Positions 1 to 64,000 of a stretch of DNA of 64,000 nt are shown in pieces (position 1 is the first letter of the stretch; each line of letters begins with the position of its first letter). Made by a program: the position numbers and the translations under genes. The notes beneath the pieces were generated by a model that was given only the letters and a program-made list of their open reading frames with translations, did no database searches and was not told the DNA's origin. Origin of the DNA: Sarea resinae (Eukaryota); the NCBI GenBank assembly GCA_026026165.1, contig JAPEUD010000042.1, forward strand, positions 62,001 to 126,000, in the 5' to 3' direction.

Positions 1-340
1 TTACAAGTAAGCGTTAGAGACTCAAGTTCTAGCTTTTATTTGAGTATTACCTTAGTGGTCCAGTATAGACTAAGAGCTGGCTACTAGATATCGTATGGTA
101 TTGTAATATCTTCAGTTCCTATTATTGATTTTATCCTCCTTAATAGCATACAGAATTAATAGATGATTTCTGAGTCTAGAGTAGAGTCAAGTTAGATTTG
201 CTATGATGTTTTATTGTATGTATTAAATTGTGTTCTTTGTCTCTTTAAAGTGGTAGAAATAAATAGGTCGGTCTTCATTTGATCCAAGGAGTATTTTCGC
301 AGTTCAATGCTTTAATGTCTATAATCTCTATGAAGAATTT
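1..340. mobile_element. AT-rich, stop-riddled segment; possible RIP-degraded repeat/transposon relic (continues left of window)
   Basis: Visibly much more AT-rich than the rest of the window, with many TpA/TAG/TAA and no long ORF, then an abrupt switch to GC-rich sequence at ~350-400. This pattern is typical of RIP-mutated repeats in Pezizomycotina. No element family is recognisable. Confidence 0.35.
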
Positions 341-1616
341 ACTCATCTATCTCGACGATTCACAAGGACTGGAGGAGACGGGAAGAAAAGACAAGAAATG
401 GCGTGCTTCCACCGGGGCCAAGAGTCGTTTTCCGGAAAGGTTAAGCGGAGGGCCCAGGAAAATTTTCGCGGGGTCCCCCCAAACTGTGGGGGCCCGCGTC
501 GGTTTGGGTGTAGTCGACCTTCGAAGCTTCTTCGATTATTCGCGAACAGGGGGGTTACATGGGGCGACCCATGGGGCGACCATGGGGAGATGGCGGGGAA
601 GATCTCCCGTCCGTCTGTATGTCTGTCTGTCTGTTCTGTCCTCCTGACATGGGGCCTTGCTCCTGAGCCGTCCGCCGCAGGCCCGCAGCCAAGCCACATT
701 TTTTCACTACTTGCCTACCCTGCTTGAGCCGGCGACGACGTCCTTAAAGAGGATGCACCACCCTGTCGTTCGCGGGACGTTAATTTCAACTGCATTCCTT
801 CTTTTCTCTCCCGCTTTTCGTTTCGTGGTCGACGCGGTCGATTCTTGTGCGACGAAAGCGAGGTTTTCGTTGGAGGGATCGATATAGAGGAGTCGCATGC
901 TTCGGCCATAGTATGGGATGGAGCGTTTGTTTTTCCTGGGATTGACCATCGCCGCCTTTCTGCGATATTCGCTACAGTCGCCGCCATCGGAAGACCTGGC
1001 ATTTACCACAACGAACGGGCAGCAATCTGGTCCTTGCTCACCTCCTCGCATAACTCTCTGCCTGAGCCATGAGTCGAATCTCGCTGCGTCTGTATTCGCT
1101 CAACACCTTGTCGTCCTGGCGGCTAATCTATGGGCCCTGTCCGCCATCTCCGGCTTCATACCTCCTTGGCTGCGAATATCCGGAGACCGTCAGATGGATG
1201 ATCCGGGTAGAACAGGAGTAGTCGAGGAGCAAGAGTGGCGATGCCTTTTGAGGACTGGGAAGATAACAGAAGGCTGACACCGAGGCCACCACCAGGAGAC
1301 ATGCGTGGTGTATGTGAAAAACAATATTCGAGGGTGTTTTCGTATGGCTATTGAGAAGGACACAAGGCCGTTGAGGATACCAATTTCGTGACAGAGCTTT
1401 GGAGATGGAAAACGACAAGGTCGCGCTCACAAGGACTGATATGACCAGGATCGACTCGAATGAAACAAGCTTCCCGGCATGATATTGATGCAGGTGTCGA
1501 AGCACCTTGTTAAAAAGAGAAGGAAGACATTGGGGAAAATGGGACGGAGGTCCAACAAGGCTTGACGGAAGCCAAAGGTCGCCGGAATATACAGAGCTTT
1601 TTCGCATGTATCCGTC

Positions 1617-2177
1617 ATGTACCGCGCGCGTCGCATTGCCACGAGAGGTCCTCTGTTGGCCCCGCGATCATCTATGGATATTGGCATCGATACTGTTCAA
1701 TTAGTTGCAGTCAGTGCTCTGGGTGCATTGGGTATCAGTCGTCGAAGTTGGAAAGCCTTCTCAAATGATACAGCGGCGACCGTGGATCGGAGATGTCATT
1801 TGAAGCCATCTCCAGATTGAGGCCATCTCCAGATGCAACTCCACTGTTTCCAGGAAATGGGGGATACCGTGGAATCTTTATCTTCCGCAGTACTCAAGGC
1901 TGGATTTGAGGCTCCATATATTCTCCATATATTCCACGTGGAAGAAAGCAGGCCTAAAATGGCCGTGGATGGACTATTCCGTCACCGTCACACCGATAAG
2001 CTTCATCATTACCTGGTTCGGACCATGGTGCATGAGCTGGTTTGGAATCGAGTATTCCCCTCACATCTTGCTAAGACAGAAATCGCTAGACGCATTACAT
2101 TCGAAGCTGACACAGGAAACTGTTACATGACAGTATCTGAATTGCATAGTTTTGACTACTTTGCAGAGAGCGTGTGA
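1617..2177 (+). pseudogene. Possible gene relic of unknown family
   Basis: ORFs 1617-1820 and 1833-2177 share a frame and are separated by a single TGA. The second has a protein-like composition (HYLVRTMVHELVWNRVFPSHL...). No domain recognised. Confidence 0.2.
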
Positions 2178-5100
2178 AGAAGCTTGTCAACGAGCAATTC
2201 GCTTTGTCTTCTCATCACTTGGACAAATCATCTCTTCTACCGGTCTCGACTAGCTATGAGTCCTCAACAACCATGGCCTTTTCTTCTCTTTGGACATGAA
2301 CGCAGGATGAAATGCCAGGTCGATGATCTGCGCTGACGCTGTCACGAGCGGCATAAATTGCATAGAGACTCTCGGCATCCTCATCCGTCTAGTGTCTACT
2401 TCATACCCACAACGAACATAACGATCAGCGTATAACGAGTCACCCCCCCTTACCGCAGTTACAGGGTCTCTGACCAACAGGCATGCTGAACTCTTCCGTG
2501 CGGGGTCTAAGTATCTCCCACTGTATGAAGTAGAGTACTCTACGCTTCGACCTGCCTTTGATTCTAGTAGGCCTGCCAAAGAGGTCCTCGGCCCTTCTCA
2601 CGAGTGAACAGTTGACCCGTCCACAGATAGCAAGAACCAGAGAGCCGATCGTCTTACCGATCTACCCCTGACAGGACCACAATCGACAAGTACAATCCGG
2701 CCTGGCAATCATAATCTGCTGGCTTTTGCTAACTTGACGAATCGGGAAATATAGAGAGAGGTTTCAGACATAGGTCGTCGAAAATGATCAGACCGGACTT
2801 ATCAAACCATATCAAACAGCAGTTGCTGGTTTTTGTACTTCCGAATCTGAAGGGTCTGGGCCGAGCAGAATATTTTCCACGAGAGCAGTAATGATCATCG
2901 TGGTACGAGACCATACCATGGGTCCCCGACGGCCTCCACCTCGTTAGAAGCGAAGCACTGTCAATCTCCGGACCCATTTATTCTCCAAAGCTGACAAGCT
3001 ATGGGGCCGTTCTGGAATTCCTACAGAAAACCGAAGTTACGCTGCTACTGTACCAGGATGCTAACCATATGAACGGGAATACTCCTCCACAGAAGCGATG
3101 GCCTGGTGGTGCGACGAGATCTTCGCTTTCTTTCCCTTCTTTGGCAGATTTAGCCTGACCGTCCGACCGATGTTACTTTGGCACAGCTACCGATCAACTG
3201 GCCGGCTCTGGCCACGGCGATTTCCTTATGCTGGAGTTACTGATCATCCGACGAGGATATGATTGTACGAGAGCGCCATGGTGGGGTCTTGGGGTACCGC
3301 CGCGCGAGAGACACCTGTCAAGGACCCTCGGCGTACTCCATGGTTCGATATGCGGAGTGGAGGACTGTTTGGTGGTTCGCGACATACTCAGGCAATACCA
3401 GCATTCACAAAGCAGCGCTCACCTTCATGAGATCGTGGAGTTTGCGATCGTCCCAGAGAGCAGACACTTCAGCGGGGGCATATTCTGAGTGCTCTCCTCT
3501 ACAGACAGCATCGAGCTCTCGGGCGGAATGCCGATCTGCAATTGAGATATATGGAGCACAGAAAGCTTGGCCATAGAACATATGACCCGCATGACTGATA
3601 CAGATGCTGGAAAGAACAAGACGTTGATCTACACAGTAAGGAGGATCTCGAAGACGGGGGCACGCGGGGGTTCCGGGACAAAGACTGCGTTCTTTTCGTC
3701 TCCCCCACCAGCTGATCGCCTTCGTGAAGACCTTTCTCGCCAACATCATGGAGGGAGCAAATCATCCCAACGGAGGAACCACCTCAGACCGTTTGCCGCC
3801 GAACCAAGACCACCATGCACGGGTCTGAAGATCTTTGCAGACCATTGGTGAAGCTGCGACTTTATTTTAGGCAAAATTGCTAACGATACCTTTATTCTTT
3901 CCTTCTCGAAGCTTGAATCGATTATTTTGGCGGCGACGGCGGCGACGGCGGCGACGACGGCGGTGGACACGGCAGTAGGTTTTGTGGGTCGCGGTGGAAG
4001 GGCAATTGGCCATTAACGTAACTTCTGGATAGCTGTAGATCCATCGACGAGAGCCAGATCACAAGAGGATGGATGGGTGCGCGATATTATTACTGATAGG
4101 AACTGATCTGATAGATTTCTGATTGGCAAGTACATAAGGGCGTCGCCATTTGCACTAGCAGTTCCGTGATCCACAGGGAGGGCCGACGTTTATCCATGCA
4201 GAAAGAGGTCGATTCATGGTTGAAAATGGAATGATCTGATGGCCAAGGCGTCGTCGCTTGGGGTTAGGGCTCGGGGCCAATGCAGTAAGGTAGGTATGCA
4301 GTACAGGGGAGCCGTTGAGGTTGACGTCGACCGTGGTTGAGATCATGGGTCCATGCCGGTTAGGCTGCCCGAAGTGGTAAGGCAGGTGACCGCGAAAGGA
4401 AACAGGCGAGGGAATAGGTAATAAGGAGGCCGTCACTGTTGCAGTGCATGAGTACATGGTGCAGGCGTACAGTACTCGACAGTTACACGGATGAGCGCTT
4501 TCCGCCCCAAGGTCGCTAAGTCTCTTTCGAGTCTCGCTCAGCTCGACTCATACGAAGGCAAGGTACTCCGAGTGTACTACAGTACTACGACTGCCTACAG
4601 GTATGCATTCGATGTGTCACGGTGGTGTCGACGGGCACCATGCAGCGCCACCATGCAGCCAATCTCGAACCCTTCCTCGGATGATCCGATGGCTTCCTCG
4701 AACTTCTTCGCGCGCTCGATTACGAAGTGATACCTGAGCTGTCGCCTAAGGGACCGGGATAGTACCTAGAGGAGTAGGGTTCTCTCTTCAACATCCGGTC
4801 CTGAGGTACTAGCCGTCTACCGAGACAGGGATCCCGGCCCGAATCAGGGACGAAAATATCGACGACTTGACCGTCTTCGTGATTAGACAGTCGATAAGTC
4901 ATGCACTGTCATGCAGGGCGGTCAGTCAGCACTGGAGCGGATCAATGTCTGGCATGACTGTATGGTGGCAGGTAGTGGCCGTATCATTTCCATTCCGGAT
5001 AAACATGCCGTTAATCGATCTGAAGTGCCATGGATCACCATCACCATCACTATCACCATCACCATCATTGTCATCAGGGCAGGAAGAATGCTGCACTGAC

Positions 5101-7173
5101 CAGGCTAGGTACCTGGGCTCCCTGAGCTACGTGCTCCCTGCCGACCAGCCATGCTCGGGAAGCACCATCCATCTGAGCAAGAAGAGACCGAGCAGGAAAG
5201 CACCTCAGACCACCGTGACCACCGTTTGGATGCATGTTTCTCAACGTCCGACGGAGAAGCGTAGCAAAGGCCGAAGCCATTCGCAGATACGAGCGATGGT
5301 GTTCCATCTGCAAATTGGATATCGCTTGATGCTAAAGGTGACTACGCAGAGAATTACATCGGACGAGCGACCGGCTGATTTCATTTACGATGATGACTCG
5401 GATGCGCCTTGTGAGTCGGTTATCTTACCAATCCACCCCGTCTACGAAGGGTGAGCACCGTACTGTACTCCGAGTACGCCATGGATCCGTGGATGCTGGG
5501 AGGCTTTTGCTTGAAGAGAGAGGGAGAGGGAGTACTCCGGCGTACGAGGTACATCATACTATGGCAGTACTCTACGCAGTACAGCCGTACACCTCACCTA
5601 GAGAGAGAGGACGTGCGTTTCCTCCGTAGTAGTCCTGCAGAGTACTCGGTCGTACCTTGGAGCCTCAACGTGCGCGTCCGAATACATACAGTAGTACAGT
5701 AAGGTATCCATCCAATCCATTCCATCCATGTCCTTGCATCGCGCACGCACTTGGGCTATCATGCAGCCACCAACATCCTTGCTGGACCCTCTTTCTCGAC
5801 GCCCCTAGAGGATGATTTTCCCTCGTAGCGGGATTACGTCGGCGGCATTTCTCTTGCGTCGTCCAAAAAACTCTACGATGAGTACTATCGACGACGGTAC
5901 GGCCAATCATGATCGGCATCGGTATCACCAAAGTACCTGCTGATAGAGTATGATGTGCGGGAGTACCGCGACGGTTCGAGCTCTGCGTACATGCGTCTGG
6001 TCGGCAGAGCAGGTCGGTCATTACGCGCTCAAGGTCACCGCATGTATGACTCGAGACGGTCTACTTTTCAACGACCATGGCCGTCAGCACGTACTTGGTA
6101 CCACTCGCTCTTCCCTCGCGAGGAGCAGAGAGGCGAGCTGGAGGAGCGTACTGGAGTCCCATGGGCTCGAAAACGCGAAGAATCGCCATTTGGAAGATGA
6201 TCGATGTCGATCGAGTAGACAAGGCCCAAGGTACCCGACCTTGCCTTCAAGGTTGCTCGAGTCGGGGACTACGTTAGTACGCAGTACTGGTGATGGACGG
6301 TGGATGGCGTACCATTCGACATCGGTCAAATGCTGCTATTCCAGTAAAGTACTGTGTTGTACGAGGGCAGGCATTACGAGTACGTAGTGCAGTATCAAAG
6401 GAGATACACGCATGATCGCCTTGCTTGCACCCGTTTCCCTGCTGCATACCTTACCTTAGGTAGGGCCATGTGTCCGGATGAATTGAACCATGTACAGGAC
6501 TCCGTACTGCTCGATGAGGTTCGAGGGTTCGAGGGTTTGAGGCATTGGATGCGCTGCCAATGCCATTCTCCCGAACACACACGGTACCCTGACCTTACTC
6601 TCGCCGCCGCCGTCGTCGTCGTCTTCGTCGTAGTCTCCGGAGGCTTTCTACCCGCTCGACTGGCCCCAACTTGGAAGCACCGGCCACCGGTCTTCGACGT
6701 TCTGCTCGTGCTCGACTCGTCCTGAGTAATGTAGGCCGGGGTCCTCGTACTATCAACTACCGGAGATGCGTACGGCGACGATCCGATGTCATGCTATCCC
6801 TCTTCCCTACCGTACCTGCTAACTTGCCTTGCCTTGCCTTGCCTGGCCTTACTGCTCGACTACGGACTTGCTCGACAACTCGTTACTCGGACTGCCGACT
6901 AGTCTGACCTGAAAATTCTTACCTACTACTCTACCTTACTACCACCACCACCACCACCGCCGTCTCACCTACGGCCCTGACTCTACCCTCCCTTAGGTAA
7001 CTCCATCTAGATGGCCCTCCGCCGTCCATGGAACATGTCAACCTCGCTCCGCCTAGGGCTACCGGGCTCCTGGGCTACCGACTAAATCCATCCCATCGAT
7101 GATCACAACACACAAACGCGCGAAATTAGCAAATCATGGAGCTCGCCCATGGGCAGACGTCTCTCACCCTCAC

Positions 7174-7300
7174 GCGGAGCTCCGCTCATCCCGGGATTCT
7201 CTGCCCACAATCTCCTCAGGTCTCGCGACTCCAAGAGTTTTTCCCTGGTGCCCCAGACTCTTCTCGCGTGGCTGGAGTGCGGGCGTCTGGAGTACATAAA
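7174..7300 (+). promoter_or_regulatory. Cluster of CreA/Mig1-type SYGGRG sites upstream of the hexose transporter
   Basis: GCGGAG 7174 and CTCCGC 7180 (palindrome GCGGAGCTCCGC), CCCCAG 7251, CTGGAG 7272 and CTGGAG 7287, followed by TATA-like TACATAAA at 7293. All lie ~150-280 nt upstream of ATG 7451. Confidence 0.5.
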
Positions 7301-7450
7301 CTTGGGGATGTTCCTGCTATCCAACCTCTTCTGTTCACCAGCAAACGATTAACAACAAACTCATATGCCTATTGGCCTCCTACTCAATCTCAATAGTCTC
7401 TGACTTTCCTCTCCCCCTCCCTCCATACCTCCCACTCCTCAAACTTCGAG

Positions 7451-9264
7451 ATGGGTTTCCTATCCAACATAACCCATCGCAAAGAATCGGTGACGGCCTC
7501 ACCACAATCCGAGGTGACGGACCCCGAAAAACATGGCGCCGATGAAGACAACACTCCGGTCAAGTTCCTCACACTGAGGACCTTCTTCATGGGTGTCTTG
7601 GTTTCCATGGGTGGCTTCATCTTCGGTTATGATACTGGTATATCAACACTAGCCCAGCAAGTCAACAAACCACGAGAAGCTAACCACCTGCCTAGGTTCC
7701 ATTTCTGGGTATCTCTTGATGAAAGATTTCATGCGCCGTTTCGCTGAATATAACGAACATACCCACGAATATTACTTTACCAATGTCCGCAAGGGTGTCA
7801 TCGTCGGTCTGGTAAGAGATTCTGATATCGAGCTCGCTCTGTCCAAGATCTAACCTGTACTAGCTCTCTGTCGGTACTTTGATCGGATCTCTCGTCTCAG
7901 CTCCTCTCGCAGATCGATTTGGCCGGAAATGGTCCATCTGTGGCTGGGTTGTCATCTATTGCGTTGGTGTCGTCGTTCAAATCTCATCTGAGCACCACTG
8001 GTACCAAGTCCCCATTGGACGTATGGTCGCTGGTTTCGGTGTCGGCGCTCTTTCAGTCCTGGTGCCCATGTACCAGAGCGAGTCTGCTCCTCGTCACGTC
8101 CGCGGCGCCCTCGTCAGCTGCTTCCAATTGTTCGTCACGCTCGGTATCTTCGTCGCCTACTGCATCGACTATGGTACAGAGACCAAGGACAATGCATCTT
8201 CTTGGCGAATTCCTATGGGCTGCGGCTACATCTGGGCTTGTATCCTAGGCTTCGGTATCATCCTCTTCCCCGAGTCCCCACGTTACGCCTACAGGAAGGG
8301 AGATATCGAAGGAGCGCGTCGGACCATGGCCCGACTCTATGGTGTTGACATTCATCATCGCGAAATCGAAGCCGAAATGAAGGAGATCAAAGATAAGCTC
8401 GATGCTGAACGCGCTGGAGGCGACCGTCCATGGCACGAATTCTTCACCGGGCCCGCCATGATGTACAGAACTCTCCTCGGTATCGCTCTTCAGATGTTCC
8501 AGCAATTGACTGGCGCCAACTTCTTCTTCTACTATGGAGCGACCATCTTCCAAGCTACCGGTCTAAACAACAGCTACGTCACGCAAATGATCTTGGGCGC
8601 TGTCAACTTCGGAACCACCTTTGGCGGTCTATATGTTGTTGAGAAATTCGGTCGTCGCAAGGCTCTCATTGTCGGCGGCGCGTGGATGTTCATCTGCCTG
8701 ATTATCTTCGCCTCTATCGGTCACTTCGCGCTCGACCTGAATCATCCACAAAGTACACCCAAGACTGGCTCTGCTATGATCGTCTTCGCCTGTCTATTCA
8801 TCTGTGGTTATGCTATGACCTGGGGTCCAATCATCTGGGCTATCATCGGCGAGCTCTACCCATCCCAATACCGAGCCAAGTGCATGTCTATCGCCACCGC
8901 TTCCAATTGGCTCTGGAATTTCCTGATCGCCTTTTTCACACCATTCATCACCTCGGCCATTGACTACCGATATGGTTACGTCTTCGCCGGCGCCACATTC
9001 GCTGCGATCTGCACCGTCTTCTTCTTTGTCCAGGAGGGCAAGGGCAAGACCCTCGAGGAGATTGACACCATGTACATCACTGGTGTTCCGGCCTGGAAGA
9101 GTGAATCGTGGGTCCCACCACCAGCCGACGAGCTCGTCACCACCGACCGAATCTCCGCCGACATGGGTGGCTTCAGCACCTTTAAGAAGGTCAAGGAGTC
9201 TGGCAATGCTGGCACGGCTGATCACACCGCCGAAGCGGGTGAAGGTGCTACTGTTGAGGCATAG
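7451..9264 (+). CDS. MFS sugar porter (HXT-like hexose transporter); exons 7451-7637, 7696-7811, 7864-9264
   Basis: Motifs GGFIFGYDTG, DRFGRK, ESAPRHVRG, PESPR, QQLTGANFFFYYG, VEKFGRR, WGPIIW and EGKGKTLEEID. Both introns are GT..AG with CTAAC branch points and splice in frame. Confidence 0.95.
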
Positions 9265-10985
9265 AGCGTCATCATAAGATGGATTATCTAATGAAATGCC
9301 ATACTTTCTTTTGTCTACTTTTTCTTCAGTATTACTACTGCATGCATGGGGGCGCGTTTTGAGAGAAAAACATAGATGGGACCACAACCAAGCCTACTAA
9401 TGGGCTTTCTGGAGGGCATCTGGGAGGTGTTGAAACATAGATAGCAACATGATGTTTTAATAACGATCACATAGAGGACTCGAAGCTACCAAGTCATTCG
9501 CTGCTACAATCTCCTTAATCATGTTTTTGACTTTCTGTGAATGTGAATGGAGCATTTCGTTGCTTTCAACATGCCGGCATTTCGACACGGTGAGAGCCTT
9601 TCTCTCTAGAACATCTCTCCTCCTTGTCTTCCGACCCCGCCATTCTGGGGGCTCGATGGGCTAGACAACCTGGAGTCTGAAAACTTCCCCCGTCTTCTTC
9701 TTCTTCTCCAGTATGGGGCTCATCATCATGGGGGCCAGGCGGGGAGGGGGGGAGGGGGAGAAACTCCACGCTCCATTTCCCGACATACGTATCTCATCTC
9801 ACCCACCAGTAGATTTCCTTTCGTGCTCCCTTCCCTCGCACCCACTTTTCTCCATGGCTGCATGCATACATACATACATACATACCTGCACGCACGTAGT
9901 CTCCACCCGACGGGATAGAGTGGGAAAGCGACCGCGAATACCGACTCGCGATGCGAAGTACATCCGCACCGCAGGCACCAGTGGCGGCGAGGGCGAGGGC
10001 CAGGGCGAGGGCACAGGCGAAGGCGAGCCCGAACCGTGGTGGCGAAGATCACGATCACACACGGTACCTACCTTACGTGTGTGTACTCGGCAATAGTAGT
10101 GATGAGTGGTGTTGTTTTTCGACTTCTGTCTTGTTTGTTTATTCCCGGGCCAGTCCCAGTTCGGGGTACATACTCTCAGCAGAACCCCCCCCCCCGGCTC
10201 CCCGGCCGGTCCATGCATGTTCCAAGGCGTGGCGTGGTGTGGCCTGGGTTTTGCTTGCCAGGGTCGGTGGAGGTCGTTTGGACCGGTCGGGTACGAGTAC
10301 GGATGGGAATGGGAATGGGGGCGTGACCTTTCGGCGACGGGGCAGGGGGGGGTTCCTGACGGGGCGCGAAGGGGGCCGATGGTAGTGGATGCGGGTACGA
10401 CGCTCGGCATGTACCGGCGTACGAAGTCATGTACCTTCGGAGAGCACGAGTAGAGTACATTACGACTCGGGGTACGGGCTGGGCTGGTGATTTCCTGAGT
10501 ACTATGGTACGACGGCAAAGTTCACAAGGTCTGGTGCTTTGGCATCGAAAGACTGCCTTAGGTAAGGCGGTGCATTACTCAGACTGGTGCTGCGCAGTAA
10601 GCTAAGGTGTACGGAAGAGAGTAAGTAATTTCGTATCGAAGTTACCTTGGTGTGGCGTTCCCCTCCATGTCTGGAGGCTGGTGGATGACTGTGGCTAGGT
10701 ATAGCAAGCGAGTAGCTACTACGTAGGAGATGGATTATGTAAGCTGGCGATGATGCTGTGAGAGATACTGTAGGTAGGTAGATTGCAGTACTACTCTACA
10801 GATGTGTGATGTAGGCCCGGTGTAAGGTTGGTCGGGAGTCAAGATCCATTCGGTCGTCGAGGTACTGCGCATCAAACTGATTTTGGTCCTACATAATGAC
10901 ACACCGTCCTCGAGCTGCGATTCTCAGACCGTGAACCCCGCCACCCCCCGCACCGCCCTGGCCGGGCAGTCATTCCCTCGCCATC

Positions 10986-12581
10986 ATGTCCATCTCCGCC
11001 TGGGCTCTGCCCCAGCTTGCGCGGCTGCTGCCAATAGACGACGACTCCCTCAAACAAATCATCGAGTACACGCTCACGCTCCCCAAAGATGCCGCCGCCG
11101 AGCATCTGAAGAATCTCTTGGGCGATGGGCCTGGAGCGCTGGAATTCATCGCCTCTTTCAATTCGCGGAGGGAGGACCCGGCTTCATCGGTGAGACCGCC
11201 AGCGACCTCGCGACAGCCGCTAGCCGAGCCGCCAGAGCCCTCTCGCAAGCCGCGACATCGTCAGAAGAAGCCGTTGAATCAATACCAAGCGCCCCGACGG
11301 GCGAACGAAGGCACAAGCTTTGGAGATGTCTCGGGCGGATATATCAAGAAGGATGAAGATGACTACATGGCTGCGAAGCCGAAGGAATTGTCTACCGCCG
11401 ACATGCTAGCTCTGTCGGGTACTCCAGATGCAAGACAATTGCCCATTCCCAAATCCTCTGCCTCTTCTCGCCAACCGTCTCCCAAACTGCCCCCTTCCTC
11501 GGCAGGTACACTCATTTCCGACATGCATTCATCTCGCTCCTCGTCTCCGGCCTCCAAGTCGAAGACCAAGATCAATATCTCTGGAGGGACCTCGATGCAT
11601 GGTCAGTCTTCCACCATCGATGATCTGGACTCCGCGATCCGCGCTCTAGAGATTCAGACGAATCCAACACTATCGGACCCCAAGGACAATGCAAGACGGC
11701 GCTGCAATTGCATGGCTACCCGACATCCGCTCTTGGCTGCAGCCCCAAATTGTCTCAATTGTGGCAAGGTCATCTGCGTCAAGGAAGGTTTAGCGCCATG
11801 TACGTTTTGCGGGAAGCCACTCCTCTCTGCCGGCGAGATACAGTCCATGGTCCGGACGCTACGGGATGAAAGAGGAAAAGAAAGGATGGAAGTGAACAAT
11901 GCGTCGTACAAACGGGCCGAAGTCTCCAAGACTCCTCGAGCCTTTGCCAGTCAATCACCCGCCACCTCGGCACCTTCTTCCGACACCGAGTCCGAGAAGC
12001 TCGCCGCGGCTAAGCAGCATCGAGATAAGCTCTTGGGTTTCCAGGCACAAAATGCACGGCGCACTCACATCATCGATGAGGCGGCCGACTTCGAGACTCC
12101 GACTTCCGGGCAGTCCATGTGGGCCACGCCGCAGGAGCGGGCTCTGCAGCTGAAGAAACAGCAGAAGGTGCTCAGGGAGCAGGAATGGAATGCGCGGCCT
12201 GAGTATGAGAAACGCCGAGTAGTCGTATCTGTGGACCTGGTGGGAGGGAAAGTCGTGAAAAGGATGGGCGAGGTGGAAAGGCCTGGGGAAACGGATGCTA
12301 ACGACGATGACGAAGTGGGGGAGGTCATCGCGGAGCAACCGTCCGCGAAGGATTCTAGTGGCGCATTCAGTCGCAATCCTCTCCTCGGGTCGTTGATCAG
12401 GCCAGTGTATAAAGGAAAGGGAAAAGAGAACGCCCAGCCGGAAGAGGAAAGTCAGAGGAGTACCTGGCGACGGGTGCAGGATGAAAATGATGATAACGAG
12501 CAGTGGATCCTTGATGGGGGTGTCTATGGTGGGGATACAGAGAATAGGATCCTGGGGACTGAGGAGCATGCGCAGGGATGA
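10986..12581 (+). CDS. RQT4: C2HC5 zinc-finger protein, ASC-1/TRIP4/Rqt4 (ribosome quality control trigger) homologue
   Basis: CNCMATRHPLLAAAPNCLNCGKVICVKEGLAPCTFCG (zf-C2HC5), followed by AKQHRDKLLGF...RTHIIDEAADF. Single 531-aa ORF. Confidence 0.85.
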   Translation: MSISAWALPQLARLLPIDDDSLKQIIEYTLTLPKDAAAEHLKNLLGDGPGALEFIASFNSRREDPASSVRPPATSRQPLAEPPEPSRKPRHRQKKPLNQYQAPRRANEGTSFGDVSGGYIKKDEDDYMAAKPKELSTADMLALSGTPDARQLPIPKSSASSRQPSPKLPPSSAGTLISDMHSSRSSSPASKSKTKINISGGTSMHGQSSTIDDLDSAIRALEIQTNPTLSDPKDNARRRCNCMATRHPLLAAAPNCLNCGKVICVKEGLAPCTFCGKPLLSAGEIQSMVRTLRDERGKERMEVNNASYKRAEVSKTPRAFASQSPATSAPSSDTESEKLAAAKQHRDKLLGFQAQNARRTHIIDEAADFETPTSGQSMWATPQERALQLKKQQKVLREQEWNARPEYEKRRVVVSVDLVGGKVVKRMGEVERPGETDANDDDEVGEVIAEQPSAKDSSGAFSRNPLLGSLIRPVYKGKGKENAQPEEESQRSTWRRVQDENDDNEQWILDGGVYGGDTENRILGTEEHAQG

Positions 12582-13154
12582 CAGTGAATCATGCTGGAGC
12601 GTCCATCCACATTTGGCATTTGTTCAAGGCGTCTATAAAGAGATGTACTATCAGACTCATCGGAAGGCGAAATGTCTTGTGTTTATTACCAAGCACGAGG
12701 ATTTGGATATCCACCCATCTGCCATTGTTGAGCGGACCGAGGGCTATGAAACAATCAGATCAGATTAGATACGATTAGATGAATCAATGATAATCGACAT
12801 CTGCAGCTGCAGGAACTAGAGAGTCTCGCTTCTAATTCGTCCCTGAATTTAGGACGACAGCGGAAGAGGTACTTGATATTAAAGTATTCTGTCCACCACA
12901 CAGTGCGGGCAAGATACTAGAGCCCAAGTACATCGAATCATCCTCGTATCAGCTGCATTGGGATTTGGAGGGAGAGGACACAGTGGTCGGTCTCGTTCGT
13001 CGTTGTCTTTGCGTCGTGATTGCTGCTCGTCCACTTGCCGCACTCATCACCAGCTTCTCATTCTGAACCAGAGATCTCCTGTCTTCTCCTCTTCGGCCTC
13101 TTCACCATCTCTACCTGATCTCACTACAGACAACAGTCTCTTCTCCGAGGAACC

Positions 13155-14198
13155 ATGGCCGCCGCAGCACCAGCAGCAGAAGCAGCTGCGGTCTATCCCC
13201 CGCTCTCTCAACGGCCAATCGCGAACACCGTCTGCCTCTTTGATGTCGACGACACCCTTACCCCCGCTAGACGTGTATGTTTCCGTTTGATCAATTAGAA
13301 CTTCTTTTGGCCCCAGCTCAACTTCCAATTTCCCTTTCCTCGATCTAACATGCCTCCAATCTAGTCCGTCTCCCCGCAAATGCTCTCCCTCCTCTCCTCG
13401 CTCCGCCACAAAGTCGCCATCGGATACATCAGCGGCTCCGACCTCATCAAGCAACAAGAGCAACTCGGCACGCCCTCGCTCCCGGTGACATCGCTCTTCG
13501 ATTTCTGCTTCGCGGAGAACGGACTGACGGCGTACCGCATGGGCGTGCAGCTGGCCTCGCAGTCGTTCATCCAGTGGATCGGCGAGGAGAACTACAAGCG
13601 CATGGTCAACTTCATGCTGCACTACATTGCGGACATGGACATCCCCGTCAAGCGGGGCACGTTTATCGAGTTCCGAAACGGCATGGTCAATGTGAGCCCA
13701 ATCGGGCGTAATGCGACTGTCGAGGAGAGGCACGCGTTCAATGCGTTCGATCAGACGCACAAGGTCCGCGAGAAGTTTGTCGCCGTCCTGAGGGAAAAGT
13801 TTGCCGATTTGGGCTTGACGTACGTTGTCGCCTCTACCTCGTTTGTTTTTTTCAGTTTCAAATACGCAATGGTCGAGACGACCGAAGCGATGTCCCTCAA
13901 ACTCGAGTCATGATGAATAACTGACGCCCGGTTATGACTATTCAGATTCTCAATCGGCGGCCAAATCTCCTTTGACGTCTTCCCAACGGGCTGGGACAAG
14001 ACGTACTGCCTGCAGCATATCCAAGCCGAGGCGCAGGCCGCTGACCCCGTCAACTACACCGCCATCCATTTCTTTGGCGACAAGACGGCCAAGGGTGGCA
14101 ACGACTACGAAATCTTCGAGGATCCGCGCACCATCGGCCACACGGTCACGAGTCCCGAGGACACGGCGAAGCAGCTGCGCGAGCTGTTTGATCTCTAG
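13155..14198 (+). CDS. SEC53: Phosphomannomutase (HAD family); exons 13155-13274, 13365-13819, 13946-14198
   Basis: [65 protein letters not shown] and [16 protein letters not shown]. The introns splice in frame. Confidence 0.96.
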
Positions 14199-14882
14199 AG
14201 GAAGAGTAAAGCGAGGAAGTGCGATGAGGGAGAGGACGGGATGGGATGGATGGGACGTGTTAGCGAGGCAGAGCAAATACTGGGAAATGGGGAAAAGGGG
14301 AAGGGGGCGTGATCTGAATTGAAAATCATCAGATATTCAAAGCCAATTGCTTTTCTGTCTTTCTTTTTCTGGCTCCGCATCTGATACTCGCGATCGAGAA
14401 CCATTGTCCAAAAATATCATCATAGCATCCTCGCCGGGTAATCGGCCATCCAATGCAGCCGACATACCTTTTCCTTCGTCGTGTCTCGTCTCGACTGGTC
14501 TCTTGGCTTGGCTCGCTCGCGTCGGAAGAAGAACATCTCATCCCTTTTTTCCTGGTACTTTAGATAGAGAGAGAGAATTGCAAAGAAATGCATGACTAGA
14601 ATCTCTCAGCGCAGCTGAACCGTCGAGATCTCATCTCTTCTTTTCCTTCGAGGGGTAAAGCCTGGGCGATTCTCCGGAACCTTTCCCCTTTGACCCTTTA
14701 CCATTGACCCTGTTTCATCTTCGCCACGCTCTCTGAACAGGGGGAAAACGGAAAGGGAGCTCGCCATTCTTCTCTCTCTCTCTCTCTCTTTCTCTATCAC
14801 TTTTAGGATATATGCATGTCTTTTCTTTCTACTCATCTATCTATCTAGCTACCTAGCTATCTAATTACCTACCTCCAGAAGC

Positions 14883-14912
14883 CCATCTCCATCTCCATCT
14901 CCATCTCCATCT
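14883..14912. repeat. (CCATCT)n microsatellite within a simple-repeat-rich intergenic region
   Basis: About 5 copies of ccatct. Nearby are (TC)n at ~14770 and (CCTTA)4 at 15021-15040. Confidence 0.8.
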
Positions 14913-16678
14913 CAAGACCAAGACCACAACCATTCTTACTCCCGCCCACCAAGTACCCACCCACCCACCTTAAATCAGTGAGAGAAGAACAGGCGGATTT
15001 TGTGAACATCGTCTTTGGTACCTTACCTTACCTTACCTTAGGTAAATCGAGATAGCTGAAGCACTAGCTAGGTAGGTAGGTGAATAAGGTAAGAGGTTGG
15101 CAGGTAGGTAGATACCCCTCTCTTTCGGCGTAAGACTACCAAGCTAATACGCTCGACCACTTTATCACTGGTCAGATGTGTGAATACGTCGCGATCTCAT
15201 GACCTACCACAGAGAGGAGAGCAGATAACAGGGCGGGGCTATGAACATGCTAGAGGCCTGGGGAGAGAACTCGGGAGAGAGCTCGGGCTCGGGCTAGACT
15301 ATATGGCCAACCAACTTACTGCTAGGTACTAATCTTATCTTTGTAATACTGTCACTATAAGCCAGTAGGTATGTAGGCCTGGTTATCAGCGGCGGGGATA
15401 GGGGGTATGGAATTGGATATTAGATCGCAACTTTCCACGCTACGCTCTACGCTCCTACGCTCTAGAAGCGAGTCTCGAGTCCTGAGGGTAGAGTCTTGAT
15501 ATAAAGTAAGTCCCGCTTGGGGCCCTTGAGATCTTGTAGCTGAGGGGTCTTCGTTCGGACTCGCTGTTTTGGCAGAGACTTGATGAGAGCGTACGCAGTA
15601 GATGAGACGGGGGGAATCTGGAGTGTCTGGATGGATAAGGTAGATAGCGGTCTGCGGTTTTCTATCGACTGCGTAATTCTAGAGCCGAAAATGAAAACAG
15701 CGTGGACAAAGTCGGCGGTTGACTTACCCTGAAACAGCAGTCGAGCGCACAGGCTTCCAATTATTCTACCGCTTTCTTCCCACAGATTGGTAGCCTGCAT
15801 CCGCATGCCCAGCACGTAGCGGACAAGGCTGCGCGCCGACAAGGGGAGAGTCCCTGGCCATCAAACAAAGGAAAGCAAACCTCCCGCCAACGAATACCCA
15901 GCCAGCCAATCATTCCTCCACCCCATCTCCGCCAGCGTGAAAGAGCATGAAAAGCGTAGAATCTTCTCGTGAAGGAGTGATTTCAGTTTGCTCTCACGTT
16001 CGAGGGGCGCGCGCATAGTAAATCTGATAGCGATCACAGACTCCCCCGTCCCCTTCCTCGTCGCCGCATGGCAACGGTAGCTGGCATGAAGCACGCGGTT
16101 CAGCCTTAAATGGAACGCACGTCACACACCCACACCCACACTCTTTCTCTCACACAGGGCTGAGGGCTGTCAGACCAAGCGCACGTCCACTGCTCTGCAT
16201 GTATCGTACCTGCATTGGCGCAGCAAACTAGGACTAGCGACTCGAGTCAGCACCGTTGAACCCTTGCAACCTCTACCTTAATTAAACGAGGCGCGCACTC
16301 GGTCCGAGCCGAGACCCTGTGCTTTTCCATACCTACTCTAAGGTACCGAAGCTTTCCACCCACCCACCCACCAACAACATACCCAGCCTCCCCGGATTTT
16401 CATCTGGCGCATACTCCACATACTCTGGTACCCACCCGATCTACCTGCCTAGGTTGGTAACTTAGCTTGGTACCTCGATCTTTGAGTGCTCTTCTCTTTG
16501 AGGCACTGTATCTCGCCGATTGATTTTCCTGAGCTCATCGACACATATTGATTGATCAATACAGCTCCGTGGTACCGTACTCCTGGTTTTCTCTTTACTG
16601 ATTCCCCTTATCTCCTCGTTCCGATCCAGAACGTCGATCGCGTGTCTGATCCAAGGTAGGAGCACGCTCCGATCGAAG

Positions 16679-19314
16679 ATGTCTTCGTCATCGGCAACCT
16701 TTATGAATCTCGATCCTCCTGAGGACTCGGGTGATGATCGAAAGGATTTCAAGCTCGACGACCAAGTCGATGAAGATGTAGTGATGGCCGGGTAAGTCCA
16801 TCTCCTTTTCATGTCTTTGCTATGAACCTTGGGCTGGTGCTCACCTCGAGTCTGGCCTGCTCTCGGAAGCTCGGTCAGATCTCATTCGACTCTCTTCTGT
16901 GCTGCCTTTCTTTCATGGCCTGACCTCGTATGTCCAACAGAACCAGAGACCAGAAGAAACATCCTTTGGTTCAGGACCAAGTGATGGGGTAAGTAGTTCT
17001 CTTCTCTTCTCAAACTCCTAATCAGCTGAGATGGTGTCTCGTCTCGAGTCTTTTCCTGCTTATCCAATCCCATTCTCATGATCTAATTTCGTACCTTGGA
17101 TAGCACCGATGGAATGGCGAACATACTTGTGACCGCAGTTTCGGAGGCACTAGAAAGCCTAGGGTAAGCAGATCTCCTTTTCTTTCCCGCTCTGAAGCTC
17201 CGAGCCGGTCCGATCTCGGACTCGAGTCTGATCCTGCTTCATCCATGCTATCTCCTCCTGAGCTGACCTCGTGAGCCAAGCAGTACCGATAGCAATGAAG
17301 GTGGCAGTGACCATGGGGATCAGCTGGAGGGCGATTCAAGTCATGAGGACGACATGTCGTAAGCTCAAGCCCCCCCGACCGAATCCCCTTTCCTTCTCTT
17401 GAAGCTCGGAACAATCTCATCTCGAGTCCGGTCCTGCGTCTTGATTCCTCATCTTGTGATCTAACGTGGGGTGTCGAATAGTCTGGAGGAGGACAATAAT
17501 CAAGGAGGTACAGCGGTTGCTTCAGCGGCCACGGCTTCTACTGTCGAAGAGGCTGTCGAAGAGGGACCGAATGAGTATGAACAGAGAGTGTAAGTGGGAC
17601 TTTCTTTCCTCCTTTCCTTTTTTCCTTTTTTCGGCCCTTATTGCTTGACCTCTTGAATATCCATGCATCAGCAAAAAAGGAGTGCTTGCTCATGGCGAAC
17701 AGTGCGAGAATGAGGGCCGAAAACCAAAAGTTGCTCAGTGACCTCGCGACTAGCGTTGCGGCAGTGAAACAGCCAGCCAAGGCTCCGGTGCCCACGATCA
17801 AGAAACGCAAGTCCCCTTTGAACATCGAAGTGCCAGCTTCCAGTCGCCGACGTTCGACTCGCATCCAGGCGCGGGAACTGGAAATAGCGCAAGAGGCTAA
17901 AATCGCCAAAGACCTCCCCGGCACGAAGGGTCCAGATACTCTGCTAGACGATGCCGCGGAAGGGATCGAGCAGGGCGTGAAGAAACGCTTCGTAGCCCGA
18001 AAAGTGGCCAAATTGCCTAAAGTCGACCGAGAGCCGTACGCCGCGCTCGGAACATATCGGGTGATCGCCGAGCGTCCCATCAATGGCCAGTACATCGACC
18101 ATGGCATTCGTGACGAACAGCAACCGACCCCTCCAGGAACAACAGAGGTCACTCCCATGCCCGAAGAAGAGGCGAGCGGAAGCCAATCTCTTGAGGCGGA
18201 TGGCCGAACGAGGACAGTACTGGAGGACGAAGATCTAGTAGCTTCGAAAGTGTTCGGGGAGATTGCAAATGTGCCAGTCGGAACCTGGTGGGAAAAGAGG
18301 ACTGGACCGCATGCGGCTCTCATCCATCGCGGATTGGTTAAGGGAATCTTCGCAGGAGAAGAGGGCTGTTATTCAGTCGTCCTATCAGGAGGCTACGACG
18401 ACGACCTCGATGAGGGAGAATCGTTTACCTACACGGGTGAAGGAGGCAGGGACCTCAACAGAGATCCGGTGACTGGAAAGCCGAGAGACCTGAGGACGGC
18501 TGCTCAATCGAAGCCACAGATCATGTCGGGCGGCAACCTGGCTTTGAAAATAAACTGCCAAACTGGAAGGCCCGTCCGGGTCGTTCGTGGTTACAAGGGC
18601 CGTAACATTTGGTCTCCTTCGAATGGGTATCGATACGATGGCGTAAGTCCTCAGTATGAACGCGTTGTCCTTGCTTGAGAGCGTGACCGTGAGAATGAGG
18701 TGTCCGTGAGGGGTAGAGAGGCTGACGATGTGTTTCTGGTGTGATAGCTGTACGAAGTAAGAAAGGTTTGGTGTGATGCGGGGATTGCTGGATTTCCAGT
18801 ATTTCGTTACGAACTGGTGCGCCTCCAGGGCCAAGCACCCATCGATCTGACCGGTAAGAGAACTCTTCCTTCCTTCTCTCTCTTCTCGTCGAGAGGTAGC
18901 CGTCAGTTGGAATCGTACTGACGAAGATGAATAGCCGGACCTGGGAGCTGGTCCCAGCCCGCGTTGGACGTGATTAGGGATAGAGCGGCGAAGGCAGCGG
19001 CAGCTTCAGCCACACCACGCGTAGCAGTGCCCAAGGCCAAGGGCGGTAAGGCCGTGAAGGATGATAAAGAGGTCACAAAGAATGCCGCTCCGCCGATTCC
19101 TCGGGCTGCTTCGTCGATTCCTCGGGCCATGCTCAATATGATCAACCAGGTGGGCAGTTCAGAGCCTCTAGATGAAGAGGAGGAGGAGGAGAAGATTCCT
19201 ATCAAGGCGGAGCGTGATAGGTATCATGATGATTTCGAACTGCAGGATCCGACCGGCGGTTCACTGGGCACACCCAAGGTCATCAAGAAAGAGTTTACCG
19301 AAGAGGATGCTTAG
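16679..19314 (+). CDS. SRA-YDG (UHRF1-type methylcytosine-binding) domain protein; exons 16679-16791, 16941-16988, 17104-17163, 17284-17358, 17482-17589, 17703-18642, 18748-18853, 18935-19314
   Basis: SRA motifs FGEIANVPVGTWW, YSVVLSGGYDDDLDEGESFTYTGEGGRDL, LRTAAQSKPQ, NLALKINCQTGRPVRVVRG and GYRYDG|LYEV. All 7 introns are GTAAG..AG and splice without stops, giving EYEQRVARMRAENQKLL across the exon 5/6 junction. The 5' exons are manual predictions. Confidence 0.85.
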
Positions 19315-19819
19315 CGAGATCTGATGGAGGAAGTGAATCCTCTCACTGTCACCGACTGCGGACATTGGACGAGGTGACGTGTTGTGATCACGAGTGTTTG
19401 GCGGCTACTCCGCGTGGCGGCTCGACGGAAGCGCTCTTCGGAGCCGACTTCCAAGGTCGGCAGGCTCGTTGGTGTGGCCGACAGCTGGAGGTGTTGGCCA
19501 TCTCGTTTTGTTCCCTGCGCATCAACAGAGCGTTGATGATCCCTCGATAGCCTAGATAGCGTAGATAGTTTAGATAGTTTAGATAGTCTCTCGTCGCCGC
19601 GTCGGTTCTTCTTCTTCTTCCGCGATGGCCTCGGCCAGAGCGACATTGGGCATACGACACGGATAGGGTACGGTACGGCAAAAGAGGGGAGGGTAGGGCA
19701 GGGGAGGATAGCGTTTGTGGGCGACTTGGTGCGGACTGGAAACTTGATAATCCCTTAGATAGTTTCTCATGATCTCTCTCTCTGCTCTGACTTCCCGGCT
19801 GCTTTTGGACATCTGCCAC

Positions 19820-20944
19820 TCACAACTTATTACCCCTCACCACCGCTCCCGCTACCGCTCCCTCCAACACCTCCCGGACCCCGCCCCTCGCCCTCTCGAC
19901 AATCGTCCTAGCAGGCACGATGCCGCCCCGCACAAGTCCTACTCCCGTCCCCGCATACGCCGCCACCCTGCCCTCTTTTCTCTTCTTGTCCTCTTCCCAG
20001 CCCAACCAGCCCTCATCCCCTCTTCTCATAGCCTCCGCATAGAGTCTTCTGGTCTCCGCCTCATCCACCCCGCGCTCCGCGTCCTCGAAGCTCGCATTGA
20101 TGACCCCCCTAGCATTGTATGACTCCGGCCACACTGTGCCCCGTAACCGATCGTACACGCTCGTCCGCACCGTGCTCTGTCCCCCGTCTCTAGCATGCAA
20201 GACTGTCTCTCTGTATCCTTTCGCCACCGCTGCTTCCTCGGCCACTAAGAAAGCCGTCCCCATTGCGGCTCCCTGCGCCCCTAACGCCAACGCGGCCGCC
20301 ACACCCCGATGGTCCGCTATTCCCCCGGTTGCGATCAAGGGGATGGATAGCTCTGCAGCGGCCAACGCATCGTGGACTTCTGGGACCAAGGATACTATGC
20401 TGGCACCTCGTGCAAGGCCATGCCCGCCTGCATCTGTGCCTTGAAGGACGAGGGCGTCGGGCGCGCAGGTGTGGGCGGCATGGAGGGCGGTGCTCAGGGA
20501 GCCCACTTGCATGATGATCTGAGGGGCGGGCTGAATGGAAGCGCGGAGGACACTGGTCCAGTGAGCTAGGGACGACGGGTTGGAGGAGCTATTCGACGAC
20601 GAGGAAGGGGAAGAAGAAGGAGGGGCAAAGAGCCAGATCGCGGCTGGGGGGTTCTCTCTCAGCGCCTCGACCAGATCTTCGACCTTCAAAGCCCACGTGA
20701 TCACTCCTACGCCAATAGGCAGCGGCGAGATGGATGCATTGGCAATGGGCCCTTTTTCGAGTAGTTCCCGAGCATGTCGGAGACTGGTGGCCAGCGTGCT
20801 GGTGTCTGTGCCTCCGGCCAGGAAGCCCAGTCCGCCTGCTCTTGAGACGGCGACGGCAAGGGCAGCGGTCGAGATGAGGCGCATAGGGGCGGACACAATC
20901 AGGGGAGACTGCGTCCACGGGTAGGCTGATTGGAGGGAGGTCAT
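19820..20944 (-). CDS. Nitronate monooxygenase / 2-nitropropane dioxygenase family (FMN TIM barrel)
   Basis: YPWTQSPLIVSAPM, AVSRAGGLGFL, LVLQGTDAGGHG, IATGGIADHRGVAAALALGA and YAGTGVGLV. First ATG at 20944. Confidence 0.9.
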   Translation of the reverse strand: MTSLQSAYPWTQSPLIVSAPMRLISTAALAVAVSRAGGLGFLAGGTDTSTLATSLRHARELLEKGPIANASISPLPIGVGVITWALKVEDLVEALRENPPAAIWLFAPPSSSPSSSSNSSSNPSSLAHWTSVLRASIQPAPQIIMQVGSLSTALHAAHTCAPDALVLQGTDAGGHGLARGASIVSLVPEVHDALAAAELSIPLIATGGIADHRGVAAALALGAQGAAMGTAFLVAEEAAVAKGYRETVLHARDGGQSTVRTSVYDRLRGTVWPESYNARGVINASFEDAERGVDEAETRRLYAEAMRRGDEGWLGWEEDKKRKEGRVAAYAGTGVGLVRGGIVPARTIVERARGGVREVLEGAVAGAVVRGNKL

Positions 20945-21657
20945 GATGGTGATTATAGAAGCGTGAGGGATGAGGAAACTGGCACCGGTGCACTTGTATG
21001 ATGGATGACTTTGGAACAATGACTCGACTGGCTTCTCTTATTCTAAAGTATCCACGTCTGCTCCTTCTGGCCGAATGGCGTGCCCTCTATATGACGACGA
21101 CGACGATGAGCTCCCGAAGAGAAAGGCCGAGGAGAAAGCTCCAGGCTTTCTCCGGATCTCTGGGATGAGGTGTGGAGAGTGGAGAAGGAGGCCCCGGGGG
21201 TGATCACATCTGCCCCACGACGGTCCCTCGGTCATCATAGCCGAGATTTATGTAAGCCAGCCCCGGAGGAGAACGGCGATCCTGGAACAAAGAAGGGCCG
21301 GTTTGGACGCGGCCGTGCACCCCAGTGCAGTGACGGCCCCAGTGACGGGATATCTTCATCTTCATCTTCATCTTCCTCTTCATCTGCATCTGCAGCTTCA
21401 CCCTCATCCTGATGCTCCCCCTCTTCACCAGATCAGTGCTCCCTCCGCACTATAAAACGGCGCCCTGAGCCGCCCCTTCCTTCTTCTCTCGACACCCTCT
21501 CCACCATCTCGAAAGCCTCCATTCTTCTCGCTTCAACCCCGCCGGCTCTTGACACGAAAGAACAACAGAGAACTGCATTTGCGCCTCGCCAAACGCTGTT
21601 GCTCAACGACGATAAAAGACATCCACAACAACTTGTGTTACATATTGAACGGCAAAC

Positions 21658-22916
21658 ATGAATGCTCCAGATAGGTAAGCTCCCTTGATCTCTCTACATA
21701 TTCCTTTTCCCTCCTGGCTCTCGGCGGTCGCTCTTCCCGGACTCGAGGAGGCCGTTCTGGATGGTTCCTTTGTCGACGTTGATCGCGGACGATGCACGAT
21801 GTTGTCGAGAAGTGGCTACCAGCTTTCGAAACATGAAAGAGCCATGCATTGCTGGCCTGGGCGCAACATCTATATGGATCCATGGAGCAACCACATGTGC
21901 GCTGAAGGCGTGGACGAGCTCGCCATGCGACTCGACGCAACTCGACTCGACTCGACATCCGTCAAGCAAACCTCTGAAGGAATGCAAACGCCGCCCAATG
22001 CAGACGACGGATTCAAACAGTACATCTAAAGTCGCTGATGCTTCGAACATCCATTCACTCCCTCAACTCGGCGAGCTATAAAAAAAGGCCGCTCCTCACC
22101 TCGTCCATCCCTTCTTCTTTCTTTTACAACCTCATACCTCTCACCTTCCAAATCAATTTCCTGTTTCATATCAATCCTCTACACCAACATTCAAAAGATA
22201 CAGCGATCCTCAAAGATGGCCGAGACTCCGGGTTTTAACCACCACAAGATCGTCGCCAAGGACACGGCCGGCTCGTCATCCTCCCAAGATGACTCTCACC
22301 TCCACATCCAGCCCGGGCAGCAGAGCCTGGCTCTCCAGAACGCCGTCGAGAGCAGCCACGTCGCAACTCCTGACCATGGCGAGTCTAACATCCCTTCTAG
22401 ATTCGAGCTTTTCCTCCTCGGACCCGGCGAGCATAAAGTTGATTGCGAGGTCGACACCCGTAAGTCTTCCGCTCCTCTCCTCTACCTCACCTCACCTCAC
22501 CTTTGCCTCCTCACACCATACCATTTACCTCTCTCTCACTCTTTGTACCATCACCACCGATCCAAAAGCAAAAGACTAACCTCCAAATTTCCCCAACCTC
22601 AGGCATCCCCAACTCCATGATGTTCACCTTCCACAAGGAAGACCACACGCTCGGCAACCTGCTCCGCTCGCGCCTTCTCACGAGCCCCCACGTGTATTTC
22701 TCCGCCTACCGCGTGCCGCACCCGCTCGTATCAGACTTCGAGCTCCGCATCCAGACGGACGGCGAGATTACCCCCAAGGCTGCCCTTGTCCAGGCCTGCC
22801 GCGACATCGTCCAGGACCTTGGCAAGCTCGGCCGCGAGTTCACCAAGGAGTGGGAGTTGAGGCGCATGGTGACCCAGGAGGGCCAGCGTGGTGCCGGTGC
22901 CGGTGGAGATGTTTAG
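21658..22916 (+). CDS. RPB11: RNA polymerase II subunit Rpb11; exons 21658-21674, 22401-22459, 22603-22916
   Basis: Spliced product MNAPDR|FELFLLGPGEHKVDCEVDT|RIPNSMMFTFHKEDHTLGNLLRSRLL...AYRVPHPL...RIQTDG...FTKEW matches the Rpb11 signature. Donor GTAAGC at 21675, branch CTAAC at 22385, acceptor TAG ending at 22400. Confidence 0.93.
22077..22215 (+). promoter_or_regulatory. Putative internal promoter and 5'UTR inside RPB11 intron 1
   Basis: TATAAAAAAA at 22077, then a CT/CA-rich leader and ctcaaagATGG at 22216, in frame with exon 2. Confidence 0.5.
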
Positions 22917-24187
22917 GTCGGCTGGTCTGTGTGGGTCTGCGTTGAGCGGAGCTGCAGAGGTCTTTTGAGGTTTGCTTAGAAGGCAATGGGGGCTGGGTTG
23001 CAGCGGTGGTGACGATGAAGGAGGATTAGTTTCGGGGAAAGGGGATAGTCGTGGATGGTCACTCAATCCAAATCAACCAAGGCAGCCTCGTCCTGGCGCC
23101 CGCGGATTTGCCTTTTCTTACGGTTTTCTTCCATCTTTCTTCCCTACTTCCTTTCTATCTTTCTGCTCACTTCTTTTCTTCCTTCCCTTCTCCTTCTTTA
23201 CAACCTCGATCCCTCCTTTCTTCATTCCACTGGACTCACTCATCACCACCACGATACCTTTCCCTCAGCACGCCACCCCAGCGTGTCAGTCAAGTCGGCT
23301 CAAGCGCCCATCTCACACCCACGGCGTCTATCTGCAACCACATCCAAATTCGGGGCGTTCTAAAAGCGATCTAGCACCAAAAAAAAGAAGATATTTCAAC
23401 AAACTCCACAAAACCACACATGACGGTTACGGGGCCGGGCGGGGCCGACTACGGTTTTCTACGGCCTACAGGATTTCGGGGACTTTTTTCCTTTTCTCTT
23501 TTCCATGAAACGGGGGCATTTGAGAGGTTTAGATAGTCATCTCAAATCAAATCCAATCAGATCCGATCAAACCCGATCAAATCCGATATTGCTCGTTCTT
23601 TTCGGACTCTTCGTGGGCTACGACTGGTGACTAGTGATAATTGACTGGCTGAATGACAACTGATAATTGACTACTACTGAGTGACCGACTATTTATCTAT
23701 TGGGATTTTCTAACTATCTATCAGTGGATAGGAGATGGAGGTGGAGGAGAAGGAGGGAGAGTATGATGATGATAGTGATTATGTGAGAATCCCGATGGGT
23801 GATGTCAAGTGCCATAAAGTATATTCACATGGCTGTTTCACTATCACTTTCATCTTCACTTTCATCTTCAGCTTTCCTTCACTTTTCACCCTCCACCTTG
23901 CAACTTCCATTGATTCCTCTGTAGGTAGCAACGTAGGTATAGGTATTGCGTATCAAACAAGACAGGGTTCCAATTTCGACTATTATCAAATCTTATTCAA
24001 TCTAGGTACACTCGCATCGCACCACTTCGCATCGCTTTGCATCGCATTTCCATTTTTCATGCCCATGACCCACCACTTCCAAATATAGGGCCAAACCCTT
24101 CCCCCCCCCCCTCTCTCTCTCCATCGCTCCATCTCTCCCTCCTTGCCATTCATTCATCACTCAATTCACGAACGACATCGACGACAA

Positions 24188-27100
24188 TCACAGCACGCGA
24201 CCCGCCAAACGGCTCTGGCTGCGATCCTTGGTCTCGACCTTCTTGAGTCCCTTGCCCATGACGATCTCGCCGAGTAAGGCGCCCCGATTGGGGGGACCGC
24301 CACTGGCGCCGCCGGCCGCCGGCATGGGCGGAGGAGGCGGTGGTCCACCAGGTGCGCCGTTCGCGTTACCTGGCATGGGTGGAGGTGGAGGCGGCGGCGC
24401 TCCCGGTGCACCGGCACCTGGCATTGGTGGGGGTGGCGGCGGAGGAGCACCCGAAGTCGGGGTGGCGGATTCGGGCGCGGGACTCTTGTTGTCTGCGGCT
24501 GAGAGGGGACGGGGCGGGCCCATGGTGCCGAAGAGGATGGAGGCGAGCTGTTTAGCGTTGCCGCCCGAGGGACGGTCGTCGTCATCATCCGAGGATTCGT
24601 CATTCTCGGAGTCGACGACAGACCAATCGTCGTCTTCGGGGCGTACGCGCGAGGGACGAGGACTTGGGGCAGCTGCTGTGGAGATAGCGGCCGTGTTGGT
24701 GTCATGCGTGAGGCGGTGGAAGGGATTCGTTGAGACTTCATTCGGTGTTGGTGCTCCAGGAGGTGTAGGCTCGTTCTGGGCGAGTTTCTTGAGGAACGGA
24801 TTCTTGGTCTCGGTGTCGGCGACAGGGGCTGAGGCCAGATGAGGGCTAGTGAGTGGCGGGCTGGTTATAGGCGAGGTGATTTGAGGGGCTGGCGGGACAA
24901 TAGTCGGGACAGGCGGGGGTGGAGGAGCTGCTGGAGGGGAACTGATCTCTCTTGGCAATTCCTGGCTTGCCGTAGGCGTCGTCTCCTGAGGCGTGATTTC
25001 CTCCGGGCCTTCTTCGTCAGAGGATTCCTCATCACCTAGCTGTTCTAGCTGAAGTTGCAATTGGCGTTCTCTTTCCTTCGCCGCCTCAAGTTCAGCGCGA
25101 TGAGCCGCCAAGCGAGCTTCCTTTTCTTTGGCCTCTCGCTGTGCAGCTTGCTTTCTTCTCTTCTCCTCTTCCTTCTTGACCTTGCCTTGCTTGACTTGCT
25201 CTTCAAGTGCTTTTAGTCGAGCCTGAGCGGCCTCGCGTTCCTTAGCAATCTCGTCTTCTTGTCGATGGGCTTGACTCCTAGTATCTTGGATTAGCGACTA
25301 CCTCAATATTGCTATTTGAAACTTACTCTAGTTCTTTTCGGTGAGCCTCTTGGTCTTCTTGTTCCGCTTTGATTGCTCGTTCCTTGCTTTCTTGCACAGC
25401 TCTCTTGGCTTCCTCTTCTGCCTTCTTCGCGGCATCGTCTTGATGAGCAGCCTCAGATCTGCCCTTACGTGATGGAGGCGGAGGCGGCTTTTTGCCCGAG
25501 GCCTTGTTCGCCTCCGGTGGCGCAATCTGCTCGTCAGCGAGCCTCCGTTGCCTCTCTTGCTCACGACTAGCATCTTCAGCTTCGGCCTGCTTGAGACGAT
25601 CCTCCCTCTCTTTCCTCTCACGTTCTTGCCTCTGTTGGGCCGTCTCCCCTACCTTAGTCGGAGGTCTCAGACCCAAAGCTGCAAGACGCTCAGCCATGCG
25701 CTGCTCTGCTTGCTGTTTGATGAAAGCGGCGCGCTCCTCGGCTGTCTTATATGTGGAGTATGAAGGAGTTCCTGACCGTTGAGGAGTCGCTATAGGTGTC
25801 GCAGACGCTTCTCCACTTGGAGCTGGGCTTTCAAGTCGTGGAGTATCGGCACCCAAGCGAGAACTATCGCCTTGACGTGAACCGCTCCTGACATCGCGAT
25901 CCCTCGAGCTACGATCGGTGCTGTGATACAGTCAGAAATAGAACGCCATAGTGAAAGGCTCAACTTACTCTTGCCGTCTGACCCTCGCACTTCTGCTTTC
26001 CCTTTGGAGATCAAAGATAAATTCCTTGACCTCATCCTCAACACCGAGTCCATCTTCCCATCTTCTCTTTTCATGCTCGCTAGTAGCATCCTCTCCTCCG
26101 TCCTTTAGACTATCCTCGAGCCCTTTGCTGAATTCGCGGACACTGTCTTCCACGTCTTTGATCATACGCTCGTTGTTGTCTTTCTCCGTCCTGATGCGCT
26201 GATTTTCTTCTTCTAGACGTTTCGGTGCTGCAAGGGCGTCATCATCGCCAGCAGGGCTGGGTTTCCCGGTCAGGGCAGCTGCACGCTGTTGCATCAAGGC
26301 CTTTGCACGAGCTTTAAGGCGATCTGATTCGGTGACTTCTCCACCCGGACCAGTCCCCACAATTGCAGCTGCGCTTCCTGGGTGTGCCTTGGCATCCTTC
26401 AAACGGAAAAGCTCCAATTTTGCGTCAGCAATATTTCGTTCAGTTCGTCTGACTTGAGATGCCAAATCAGGAAGCCGGTCTGTAAGACCTTGAAGCTGTC
26501 GCCGAAGGGCTCTTCTCTCTGCGGCAGAGTCCAGACTCTTGAATGCGGCGTTGGGGTGACTATCAATATCTTCTTGAAGACGTCGGATGCGTCTGTATAG
26601 ATCTTCCGCTTCACGCCTATCCCGCCGGTCAAGTGCGTCATCTTCTTCGGCCTGGTTCTCATCTGTGAAATCCATAGCATCAAGCAAGACTTGCTTCTCT
26701 CTGACCCTTTTCCGGAGTTGGTCGAGAGACAATTCATCATTCGATCTATCGGAGGGCGAGGGCGATTGGGCAGGAGATGGAGAACCAGAGCGACCACCTC
26801 CTAGACGGCGGCGTGCGCTTGACTTGTATCCAACATCGTCATCGTTGTTTTTGAAAACCGTTGCGTCCTTGCGGCCTGCGCCTGAAGACCCAGCACCTGC
26901 TCGGAAGGAATGATTCTTCAGGTAACTGACACCGGTTTTCTGTGGCTGCAGGAACGCCCCAGACGACTTTCTGCTCTCGGCATCTTGGGAAAGGAGAGAT
27001 TTGATAGTGCCAATTGAGTCAGAGAAGTTTCTCGTAGACGGAGGGACGAGTTCAGGGGGCAAGCGATTCGGCACTGGATAGCCATTAAGCCTTCGATAGA

Positions 27101-28752
27101 TCAGATGCATTGCTACAGCGAACTCGTCCATGTCAAGTCTGCCCTTGTTGTTGGGGTCGGCCAGGGTCCAAATGCGTTCCAAGTCGGATTTTTCGAGACC
27201 ACTTTGACCAAAAACCTCAATTGCAACATCGCCTCCAATGAAGCCTTTGTTGAAGCCATCCCACGCTTTGAATAATTGATCGTATATTTTTTTCTCATCC
27301 TTTGTCACTGCCCAGGGAACAGTCGCATTTCCAGAGAGTCCAGCGGTAGTAAAACCGCCCTCTCGCCCCGCTTGCGGCATCATACGCTGCTGGAGAGTAT
27401 CAATGTTCGGAAGGCCGGAAGCTGGAGCATTGACGAGACCCCATTGACCTGGAATCCCGGTAGGTTGAGCATTAAGTGGAGCTATTGGAGTATTAGGGCC
27501 AAGATTCGAATTGAAGCTTGTGGGCATCGGGGGCATCGGTGGTCTGGGGCCCGAATAACCTGTAGCCTGTGGGTTTGACAGAAACCCTGTTGGTTGAGCA
27601 GATAGATTTGCGCTGGGTTGAAAACCCGTTGGCTGTTGCTGTTGGAACCCTGGCTGAGGTCCAGGCTGTTGGAACCCTGTTGGCTGAGGCTGAAAGCCTG
27701 TTGGCTGGGATCCCATGGTTGACAATAGCTGGCTGTTCGATACTTGTGGGGGAATTGGCTGTTGAGGGGCTGGTGGCGATATGGTAGCCTGCCGCAAAGG
27801 TTCATCGAAGTTTGGTGCATTCGATCGTGGCGGGGGTGCTGGCCTCTCATCTGGAACACCGAAACTTATTATATCTACCATGCTTGAGACTTCATTTGCG
27901 ATACGTTCTGGCAAAGCGGATGGTAAATCTTTTCCGACGATTCTCAGATTGCAAAGGTACATTGCGAGAGCGAATTCTGGGAAAAGAAGCTGCCCTGATT
28001 TCGTAGTGTCCGAGAGCGTCCTGGAAGGATTAGTTGATTGACGCTTTCGGGGATATTTGATGTTCCGTACCATATTTGCGAGAGCGCATCTCCAGTGAGC
28101 TTTGATCGTAGTAGAAGATCTTTTGCCTTCTCACCTAAGAGACATTAGCGCAGTGGTATGACTGTACGAGAGCACACCTACCGGATAAAGCCTGCCCATT
28201 TCCCACAGCAGACTTGAACAGTTGCTCAAACTTGGCCTGATCCTGAGCGGTCAAGAACGATAGCCTTATCTTGGGTATCTTTGCGCCTCCGGTGGTCGCA
28301 TGAGAAACTTGTGGTGGAGCTGCTGGAGCGCCCCGGAAAGAATCCGCTATTTGCGAAGATGTTTGGCCAGTGGGCTGAGCCGAGGCCTGTGGAAGCGGTG
28401 GCTGCTGTAAGCCTGCCTGAAATTGCTGCTGCTGCTGCTGTTGTTGTGGAGGGGGTTGAGGAACCTGGCCCGTAAAGGATTGTTGCGGTTGACCGGGGAA
28501 ACCGGTGAATTGTGGTTGCTGTGCTGGAGCTTGAAAGCCTGTTTGCTGCCCCGAAGTGGGAAAGCCAGTATACTGTGATTGCAGACCACCTGCTCCAAAA
28601 CCGGTCGGCTGAGGACCGAAAGCGTTGGGTTGGGGTTGTTGTGGTTGCTGCTGCCCCTGAGGCATGCCGAATTGCGACTGTTGGCCATATTGAGGTTGGC
28701 CGGGCCGGGCACTGTTATAGCTGCCCAAGAAGGAATTTGAATTCGAATACAT
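24188..28752 (-). CDS. PAN1: Actin cytoskeleton-regulatory/endocytic EH-domain protein Pan1 (about 5 exons)
   Basis: N-terminal QPTG repeats, two EH domains ([40 protein letters not shown]...[12 protein letters not shown]), a coiled coil, NPF motifs, an acidic DDDWSVV motif, polyproline and a C-terminal WH2 ([23 protein letters not shown]). Introns at ~28135-28181, ~28022-28051, ~25922-25967 and ~25279-25326. Confidence 0.95.
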
Positions 28753-31179
28753 GATGCTGATGCTGTGTAGTGCGGCGAACGGAAGGACGAGCTAAAGGAA
28801 AGAATGAGAATGAAGGCAAGAGGAGGCGTGGACTGGCGCCAGCCTGATGAAGTTGACGACAAAGATGATGATGGTGAAGCTTCCAACTGGCCTGGTCGTT
28901 GGGTGACGACGACGGGGAACTGCTTGCACATTGCTGCACTGCCATGTGTACCTTATAGATTGCTGATATAACTGGCTGACGAGGAGCTATTGGTACCGGA
29001 GACTTTGGCTAATGACTGAAAGGTGGTGCGGGGCCTTGTACTCGAGACTCAGGGTGTCTTCATTTCCCATTCCCTCAGGTACCTTGGTCTAGCTGCAAAG
29101 ACCTCCCAGCTGCTATGTATGATGCAGGTAGTACGCAGTACTGCCCCTTGGTAGTAGAGGATGACTTCACATTCACTTTCAACACCTCAAAAATGCTGAT
29201 AGATAAATAGACAATGAATTGAGTACAATGGAATGAAGAAAATTCCACATCCTGGATTCGAACGCATGAACGAACGTCCGTCCCAAAAAGGCAATATTAA
29301 TCACAGCATAGCAAAATGGGTAGACTAGAAAAGACTCGAGCGGATAGTCCTTTAATTCTTCATCCCGTAAGATGCATCTGACGTAAAGAGGCTATTGGCC
29401 TACTGGACGTTCATGATCTCTCAGCAGCAAAAAGCTCAGACTACTCTTGCAAGCAGTCCTACGAAAGCCCTGTTGGGTTTTCCAATGAAGGGGCAATTTT
29501 CCGACATAGTCGACTATGATGCCTCACCCAGGTGAGAGGTACACCAACTGCACCATCAACCCTTCATTGTGGAAAAGTGGTCTTATTGATGAATATATGG
29601 CTCAGGCTCGCTATATTCACAGCCCAAGACCTATACGGTGCGTTGTGACAATTAGGCTGTCGAGGAATGCTCGACCAACCCCAATAATAACCTCCGGTCT
29701 CTAGAATCACATCCGATTGAATACAATCTTACAGTATCAGTGTATCCCGGTTCTGAGAGTGTCACGGATGAGTTGATTCTACTACTGCATGTACGTGGTA
29801 CTGCTCAAGCTAGGGTACTCTGTGCAGGGACAATTGTACGAAAAGACCACAGAGGACCGTCGATAATATGTCGAGAAAGCAGTCACCATTCCTTTTCCCC
29901 TTTCAGTACTGTAGCAGTAAGATATCACTTCCATTACCGGGGATTGCCGTATTGTTGGTAATAATCTCAATCTCGTTCGCGCTCTACCGAAAGGCCCGTG
30001 AGGTCTACTTTCGGCTTTCATCCGAGGCCAGCGGCTGAACATCTTGTACAAAATCCTCTGACCGCTTTTGATATTGTGATCTGGAACACTCGCCATCTGA
30101 AGCGGCTTTAAAGTATGCCAAGGGCGCCAGAAACTCCTTTTTTTTGAGTGAAACTAGGAGGGTAGAGATTCATGTCCCCCAATCTTCTCTCTCTAATCCT
30201 TATGCTGCTGTGGGGACCGGGCCCTCCCCTCCTGGTATCAGCTATGGAGCGGTCAGCTATTGAACATCGCTGTGAGACAAGGCCGCAAGGCCGCCAATTC
30301 ACCATGCAGATATTGTTGCCGTTCAGCAAGATCTTGGGAAGCTTCACTTGCGCCCCCGTGTAGTCGCTAGCCCCATGTTAGTAAGGTGATTGACTTTGCT
30401 GTTATTAAACGTACAATTCCGTCACATCTTCAAGAACCATATCTGGTGAGAAGGTCAGTGGGGTGCATTGTCTACATAGGGTCACGGGGAAACTTACTGA
30501 CGTAGTCATCGAATCCCAGGAGCGTCCCACTGAACTCTATCAATTACGGAAGTTAGTGAAAGCTTTGCGTGGGTTGAGTAGCTCATGCTGGCGTGTCTGA
30601 AATACCTTTGTCGCCCTTCATCACGACCCATATTCTGGAACCCACGCATTTATCAATGAGCTCTGGGGGTCGGTGGTCAGCAAACATATGCGCCACTGTG
30701 AGAGGACAGGGACTAGCTTACCTAGTGGCAACAGCTGAGACGCCATTACGGAGTAAAAGAAGACACCTTCTACGTGTCTTGATCCTGGGTAGTAGTACGA
30801 GCTCTGATCGACCTGGACTGGGACATGGACGGGAGGGGAGAAGAAGATTCAATTCGATTATCGATAAGGCGATGGATGAGGGCGCGCGCTGCATGGTGCG
30901 TAGTGGGTTTGCCTGGTCTGCAGTACACTTCCATGGGCAGATGTACGGCGGGCGAGGCAGTCCAGTCGCCTGCTCATTATCAAGTTGGAGCGCTGGAGCC
31001 TGGTGTACTCGTACTCGCCTTGATTGGATCATTGAACTTCCCCGTCTTGCATTGCATTATTGCATCTTGCGTCTGCGGTGCTTCATTCGCGGGTCCTTGC
31101 TCTCCTTGCATCCCGTCCGGGAGAGTCCCATCTGCCTCTTTCGACCTCTCTTAGGCTGCAACATTCCAGATGGAGGACT

Positions 31180-34100
31180 ATGCTCTTACGTCTACCCAGG
31201 TGCAGGAGGCCAACTTCATGTTCATGGCCGCAGAGGGTTTCCCTGCTACCGCCGGTCATGATGTCTGGATCCGCGGTCGATGATGAGCCTTTCTTGAGAC
31301 TCTTTCCTCAAAGGTGAGTTGAACGATATTATCTCTGAAACTGCTTTCGCCAACCAACATTGTCAGTACTACCAAAAGGTGCAACCATACATGGGATCCT
31401 TCGCGAGGTATTCATTTCAGCAATTCGAGCTTGCAATGGCCACCTCATGTCGCCAGACTGAATGAAAGCGGGCACCGCAGCTCTTCAACGTCACCGAAGC
31501 CCTTTCTGCCGTACAAGAGTCGCCAAACTTCACAGTCTCTGAACCGCCGAGGACCGAAAGCGGATCATCAGGACGTTCTTGAACGCCTAGAATCGTTGAG
31601 GAGACGACAGACTGAGGTAGACGTGACCGTACTTTCTCGGCCAAAGATGGAAACCACAGTTGAGGCAGAACAAAGACGGCTTAGGGAACTGAACGAATTG
31701 CGAGAAGCTCTGCTATTACAGCGACAGTGGCAAGCCGATGAGCTACTGCGCCAGGAGGAAGATTATGAGCTGCAACAGCAAAAGGAAGACGAGGAACTGC
31801 AGCGACAGCAGAAAGCCGAGAAGATACGGATCCAGCGCAGAGCCGAGGAGCGAAGGCGGCAGCGGGAGGCCAAAGAGAAACAGAAACTACAGCAGCAGCG
31901 CGAGGCCGAAGACTTGCAGAGACGGCGAGAAGCTGAGAAGGTCCAAATACAAGAACAGCTAGTTAAGGAAAGACAGCTAGAGCGAGAACTAGCGCTCGCC
32001 CGAGAAATAGAGCTTGCTCGAGAAGTATGTCTTGCTCGAGAAAGAGAACTTGCTCAAGAAAGAGAGCTAGAGATACTGCGTGCGGAAGAGATCAAAGATA
32101 AGGTCGATTCATATTTCCTCTTGCCTACCTGGCCTACCATCAAATACAGCGCTTCCAAGGTGGAATTCGTGGCTTGCCGAATGGACTTCAACAGATTATC
32201 AGCATACATATATCGACTTAAGGAGTCACGACGCACGAGAAAATTGAAGCGGTTTTTTAAAGAGACGGTCGAACCCTCAAGGATATGGTTTGATACCCAC
32301 TGTCATCGCTACCGAGCTGTTCAGTTTAAGCGGCTGCATCAGTCAGTATTTCCAGGTTGTTATGACCACGATATAAAACGGCTTTACCGGGAGATTGTGC
32401 CCATTGAGTACAGTGATGCTGCTTGGGAGATGATTTCGAGCTATGGAAAGCTGTTTCATATCAAGCGCGAGCTTCGTAGAAAAAAGCAACCAGAACCTCT
32501 TAGCCTGGAATTCACCACGGATGCTATTGGGGGGTTTCGAGCAATTCGTGCTTTACAATTTGACATTGACAAATCGATCACAGATTGCCTAACAGACATC
32601 GAAGTGCGCGACCTTCGCACCTTGTCTACCTTGGAGCGAAAGCGGCATGAGAGAATCAAACCGTATATATCTTATTGCAAAACTGCAGTAGGCGTATTGC
32701 GCTCGTTGAGAGCACAACGTGCGAGCTTCAGAAAGAGTAGATTCGACCAATATTCACAGATGGAATGGGGCTGCTATGTGAAAATTGATCGGCTGACATC
32801 CACTATGGAGAAAGACTACAAGGCAATGCATACTGAAGTAGATCAGTATCGACAGACCGTTTGGTTGATAGAACAACTGGAATCTGGTGCGGCTACCATA
32901 GATCGGCCCCCCTGGAAAGCTCAGCGCCATGCAAGAAAAGCAAAATCCTCAACAAGAAGGACGACATTTCGACCTTTGGGCTTTCAACCAACAGACAAAA
33001 GATCTGCAGGCTGTTCTCCTGGCTCTGCGCCTGTTATATCGACCCCTGAATACGATCTAGCCACGCCAGATCATGGCATCACGGACAGATCGAGCTCGTT
33101 GAATTCGCCAAAAGCGTCTTCAGCAGATTCATCTCTCAAGGGCGAAGTATCCGGGGATCCTTTGGACTTGGAAGACATCAGCTCCAGAAAAGAGGAACAC
33201 TTGCCGCTGTCGTTCGAAATCCCCGAAGATGTAAAGCGCAAAGCCATGCTCGCCTCTCACAACACCGGAGCTGCTTATTGGCAATACAGTCTCTATGAGG
33301 GGCCTGATAAGGAGAAGGTCAAGGTACATTATTGCCGAAGCCGAGAGACAACGGAAAGGGTTGCGCAGCTGTTCCTTGAGGAGGCAGTCTTAGGGTTTGA
33401 TATTGAATGGAAACCGAATGTCCAAGCCAGTGAGGGTATCAGGTTAGTCTGGCCTGATTTTCGTATCTATCTTTGACGTTCATGCTGACTAAAATTCAAC
33501 AGGAAAAATGTATCATTGGTTCAACTAGCTAGTGAGAGCCGCATTGCTCTCTTTCATATTGCCCTCTTTGGTAAAGGTAGGCGATTTTCATCCTCGTGGC
33601 TGCAAAACATCATGACAATATGCTTCTGGAGAGGCCGCGCTTCGAAAACAGACGTACTGATTATGCTTTAGGTGATAGTATGGAGGACTTGGTAGCCCCT
33701 ACAATGAAACAAATCATGGAGGACCCCAATATCACCAAAGTCGGCGTCTCAGTAAAAGGTATCTACACCATGAATTGCACTGATCAACAAAATCTCATGG
33801 CTAATCCACATTCTAGCTGACTGCACACGTCTCCGGAAATTCATGGGAATCGAAGCACGAGGCATCTTCGAGCTCAGCCATCTCCATAAACTTGTCAAGT
33901 ATTCTAGCGAGCATGCCAACAAAATCGACAAGCGCCTGGTCGCTCTCGCCGAGCAAGTCCAAGAGCACCTCCAATTGCCAATGCGCAAGGTCGCGGAAGT
34001 TCGCTCGAGCAACTGGAGCGAGGAGCTGAATATGCAGCAGATTCTGTATGCGGCGAGCGACAGCTATGCCGGGTTTCGCCTCTACGATGTGCTTGAACGC

Positions 34101-34664
34101 AAACGCAAAGAACTGAACCCTACGCCTCCGCGGCCTGCTCATGCGGAACTGAATCTCCCTATCCAGCTTGCGAACAACACTCTGCTTCCCACCTCAGACG
34201 AGCCTCTCGAGGTTGAAGATGATGCCAACACGTCTGACCCCTCCACCAACGCCACCACGACAATGACGTCCACCTCTGATAGCCCGCCTACCACTACTAC
34301 CTCTACTTCATCTGCCGCCAAGCTACCAATCAACCCTCTCATAACCGCCGCGAACACCTGGGCCCAACACCACCGCTCCACGCACCCAACAGCCAAAACT
34401 ACTCTTGCTCCCCTCCGCGCCTACGCCCTCTGGCACCTCCACCACCTCGATGTCCCACAAATCGCAGCCATGCTGCGCGACCCACCGCTCCAGAAAGCAA
34501 CGGTATCCAATTACATCCTCGGCGCCATCCGAGCAGAGGGACTGCCCTTCGAGAGGAGCAGATTGAGAGGCGTCTTGGGCGCCCTGGGGGAGGGAGGGGC
34601 GGGAAGGTATGGCAGGCTAGCTCGGGAGGCAGGGAAGGAGGACGAGGAGAGCAGAGAACAATGA
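31180..34664 (+). CDS. WRN/EXD2-like DEDDy 3'-5' exonuclease with long N-terminal coiled-coil region (about 5 exons)
   Basis: ExoI LGFDIEWKP, VSLVQLASE, ExoII KVGVSVKADCTRL and ExoIII SNWSEELNMQQILYAASDSYA, plus a C-terminal LRAYALWH...TVSNYIL helical domain. Intron 31314-31366 splices an Arg-rich leader (MLLRLPRCRRP) in frame. The start codon is uncertain. Confidence 0.85.
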
Positions 34665-35530
34665 CGATGAAATATCGGCACGGGAAAAAGACGCCACAGG
34701 CGCGTCAGCCAGGGCCAGGATGCCGCGGCCGCGTCAACAACGCAATCGTGCAATCTGAAGTCCTTCGCCGATCATCGAGCTAGCTAGCCATCGAAGACAA
34801 CAGCCACGAACACGACGGCCACGCACGCACGCCCGCTGCCCAAAACATATAGGACACACCCATCTCCTCCAGCAGTCATTAAGCGTCACAGTCAGCAAAA
34901 CATCTCCCTCCCTCCTATCCTTACCTTACGCTTCCGGCCCCGCCTTCCCCCCCAACACCAGCGCAGCCACGGCAAATACACGGGTGATCCTTCCCATCAT
35001 CTGAGATCCCGTTCGCCTGCGGGAGACTTGCCTCTCTTCTCCTTGCCTCTCCTCTCCTGTTCCAGCCCCTCTTTCCTTTTCCTTCTTCCCCTTTTCGGTT
35101 TCTTCGAATTGTTTCAGGTCGACCGGGTGGGAGGGGGGTGAGTTATGCAAATGTCCAGGACACATTTTTGTATGTGTATATATATATACCCCTCAGTCGT
35201 TTGGTTGGGCCAGTCGTCCTTGAATCACATGCTATACATATCGTACATACGTATAAAACTGTTCCCAATCCATCTACCTACCTACCTTGGGTAAATATCA
35301 ATAGAATGTCCAGCGCTTCGTAGTTGGAAATCTAAGATCTTTTTTTTTTCTTGGCCCACCTACTCTCCTTTATTGAGCTACTCATTCCCCCCCATCTACT
35401 ACGTCCTGGCCATCCACGTCCACATCCACATCTACACCGCAAACCCACTACATCCACCACACCCGGCCCCCCCTTTTCCAAACCCTCATCTCACGCACCA
35501 ACCTCGGCCTCCCATCCCAACGACGCACGT

Positions 35531-37329
35531 CTAGTGCGATCCAACGAGACCGCCCACCTTCTCCTCCACCTTGCCAGCCACGTTCTTCGCCTTGTTAGTC
35601 GCGAGGCTGACTTTTGAGGCCGCCAGAGCGCCCTGGAGCCCGAATTGGGTCGGGATGCCCTCGACGCGGTGCGTGCTGTTGATGTTCTTGATCAGCGTGA
35701 TCTGGTAGCAGCTGGCGCCGCCCTGGCGCGAGATGATGGTGCTGTAAGCGAGGAAGAATTCCCAGATCTGTTTTTATTCATGCGTTAGTGGCGAGGAATT
35801 TTGGGGGGGGGGGGGGGGGGATTTTGTCAGACAGCTGGGGATAGACTTACGCGGAACCATCTCTTGCCGTACTTGGCCTCGACCTTGTCGCGGTTGGCCA
35901 TCCAGTTCCTGTACCAGCGCCACAGAGTGGCCGAGTAATGCACACCGATAGTGTCAATGCCCTTGACCTCGAAGCCAGCGCCCTCGAGCTGGTCGACGAA
36001 CCAGCCGAGAGGAGTAGAAGCGTCGGCACCGGGGAAGATGTACTTGTTCATGAAAAGACCCCAGATGAGGTCCTCGTATTGCCAGCACTTGCGCAGACCA
36101 GCGATCTGCAGGAAGAAAATACCATCGTCGTCGAGCATCTCGTAAACCTGGCGAAGGAAGCCGGAGAAGTGACGGACGCCGACGTGCTCGGCCATCTCGA
36201 GACAGGTGATCTTCTTGTAGTTACCGGCGGGAACGGGGATGTCGCGATAGTCCATGCAAAGAATCCTGCTCTGCTCCTCGCTGATGCCGGCCTTGCGGAG
36301 GCCATTGTTGCCCCAAGTGGTCTGGTTGCGGCCAAGCGTGACACCAGTGACCTCGGCGCCGTAGTTGACACTGGCGAACTTGGCCAGCGTACCCCATCCA
36401 CAGCCGATGTCGAGGAGGTTCTCGCCACGCTTGAGTCCGATCTTCTCGCAGACGATAGCGAGCTTGTTATCTTGAAGTTGCTCAAGAGATTCTTCCTTGT
36501 TGATGTCGGAGATCAAGCCAGAAGTGTAGATCATGCGTGGGCCGAGGAACCAGCCGTAGAAATCATCGCCGCGGTCGTAATGGTCGCGCACCTGTTCCTC
36601 GTCTACGACTCAAATCAGCACCTTCTACTACAGACCCGATCGGAAGCATACTGCTACTACTGACCTTGAGACCGAGTGTGCATCAGCACTTCAGGGATCA
36701 TTCCGGTAAGGAAGTAATAGATTAAGCTCAGAGTGAAGCGGAAGCTGGCCCAGTCGTGCCTGTACTCCAGGACCTCTAGAGCGTCGCCCTTGAAGTCCAC
36801 CAGACCATCGAAATACATCTCATGGAATGTCTCCATGGGAATCTTGCTTTTGCCATGATACTTCGCCTTGTCGGTGCCCTTGTGGAATTCGAGATAGTGC
36901 TCCACCGGGCGACCGGGATATTTGGCTTTCTCATTCTTGCGAGCAGAAAAGGTGGAGAACAGGAGCCAGACGGCCGCCAAGATGGGAAGCGAGGTGAAGA
37001 TGGCGAAGAAGACGGCTGTCTTGAAGCCACCGCCAACCTTCCAGGCGAAGTAGTAGGGAACGAAAGCTATGGCACCGAAGAGGACGGCATTGGAGAAGCT
37101 CTCGCTGCCTGCTGCATCCGCCGGCAGAGGAGCGTTCTTGATGGCAGGATACTAAAGCCAATTGGATCAGCATTGGTCCGTGGATGATGCCCATCAGCGA
37201 GGAGCGTAGCGGACTCACCGACGTGGTCCTCACTCCACAATCCTCCGAGGGCGGTGAAGGCGTCGGTGCCTTGGGGGTCTCGATGAACTCAAAGGAGTCC
37301 TCGGACGTCGTCGACTGTGTCTGCGACAT
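35531..37329 (-). CDS. Sphingolipid C9-methyltransferase (cyclopropane-fatty-acyl-phospholipid synthase family), 4 exons
   Basis: YPAIKNAPLPADAAGSESFS, QVRDHYDRGDDFYGWFLGPRMIYTSG, SAM motif LLDIGCGWG, ITCLEMAEHVG, FMNKYIFPGADAS and SRQGGASCYQITL. Confidence 0.92.
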
Positions 37330-38548
37330 CTTGAAGCGGAGACAGCGAAAGACACCTCTGGGAAGATGTCAATTGATGTCTGTGGGCACGATTGCAGGTT
37401 GGACAGGCAGGAGAAGGAGGAAGCTCGCGACTTTTCTGGAGAGCAGCAGGACGACGGAGTACTCTGGCGTGGTACCTGCCAAGCTGTGACCCTAAGTATG
37501 AAGTACAGCCTGGAGGTGCTGGGTATCTCTGTGTCTCTCCGGACACGACGCCGTACACGACACCGCTGACACCGCCCACACCGCCCACAAAACGGCCACA
37601 CAAGAGTACTTCTGCTCGTCTACGGCTACTTACCGCTACTTACTTGTTCGACGACGGCGAAGTGGTCCGTTCGCTTCCCGATCAGGAAATCAACTGGGAT
37701 CGATGATGGTCCAGCGGTCGATGATCGGCCAGGTGGACGAAACTGCAGCAATAGTATTCCGGGCCAAGTCGTGATTCACTTGTTCGTGCAGCCCACCGAG
37801 AGAGAGAGTAAGGGCTGTGCTGGCGGTCGTGATCTCGATCCGATTGAGAGGCAGACAATTCCGATGCCAACAGATTGCGGACGAAGGCGTCTTGTGTTTC
37901 TGTGCATCTGATGTCAATGAAATGATTGAATGGTGAACTCGCATCGTGGGTGGCGGAAGTGCATGTCCAAAGTACCTTGCCTTCCAAAGTTGTTTACTCC
38001 AGAGTACACTACCCCGGGGCCAAAGCCCATCTTACCAGACCGACAAGCTCCTCCAGGCTGGCTCGACGAGACACCAGGAGAGTGTAGCAGGCAGTCTATG
38101 TGCGGACATTGTCGATGGATATGATATGCCCAGTCGACCGGTGTCAAGAGGAAGTGCTCAGACACCACCGGTCGGCAAAGCGAAGTTGTGGATATCTTGA
38201 CCTCCCATCCAGGAGACCTCAGAATGACAGTGTAGCCATGGATGCCCTACACCATGCTCACCCCGCACTGTCCCTAAAGGGCCGCTTCAGCCCAGCAATC
38301 ATTCTCCCCCGTGTTATCTATGTCCAGCTTCGAATTGTGGGGAGCTCTGCCATGTTGATTCTCTCTCTTTGTCCGGAGAGGACGGTAGATAAGCATCCTG
38401 CAAGTTGGGGATGTGCTGATGGCGCAATATCACGCAATGCTCAAGATTAGGAGTCCTCACTCTCATGGCGGCTATGAGGTCAAAAGACGCCCATTTCCCC
38501 AGTTGTGCCCCGCCATTGTGAAGTCCCACTAGGACTATTGATTACACC

Positions 38549-40401
38549 ATGTCTTCTTCGAACGACCAGCAAAATGCCATCAGACTGAATGCTTCAACTG
38601 TCGGCGTCATCGGCGCAGGCGTGAGCGGTGTCGCTGCGGCAAGACATCTGAAAGCTGCTGGTCTTAACGTTACTGTTTTTGAGCGTTCATCCGCAGCTGG
38701 GGGCGTCTGGTGAGGATCTTGATCTCGACTGCTCTAATCTTTACCCGTGTCGAATTTGTTGTCCTGAGTCTTACCGCGTTCTTGCGTCTGCTTCTCTAGG
38801 CTTTACGATGAACGCCGCCCGCTAGAACCAGATTATCCTTCTACTAAGCCATCTGTGGCCGATTTTGTTATAGATTCCGATAGCGATGACGAATTGGCTC
38901 AGGAAACGGAGCTTCATGAAGACGATAGCATACAGCTCAAGCATGGTCCGCCAGGGTTCGCCATCTCCTCTCCACCCCTTCCAAAATGATCCAGTCTGAT
39001 TCAATGACAGTCCGGCATACGAGGGATTATCGAACAATGTATCCACCCCTTTAATGCAACTGAAGGGACATCCATGGCCAGAAGGCACAGAGGACTATGT
39101 CAATCATCGCATTCTCAGTCAATATATTCAGGACGCTTCGCAGAAATATGGCGTCGAAGCATCTACCATATATGATACCCGGGTCGAAAGAGTTGAAAAA
39201 CGAGGAAGTAAATGGCGTTTTCGAACTACCACTTTAAGGAAAAATGGTCCAGGGAGTTGGAAAAAGATAAAGGCTTTTTGGGTATGTAGAGTAGTTCAAT
39301 CCTGGTGACAATTTTTCTAATCATTTTAAAGAACTTTGACGCCGTGGTGGTTGCATCTGGTCATTATCATGCCGAGAGAGTTCCCGATATTCCGGGCCTC
39401 AAAACATGGAAAGAACTTTGGCCCAACAGGGTTCAGCATTCAAAAAGCTATAGAATTCCGACAGAATTCAAAGACCAGGTGCAGATAGCCTTCCTCGAGA
39501 CAATATGACCTTTCTGACGGAAAATTAGACCGTTCTCTTGATCGGCGCTGGTGTCTCCTCCACGGATATTGCCCGAGAGTTGGGTACCGTAGCGACTAAG
39601 ATATATCAAAGCTCTCGTGGTGGCCGGTTTGCACTGCCATCAGATTTCTTACCCAAGAACGGCGTCCGAGTTGGCGAGATCGCATCTTTCGATACAATCA
39701 TCTCTGATTATGGCGGCGACTTCTCACTGCCCAAAGACCAATCCATTCCCGGCACGGTAACTTTAGTTGATGGCACTCAGCTCCACAACATTGATCGCAT
39801 CGTCGTTTGCACAGGTTACCACTGCAGCTACCCATTTCTCTCGCAATATCACGACGATTCTCTGTCCGTCCGATCAGCCAATGATACTATCCTCGTCACC
39901 GACGGCACTCAGGTCCACAATTTACACAAAGATATCTTCTACATCCCGGACCCGACCCTCGCCTTCCTAGGGGCTTCTTACCACATCGCCACCTTCTCCT
40001 TCTTCGAATTCCAGGCTGTTGCCATCGCCGCCGTATTTGCAGGCCGCGCAAGGCTACCTCCCGAAGAGGATATGAGGCGAGAATATAGAGAGCGCGTTGA
40101 GAGGAAAGGATACGGCCGTGCCTTCCACACGGTAGCAGATGAAGAGATTGAATATGTACAGAAGCTTGTGGATTGGCTGAACCACGACGCCGAGGTCTTG
40201 GGAATCAAAGAGAGGGTCGAGGGCCATACTGCGGAATGGCACCAGGCCAACACAGATCGGATAGTGAAATGGAAGAAGATTGTTGATGGGCAGAAGAAAG
40301 ATAGCGAGGTGCAGACGTTCAAGCCTGAGAGCATAGACAGCAAATTAGAGGCACTCAAGATTGAGAGTGCAGAGAGCCTGCCGGTCCTGTCACACGCTTA
40401 G
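38549..40401 (+). CDS. Flavin-containing monooxygenase (class B FMO-like), 5 exons
   Basis: FAD motif [10 protein letters not shown]...[26 protein letters not shown]-like motif [17 protein letters not shown] motif [12 protein letters not shown], and [12 protein letters not shown]. Confidence 0.92.
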
Positions 40402-40602
40402 GAAATAGGGCCATAGCTAGATATTGCCTTCTGATCATGTATCTACCGTGCTGTTCTGAGATTTATCATTTAAAGAGGACCTGTAAATGTCAAGATCTGA
40501 AAATCGGGTTTTGACCCCATGATTTGGTTGCCGTCCTTTAAGGGGCACGGCGTCGCATAGTGTCCCAGTCTATTCGGGTAGGTTGAGTGCTATCGGATAA
40601 GC

Positions 40603-40649
40603 TTTCGCGAGATATACAAGGACGCGTCTATATCATCACTACGCGTCTA
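40603..40649 (+). promoter_or_regulatory. Twin MCB (ACGCGT) boxes plus an SCB-like site upstream of MSH3
   Basis: ACGCGTCTA direct repeat at 40622 and 40641, and TTTCGCG at 40603; 105-150 nt upstream of the ATG. Confidence 0.6.
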
Positions 40650-40753
40650 CCGTAGAATCATGAGTTTATGATCGCCTCCACACCTACAATCCAAGATACT
40701 TGGGATCTCGAAAGAACGGCAGTGCTTTACTGCGGTGATTCGAATGTTGCACT

Positions 40754-43700
40754 ATGCCCGCCCCTCGCCTATCCCAATCGTCGGCCAAAAAGCAGCAGTC
40801 AATCTCAAGCTTCTTTACTCCGAAGCCTTCTTCCGCTGTCTCGAGCAGTCCTCCGCCTGCTACTTCCTCGGTCAGTCCGAAACTTGTTACTAACGGTGCC
40901 ATTCCTTCCAATGGCGATAGCTTGTTCTTGAGCGAAGATGAAGCCGACGATGATATTGATCCCCAACCTTCAAAGAGACCCAAACGGGGTCTCGAGTCTA
41001 AAGAAGGCGACACGACCCCAGATGCGGACGGTGGCGATGCGACTTTGCCGTCGCCCAAGAGACTGAAGACGAACGGTTCCCTGAGCGGGACAGCAAAACC
41101 AAAAATATCTGAGCGAACGTCCAAGTATCTGTTCTCTAGCTCTCCCCATCCGGAAGCAGAGGCCGCTTGTCAAGATGAAAACGAAGTCAGCCGCCGCGAG
41201 CGATTACACCAGAAGTTTGTGAAGAAACTCGGCAAGCCGGATAGTTTCAACGAGATCAAAAGGAGACGATGGAATGGTGCTGCGGAGAACGCCGAAGCCG
41301 AAGATGCGGACGAAGATTCGGAGGCTCAAGAGGATGAGGCCGACACGGCGAAGCCAGTAGCCAAGGGCAGAAAAGGAGTGGCAGCTAAGAAGGGCGGAAC
41401 CAAGTTGACACCGATGGAGAGACAGGTCATCGAGATCAAAAAGAAGCATATGGATACGCTACTGGTCATCGAAGTCGGCTACAAGTTCCGGTTCTTCGGA
41501 GAAGACGCAAGGACAGCAGCGAAAGAACTATCTATCGTGTGCATTCCAGGCAAATTTCGATTTGACGAGCGTACGTCTCTGCTTCCTCATGTTGTGGGCT
41601 GAAGCTGAATGATTATGTCAGATCCGTCAGAGGCTCATATAGACCGCTTTGCTTCTGCCAGCATACCCGTACACCGACTGCATGTTCATGTCAGACGACT
41701 CGTAGCTGCAGGACACAAAGTTGGTGTTGTGAGGCAACTTGAGACTGCCGCACTGAAAGCTGCGGGTGATAACAGAAATGCGCCCTTCGTACGGAAGCTC
41801 ACCAATCTATACACAAAGGGAACCTACATAGATGATGTCGAGGGATTGGAAGGCCCAGTACAAGGGCCTAGTGGAGGCGCTCCGGCGTCAGGCTATCTAC
41901 TCAGCATTACCGAGACGAATGCTAAAGGCTGGGGTACAGATGAGAAGGTGCAGGTTGGGATCGTTGCCGTTCAGCCCGCTACCGGCGATGTCATATATGA
42001 TGATTTCGAGGATGGCTTCATGCGAAGCGAAATCGAAACGAGACTTTTACATATCGCTCCGTGCGAATTTCTCCTCGTTGGAACTCTGTCTAAGGCTACT
42101 GAGAAGCTAGTCCAGCACCTTTCTGGAAGTAAGACCAACGTCTTCGGCGACAAGATCCGCGTCGAACGAGTTGACAAGTCCAAAACAAAGGCTGCTCAAG
42201 CTTACAGTCACGTTTCGAATTTCTATGCCAACAAAATGAAGAGTGCAAACTCTCCAGACGGCGAAAGAGACAGCAACCTCCTTGAAAAGGTTCTTAAATT
42301 ATCGGAGCCCGTCACTATCTGTCTATCAGCAATGATCACACATCTAGAAGAGTACGGTCTCGAGCATGTTTTCGATCTCACAAAGTATTTTCAGTCCTTT
42401 AGCGCACGATCACATATGCTCCTGAACGGAAATACTCTCACAAGCTTGGAGATATATCGCAATCAGACAGACAATTCCGAGAAGGGAAGTCTTTTTTGGG
42501 CCCTGGATCGTACGCATACACGATTTGGTCGGCGAATGCTTCGAAAGTGGGTGGGCCGGCCGCTGCTTGATAAGCGCAAACTAGAGGATAGAATTGCGGC
42601 AGTCGAAGAATTGAAGGATAACGAATCATCTTCTACTGTCGATAAACTCAAAGGTCTGCTATCAAAGGTGAAAAGTGATCTGGAGAAGAGTCTCATCCGC
42701 ATATATTACGGCAAGGTACTGTTTGGCTTTACCTTCCGGGACGAGTTCTGCTGACAGATATCCAGTGCACTCGACCCGAGCTTTTGGCCGTACTGCAGAC
42801 TATGCAACGAATCGCGAGCGAATTCGCGTATTTGAAGTCTGCCCAAGACGTAGGTTTTAAGGCCGATGCACTCAATCAAGCTATTGCCGTTTTACCAACC
42901 ATATCTGAAGACGTGATTCGATATCTGGACAAGATAAATCCGGAAGCAGCAAGGAGCGATGACAAGTACTCGTTCTTCCGTGAGGAAGTCGAGAGCGAAG
43001 ACATTACAGAGCACAAAATGGTAAGCCTTGAGAGCGATCACCAAGATAAATCCCAAAACTTATCATTATTCAGGGCATTGCAGGGGTTGAACATGAGCTC
43101 GATGAACATCGGGCTACGGCCGCAGAGAAGGTCCGCAAGAAGGTCATAAATTATGTGACGGTCGCTGGCATCGAGGTTTGTTTGAGGAACTTCCACTGGG
43201 AGGAAATACTAACAATTCTCAGTACCTCATCGAGATAGAGAATACACAATTGAAGAATGTCCCGGCATCATGGTTGAAGATCAGTGGAACAAAGCGGGTG
43301 TCTCGCTTTCATACGCCTGAGGTTGTCCGCCTGATCCGGGAACGTGACCAGCATAAGGAGGCTCTGGCCGCTGCCTGTGACGTTGCCTTTTCGTCACTTC
43401 TTGGTGAGATTTCAGGAGACTACCAGTCTTTCCGAGACTGTGTTCAATCACTGGCCACCCTAGACTGCCTGCTCTCTTTGGCTACTGTCGCAAGTCAACC
43501 CGGCTACGTCAAGCCAGATTACAGCGACGAAACCTGCATCAACGTGGAGCAAGGCCGGCACCCCATGGTCGAACAGCTCCTCGTGGAAAGCTACGTCCCC
43601 AACGACACTGACATCTCCGCAACAGCCACCCGGGCGCTCCTCATCACGGGACCAAACATGGGGGGAAAGTCGAGCTATGTCCGCCAGGTCGCATTGATAG

Positions 43701-44350
43701 CCGTAATGGGCCAGATCGGATCGTACGTCCCAGCAGCCTCCGCGCGCCTCGGCATGCTCGACGCTGTCTTTACCCGCATGGGTGCTTTTGACAATATGAT
43801 GGCCGGCGAGTCTACATTTATGGTCGAACTCTCCGAGACCTCTGATATCCTCAAGCAAGCCTCACCCCGTTCTCTGATCATCCTCGATGAACTCGGCCGT
43901 GGAACATCAACACACGACGGTGTGGCCATTGCCCAGGCTGTTTTGCATTACATTGTTGAACAGCTGAAGAGTCTGACTATGTTCATTACGCATTATCAGA
44001 ACCTGAGTGCTCTTGCTAAGACGTACAAGCATGCGGAGCTGAAGAATGTGCACATGAAATTTACGGAGAGTGGTCAAGATGGACAAGATATTACCTTCTT
44101 GTATGAGGTTGGCGAGGGTGTCGCTCACAGGTCGTATGGTCTCAATGTGGCTCGTCTTGCACAGCTTCCCAAAGCGGTTCTGGACGTGGCGGCCGTCAAA
44201 TCCAAGGAGCTAGAAGATAATGTTCGAGAGAAACGATTCTATAATCTGTCACAGACTCTTTCCGGAGTTCTAGCTCAGGCGTCATCGGAGTCCGTCACAA
44301 TGGATGATGAGAAGTTGGATCAGCTTGTTAAGGGGATTGAGCAGTTGTGA
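40754..44350 (+). CDS. MSH3: DNA mismatch repair protein MutS homologue 3 (5 exons)
   Basis: N-terminal PIP box [15 protein letters not shown], the MSH3-typical [21 protein letters not shown], Walker [33 protein letters not shown] and [10 protein letters not shown]. Confidence 0.96.
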
Positions 44351-45427
44351 TGCTCTTCGAATTAGCGTTTGGCGTCTCGGTATCCTGTAATAGTTTCAAT
44401 GGGCTTTAGGTGGTCCCTAGAACTCCTAGAGATTGCTGGAATCTATGGGTCGTGACGGCATAAAGCGGTCTTTGCAATGTGTCTTCACTCTCCTGCTTCC
44501 ACATCTGCTTGCTTGTCTTTTTACTTTCTATCCGTCCTCAAAAGAATCGAGCTTTAATATGGGGTATCCGCCTGAAAATTTAGAATAGCTCGAAAGAAAG
44601 TCTCTTCATGACCCTTCGCTGCGACGCTTGACTTGAAAGATCTCGTATAAATGAACGGGAAATCTGAAACCGTCCGTCCAGCCAGCCCGCTACGTAAGGC
44701 GTCTCTAGAGTCATACCAATATTTAAGAACAGATCGACGCCCATGCCGCCCGACAGGTACAGGAAGAGCTTGAGCCAGATGACATTGATAATGATATGGG
44801 CTAGCTTCGTGTCAAGGAGGGGCGATCGCGAATCTGGGGCATCGGCATCGGCATGAATGTGCAGATGGAGGGCGTGGTACAGCAGGTGGAGAACCACCGC
44901 AAGGGAGAAGCAGAATTATTGTCTCTAAGGTCTCTTCTCGTGCTTCTGGTCCTCGATTACTCTGGACTAATGGTGTTGACTCATTATCATCATGAGATTG
45001 TTATTCACATTTCCCCATCCATACATCCTTGCCGCTAATCTTATCTTATCGAGAAATCTGAGTCACCGACGTCAAGGAATCATCTTAGTCAGATTCGCGG
45101 TTACCTGCCTCATTTGCCTGTGGACCTTCAAGAACGACTCGCCACTTCAGCTCTTATTTACTCCCTTCCTTCCCATCCAGCCAGACAAACTACTCTGCAG
45201 TGAAATCGATATCTTCAGCGCGGCATTGCGGCTCTCGTTCTTACCTCAATATTGCTATATTGCCGTTTCTATCTGTTCAAGCGGGCTATTTTTTCGAAGC
45301 CCGTAGTTTCCTTTCAACACAAGCCTCCCGTTCACATTCACCATTCACTCTACCGTCGAAGCGGTAAATTCCACTCTAAAGAAGGAAGAATTTCTTCCGT
45401 CTCCCCGGATCTCAATACGTTCACGAT

Positions 45428-48400
45428 ATGGCCACGGCTTCTTCGATACCGCCACCAACAGACCAGTCGTCACACCGCCCGCCAAGACAACGACACCGAG
45501 TTCGAAAACCTCGACGCAACGGCGATCCACCTCAAGGACCCCAACCACCTGGGGCTTCTGTAGAAAAAGATATGTCCGAGACTGGCAAAAGAGGCCAAGG
45601 ACGCGGAGCCGCGAATGCCGCATTAGCGATGCGACCTTCTTCGATCCCACCTGCTACGCAAACGTCTTCGGCAGATGGGTCGAGCGCAGAGACGACTGCG
45701 ACGCAGCGTAGTACTCGAAAAACCAGAAGCCGTGGTAGGGGAGGAGCAGGAGGTCAACAAAACCATAGAGGCAAAAACTCCATGACGAACAACCCGGCCA
45801 CGACGAACGGCTCTCATGGACAGGCGCCGCAACAGATGCGAGGTGCAGGGCGAAGAATAAACCCTGGGCGTCAGTTTGGCGGCCAGCTAACTGGCCCTGA
45901 TGGAACAGTGCAACCCGAAAATTCTATCTTCTCCTTGCAAGCAGATGCGCCTGAATTCCGGCCAGGTGAGAGACACGAAGCCCGGGCACTTACAGGACCC
46001 AGGACCAAGGCTACAGCTCCGAAACATGACAAAATGCCAACCAATCCGACGAGAGCTCGGCGAATGTCCAAGTCCTCGGCTCCGGATATTGCCACCAGAA
46101 CACATGAGGATATAGACAATGGATCTTACGAATGTCCCATTTGCACGAATGAGGTCATGCGGAATTCTAAGATTTGGTCCTGCAAGACTTGCTGGACGGT
46201 CTTTCATCTCAGCTGCATCAAGAGGTGGTCCAAAAACGAGGGCTCCAGTCTCGCCCAGCAACAAGCTCAGAACGGTGACATTCATCCACCGCGTCAGTGG
46301 AGATGTCCTGGATGTAATCTCCCTAAAGACACAATGCCTAGTGTTTATACATGCTGGTGCGAGAAAGAGGCTGATCCAAGGCCTGTCTCTGGTCTGCCGC
46401 CACATTCTTGCGGACAAACGTGCGGTAAAGCTCGGGTGACGCCCAGAAAGTGCCCCCACCCGTGCGAATTGTTGTGTCACGCCGGACCATGCCCGCCTTG
46501 TCCTCACACCGGTCCAACAATGTCTTGCTTTTGCGGCAAGCATACTAGTACCAGGAGATGTCTAGACACCGATTACGACAAAGGGTGGAATTGTGGAGAA
46601 GTCTGTGGAGATCTCATGCCCTGCGGCGAACATTATTGCCAACGAGAATGTCATGAGGGACTCTGTGGAGCCTGTGAGACGAGAGTCGATGCTCGCTGCT
46701 ACTGTGGAAAGATCGAAAAACCTATCCTTTGCTGCGATAAAGGAGATGAAAAGGATAGTAGGGAGGCTATCTATGATGAGGATGGAGGGAAGTTTGTCGA
46801 GGAATGGACTGGGATGTTCAAGTGCGGGAATATCTGTGACAGGACATTCGATTGTGGCAAGCACAAGTGCCAGAAAGAATGTCACCCTCAAGAAGCAAGG
46901 CCAACGCACTGTCCTCAGTCGCCGGACGCTGTGACACATTGCCCTTGCGGAAAGACACCGCTGGATGAACTCACAGACCGAAAGCGAAAGTCATGCCAAG
47001 ATCCTATTCCAAATTGCAAGAAGGAATGTCTCAAGCTTCTGCCTTGTGGTCATCATTGTCGGAGGGTATGTCATGCTGGCCAATGCGACTCATGTCTGCA
47101 AACTGTCTACATTTCTTGTCGCTGTGGGCGCACGAACTCAGCGACCATGTGCCACCAAGGCACTGAGGAGCAACCTCAATGCGTGCGAATATGCCGAGCA
47201 ACTCTCAATTGCGGACGACATGAATGTGGTGAGCGCTGCTGTCCTGGTGAAAGAAAGGCTGCCGAACGCCAATCCTCAAAGCGGAAGCCGCGCCCATTGA
47301 ATGCCCCACCTCGTCCTATCGAAGATAGCTTTGAAGCAGAGCACATATGCACCCGCGTATGTGGACGCTTACTCAAGTGTGGGAATCATACATGTGCGGA
47401 ACTCTGCCACAAAGGGCCTTGTGGAAGTTGTAGAGAAGCTATCTTCGACGAGATCAGCTGCCATTGCGGACGCACAGTCTTGCAACCTCCTCTACCGTGT
47501 GGTACGAAGCCACCGCCTTGCAGGCTCAATTGCGAACGACCGAAGAATTGCGGACATCCTCAGATTCCTCACAGCTGCCATCAAGACGACGAATCATGTC
47601 CTAAATGTCCTTTTCTTACGGAAAAAACATGTCTATGTGGCAGAAACACATTGAAAAATCAACCCTGCTGGCTCTCAGAGCCTCGGTGTGGTGAAATATG
47701 CGGCAAAATCCTGAAGTGTGGATCGCACAGGTGCCGCAAACCTTGCCATAAGCCTGGAGAGTGCGAAGATGCATTACAAGCGTGCGGGCAGGCTTGCGGC
47801 AAGCCAAAGAAAGCCTGTGGACATCCTTGTGAGGAACGATGCCATGCTCCATACCCGTGTCGAGAGGAGAAGCCGTGCATACACAAGGTTCTCATCACCT
47901 GCGACTGCCAACATTTGAAGCAAGAGATGAAATGCAATGCTTCCAAGCACGGTGAGGGTAATATCAAGAAGAGCCTTAAATGTGACGACGAGTGCGCCCG
48001 GCTTGAGCGAAACCGCAAGCTTGCATTGGCGCTCAACGTCGATCCCGAAGCTCACAAGGATGACCATGTTCCCTACTCACAGGAGACGCTATCCCTATTC
48101 CAAGAGAATGTGAAATGGGCACAACAGTATGAACGTGAGTTTCGCGTCTTTGCGGTTGACGAGAATGAGAAACGCCTACGATTCAAGCCCATGCCCGCTC
48201 ACCAGAGGGCTTTCCTGCACGCCCTGGCCGAAGACTTCGGGCTCGACAGCGAAAGTATGGATCCAGAGCCTCACCGACACGTCGCCGTGTTCAAGACCCC
48301 TCGCTTCGTCGCAGCACCAATGAAGACACTTGCCGACTGTGTCAGGATTAGGAACGCCGGCGTCGCAGCGGAGCCGCAGAAGAAAAAGGCCGCCAGTAGT

Positions 48401-49165
48401 GCACTCACCAGTAACGCACCCTTCAACGGTTTTCTCCTTACGTCGCCGCGCTTCGGCCTGACAATTGAAGAATTGCAATCCGACCTTGCTGGTGTGCTCC
48501 GCGACACAGCTACAAAATCGGGCGTTTCGTTCAAGATTTCCTTCCTCCCTAGCGAGGAAATCGTTCTCAAAGCCACGACTTCGTCGAGCTCCAGCAGCTC
48601 GAATTCAGCTCTCACCATTGACCGTGCCGTCGAACCCCACATCAAAGCTCTCAAGCCCGTACTTGCGCAACTCATCGCGTCCAAGTCTCTAGCAGGCGCC
48701 ACGTTCATGGTCAATCTAGACGACAGCCTCAATGTCGCGCGTCGCGAGTTCGACTCTTCGTCTTCAACCGTCGACGGCAGTGGTGGATGGAGTCAAGTGG
48801 CAGCCAAAGCGGCAGCACCGCAGCGAGCGCCGAGGCTGGCGCCTTTGGGCGGGAAGAGTAGTTTCATGGTCTTGCAGAGTCGGATGGCCGAGGCGAGGAG
48901 GAAGAAAGAGGAAGATGCGCGACGGAGCGAGAGTGTGGTTGATGATTGGGAGGAGGCGGAGATGGAGGAGGAGAGAAGGGAAGTGGAGGGGAGGGAGGGG
49001 GAGGGGAGGGAGGGGGAGGGGAATGTAGTGACCGAGGGGAAGGAGACTGAGGTTGTGAATGGAGGAGTAGGGTTGCATGAGGGTGGTGATGCTGGTGCTG
49101 TTCACGTTGTTGAGGCACCTGCTACCAACAGCCTCCCTCCAATCCCTGTCGATGCCACTCAGCCT

Positions 49166-49202
<37 letters not shown>

Positions 49203-49345
49203 CAACGGCAACGACAGAAGCCAACAAAGCCGAAGCTGAGATCGCGCCTCCTATCGCTAATGCTGCCGAACTTCCTCGTCCTCTCCAGGACCACGAGCAG
49301 CCCTCTGCCACAGCCACCGAAATCCCTGCTCCTGCTTTCCTCGTA

Positions 49346-49386
<41 letters not shown>

Positions 49387-49429
49387 TGAGCATGGACTCA
49401 GCCCCGACGACCCTCGGCAAGAAATGTGA
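45428..49429 (+). CDS. FAP1: NF-X1/Fap1/shuttle-craft family protein (PAM2-like, RING, NF-X1 zinc fingers, R3H)
   Basis: RING CPICTNEV...WSCKTCWTVFHLSC...WRCPGC, multiple CGxHxCxxxCHxGxC fingers, R3H (FKPMPAHQRAFLHALAEDFGLDSESMDPEPHRHV) and PAM2-like SLQADAPEFRP. Single 1333-aa ORF. Confidence 0.9.
49167..49392 (+). repeat. Coding microsatellites (ACG)n (poly-Thr) and (GAGCAC)n (His-Glu) in the NF-X1 C-terminal tail
   Basis: acgacgacg... at ~49168-49200 and gagcacgagcac... at ~49346-49392. Confidence 0.85.
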
Positions 49430-51133
49430 GTGAGGTAGAAAAGAGAAAATGCACAGTGGCGTCTGAAAAGAATCCGAAGCCAAAGCTAGAGCCAACATGT
49501 GCAAAGTCGAAAGGAAGCTTGAAACCGCCAATCGAAAAGAAGAAATAGAAATGGGGATGGGGATGGAGATGGAGTGTGAAGCTACCTACTTTCGCCCCGA
49601 GCCTGAACCTGAGCTTGAGCTCGAGCTGGACACTCTAGCGGATCAGATGGTCATCTATCATCGCTTTTCTCTCCGTCATACAAAATCATCATCACTCTCA
49701 TCCCGTCTCGTCCCGTCTCGTCTCGACTGTTCTCGTCCAGCCCTCCTGCCTTGGACGTACCTGCCTGTCCCTTCTGTTCCGTCTTCCTTAGCTAGCCACC
49801 CTGTCCGATCAAGATCAAGCGAGTCATAGAACACCTAGCCATAGCCATAACCATAAATAGAAAGAACTAATAGCTCCAGCAGACATGATACCGCGTATCC
49901 AAGTGACCCAAAATACCTTTGCAACGACCCAATAAAGAATACCGACACCGCCGCCGACACCGCCGCTGACAATGACGATAATGACGACGATAATAGCGAG
50001 GGATGGATGCACGGATGTGATCATACGTAGATAACACGGCTCCATGGATCGATGTGATTGATCATCACCGGGTAGGATCTTTTCCTTTCATTCAATATTA
50101 CAAGTAAAAACAAGAAGATGGATCATCGTTTCCTTTTTCTTTTCCCTTCCCTTCCCTTGCCATTCCCTTTCGATTTCCTTCGATTTCATTCCATTTCACT
50201 CCCATCCCATCCCATCCCATCCCATGATAAACCCCGCCACCTCTCTCCCTCTCTCCCTCTCTCCCTTCCCATAAACCCCCCGCTTCCCCCCCCCCTAGAT
50301 CAAAAGAAACGCCGAGCAGGGGGAGGGAGGAAAAAAAGAGAAGAAAGAGGCGAACGAAAAAGAAAGAAGACCAAAGGAAAAGAAAAAAGGGGGAGGGGGG
50401 GGAATCGAAAAAGATAAAAAAAAAAAAACGGGTGATTTCACAGAGGCGCGGGCTTTGCCTATTTTCCATATCCCATTTGCGGGGGGCCCAACGCGGGAGG
50501 GGGGAAGGGTATTGGTAGAGGGTATTGGTATCGGTACTGTGGATATTGCATTGCACGCACGCCCCTGCCTTTGCCTAGGTAGTTTCCTCTCTGCCACATA
50601 CAAAAATCAATCCGTCCCGTGCGATCCCGTGCGAGCCCGTGCGATAATACCCTCGAGTCCCGTCCCGTAATGTAAACTAATGTACCAACCAACCAACCAA
50701 TCAATCAATCAAAACCCCAATCCAGGACGATTTCCCCTTTTCGGTGTGTGTGTGTGCGTATGTGTGTGTGAGTGCTCGGTTGGAAAGGGAGAAAGGAAAA
50801 ACGCTCGGATGGACGGACGCCGCAAAACGGTATAATCCCAATCACATGTCGGATCTAGAAGAAGGGAGAAAGAAGAGGAAGAAAAAATTGATCCCGAGCG
50901 CCTTAGCTTTGGTATAGTATGATAGACAGCAATGCCGATGCGGTGGATGGATGCGTAAGTAGAAAAAACCCATGGATGCGTGAAGTAGATGAAATGATCC
51001 GATGCGTAAAGTAGCGAACAACGTCGAATGGCTTGATGCCGAATATGAAGACAAGGCATCTCCGCGAGAAATGAACCCAGTTCGCAGATGACGGGTGGTG
51101 ATACAAGTGGCGACGACAACGAGGAGGACATCT

Positions 51134-54100
51134 CTAACTATCCGCCAACTTGGCAAAATGCTTATTCCAGATCCACCCCAACGTATTGGTAGGATCGTCC
51201 TGATTCTTCGCCAACCAGAGCTCACCCTTCTCGCCAATGACGTCGAAGATTTCTCCTGGGACATACGTGAGATACGGATACCCAGCCTCTCGTCTGGCGC
51301 GATCGATGTTGAACTCATAGCAGCTAGCCACGAGAAACAAGACGTTGTAATCATGAGGGCCGTCGTGAACTGGTGGGGAGGCAGCTCGAGATGTACTCGG
51401 TGAGTGCTCGGACATAGGCAAGGCGGAGGAGAAGATGCCAGAGAAGCGGACATTAGGACTGGAGGACTGTGGTGGAATTTCGTGCGCGGTTGTGTAATAG
51501 GTTGAGCCTGATGGCGGGCGAGCGGCGGTGGCGGAGCTGGTGCTAAGGCGTGGAAAGGCGACTGATGAGTTGTTGCTTTGGCTTGAGGTGGACGGTCGAG
51601 GTTGGTAACCCGTGCTGGGTGTACTGGCCGAGAAGGAGCGGATCCCTGGTAGAGGTGGGGTCGAAGAACCACGGTTCGAAGTGTTAGAACCGGCTCGCAC
51701 GCGGCCGATTGCCGAGGGCTGATTTGGCTGCTGAGGACCTGATGGGAGTCCAGGTAATGTCTCGCCGAGAGGAGAAAAGCTGAAGTTACCACTGTTGCGT
51801 TTGCCAAAATCTGGAGTTGGTAGAGACGGAGATACGTCATCGCTGGACATGGCGCGATTTCGGGAGCTGTCCAATGTCGAAGGCCGCCTAAGAGAAGAGG
51901 AATCATCATTCACGGCGGTGGTTGACGGCGTGAGAAAACTGGCGGCGTCGGCGAGCAGAGAGCCGTTGCAAATACCAAGAGTTGTAATTTGAGCTTGGAA
52001 GAAGGCAAAATCTCCAGAGAATTGGTCAATGATATCGGAGATATGTTTGGGTAGCTGGTTTTCTTCGATGGTGGATTTAATCTTCTCCTGCCAAACGGAC
52101 TGCCACTGGGCTTGGAGTTCAACAAAGCTGTTGAGACAGGCTTCAACCAGCTTGCCTGTGAGTGAATAGAGTCGCGGCAACTCATCTTTGAGCGTATCAT
52201 TAAGGGCGATGAATTGCTCGGCATGTTCTTGAGTCTTTTTGTCTGGCTTGTCACTCCGTTCTTTGACCGATTTGTATCTGGCGTAGTCGATTATGCGCTT
52301 GTTGCGTTTCTGCATGATTCTCTGCGGTCCGTCGTGCAACCTGAGCAGCGTTGCCATAGGCTCGATGACGCTCTTCCTTACTGCCGATTTCTGATGAAAA
52401 GTTAGCACAGGTCTCAATCTTCGTATCATCCTGGGAAGCTTACGTGCTCGGAAAGGGCAGTCATCGAGATGGCCCTCATTGACATTGCAAACCGCCGCCA
52501 TTTGCTTTCCAGCTCGGGATGATTGCTCTGACCAACATCAATAAAACCCTCTATCGCTGAAGCGTACTGGTTGAATCGGTCTATGTGATCCTGCACATCG
52601 TTGAGATACATCTCCACGTCCCTCATGACGACCTGCAATTGAATAAAATGCGGTCCAAATTTCTCTGCGAGGGCGTTGTACTCTCGATCTTCCACTGCAT
52701 CGGAGAGGCCGACTTGTTGCCTTAGCTTTTCTGTTCGTCTACCGAAAGCTTTGCTGAACCCCATCCGAACGTCGGATTCTTTGCGTTTGCGACCCACGAT
52801 CTGCTCGACTAAGTCGGCCCGCTTCTTGATATCGTTAATTCGACGAGAAGCAGCCGTGATTTCACGGATTGCCACATCCAACGCAGTGAAGTCGGGGTGA
52901 TTTTCTGGTGTGACTTCCAGTAGCTGCGAGAGCAACAGCGGATATTTCAGGATCCGCTGCACAGGCTTGACGAGTAGAGAGTCCAGATCCCATGCATTGG
53001 TAATATCTTGATGACAAGCATGACACTCACGTAGCCATATGCTCACTTTCGGCTGTGACTGCAAGCTCTGTAACCGTTTGTTTGCAGAATCATGGTTCCT
53101 GAGATAATCACCGTACACCTTTTCCATGCTTGCCATGTGCTGACCGAATATTTCGCCGAGGAAGGTCTTCCTGTCTTTCTCGTCGTCGGTCAAGTCAGCC
53201 GTCATCATCGAAGATTGATCTTCCGTACTGGCACTATTGGCGGTTGAGACGCTCCCACGCTTGAGCCTCCAGCGATGCTGCTTCGCCATCACATAGACAC
53301 TCGAAGCTGCTTGCTTGAGTGCATCAAGGAAGCCCTCGGAAAAGGCGACGATCTCGTCAGTATTGCCAAAGAGTACCTTGACATCTTCAGTCGTGAGGAC
53401 ATCAACCGCGGTGGAGGTTTCCTTATAGATGCTTTGGATGACCTTCATATCTTGATTGAAAGAATATTCAGTGTCTACAAGCTCCTTGATGAGATGCCGC
53501 CTCTTGATTAAGCGGCGCTGTTCCGGAGAAGGTGACGGATCTTTCCCTGAAACATCTGTGGATGGACGAGACTGCCGATCTTGGCTAATTCGCTCTTGCG
53601 ATAAAGAGGTCCGAGGGACTCGAGAAGGTACGGGTTGAATGGTCTGCTGAACAGAAGAATCGCCGTTTAGCTGGGTTTGGGGTCTCGAAGCGAAGCCATC
53701 GGCCGATACATTCGGAAAAATCGTGGACTGTGGGTTCCTACTGTAGATACTAGGAGAAGGTGGCGACCGCTCAGTCGTAGATAACGGCTCATCTATCGGA
53801 GGATGGAAAGGGGGGGGTGGAGGCGAATGATCTGGGAATGGGGGCAGAGGCATGACACTCGAATCTTCCGGCGAATCAACCTGGATTGCCAGTCCTAGCC
53901 CCTCTCCGGTGTCTTCTATCTCGGGAAGCTGAAATCGGGGGATAGAAACACTGTCTTCTTGCATTCCATCATGACTCGGTTCCTGACGGGTAGATTGATC
54001 GGGGACGACTGCGTTAGAAGCTGGAGCCCAATCCTTTGGTGGAGGGGTCGGCGGCCTCTCTTCCTCGGGCTCTTCTGCCTCAGAGCGTTCAGGCGGATCA

Positions 54101-57100
54101 GTCTGGATCCACCCACTCAGTGAAGGAGATTCATCAACAAAATCTTCAGCACCTCCAGACCCGCGTTTGTCGATTGGGGAGTTTGACTGCTGCAAATGTG
54201 ATTGACTGCCTCGTGTCTCTAGACTGGGTTCTGAATCAAGAGAAATTTCCAGGGGGTTCTCTCGAGCTTCAACGGTCGGAGGACTGAGCTGTTCAGCGTC
54301 CTTTCTATCAGATCTATCGTAAAGTTCTGGACTGCGGCCCTGATCATCAAACCTCCCACGGGCTAACTCTTGCAGATAGAGTTGGGCTATCTTCGTTGTA
54401 TCCCATCCTCTCTGTCTAGCAAGTTCTGGCGACTGAGAAAATAGCTGTTGTTGGAAGCTGTGAATCATAGCTGGACTAACGAGATCGGGGTCATGGTAGT
54501 GTTCCAACACTCGATTGACGGAGCTATAAGCGTCACTATCGATACTCCATTTGCCAGTCATCGGTGTCGCGAGTGGGTTAGGCGACAGAAGCTGGGAGGT
54601 TCGACTTTCCTCAGGGCTAGATTGATCCAAAACAGCGCTAGAATTGGCGCCGTTCGCATCAGCGTAGACGTCGTTCCTCAAGTACGGCTGATCTCTGTTA
54701 AGCGCACCTTCGTTGAAAGGCAGAGTTGAGGAATTTGCTCCCCACAGGTGGCCCCCTTCAAGCGAGGACGACGTCCGTCCCGAGTCTAGCTCCCATTGGT
54801 ATCGATCAGGCCTGAGATTTTGGAGTTGATTAATTTGCTCCACGGGAGTAACACCAAGCATGATCTGAATCGATTCTCTATCGTCCCTATCCGAGGAGAG
54901 ATCATCGGCAAATTGAGTTATCGTACTTGTTGGGCTTGACTGGCGCATTTGCATGATTTGGCTCAAAACGGTCCGTTGTTTGCTACTGAGCTCATATTCA
55001 ACAGTCGGCCCTTGAGTATCGATAGTAAGTGTTGGTGCTGGAATGATGGCGGCCCGTTCGGGACTTAGCTGGCGCTTGGGAGAACCTTTTGGCGTCGGCA
55101 GGCTATCAGGGACGCCCAAAGTGGGCGAATCGTCATCCTCAATTTCAAACTCAGTGTCGTCGGCCAAGGAATCTTCATTGGCGTCAGATGGTGGCTCGAC
55201 ATTTGACGGAGGTGACACAGTATTCAGTGCAGGTTCCTCGGGCGGGGCGGGGAGGACATCTGGGATAGGACTTGCAGCCAGCGTTGCTGTCTCCGCCTCT
55301 ACTCCGTCGGCTTGGTCTTCGGATTGCTGCTCCTCTGTACCTTCAATAGGATCTTGTGGGATCTGAGCCGCCTTATCCTTTTCTTCCTTCTTCATAGCTT
55401 CCTCGCGCTCTTTCTTCTCTATCTCCTGCACACCGAGGGTGAATGCTTTCTGTATTCTTTCTCTCCTGGCAGCAAAATCTACCGCGCCCAGCTCGGGGAT
55501 CCTCTTAGGTTTTGGGTTGATCTCCTTCCTCGGGCGACCATCTGAGGCGGAGGAGTCCATGGCTTTCGTCGCATACCGATCAACTACCCTTGCCCTTGAT
55601 GCCGAGGTCGAAGCAGAAGAAACCGGTAAACGTGGTCGTGAGCTACGCAATGGCGGCGATACTTTAGGCAACGGCGCAGAAATGTAGGCCTTCAAGCTCG
55701 GACTATTTCCTGGTTTCTTCCCAGGACTCCGGTCATCGCGTCTACTGGTGATGATCCTTGGAGGAGTGGATGGTCGCTTCAGACCCGATGTCGGACTCGT
55801 CAGGTTGCTAATGGGCTTCGGAATGGCACTCCTCCCCTTTGGAGGCGTGACCTTTCTTGTCATCCTGAGGCCGTTGGAAGACTCAACCGTTGTTGATGGG
55901 GACGATGCTCCGGAATCGGACGCCGCACTTTGTCGTCTAGTGCTAAGAGGTATGCGGGATTGGGAGCTTCTTCGCTTCTTACTGTTCTTCGGACTCGAGG
56001 ATTGTTCCATGGCCGGATGATTCGTGATGCTCGCCTTCTGTGCCTGAAATGGGCCGCCACTTGCTGGGGAGGGCACTCCAGAGATGTCGCTTCTGGTCCT
56101 TCGATGGGCCTTACGAGGACTCCGCGGACTGTTCTTGCAATGAGCGTGGTCGTCAGACCCGTCTACTGATGGGCTGAAGCCAAAATACCACGCGGTTGGT
56201 GAAACGGGGGTGCCAATGTCTGATCGACTACGGTTGTGTGGAAACATGGGATTTGGACTGTGCATGCTCCCTTCGGAACCTCTGCGATGGTGACGTGGTA
56301 TGCCATACCCAGGATCAGCTGTCGTAGTAAGTGATGGTATCACCTCGCCAAAGAGCGGCCGCAAGGAAGACTCTGGAGAATCTGCTCGGAGATTCGTCAG
56401 AGACTGAGAGGTAGAGGCACTCGCAGTGTGTTCCGAGTAGGACCGCTCAGTGTTGGACGGCCGTGATGTTCTCCCGCTAGATGGTATTCCTGCCTGCCTA
56501 TGTTCCCGCTTCTCCGATTGCCCGTGGCTGTAGGCAGTCCGGCGCGGAGGTGATGTCACACCTTTCGTCGGCTTGCGTGCGTTGGGAATCTTGGATGTCG
56601 TTGGGGCCCAGGCTCTTCCTTCATTGCTACTACCACTTCGTCTGTCGGAGCCCGGCGAAGCAGATCTGAACTCTGGGCGACTCGGTACTGGCAGCAGTTC
56701 ATCGTTCTGCTGATTGAATCGATTGACCAGGTCTTTCAATGACGGCCGTTGCAACCTCGAGGAGCTCAAGAGCGCCGGATTTGATTTGGCATTCCCTATC
56801 GGTACCTGCCCATTTGGCGCCGAGGACGAGCGATAGGAAGGCTGAGGGATCTTCCTGGATGCCAATGGGGCGAGTTTAGACGTTGGTATACTACCGCGAT
56901 TGGAGGGGTTCGTTCTCCGTTGATATCCCGATGTCGTCATGCCGTATGCTCCCTCCGTATCCGCCCCGTCCGAGTGTGCTGAACTTCCTGTTGGCTCGGC
57001 GGCAAAGAACTGAGGGCTCTGTCTGTAGAAATCGTGAGGATCGGGGGAATGATGGTCGACCGAAGGCCCATTCGCGCAATCTGCGAGACGACTGTTCACT

Positions 57101-57330
57101 GCATAGCTTTCGTACGTCGTCGAGACTGTCGGTCGTTTCGGCGCGTCGAGACGAACGCGGCCGTAATTTAACGGTTGGAGCGGTTTACTTGGAGGTGATG
57201 AAGACGTCTGGAATCGGAGGTCGTCGCGGTCTTCGTGAGTCGGTGGGATGGCGCTCTGGAGAGACGGGACAAGACCATGCTGGTGAGGGTGTAATGTGTA
57301 ATAATTGTGATCGGAGTCGCCTGAAGCCAT
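51134..57330 (-). CDS. Rho guanine nucleotide exchange factor, DH-BAR-SH3 (Tuba/DNMBP/Gef1-like); intron 52391-52443
   Basis: DH domain KRRHLIKELVDTEYSF...SLLVKPVQRILKYPLLL...TPENHPD, a BAR-like helical region (KRNKRIIDY...LNDTLKDELP) and a C-terminal SH3-like domain (FLVASCYEF...YLTYVPGEIFDVIGEKGELWLA...GWIW). Long disordered N-terminus; first ATG at 57330. Confidence 0.9.
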
Positions 57331-57797
57331 GCTGGAAAGAGGACATGAGGTGTCAATGACCAGACGTGCCTCAGGTGGAGGTGAGAGGGATGTCGCGCAT
57401 TGCTCGCCCAACCAGCGTTTCGTATGGACGGCGAAGCGATGAGTTGTCTGGCACTTGCAGGCTTGATGCTTCAGACTGACACCTCAGCAAGCTCGGCCCA
57501 GACTGTCGCTGGCGCTGGAAGAAGGAAATCCCAGGGAAGGCTAATAGGGGGAGGAGGAAGGGGTGGGGGAAGGACGGTCATGCACGCCCCGAGAAACGAG
57601 AGTGTTGTGCCCTGTGTCCTGTCGTCCTCCAGATGAAGAGAGGTCGACGACATCCAAGGTGCACCGTGAGGAGCTCGACAAATCAGCGAGTGGGCGTAGC
57701 TTCTTGTGCCACCGAACTCTGACGGACGACCAACTTCGCCTCGGCCAGGTAGCGGTAGCTGTCACTCACTGACTACGAACCTTACCTTCCCTCACTC

Positions 57798-57825
57798 TAC
57801 CTACCTACCTACCTACCTACCTACC
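57798..57825. repeat. (TACC)n microsatellite
   Basis: About 7 copies of tacc in the RhoGEF/TERT intergenic region. Confidence 0.8.
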
Positions 57826-59570
57826 TGCTCTACCTCTCCTAATTTCTACACCGTCCTTTTTGTTTGGAGGGCAGAGAGCAACAACCAGCAGGGAGACGAG
57901 ACTACTCCGTTCACTACATGTGTTGACCTCATGTGGTCCGAAGAAGCAGCAGGAAGAGCCGTTCCGCGTGAATGCTCTGATCTGCCCATACATGCACAGC
58001 ATCTTTCACCCGAGCATCGAATGGACACATGAATACTCCAGAGTAAATGGGCCAGATGGATGAACGAACTCTGGGATGAATGGATGGATGGATATGAGAT
58101 GGAAGCTGATCTCTTGCCGTAACGCGTAAGGGGCAGGACGGGAGGTACTGCGGTACTTGAGTCGTGACCGCAAGGTACGCCGACAACTGCGAGGTTCCCC
58201 TCCAAAGTACATGTCTCGCCAGGTCTACAGGTACGCACGCTGTACGAATGACTACTCATGGCCTGTACACAGGGAACCTACCGAGTACCTGCTCCGGCCG
58301 GATACTCGCTCGTACCTGGAAGAATCCAAGAATAGACCAGACCCGACACCTCCAAGCCCGGGAGCTTTGCCAACGCCCAACATGAGTCAAGTCACGAGTA
58401 GTACGCAGCTTCCCTCGCTCTTCTCAAATCTGTGATCGCTTGGCCCCCCCGTTGCACGATCATGAAGCACGAATGGGTACCGAGGTAATGTGCTCCGTAC
58501 TCCGAGTACAGAGTACACATGGCTTGGCTGCTTGCTACCCTCAATCGCCTCACTCGAAGTACTCCATAATAGCTGTTCGTCCTAGGGAGAGAAGCAAGGT
58601 AGTCCGAGAGTACCTTACGCACTCCTCGACGGGCGATTGATGGCTCCAGCTTTCGGTCCGTGGATAGGCGAGGCCGCGGGATAGGAAAGCGGTCCATGAT
58701 GGAATTCCCTGGTTGCCGGGGACGCTTCAGGCCAAAGACGTGGGACGAGAAGAGATGGATCGGTGGGAGTTGCGCTGATCCATCCGTGCTGACTGGCTGA
58801 TGGCCGAGGGAAAAGCCAGAGGCGAGCGAGCGAATCGAGAGAATCTCGCCGTGTACCTTAATCTATTGGACCCGCCTGCCCCTGGTCGGCTCGCCCGAGG
58901 GGCTACTTGAGGCGGACTGCCGTCCTAGCTCCTTCCGCCTGCTGATTAGGGCTTGCCTACCTGGGTAGTCTGCATCCAGTGCGTCAAGTGCATCGACCGT
59001 CCAGGGTCCCGGCGACTAAGGACGAAGCTAGAGCAGCCAACAGAGGGAAGGTAAGATACCTCCCGACTCCAGAACGGGATTTGGCCCTTTGCTGATATGA
59101 CGAGCGGGAAGAGAGCATGAGAGGGGAGTCTTTCTCGACTGGGCTCAGACTCTCTCATCGCCGACCACAAAGCAAGAGGACATCCAATCGGTCCTCGATC
59201 GTTCGAATGAGAAGAAAGAAAAGGGGATGAGAAGAACGGGAAGGTATGTACTCCGGATCAGGTCCGGCAGGTGGATGTCGCGATGTACATTGTACATTGC
59301 ATATTGTGATTTGCAATGGAACATACTTACATAGTACTATAGGACATGCACAGATCTGTTATGAATGATGAACCTCATATGTACTCGGACCACACGGGCA
59401 GGCCTGAAGGTCGACGTGACAAAGGGACAGCCAGAGACGGTGCACAGTTGAGGACCGTAGGTACTCGGAGTAGATATCATTGATGAGGTACCTTACTCTT
59501 CTGCCCGTCTCCTCGACTTCCTGCCGCAGTATCGTAGACGAAGTACTTGCAAGTCGCACTGTCCGTCCAT

Positions 59571-59589
59571 GACGCGTTAGTAACGCGTC
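59571..59589 (+). promoter_or_regulatory. Twin MCB boxes forming a perfect inverted repeat upstream of TERT
   Basis: GACGCGTTA-G-TAACGCGTC (ACGCGT at 59572 and 59583), with an additional CGCGAAA at 59831. The ATG is at 60010. Confidence 0.55.
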
Positions 59590-60009
59590 CCAATTCGAAA
59601 CGCCACAACCTACACCTCATCGCGACGGTGCTATACGGAGTACTCTACATAATTCACAGACACTGACCCAGGGTGCATCAGATGCTGTACCCATCGTACG
59701 CCGGACGGTAGCCACCTTGCTTGATGGCAAGATAGGGATCGCCGTAAAGAATTGTATTTTGACTACTGAAGATTGAAGAGAACATACCGAAAGTAGGTAC
59801 ATGAGGTAGATTGAGGATTTAGGGAGGTATCGCGAAAGATAGCTCATAATGCCGAGACTTCCATTCAACAAGGTCGCCATAGTATGAGTTGCCTTCTGGA
59901 GGCCCATCAACCTTCACGATCTGTATCCACTGACATATTCGAGCAATCCGTCCCCTTCCTACACCCATGACTCCCCACCTTGGTCAGCCTGGAGATTGAG
60001 TGTTACGCC

Positions 60010-63000
60010 ATGGGGCGTAAGAGAAAGCGGACAAGGCCCAGCAAGCCGGTTGTGGATATTCCTTCGGCGAAGCGTTTGAAGGTCGCCGCGCCCAACCAAC
60101 TATCGGAGTTGATTGCGGACAGCATCCTTCAACATCCTGTATTATCGCTTTATTACCATCAAGTGTTCAGTCTGAGAAAATATTTCTTGTCAAGGCTTCC
60201 GGCATCTTCGAGAGCAAGACGAAAGAAGATCGCGACGCTAGGTCGGCAAGAGTTTGAAAAGCCTCTCGCCGATCTTCTGGACTCGACCCTGGTTGGGATT
60301 AGAGAAACGCAGGGCGGATCGGAAAATTTCAAGGCGGCAGATGTTGCAGCATACTCGCAGCAGCAGCTTGCCTCTACCGTTGCTAACAGCCTCGGGAGCG
60401 GATCAAGCTCTCAATCAGAGGTCTGTCTCCGTTTTTTCTTAATTTTCAATTACGACCTAGTGCTGGGTTTTGTTTTCTTTGGTCCGAAGATGTATCTTCA
60501 TCCTTGGATTCTTTCGCTACTTCTCTCATTCAAGGTCCTAATCTCAAGAGGACCGGTGTTTTCTCTTGCGTCCTCTACTTTAACTTCATGCTTTGTATGA
60601 CTATGCGGTACGCTGATGATCACAGGTCATTGATTTTGCCATCTGGTTACTCTTTAACAGGAAATCTCGCGGAGCAAATCGACCTCCACATCTATTATGC
60701 CATGGCTATCAGCGTTCCGCTTTTGCTCCCCGGAGAATCCACTCTCACAATCCTGTGGAGAGCATACCGGGCTTGGTGTCACATTCTCCCAATCCTTACG
60801 TGGATACCGTCAAAAGCTCGCTATGGGGCGATATGCTCTCTCTTCTAGGCAAAGAGGGGGAGCGACTTATGATTGATCTCGTTCTGGATTGCGGGATCTT
60901 TTCTCCAGTCAGCAAGGGAATTGGAAACTTCTATCAAATAAGTGGTACGTGGTCTGACGAGCTGCAAAAACCAAAATCCGTCGCATAACCGTAATATACA
61001 GGTGTTCCTCTGTCTGAGTTGAGCGTTCTTGAGAAAGAACCAAGTCTGTATATGAAGCCACCACAAACAGCGCATGGTGTGATTCCACTGAATAATCCTC
61101 CGGCCATTCTGCATACTCCAGGAAACATCGTGTTTGTTCGAAGCCGTATGCTATACGCTCGAGCGGCTGTAAACGCCAAAGGCGAGGTCTCTTTTGGAAT
61201 GCGGCATATCCGTGAGTGTATTCTTGGTATACCTATCACTTTGGCGTACTGATGTTGCAAAGACGTTCTGAATAGGTATCCCAATGGCCGATCCTCAAAG
61301 CATACGATTCACCTCATGAAGTATATTTTTCCTCGTCAGTTCGGCCTCCACAATGTGTTCACCTCGGCGGTCGATTTCCGCGAGACAGCGCAACCATTCA
61401 AAGATTATACGCTGAGGGAGCAAGAGATTGCGCAGGCTATGCTTCATGAAGCCTCAAGGCGAAGGCGGAAAGGTAGTGAAGCCGAAGCGTCGCCAGACAA
61501 GATTCCGAAACGACTTCGAGGGGTACCCTTCGAACTTACCGGGAAATTGCAAAAATTGCACGCACGTTGTTCGTATACAGAACTACTTAGACATTATTGC
61601 CCTAGAGAAGTATGCTTCATGAGTCTAAGCATTAGTATAGCAAGGGAAGCTGATGTATGTTTTAGGTTCGGCACAAGTCAGATAAAATGAATCCCGCCGA
61701 GAAAGTCGAAGAGGCGTTCAATAGTAATTCAGAAGTGCTGGGGCTACAGCAAGATGTTAGTGAAACTTCAGAGGCAAGGATCAGGGCGAACTTCACACCC
61801 CTTGTGACCTCTTCGAATCAGAAGCAGCAGCATCTTGATTTTGCAACTCCCCCAGCTCAAGTATCTGCATTCTGCCGGGCGGTGATTGGCAATGTGTTTC
61901 CAAACGACTTCTGGGGCATTGGCGATGTAGGCGTCGAAAATCAGAAAGTCATAATGCGCAATGTCGACCGTTTCATCCACCTGAGGAAATTTGAGAACCA
62001 GTCTCTACACGAAGTTGTGCAGGACATGAAGGTTATTGATCTTCTCCTATTGCCGTTTATGTTTGCTAAAATAAGGCAGGTCACACACATTCCCTGGCTC
62101 TGCACCCCAAAGCAGGATGCGTCTTGTAAAGTGTCTCTGCCAGAGATGAGGAAACGCTGCGAGATCTTCCTTGAATTTGCATACTATATCTTCGATTCCT
62201 TCCTGATTCCTCTCGTTCGATCCAACTTTCACGTCACTGAGTCTAATCGTCACAGCAATCGCCTGTTCTACTTTCGCCATGATGTTTGGCGGTCTTTGAC
62301 CGAGCCTGCCTTGGCTGGCTTGCGTCTATCCATGTTTGAAGAGATGAAAGTGGAGAAAGCGAGAATGATTCTGGACACGAGCTCTTTAGCATTCAGTCAG
62401 ATACGATTGCTTCCAAAACAAAACGGAGTCCGAATGATTATGAACTTGAGAAGAAGAGTCATGCGCCAAAAAAATGGCAGAAAGGTGCTGGGAAGGAGCA
62501 TAAACTCTGTACTAGCACCGGTTCACAACATGCTACGTTACGAGAAGGTAGTGACATCTTTATTTTATTTTCGATTCTAGCTGACAGCGTATTACAGAGA
62601 GCGCAACCGGAGAAGCTTGGGTCGGCACTCTTCTCAGTCGGGGATATGCATCCTCGGCTGAAACAATTCAAACAAAACTTACAACAGCGCAGGTTGGACA
62701 AGCGGCCCTTGTTCTTTGCCAAAGTGGACGTGCAATCCTGTTTCGATACAATGCCACAGAATAGGGTTGTCCGTCTCGTGGAGAAACTGGTTACTGAAGA
62801 CAAATACTGTCTTTTCCGACACGCTGAGATCAGACCCCCGCAAGACTACGAACAAGCGGCTCACTCAAAACAAATTGCTAAGCCAAGGAGGAAGTTCGTC
62901 ACCAATGCCAAGGGAGCGAGCGATTCCACCACTTTTGCGCAAGAGATCGAAAGAGAATTGGCGCCAGGTGGAAAAAACACTGTATTTGTTGATAATGTAG

Positions 63001-64000
63001 TGCAACAAGTACAGGACACAGAAAGGCTTCTCGATCTTCTCGACGAGCATGTCCAGCAGAACATGGTCAAGATCGGAAAGAAGTACTATCGTCAGAAACG
63101 TGGGGTTCCTCAAGGCTCTGTATTGTCTAGTCTTCTATGCAACTTTTTTTATGCAGACCTTGAGCAGCACTTTCTTGGCTTTCTAGATCAAGACAGCCTG
63201 TTGCTCCGTCTCATCGATGATTTTCTTCTCATCACGTTAAGGCAAGATCACGCGGAGCGCTTCTTACAGATCATGCACGACGGCAAACCCTCTTATGGTG
63301 TTTCCGTCAATCCAGACAAGAGTTTGGTGAATTTCGACGTTTGTTTAGCTGGAAAACTGATTCGGAGACAGCCAGCCTCCACAGGATTTCCTTACTGTGG
63401 AAATATAATCGACCCCAAGACGCTGGACATCAGTCGAGATTGGCAGAGAAAGGAGGATACAGGTTATAGCGCTCTCTTCCTTCATGAGACCCGATGTGCT
63501 AATTCTTGCCAGCCATTGCGAATTCGCTCACGGTAGAGTTCTCCAAGCTTCCGGGGAAAACATTTCATCGAAAGGCGCTGAAGTATGTAACAGTCCAAGT
63601 CCAGCACTTGGTAGCAAGACTAATACCGAGAACGTCAGCGCACTCAAGATTCAGGCGCATGCAATGCTTCTGGATACAGCGTACAATTCTCTAAGCACTG
63701 TTTACTCCAACCTCTACCGAGCCTTTCGAGAATCAGCGATGAAAATTTATCGCTATGTTAAATGCCTACCACAAGGCAAGCGACCCAGGCCGGCATTCTT
63801 CTACAGTAAGTCGGTCACACATCACTAAAGTTATGGCCGGCGCTCGCCGTAGGATATGGTTGGGCTCTTGGCCGATTCCGAGGCCTTATCTGTCCCTTAT
63901 CAACCTTATGACGATCGCTGGAGCGAGAAATGTGGCAGATAGCTAACGGAAGGCTACCGTGCGCAGAGACTATTGAGGATGTGCTTGAGCTTGCCTTTGT
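60010..64000 (+). CDS. TERT: Telomerase reverse transcriptase (at least 10 exons; 3' end beyond the window)
   Basis: TEN region (HLLCHGY, LLGKEGE..DCGIF..NFYQISGVPL), YIFPRQFGLHNVF, CP motif CSYTELLRHYCP, T motif FHVTESN..RLFYFRHDVW, motifs 1/2 IRLLPK/VRMIMNL, A FAKVDVQSCFDTM, B' YRQKRGVPQGSVLSSLLC, C LLRLIDDFLLIT and E FPYCG. The last exon seen starts at ~63967. Confidence 0.97.

Follow-up and report, generated by a model that had tools for sequence, protein, structure and literature searches.

The RPB11 gene of Sarea resinae, as it lies in the window analysed here (one continuous stretch of 64,000 nucleotides), appears to have two alternative first coding exons: an upstream micro-exon that opens the canonical protein, and a second first exon (exon 1b), placed behind a putative internal promoter at the 3' end of the canonical intron 1, that would open an N-terminally extended form. 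We favour this explanation at somewhat better than even chances; exon 1b is probably an alternative first exon, and it most likely has a promoter of its own. Rpb11 and Rpb3 together form the platform on which RNA polymerase II is assembled, and Rpb11 is commonly regarded as an invariant housekeeping protein. If a second N-terminal form has been selectively kept across fungal classes, then the composition of Pol II would be heterogeneous and regulated, or Rpb11 would have a second role. A literature search found no description of fungal Rpb11 N-terminal forms or of such an architecture. The parts of the gene are as follows.

21451..21457, + strand: TATA box of the upstream promoter (P1), TATAAAA
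21458..21657, + strand: leader 1, putative 5'UTR of the canonical mRNA, ATG-free
21658..21674, + strand: exon 1a, the 17-nt micro-exon, encoding MNAPD and the AG of an Arg codon; ATG at 21658-21660
21675..22400, + strand: intron 1 of the canonical mRNA, 726 nt; donor GTAAGC at 21675-21680
22077..22086, + strand: second TATA box, putative internal promoter P2, TATAAAAAAA
22087..22215, + strand: leader 2, 129 nt, CT-rich, ATG-free
22216..22400, + strand: coding part of exon 1b, 61 codons opened by an ATG and continuous with exon 2
22385-22389 and 22399-22400, + strand: 3' signals of intron 1 (branch CTAAC and acceptor AG), read from the sequence
22401..22459, + strand: exon 2 (FELFLLGPGEHKVDCEVDT...), common to both forms; aligns to yeast Rpb11
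22460..22602, + strand: intron 2, 143 nt (GTAAGT ... CTAAC ... CAG); splice confirmed by the deposited protein P0001
22603..22916, + strand: exon 3, Rpb3/Rpb11 dimerisation domain; stop TAG at 22914-22916

Two starts in a single gene

The window holds one copy of RPB11. Read from exon 1a into exon 2 and onward, it encodes a canonical product of 129 aa that starts MNAPDR-FELFLL. The Sarea resinae protein at NCBI (P0001, 185 aa) corresponds exactly to exon 1b plus exon 2 plus exon 3; because the deposited protein is the extended form, the micro-exon is the part that annotation missed. The first-pass annotation of this DNA had expected that only one form would be reported, and public annotation does have the extended form alone; its account of the anatomy (a 17-nt exon 1a, a 726-nt intron, a second TATA box and a frame from ATG 22216) agrees with the coordinates above. 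Against the family PF13656 (RNA_pol_L_2; Pfam gathering cut-off 27 bits), P0001 scores 94.6 bits and exon 3 alone 96.3 bits. Among wood-decay metatranscriptome contigs, one identical piece of 204 nt falls on the window (22745-22948) and covers exon 3 and 3'UTR only; the remaining metatranscriptome pieces matching the window derive from other fungi and represent conserved parts.

Both first exons possess a start codon, an ATG-free leader, and a TATA motif of their own, and both are in frame with the shared downstream exons. On the + strand between 21000 and 22500, the pattern TATA[AT]A has two matches only: TATAAAA at 21451, with a CT-rich block 3' of it (CT fraction 0.72-0.77), and TATAAAAAAA at 22077-22086. 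Leader 1 (200 nt) contains 0 ATGs where 1.8 are expected by base composition. From 22079 to 22215 there are again 0, against 4.2 expected at the rate of the stretch 21675-22068, which has 12 (Poisson P(0)=0.015). Between the two RPB11 starts lie 13 ATGs, which makes scanning from the upstream cap unlikely, and the start at 22216 has the context caaagATGg. The TATA motif at 22077, the CT-rich and ATG-free leader of 129 nt, and the intervening ATGs together suggest a second promoter.

The exon 1b frame is without stops from 22039 on, and its codon 62 (AGA) consists of the acceptor AG and the first base of exon 2. The last 16 bases of exon 1b double as the branch point, pyrimidine tract and acceptor of intron 1, with the branch-point consensus 12 nt upstream of the acceptor; in the exon 1b frame, CTAAC and the pyrimidine/AG tail translate to S-N-I-P-S-R. 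This is a clean natural case of bases that can serve both as splice signals and as codons.

Coding signal of the in-intron frame

The first-pass annotation had called the 61-codon frame rich in C/G-ending codons, and this is borne out: GC3 is 0.75 in frame, versus 0.63 and 0.45 in the other two frames, and the codon log-likelihood of 22216-22398 is 0.210 per codon, compared with 0.153 +/- 0.107 for training ORFs read in frame. The codon score of exon 1b is attained by 0 of 158 off-frame windows and by 3 of 79 non-coding controls (stretches open over 61-119 codons, taken from DNA without long ORFs), and its GC3 by 1 of the same 79. The signal is confined to 22216-22398 and sets in exactly at ATG 22216; leader 2 is without coding signal (log-likelihood -0.07 per codon, GC3 0.41), and the 59 open codons 5' of that ATG also score -0.07. 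The length of the open frame is by itself weak evidence, since the control frame of the window is likewise open, for 106 codons. In an AlphaFold2 model the part encoded by exon 1b is coil, with pLDDT block means of 49-67.

Several other accounts of intron 1 were considered and rejected. A nested gene in its 5' part would have to use one of four ORFs (107-130 aa, on both strands), none of which reaches the Pfam threshold or shows a coding signal (codon log-likelihood -0.10 to 0.06). Rfam, searched at E<=1, places no snoRNA or other RNA family inside the intron; a sub-threshold match to sR53 lies upstream of it, at 21126-21191. An origin of the second promoter by duplication of the first is not favoured by local alignment of the two promoter/leader regions, which scores 25, a value attained by 21 of 200 dinucleotide shuffles. 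Read-through from ATG 21658, as in an exitron-like retained intron, might be suggested by the divisibility of 726 by 3, but this frame meets TAA at 21677-21679 (AGG TAA) and a further stop before 22039, so in-frame read-through is rejected. Across relatives, the spacing between the ATG and exon 2 takes all three residue classes modulo 3.

Recurrence in other fungi

We compared 81 sources (80 metagenome loci and the window), of which 74 have the exon-2 motif and 51 remain after dereplication. A micro-exon lies upstream of exon 2 in 29 of the 51, the window included, at a distance of 220-744 nt; in the 28 dereplicated metagenomic loci the element ATGAAYGCNCCNGAYAG, followed by GT, stands 220-741 nt 5' of exon 2, and the equivalent of intron 1 measures about 200-720 nt. 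The first-pass annotation had set the 726 nt of intron 1 against introns of ~50-200 nt elsewhere in the window, a range into which intron 2 (143 nt) falls. In 19 of these 28 loci the exon-2 frame runs without a stop for 50 codons or more, versus 6 of 28 in the control frame, and the median numbers of open codons are 72 and 18, respectively (Wilcoxon p=8.5e-5). An ATG at least 30 codons upstream is also present in 17 of the exon-2-frame cases; one locus (L040) has the frame and lacks the ATG, and a convincing second exon is absent in 5 of the 28 (L041, L042, L068, L050, and L056). The open frame that the first-pass annotation had suggested looking for in orthologous introns is common in relatives. 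Of nine other loci with the exon 1a ATG at least 390 nt upstream of exon 2, three (L046, L051, and L059) have TATA-like intronic motifs. In three further loci (L079, L022, and L024), exon 1b ends in a splice donor of its own and is followed by an intron of 136-193 nt; the ends of their exon 1b peptides agree with those of named models from Penicillium, Aspergillus, and lichens. Judged from sequence, the architecture is found across several Pezizomycotina classes.

Public protein models of the gene differ. Of 120 listed homologues, 75 have a non-canonical extension, 27 the canonical start, and 15 are N-terminally short, an inconsistency that affects orthology tables and proteomics search databases. 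Exons of 17 nt are routinely missed by gene predictors, and the many extended public models are therefore not evidence of expression; because the two-start layout recurs in many fungi, public annotations give one form or the other. Within the extensions, motifs recur by class: RP.AE[DES]N[VI]P.R in lichen-formers, AIARERAGR...DAPDV in Penicillium, and DPRIHGN.G.K in Dothideomycete-like loci. The end of the extension in the window, ESNIPSR, matches the conserved extension end of named relatives, e.g., ESNVPTR, and in a HMMER alignment the NIPSR-FELFLL of the long form falls on residues 2-6 onward of the solved yeast Rpb11. The mimicry of NAPDR by NIPSR, to which the first-pass annotation had drawn attention, is real and general, and it is partly dictated by the branch-point and acceptor bases, since the splice signals force some of the codons. 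The N/D-x-P-x-R end is kept even in loci whose exon 1b carries a separate donor and is clear of the branch point and acceptor of the exon 1a intron, which points to a protein-level need for the residues of the canonical N-terminus. Alternatively or in addition, the shared end may record an origin of the intron through duplication of the end of exon 1.

The body of the window's extension is without detectable homologue outside Sarea resinae. A profile HMM built from 28 of the 120 listed homologues, those with lichen-type extensions, gives it 4.2 bits, which 49 of 500 shuffles attain. A phmmer search with the 81 aa of exon 1b and exon 2 against 1.84 billion representatives returned a single match (43% identity over residues 5-30, within a protein of 1174 aa), and a word search for the extension gave 13 candidates, among which only the identical deposited protein P0001 matches.

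The stretch adjoining exon 2 shows signs of evolving like coding sequence in several lineages, with uneven constraint. Over the 40 codons 5' of exon 2, compared in 12 locus pairs, all alignment gaps are multiples of 3, whereas gap lengths are mixed elsewhere in the intron, and the differences sum to 144/116/205 at codon positions 1/2/3. Position 3 has the most differences in 9 of the 12 pairs; the other three have no third-position excess (L055-L072 4/8/4, L055-L080 25/20/21, and L045-L010 14/11/13). In relatives, dN/dS, for which the first-pass annotation had suggested a test for values below 1, is 0.19-0.41 in three lineage groups and 0.5-0.9 in several pairs.

Interpretation and alternatives

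In the mechanism that we propose, transcripts from the upstream promoter (TATA 21451) would begin with exon 1a, lose the 726 nt by splicing, and yield the canonical protein of 129 aa. Transcripts from the internal promoter (TATA 22077), with a predicted start site at ~22100-22200, would lack the exon 1a donor, so that the last 185 nt of the "intron" become exon; translation from ATG 22216 would then give the 185-aa protein, a probably disordered tail of 61 residues ahead of an unchanged Rpb11 fold. The bases before exon 2 would act as splice signals in the canonical mRNA and as the S-N-I-P-S-R codons in the long form, where they would keep the N-x-P-x-R spacing of the canonical N-terminus. Under this model the long form could be incorporated into Pol II, and the choice between the two starts could be regulated. 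The two-isoform, alternative-promoter reading of the first-pass annotation is supported in part, by the intact starts, the coding signature, and the recurrence of the layout with signs of purifying selection; the extension body is not conserved outside Sarea resinae, and the condition-specific Pol II variant that it envisaged would be a further step. A broader proposal, which we put forward tentatively and at somewhat less than even chances, is that in many Pezizomycotina (Lecanoromycetes, Eurotiomycetes, Dothideomycetes, and Sareomycetes) a second Rpb11 isoform has been kept for hundreds of millions of years. By choice of promoter or first exon, these fungi would then assemble Pol II in two versions, or have a free Rpb11 that moonlights.

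We think it unlikely that the canonical 129-aa protein alone is made and that the ORF within the intron is either a relic without function or a chance frame taken up by a gene predictor blind to a 17-nt exon. Such a reading would fit the lack of homologues for the extension body, the openness of a second frame through the exon 1b stretch, the related loci without a convincing second exon, and the cDNA-like metagenome contigs, which come from 8 of the 51 dereplicated loci and all join the canonical start directly to exon 2. It leaves unexplained why a coding signal resembling that of real exons begins exactly at ATG 22216, behind an ATG-free leader with a TATA box, why the peptide ends in the ESNIPSR that relatives share, and why the frame is open so much more often than the control frame in independent loci. 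The opposite reading, in which only the 185-aa form is made and the MNAPDR micro-exon is a dead relic, strikes us as very improbable. The deposited model is the long form, and models of the Umbilicariaceae type start with MSAPD/E and run for 131-144 residues without a micro-exon splice; against this, the micro-exon, its donor GTAAGC, its TATA box, and its ATG-free leader are all intact, the branch-point consensus is in place before the acceptor, the 17-nt element and donor are retained in the 28 other dereplicated loci, and canonical spliced forms are present on short Logan and JGI contigs from other fungi.

The long form could also arise without a second promoter, from intron-retaining transcripts of the upstream promoter or from the scattered starts of one broad promoter, by leaky scanning or re-initiation, and we consider this quite improbable for the window. 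The case for it comes from loci with short introns: of 10 loci examined in which 220-316 nt separate the exon 1a ATG from exon 2, 7 (L055, L080, L069, L045, L008, L007, and L043) have no other ATG between the canonical one and the in-frame one, which follows 19-108 nt downstream, and in L007 and L043 it sits within the GTATGT donor. One promoter could suffice in those loci. The window differs in the many ATGs that separate its starts, in the first frame, which ends after 6 codons, and in the TATA box and CT block at 22077, which mirror the upstream promoter; L079, whose exon 1b has its own donor, also has its own CT-rich leader before that exon.

Comparison with known systems

The POLR2J-family isoforms of human Rpb11 (hRPB11b-alpha, named in a reference title in PMC13374769) are a precedent for several forms of this subunit. 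The human isoforms are products of gene duplicates and diverge at their C-termini, whereas here a single locus would vary at the N-terminus. In fungi, alternative transcription start sites are described as yielding N-terminal protein isoforms (PMC9604717), and the cases set out there resemble ours in that one gene has two starts and the products differ at the N-terminus only. In those cases the downstream start site leads to a protein shortened by a targeting signal or a domain, whereas here the downstream start would give the longer one, because the upstream micro-exon is spliced over the region; the phrase "RNA polymerase II subunit" occurs 0 times in that review. Micro-exons can also act as functional switches in filamentous fungi, as reported for Trichoderma Xlr2 (PMC11121469), where a micro-exon decides the form of the protein. 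The micro-exon of that transcription factor is internal and is included or skipped, whereas in RPB11 it is a first coding exon that would compete with a second first exon.

Disordered extensions are known from a related assembly subunit: AC40, the alpha-like subunit of Pol I/III, is described as having a disordered N-terminal extension (PMC13374769), and it carries a disordered tail ahead of the dimerisation domain, as the long form probably would. The extension of AC40 is described there as simply part of the protein, whereas here the tail would be an optional product of an alternative first exon. The canonical form can be compared with RPB11 of S. cerevisiae (PDB 1i3q, chain K), one of 12 distinct PDB sequences matching at E<=1e-10, which belongs to the same family and fold and has the same MNAPDR start that exon 1a provides. 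The alignment with the yeast chain pairs its residues 2-116 with residues 58-172 of the long form (E=2.7e-33). The yeast chain starts directly at its NAPDR segment, whereas in Sarea resinae the second start would add 61 residues, and the branch point and acceptor of an intron supply the codons for the NAPDR equivalents of the long form.

Gene structure

The Rpb3/Rpb11 dimerisation domain (PF13656; cut-off 27) scores 96.3 bits in exon 3 and 94.6 bits in the deposited protein, which matches the solved yeast Rpb11 with E=2.7e-33. The locus and its neighbours are laid out as follows, with exon 1a, its donor, and exon 2 read from the sequence.

17581-18675, + strand: SAD/SRA-domain ORF (PF02182, 102.3 bits)
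19820-21037, - strand: nitronate monooxygenase ORF (PF03060, 124.8 bits), divergent
21451 and 22077, + strand: TATA[AT]A matches, the sole two in 21000-22500
From ATG 21658, + strand: exon 1a, 17 nt, MNAPD plus AG
21675, + strand: exon 1a donor GTAAGC
To acceptor AG 22399-22400, + strand: intron 1, 726 nt
From ATG 22216, + strand: coding part of exon 1b, 61 codons
22401-22459, + strand: exon 2
Between exons 2 and 3, + strand: intron 2, 143 nt
22603-22916, + strand: exon 3, with the domain and stop codon

The nitronate monooxygenase ORF shares an intergenic region with the first RPB11 promoter, and the SAD/SRA ORF lies farther upstream. The features described by the first-pass annotation are all present at its coordinates, including the second TATA (22077), ATG 22216, and the frame from there into exon 2. 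This frame has no stops from 22039 onward, and its codon 62, AGA, straddles the splice boundary: AG is the acceptor, and the last A opens exon 2. As the 726 nt of intron 1 are divisible by 3, the canonical ATG shares the exon-2 frame; unspliced, it meets a TAA after six codons. A further 116 open codons of the exon-2 frame, at 21679-22029 (+), gave no coding signal (LLR 0.06) and no Pfam match.

Automated annotation had been expected to report only one of two forms. A word-index search for the longer protein found one match among 13 candidates, the 185-aa NCBI entry 'MAG: hypothetical protein [Sarea resinae]', letter-identical to exons 1b, 2, and 3; public annotation therefore has the extended form and has missed the micro-exon.

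Visual inspection showed short tandem repeats at 21350-21400 ((CTTCAT)n-like, close to the first TATA on its 5' side), 21935-21955 ((ACTCG)n, intron 1), and 22485-22510 ((CACCT)n, intron 2). A match at 21126-21191 (+) to sR53, an archaeal C/D-box RNA (20.9 bits against a gathering threshold of 49, E=0.06), was taken as chance.

Coding signal and constraint

Length alone is weak evidence for the in-intron frame, since a second frame there also stays open, for 106 codons. With codon usage learned from 23 long ORFs of the window that do not overlap, the stretch 22216-22398 reaches 0.210 bits/codon in frame; its two alternative frames give -0.18 and -0.45. GC3 is 0.75 in frame versus 0.63 and 0.45. 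Real ORFs score 0.153 +/- 0.107 in frame, and none of 158 off-frame windows reaches the exon 1b value. Under a stricter null of 79 open stretches of 61-119 codons from DNA without long ORFs, the score was matched by 3 and the GC3 by 1. The signal starts at ATG 22216, the preceding 59 open codons scoring -0.07 with GC3 of 0.41.

Nucleotide alignments of 12 pairs of relatives, covering the 40 codons immediately upstream of exon 2, have only gaps that are multiples of 3, while gaps of 1, 2, 4, 8, and 13 nt also occur in the rest of intron 1. These codons are more identical than the remaining intron in 10 of the 12 pairs. Differences at codon positions 1, 2, and 3 sum to 144, 116, and 205, and position 3 has the most in nine pairs, the other three lacking such bias. 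Protein-guided dN/dS across 60 codons, anticipated to be below 1 in relatives, is 0.19-0.41 in three groups and 0.5-0.9 in others. AlphaFold2 models residues 1-60 of the long form as coil (block-mean pLDDT 49-67; domain >90). We take the extension to be a tail that evolves fast and is probably disordered, its segment adjoining exon 2 being better conserved.

Putative second first exons in other fungi

We examined 120 of the 127 homologous proteins with E<=1e-10: 27 have the canonical start, 3 have it preceded by an in-frame extension, 75 are extended at the N-terminus in another way (by at least 10 residues in 73), and 15 are N-terminally short models. Extensions are class-specific, yet recur within classes. 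Models from lichen-forming Lecanoromycetes end in ...RP.AE[DES]N[VI]P.R directly before FELFLL and those from Chaetothyriales in SNIPDR; Penicillium models share ...AIARERAGR... and the end DAPD-V, and ...MAYAR...GGSR...NDQPR-S is common to models of the Aspergillus fumigatus group. For P. roqueforti, a canonical 128-aa and an extended 163-aa model are both deposited. Extended models do not prove expression, because gene predictors miss 17-nt exons.

Three Umbilicariaceae-type models (P0004, P0007, P0008) start with MSAPD/E, like the canonical form, followed by 131-144 more residues up to ...AE[DS][ND][VI]..R-FELFLL; judged from these protein models, intron 1 seems to have become coding in its entirety. 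A Cenococcum-like fungus is represented by P0128 and P0130, both on short Logan contigs: a Logan-only 185-aa protein (1108-nt contig, DNA or RNA source) joins a short alternative N-terminus to the full CDS, and the canonical 129-aa form lies on a 1074-nt contig. The 185-aa ORF includes MRITSEEDERPR-FELFIL, whose 12-residue alternative start MRITSEEDERPR is similar to MRIPAESNVPTR of Ostropomycetidae lichens.

An alignment built from 36 of the 120 proteins was used to scan metagenome contigs and picked up 80 loci; with a segment of the window added, and after removal of 1 source without a domain anchor and 6 without the exon-2 motif, 74 of 81 sources remained, dereplicated at 90% identity to 51 loci. 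Eighteen, the window included, have the micro-exon, at least 50 open codons, and an ATG at least 30 codons upstream; 11 have the micro-exon with a shorter frame or no ATG; 8 join the canonical start directly to exon 2 (cDNA-like or intronless); 5 have too little upstream DNA; and in 9 the micro-exon was not seen. The open frame sought in relatives' introns recurs: across the 28 non-window micro-exon loci, which are not phylogenetically independent, at least 50 codons are open in the exon-2 frame in 19 versus 6 in a control frame (medians 72 and 18 codons; Wilcoxon p=8.5e-5). Most extensions cannot be aligned from one group to another, which means that the frame was kept open separately.

Nine of the 11 loci with a short frame or no ATG were searched for an exon 1b with its own donor, and three have one, not continuous with exon 2 but separated by introns of 136-193 nt (slashes mark exon ends).

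L079 (Penicillium-like), 707-1215: end ...EVPD/V, donor GTCAGT, 136-nt intron
L022 (Aspergillus-like): end ...YDQPP/R, donor GTCTGC
L024 (lichen-like): end ...NDVPP/R, donor GTGCGT

Each exon 1b peptide matches named protein models, and the predicted arrangement is a pair of first exons that share one splice phase and exclude each other. L031 and L066 have shortened versions of extensions known from relatives. In L040 (3357-3879) an exon 1b-like frame of 174 open codons with a conserved DPRIHGN motif lacks an ATG, which could reflect translation from a non-AUG codon, a spliced exon farther upstream, or an error in the sequence. No convincing second first exon was found in L041, L042, L068, L050, or L056.

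Putative promoters and start choice

Both starts in the window have one layout, a TATA followed by a CT-rich block (CT fraction 0.70-0.77) and an ATG-free leader (200 nt upstream, 129 nt for the second start). Similarity between the two promoter regions is not significant, their score being reached by 21 of 200 shuffles, and we make no claim of promoter duplication. The long form could in principle come from intron-retaining transcripts of the upstream promoter. However, the two start codons are separated by 13 ATGs, 12 of them in the 394 nt from the donor to the second TATA, and with the early TAA scanning from an upstream cap would rarely reach 22216. For this reason we prefer transcripts from a putative internal promoter. 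Among the contigs of one metatranscriptome run, one is identical to window 22745-22948, and the remaining matches are conserved pieces of other fungi.

The long-form mechanism in other fungi may differ. Where only 220-316 nt separate the exon 1a ATG from exon 2, the first ATG met downstream of the canonical start is the in-frame one in 7 of the 10 loci examined; a single promoter could be enough there, given scattered starts or retention of the intron. At distances of at least 390 nt (10 entries, the window included), 1-13 ATGs intervene, and 4 entries, again including the window, have a TATA-like motif in the intron. In L007 and L043, the first in-frame extension ATG is that within the micro-exon donor GTATGT, 19 nt past the canonical ATG.

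A splice acceptor that may also code

In the window, a CTAAC branch-point consensus (22385-22389; branch A 12 nt ahead of the acceptor G) and its pyrimidine tail translate as S-N-I-P-S-R in the exon 1b frame, and HMMER aligns NIPSR opposite NAPDR, residues 2-6 of yeast Rpb11. Of 23 ORF-bearing entries, 19 have a YTRAY consensus 12, 15, or 18 nt ahead of the acceptor G, always phased NYT-RAY and translating as [A/V/I/S]-[D/N]; the other four (lichen-type loci, L005) show no more than a degenerate nTAAY at that place. Where no ORF leads straight into exon 2 (9 loci), the spacing is 12, 15, 15, 15, 15, 16, 16, 16, and 19 nt. The mimicry of NAPDR noted in the first-pass annotation is present, but splice signals dictate part of it: the branch point supplies Asn/Asp, the pyrimidine tract Pro, and AG plus R the Arg. 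A [DN]-x-P-[DP] end is nevertheless kept where exon 1b has its own donor and overlaps neither branch point nor acceptor (L079, L022, L024), and in 7 of 10 Penicillium models with such an exon, which argues for selection at the protein level as well.

Comparison with known systems

Two Rpb11 isoforms are the best explanation of these patterns and one we consider somewhat probable, with the isoforms and their expression alike predicted from sequence. The two-start architecture is widespread across fungi and no quirk of this window. We found no description of fungal Rpb11 N-terminal forms in the literature searched. In the available part of a 2026 review of alpha-like subunits, AC40 has a disordered N-terminal extension and the human hRPB11b-alpha isoform is cited, with nothing fungal mentioned (PMC13374769). 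N-terminal isoforms from alternative transcription start sites are well described in fungi (PMC9604717), with no mention of Pol II subunits in the available part of that review; in the cases it covers there, a downstream start gives a shorter protein, whereas in RPB11 the downstream start would give a longer one.
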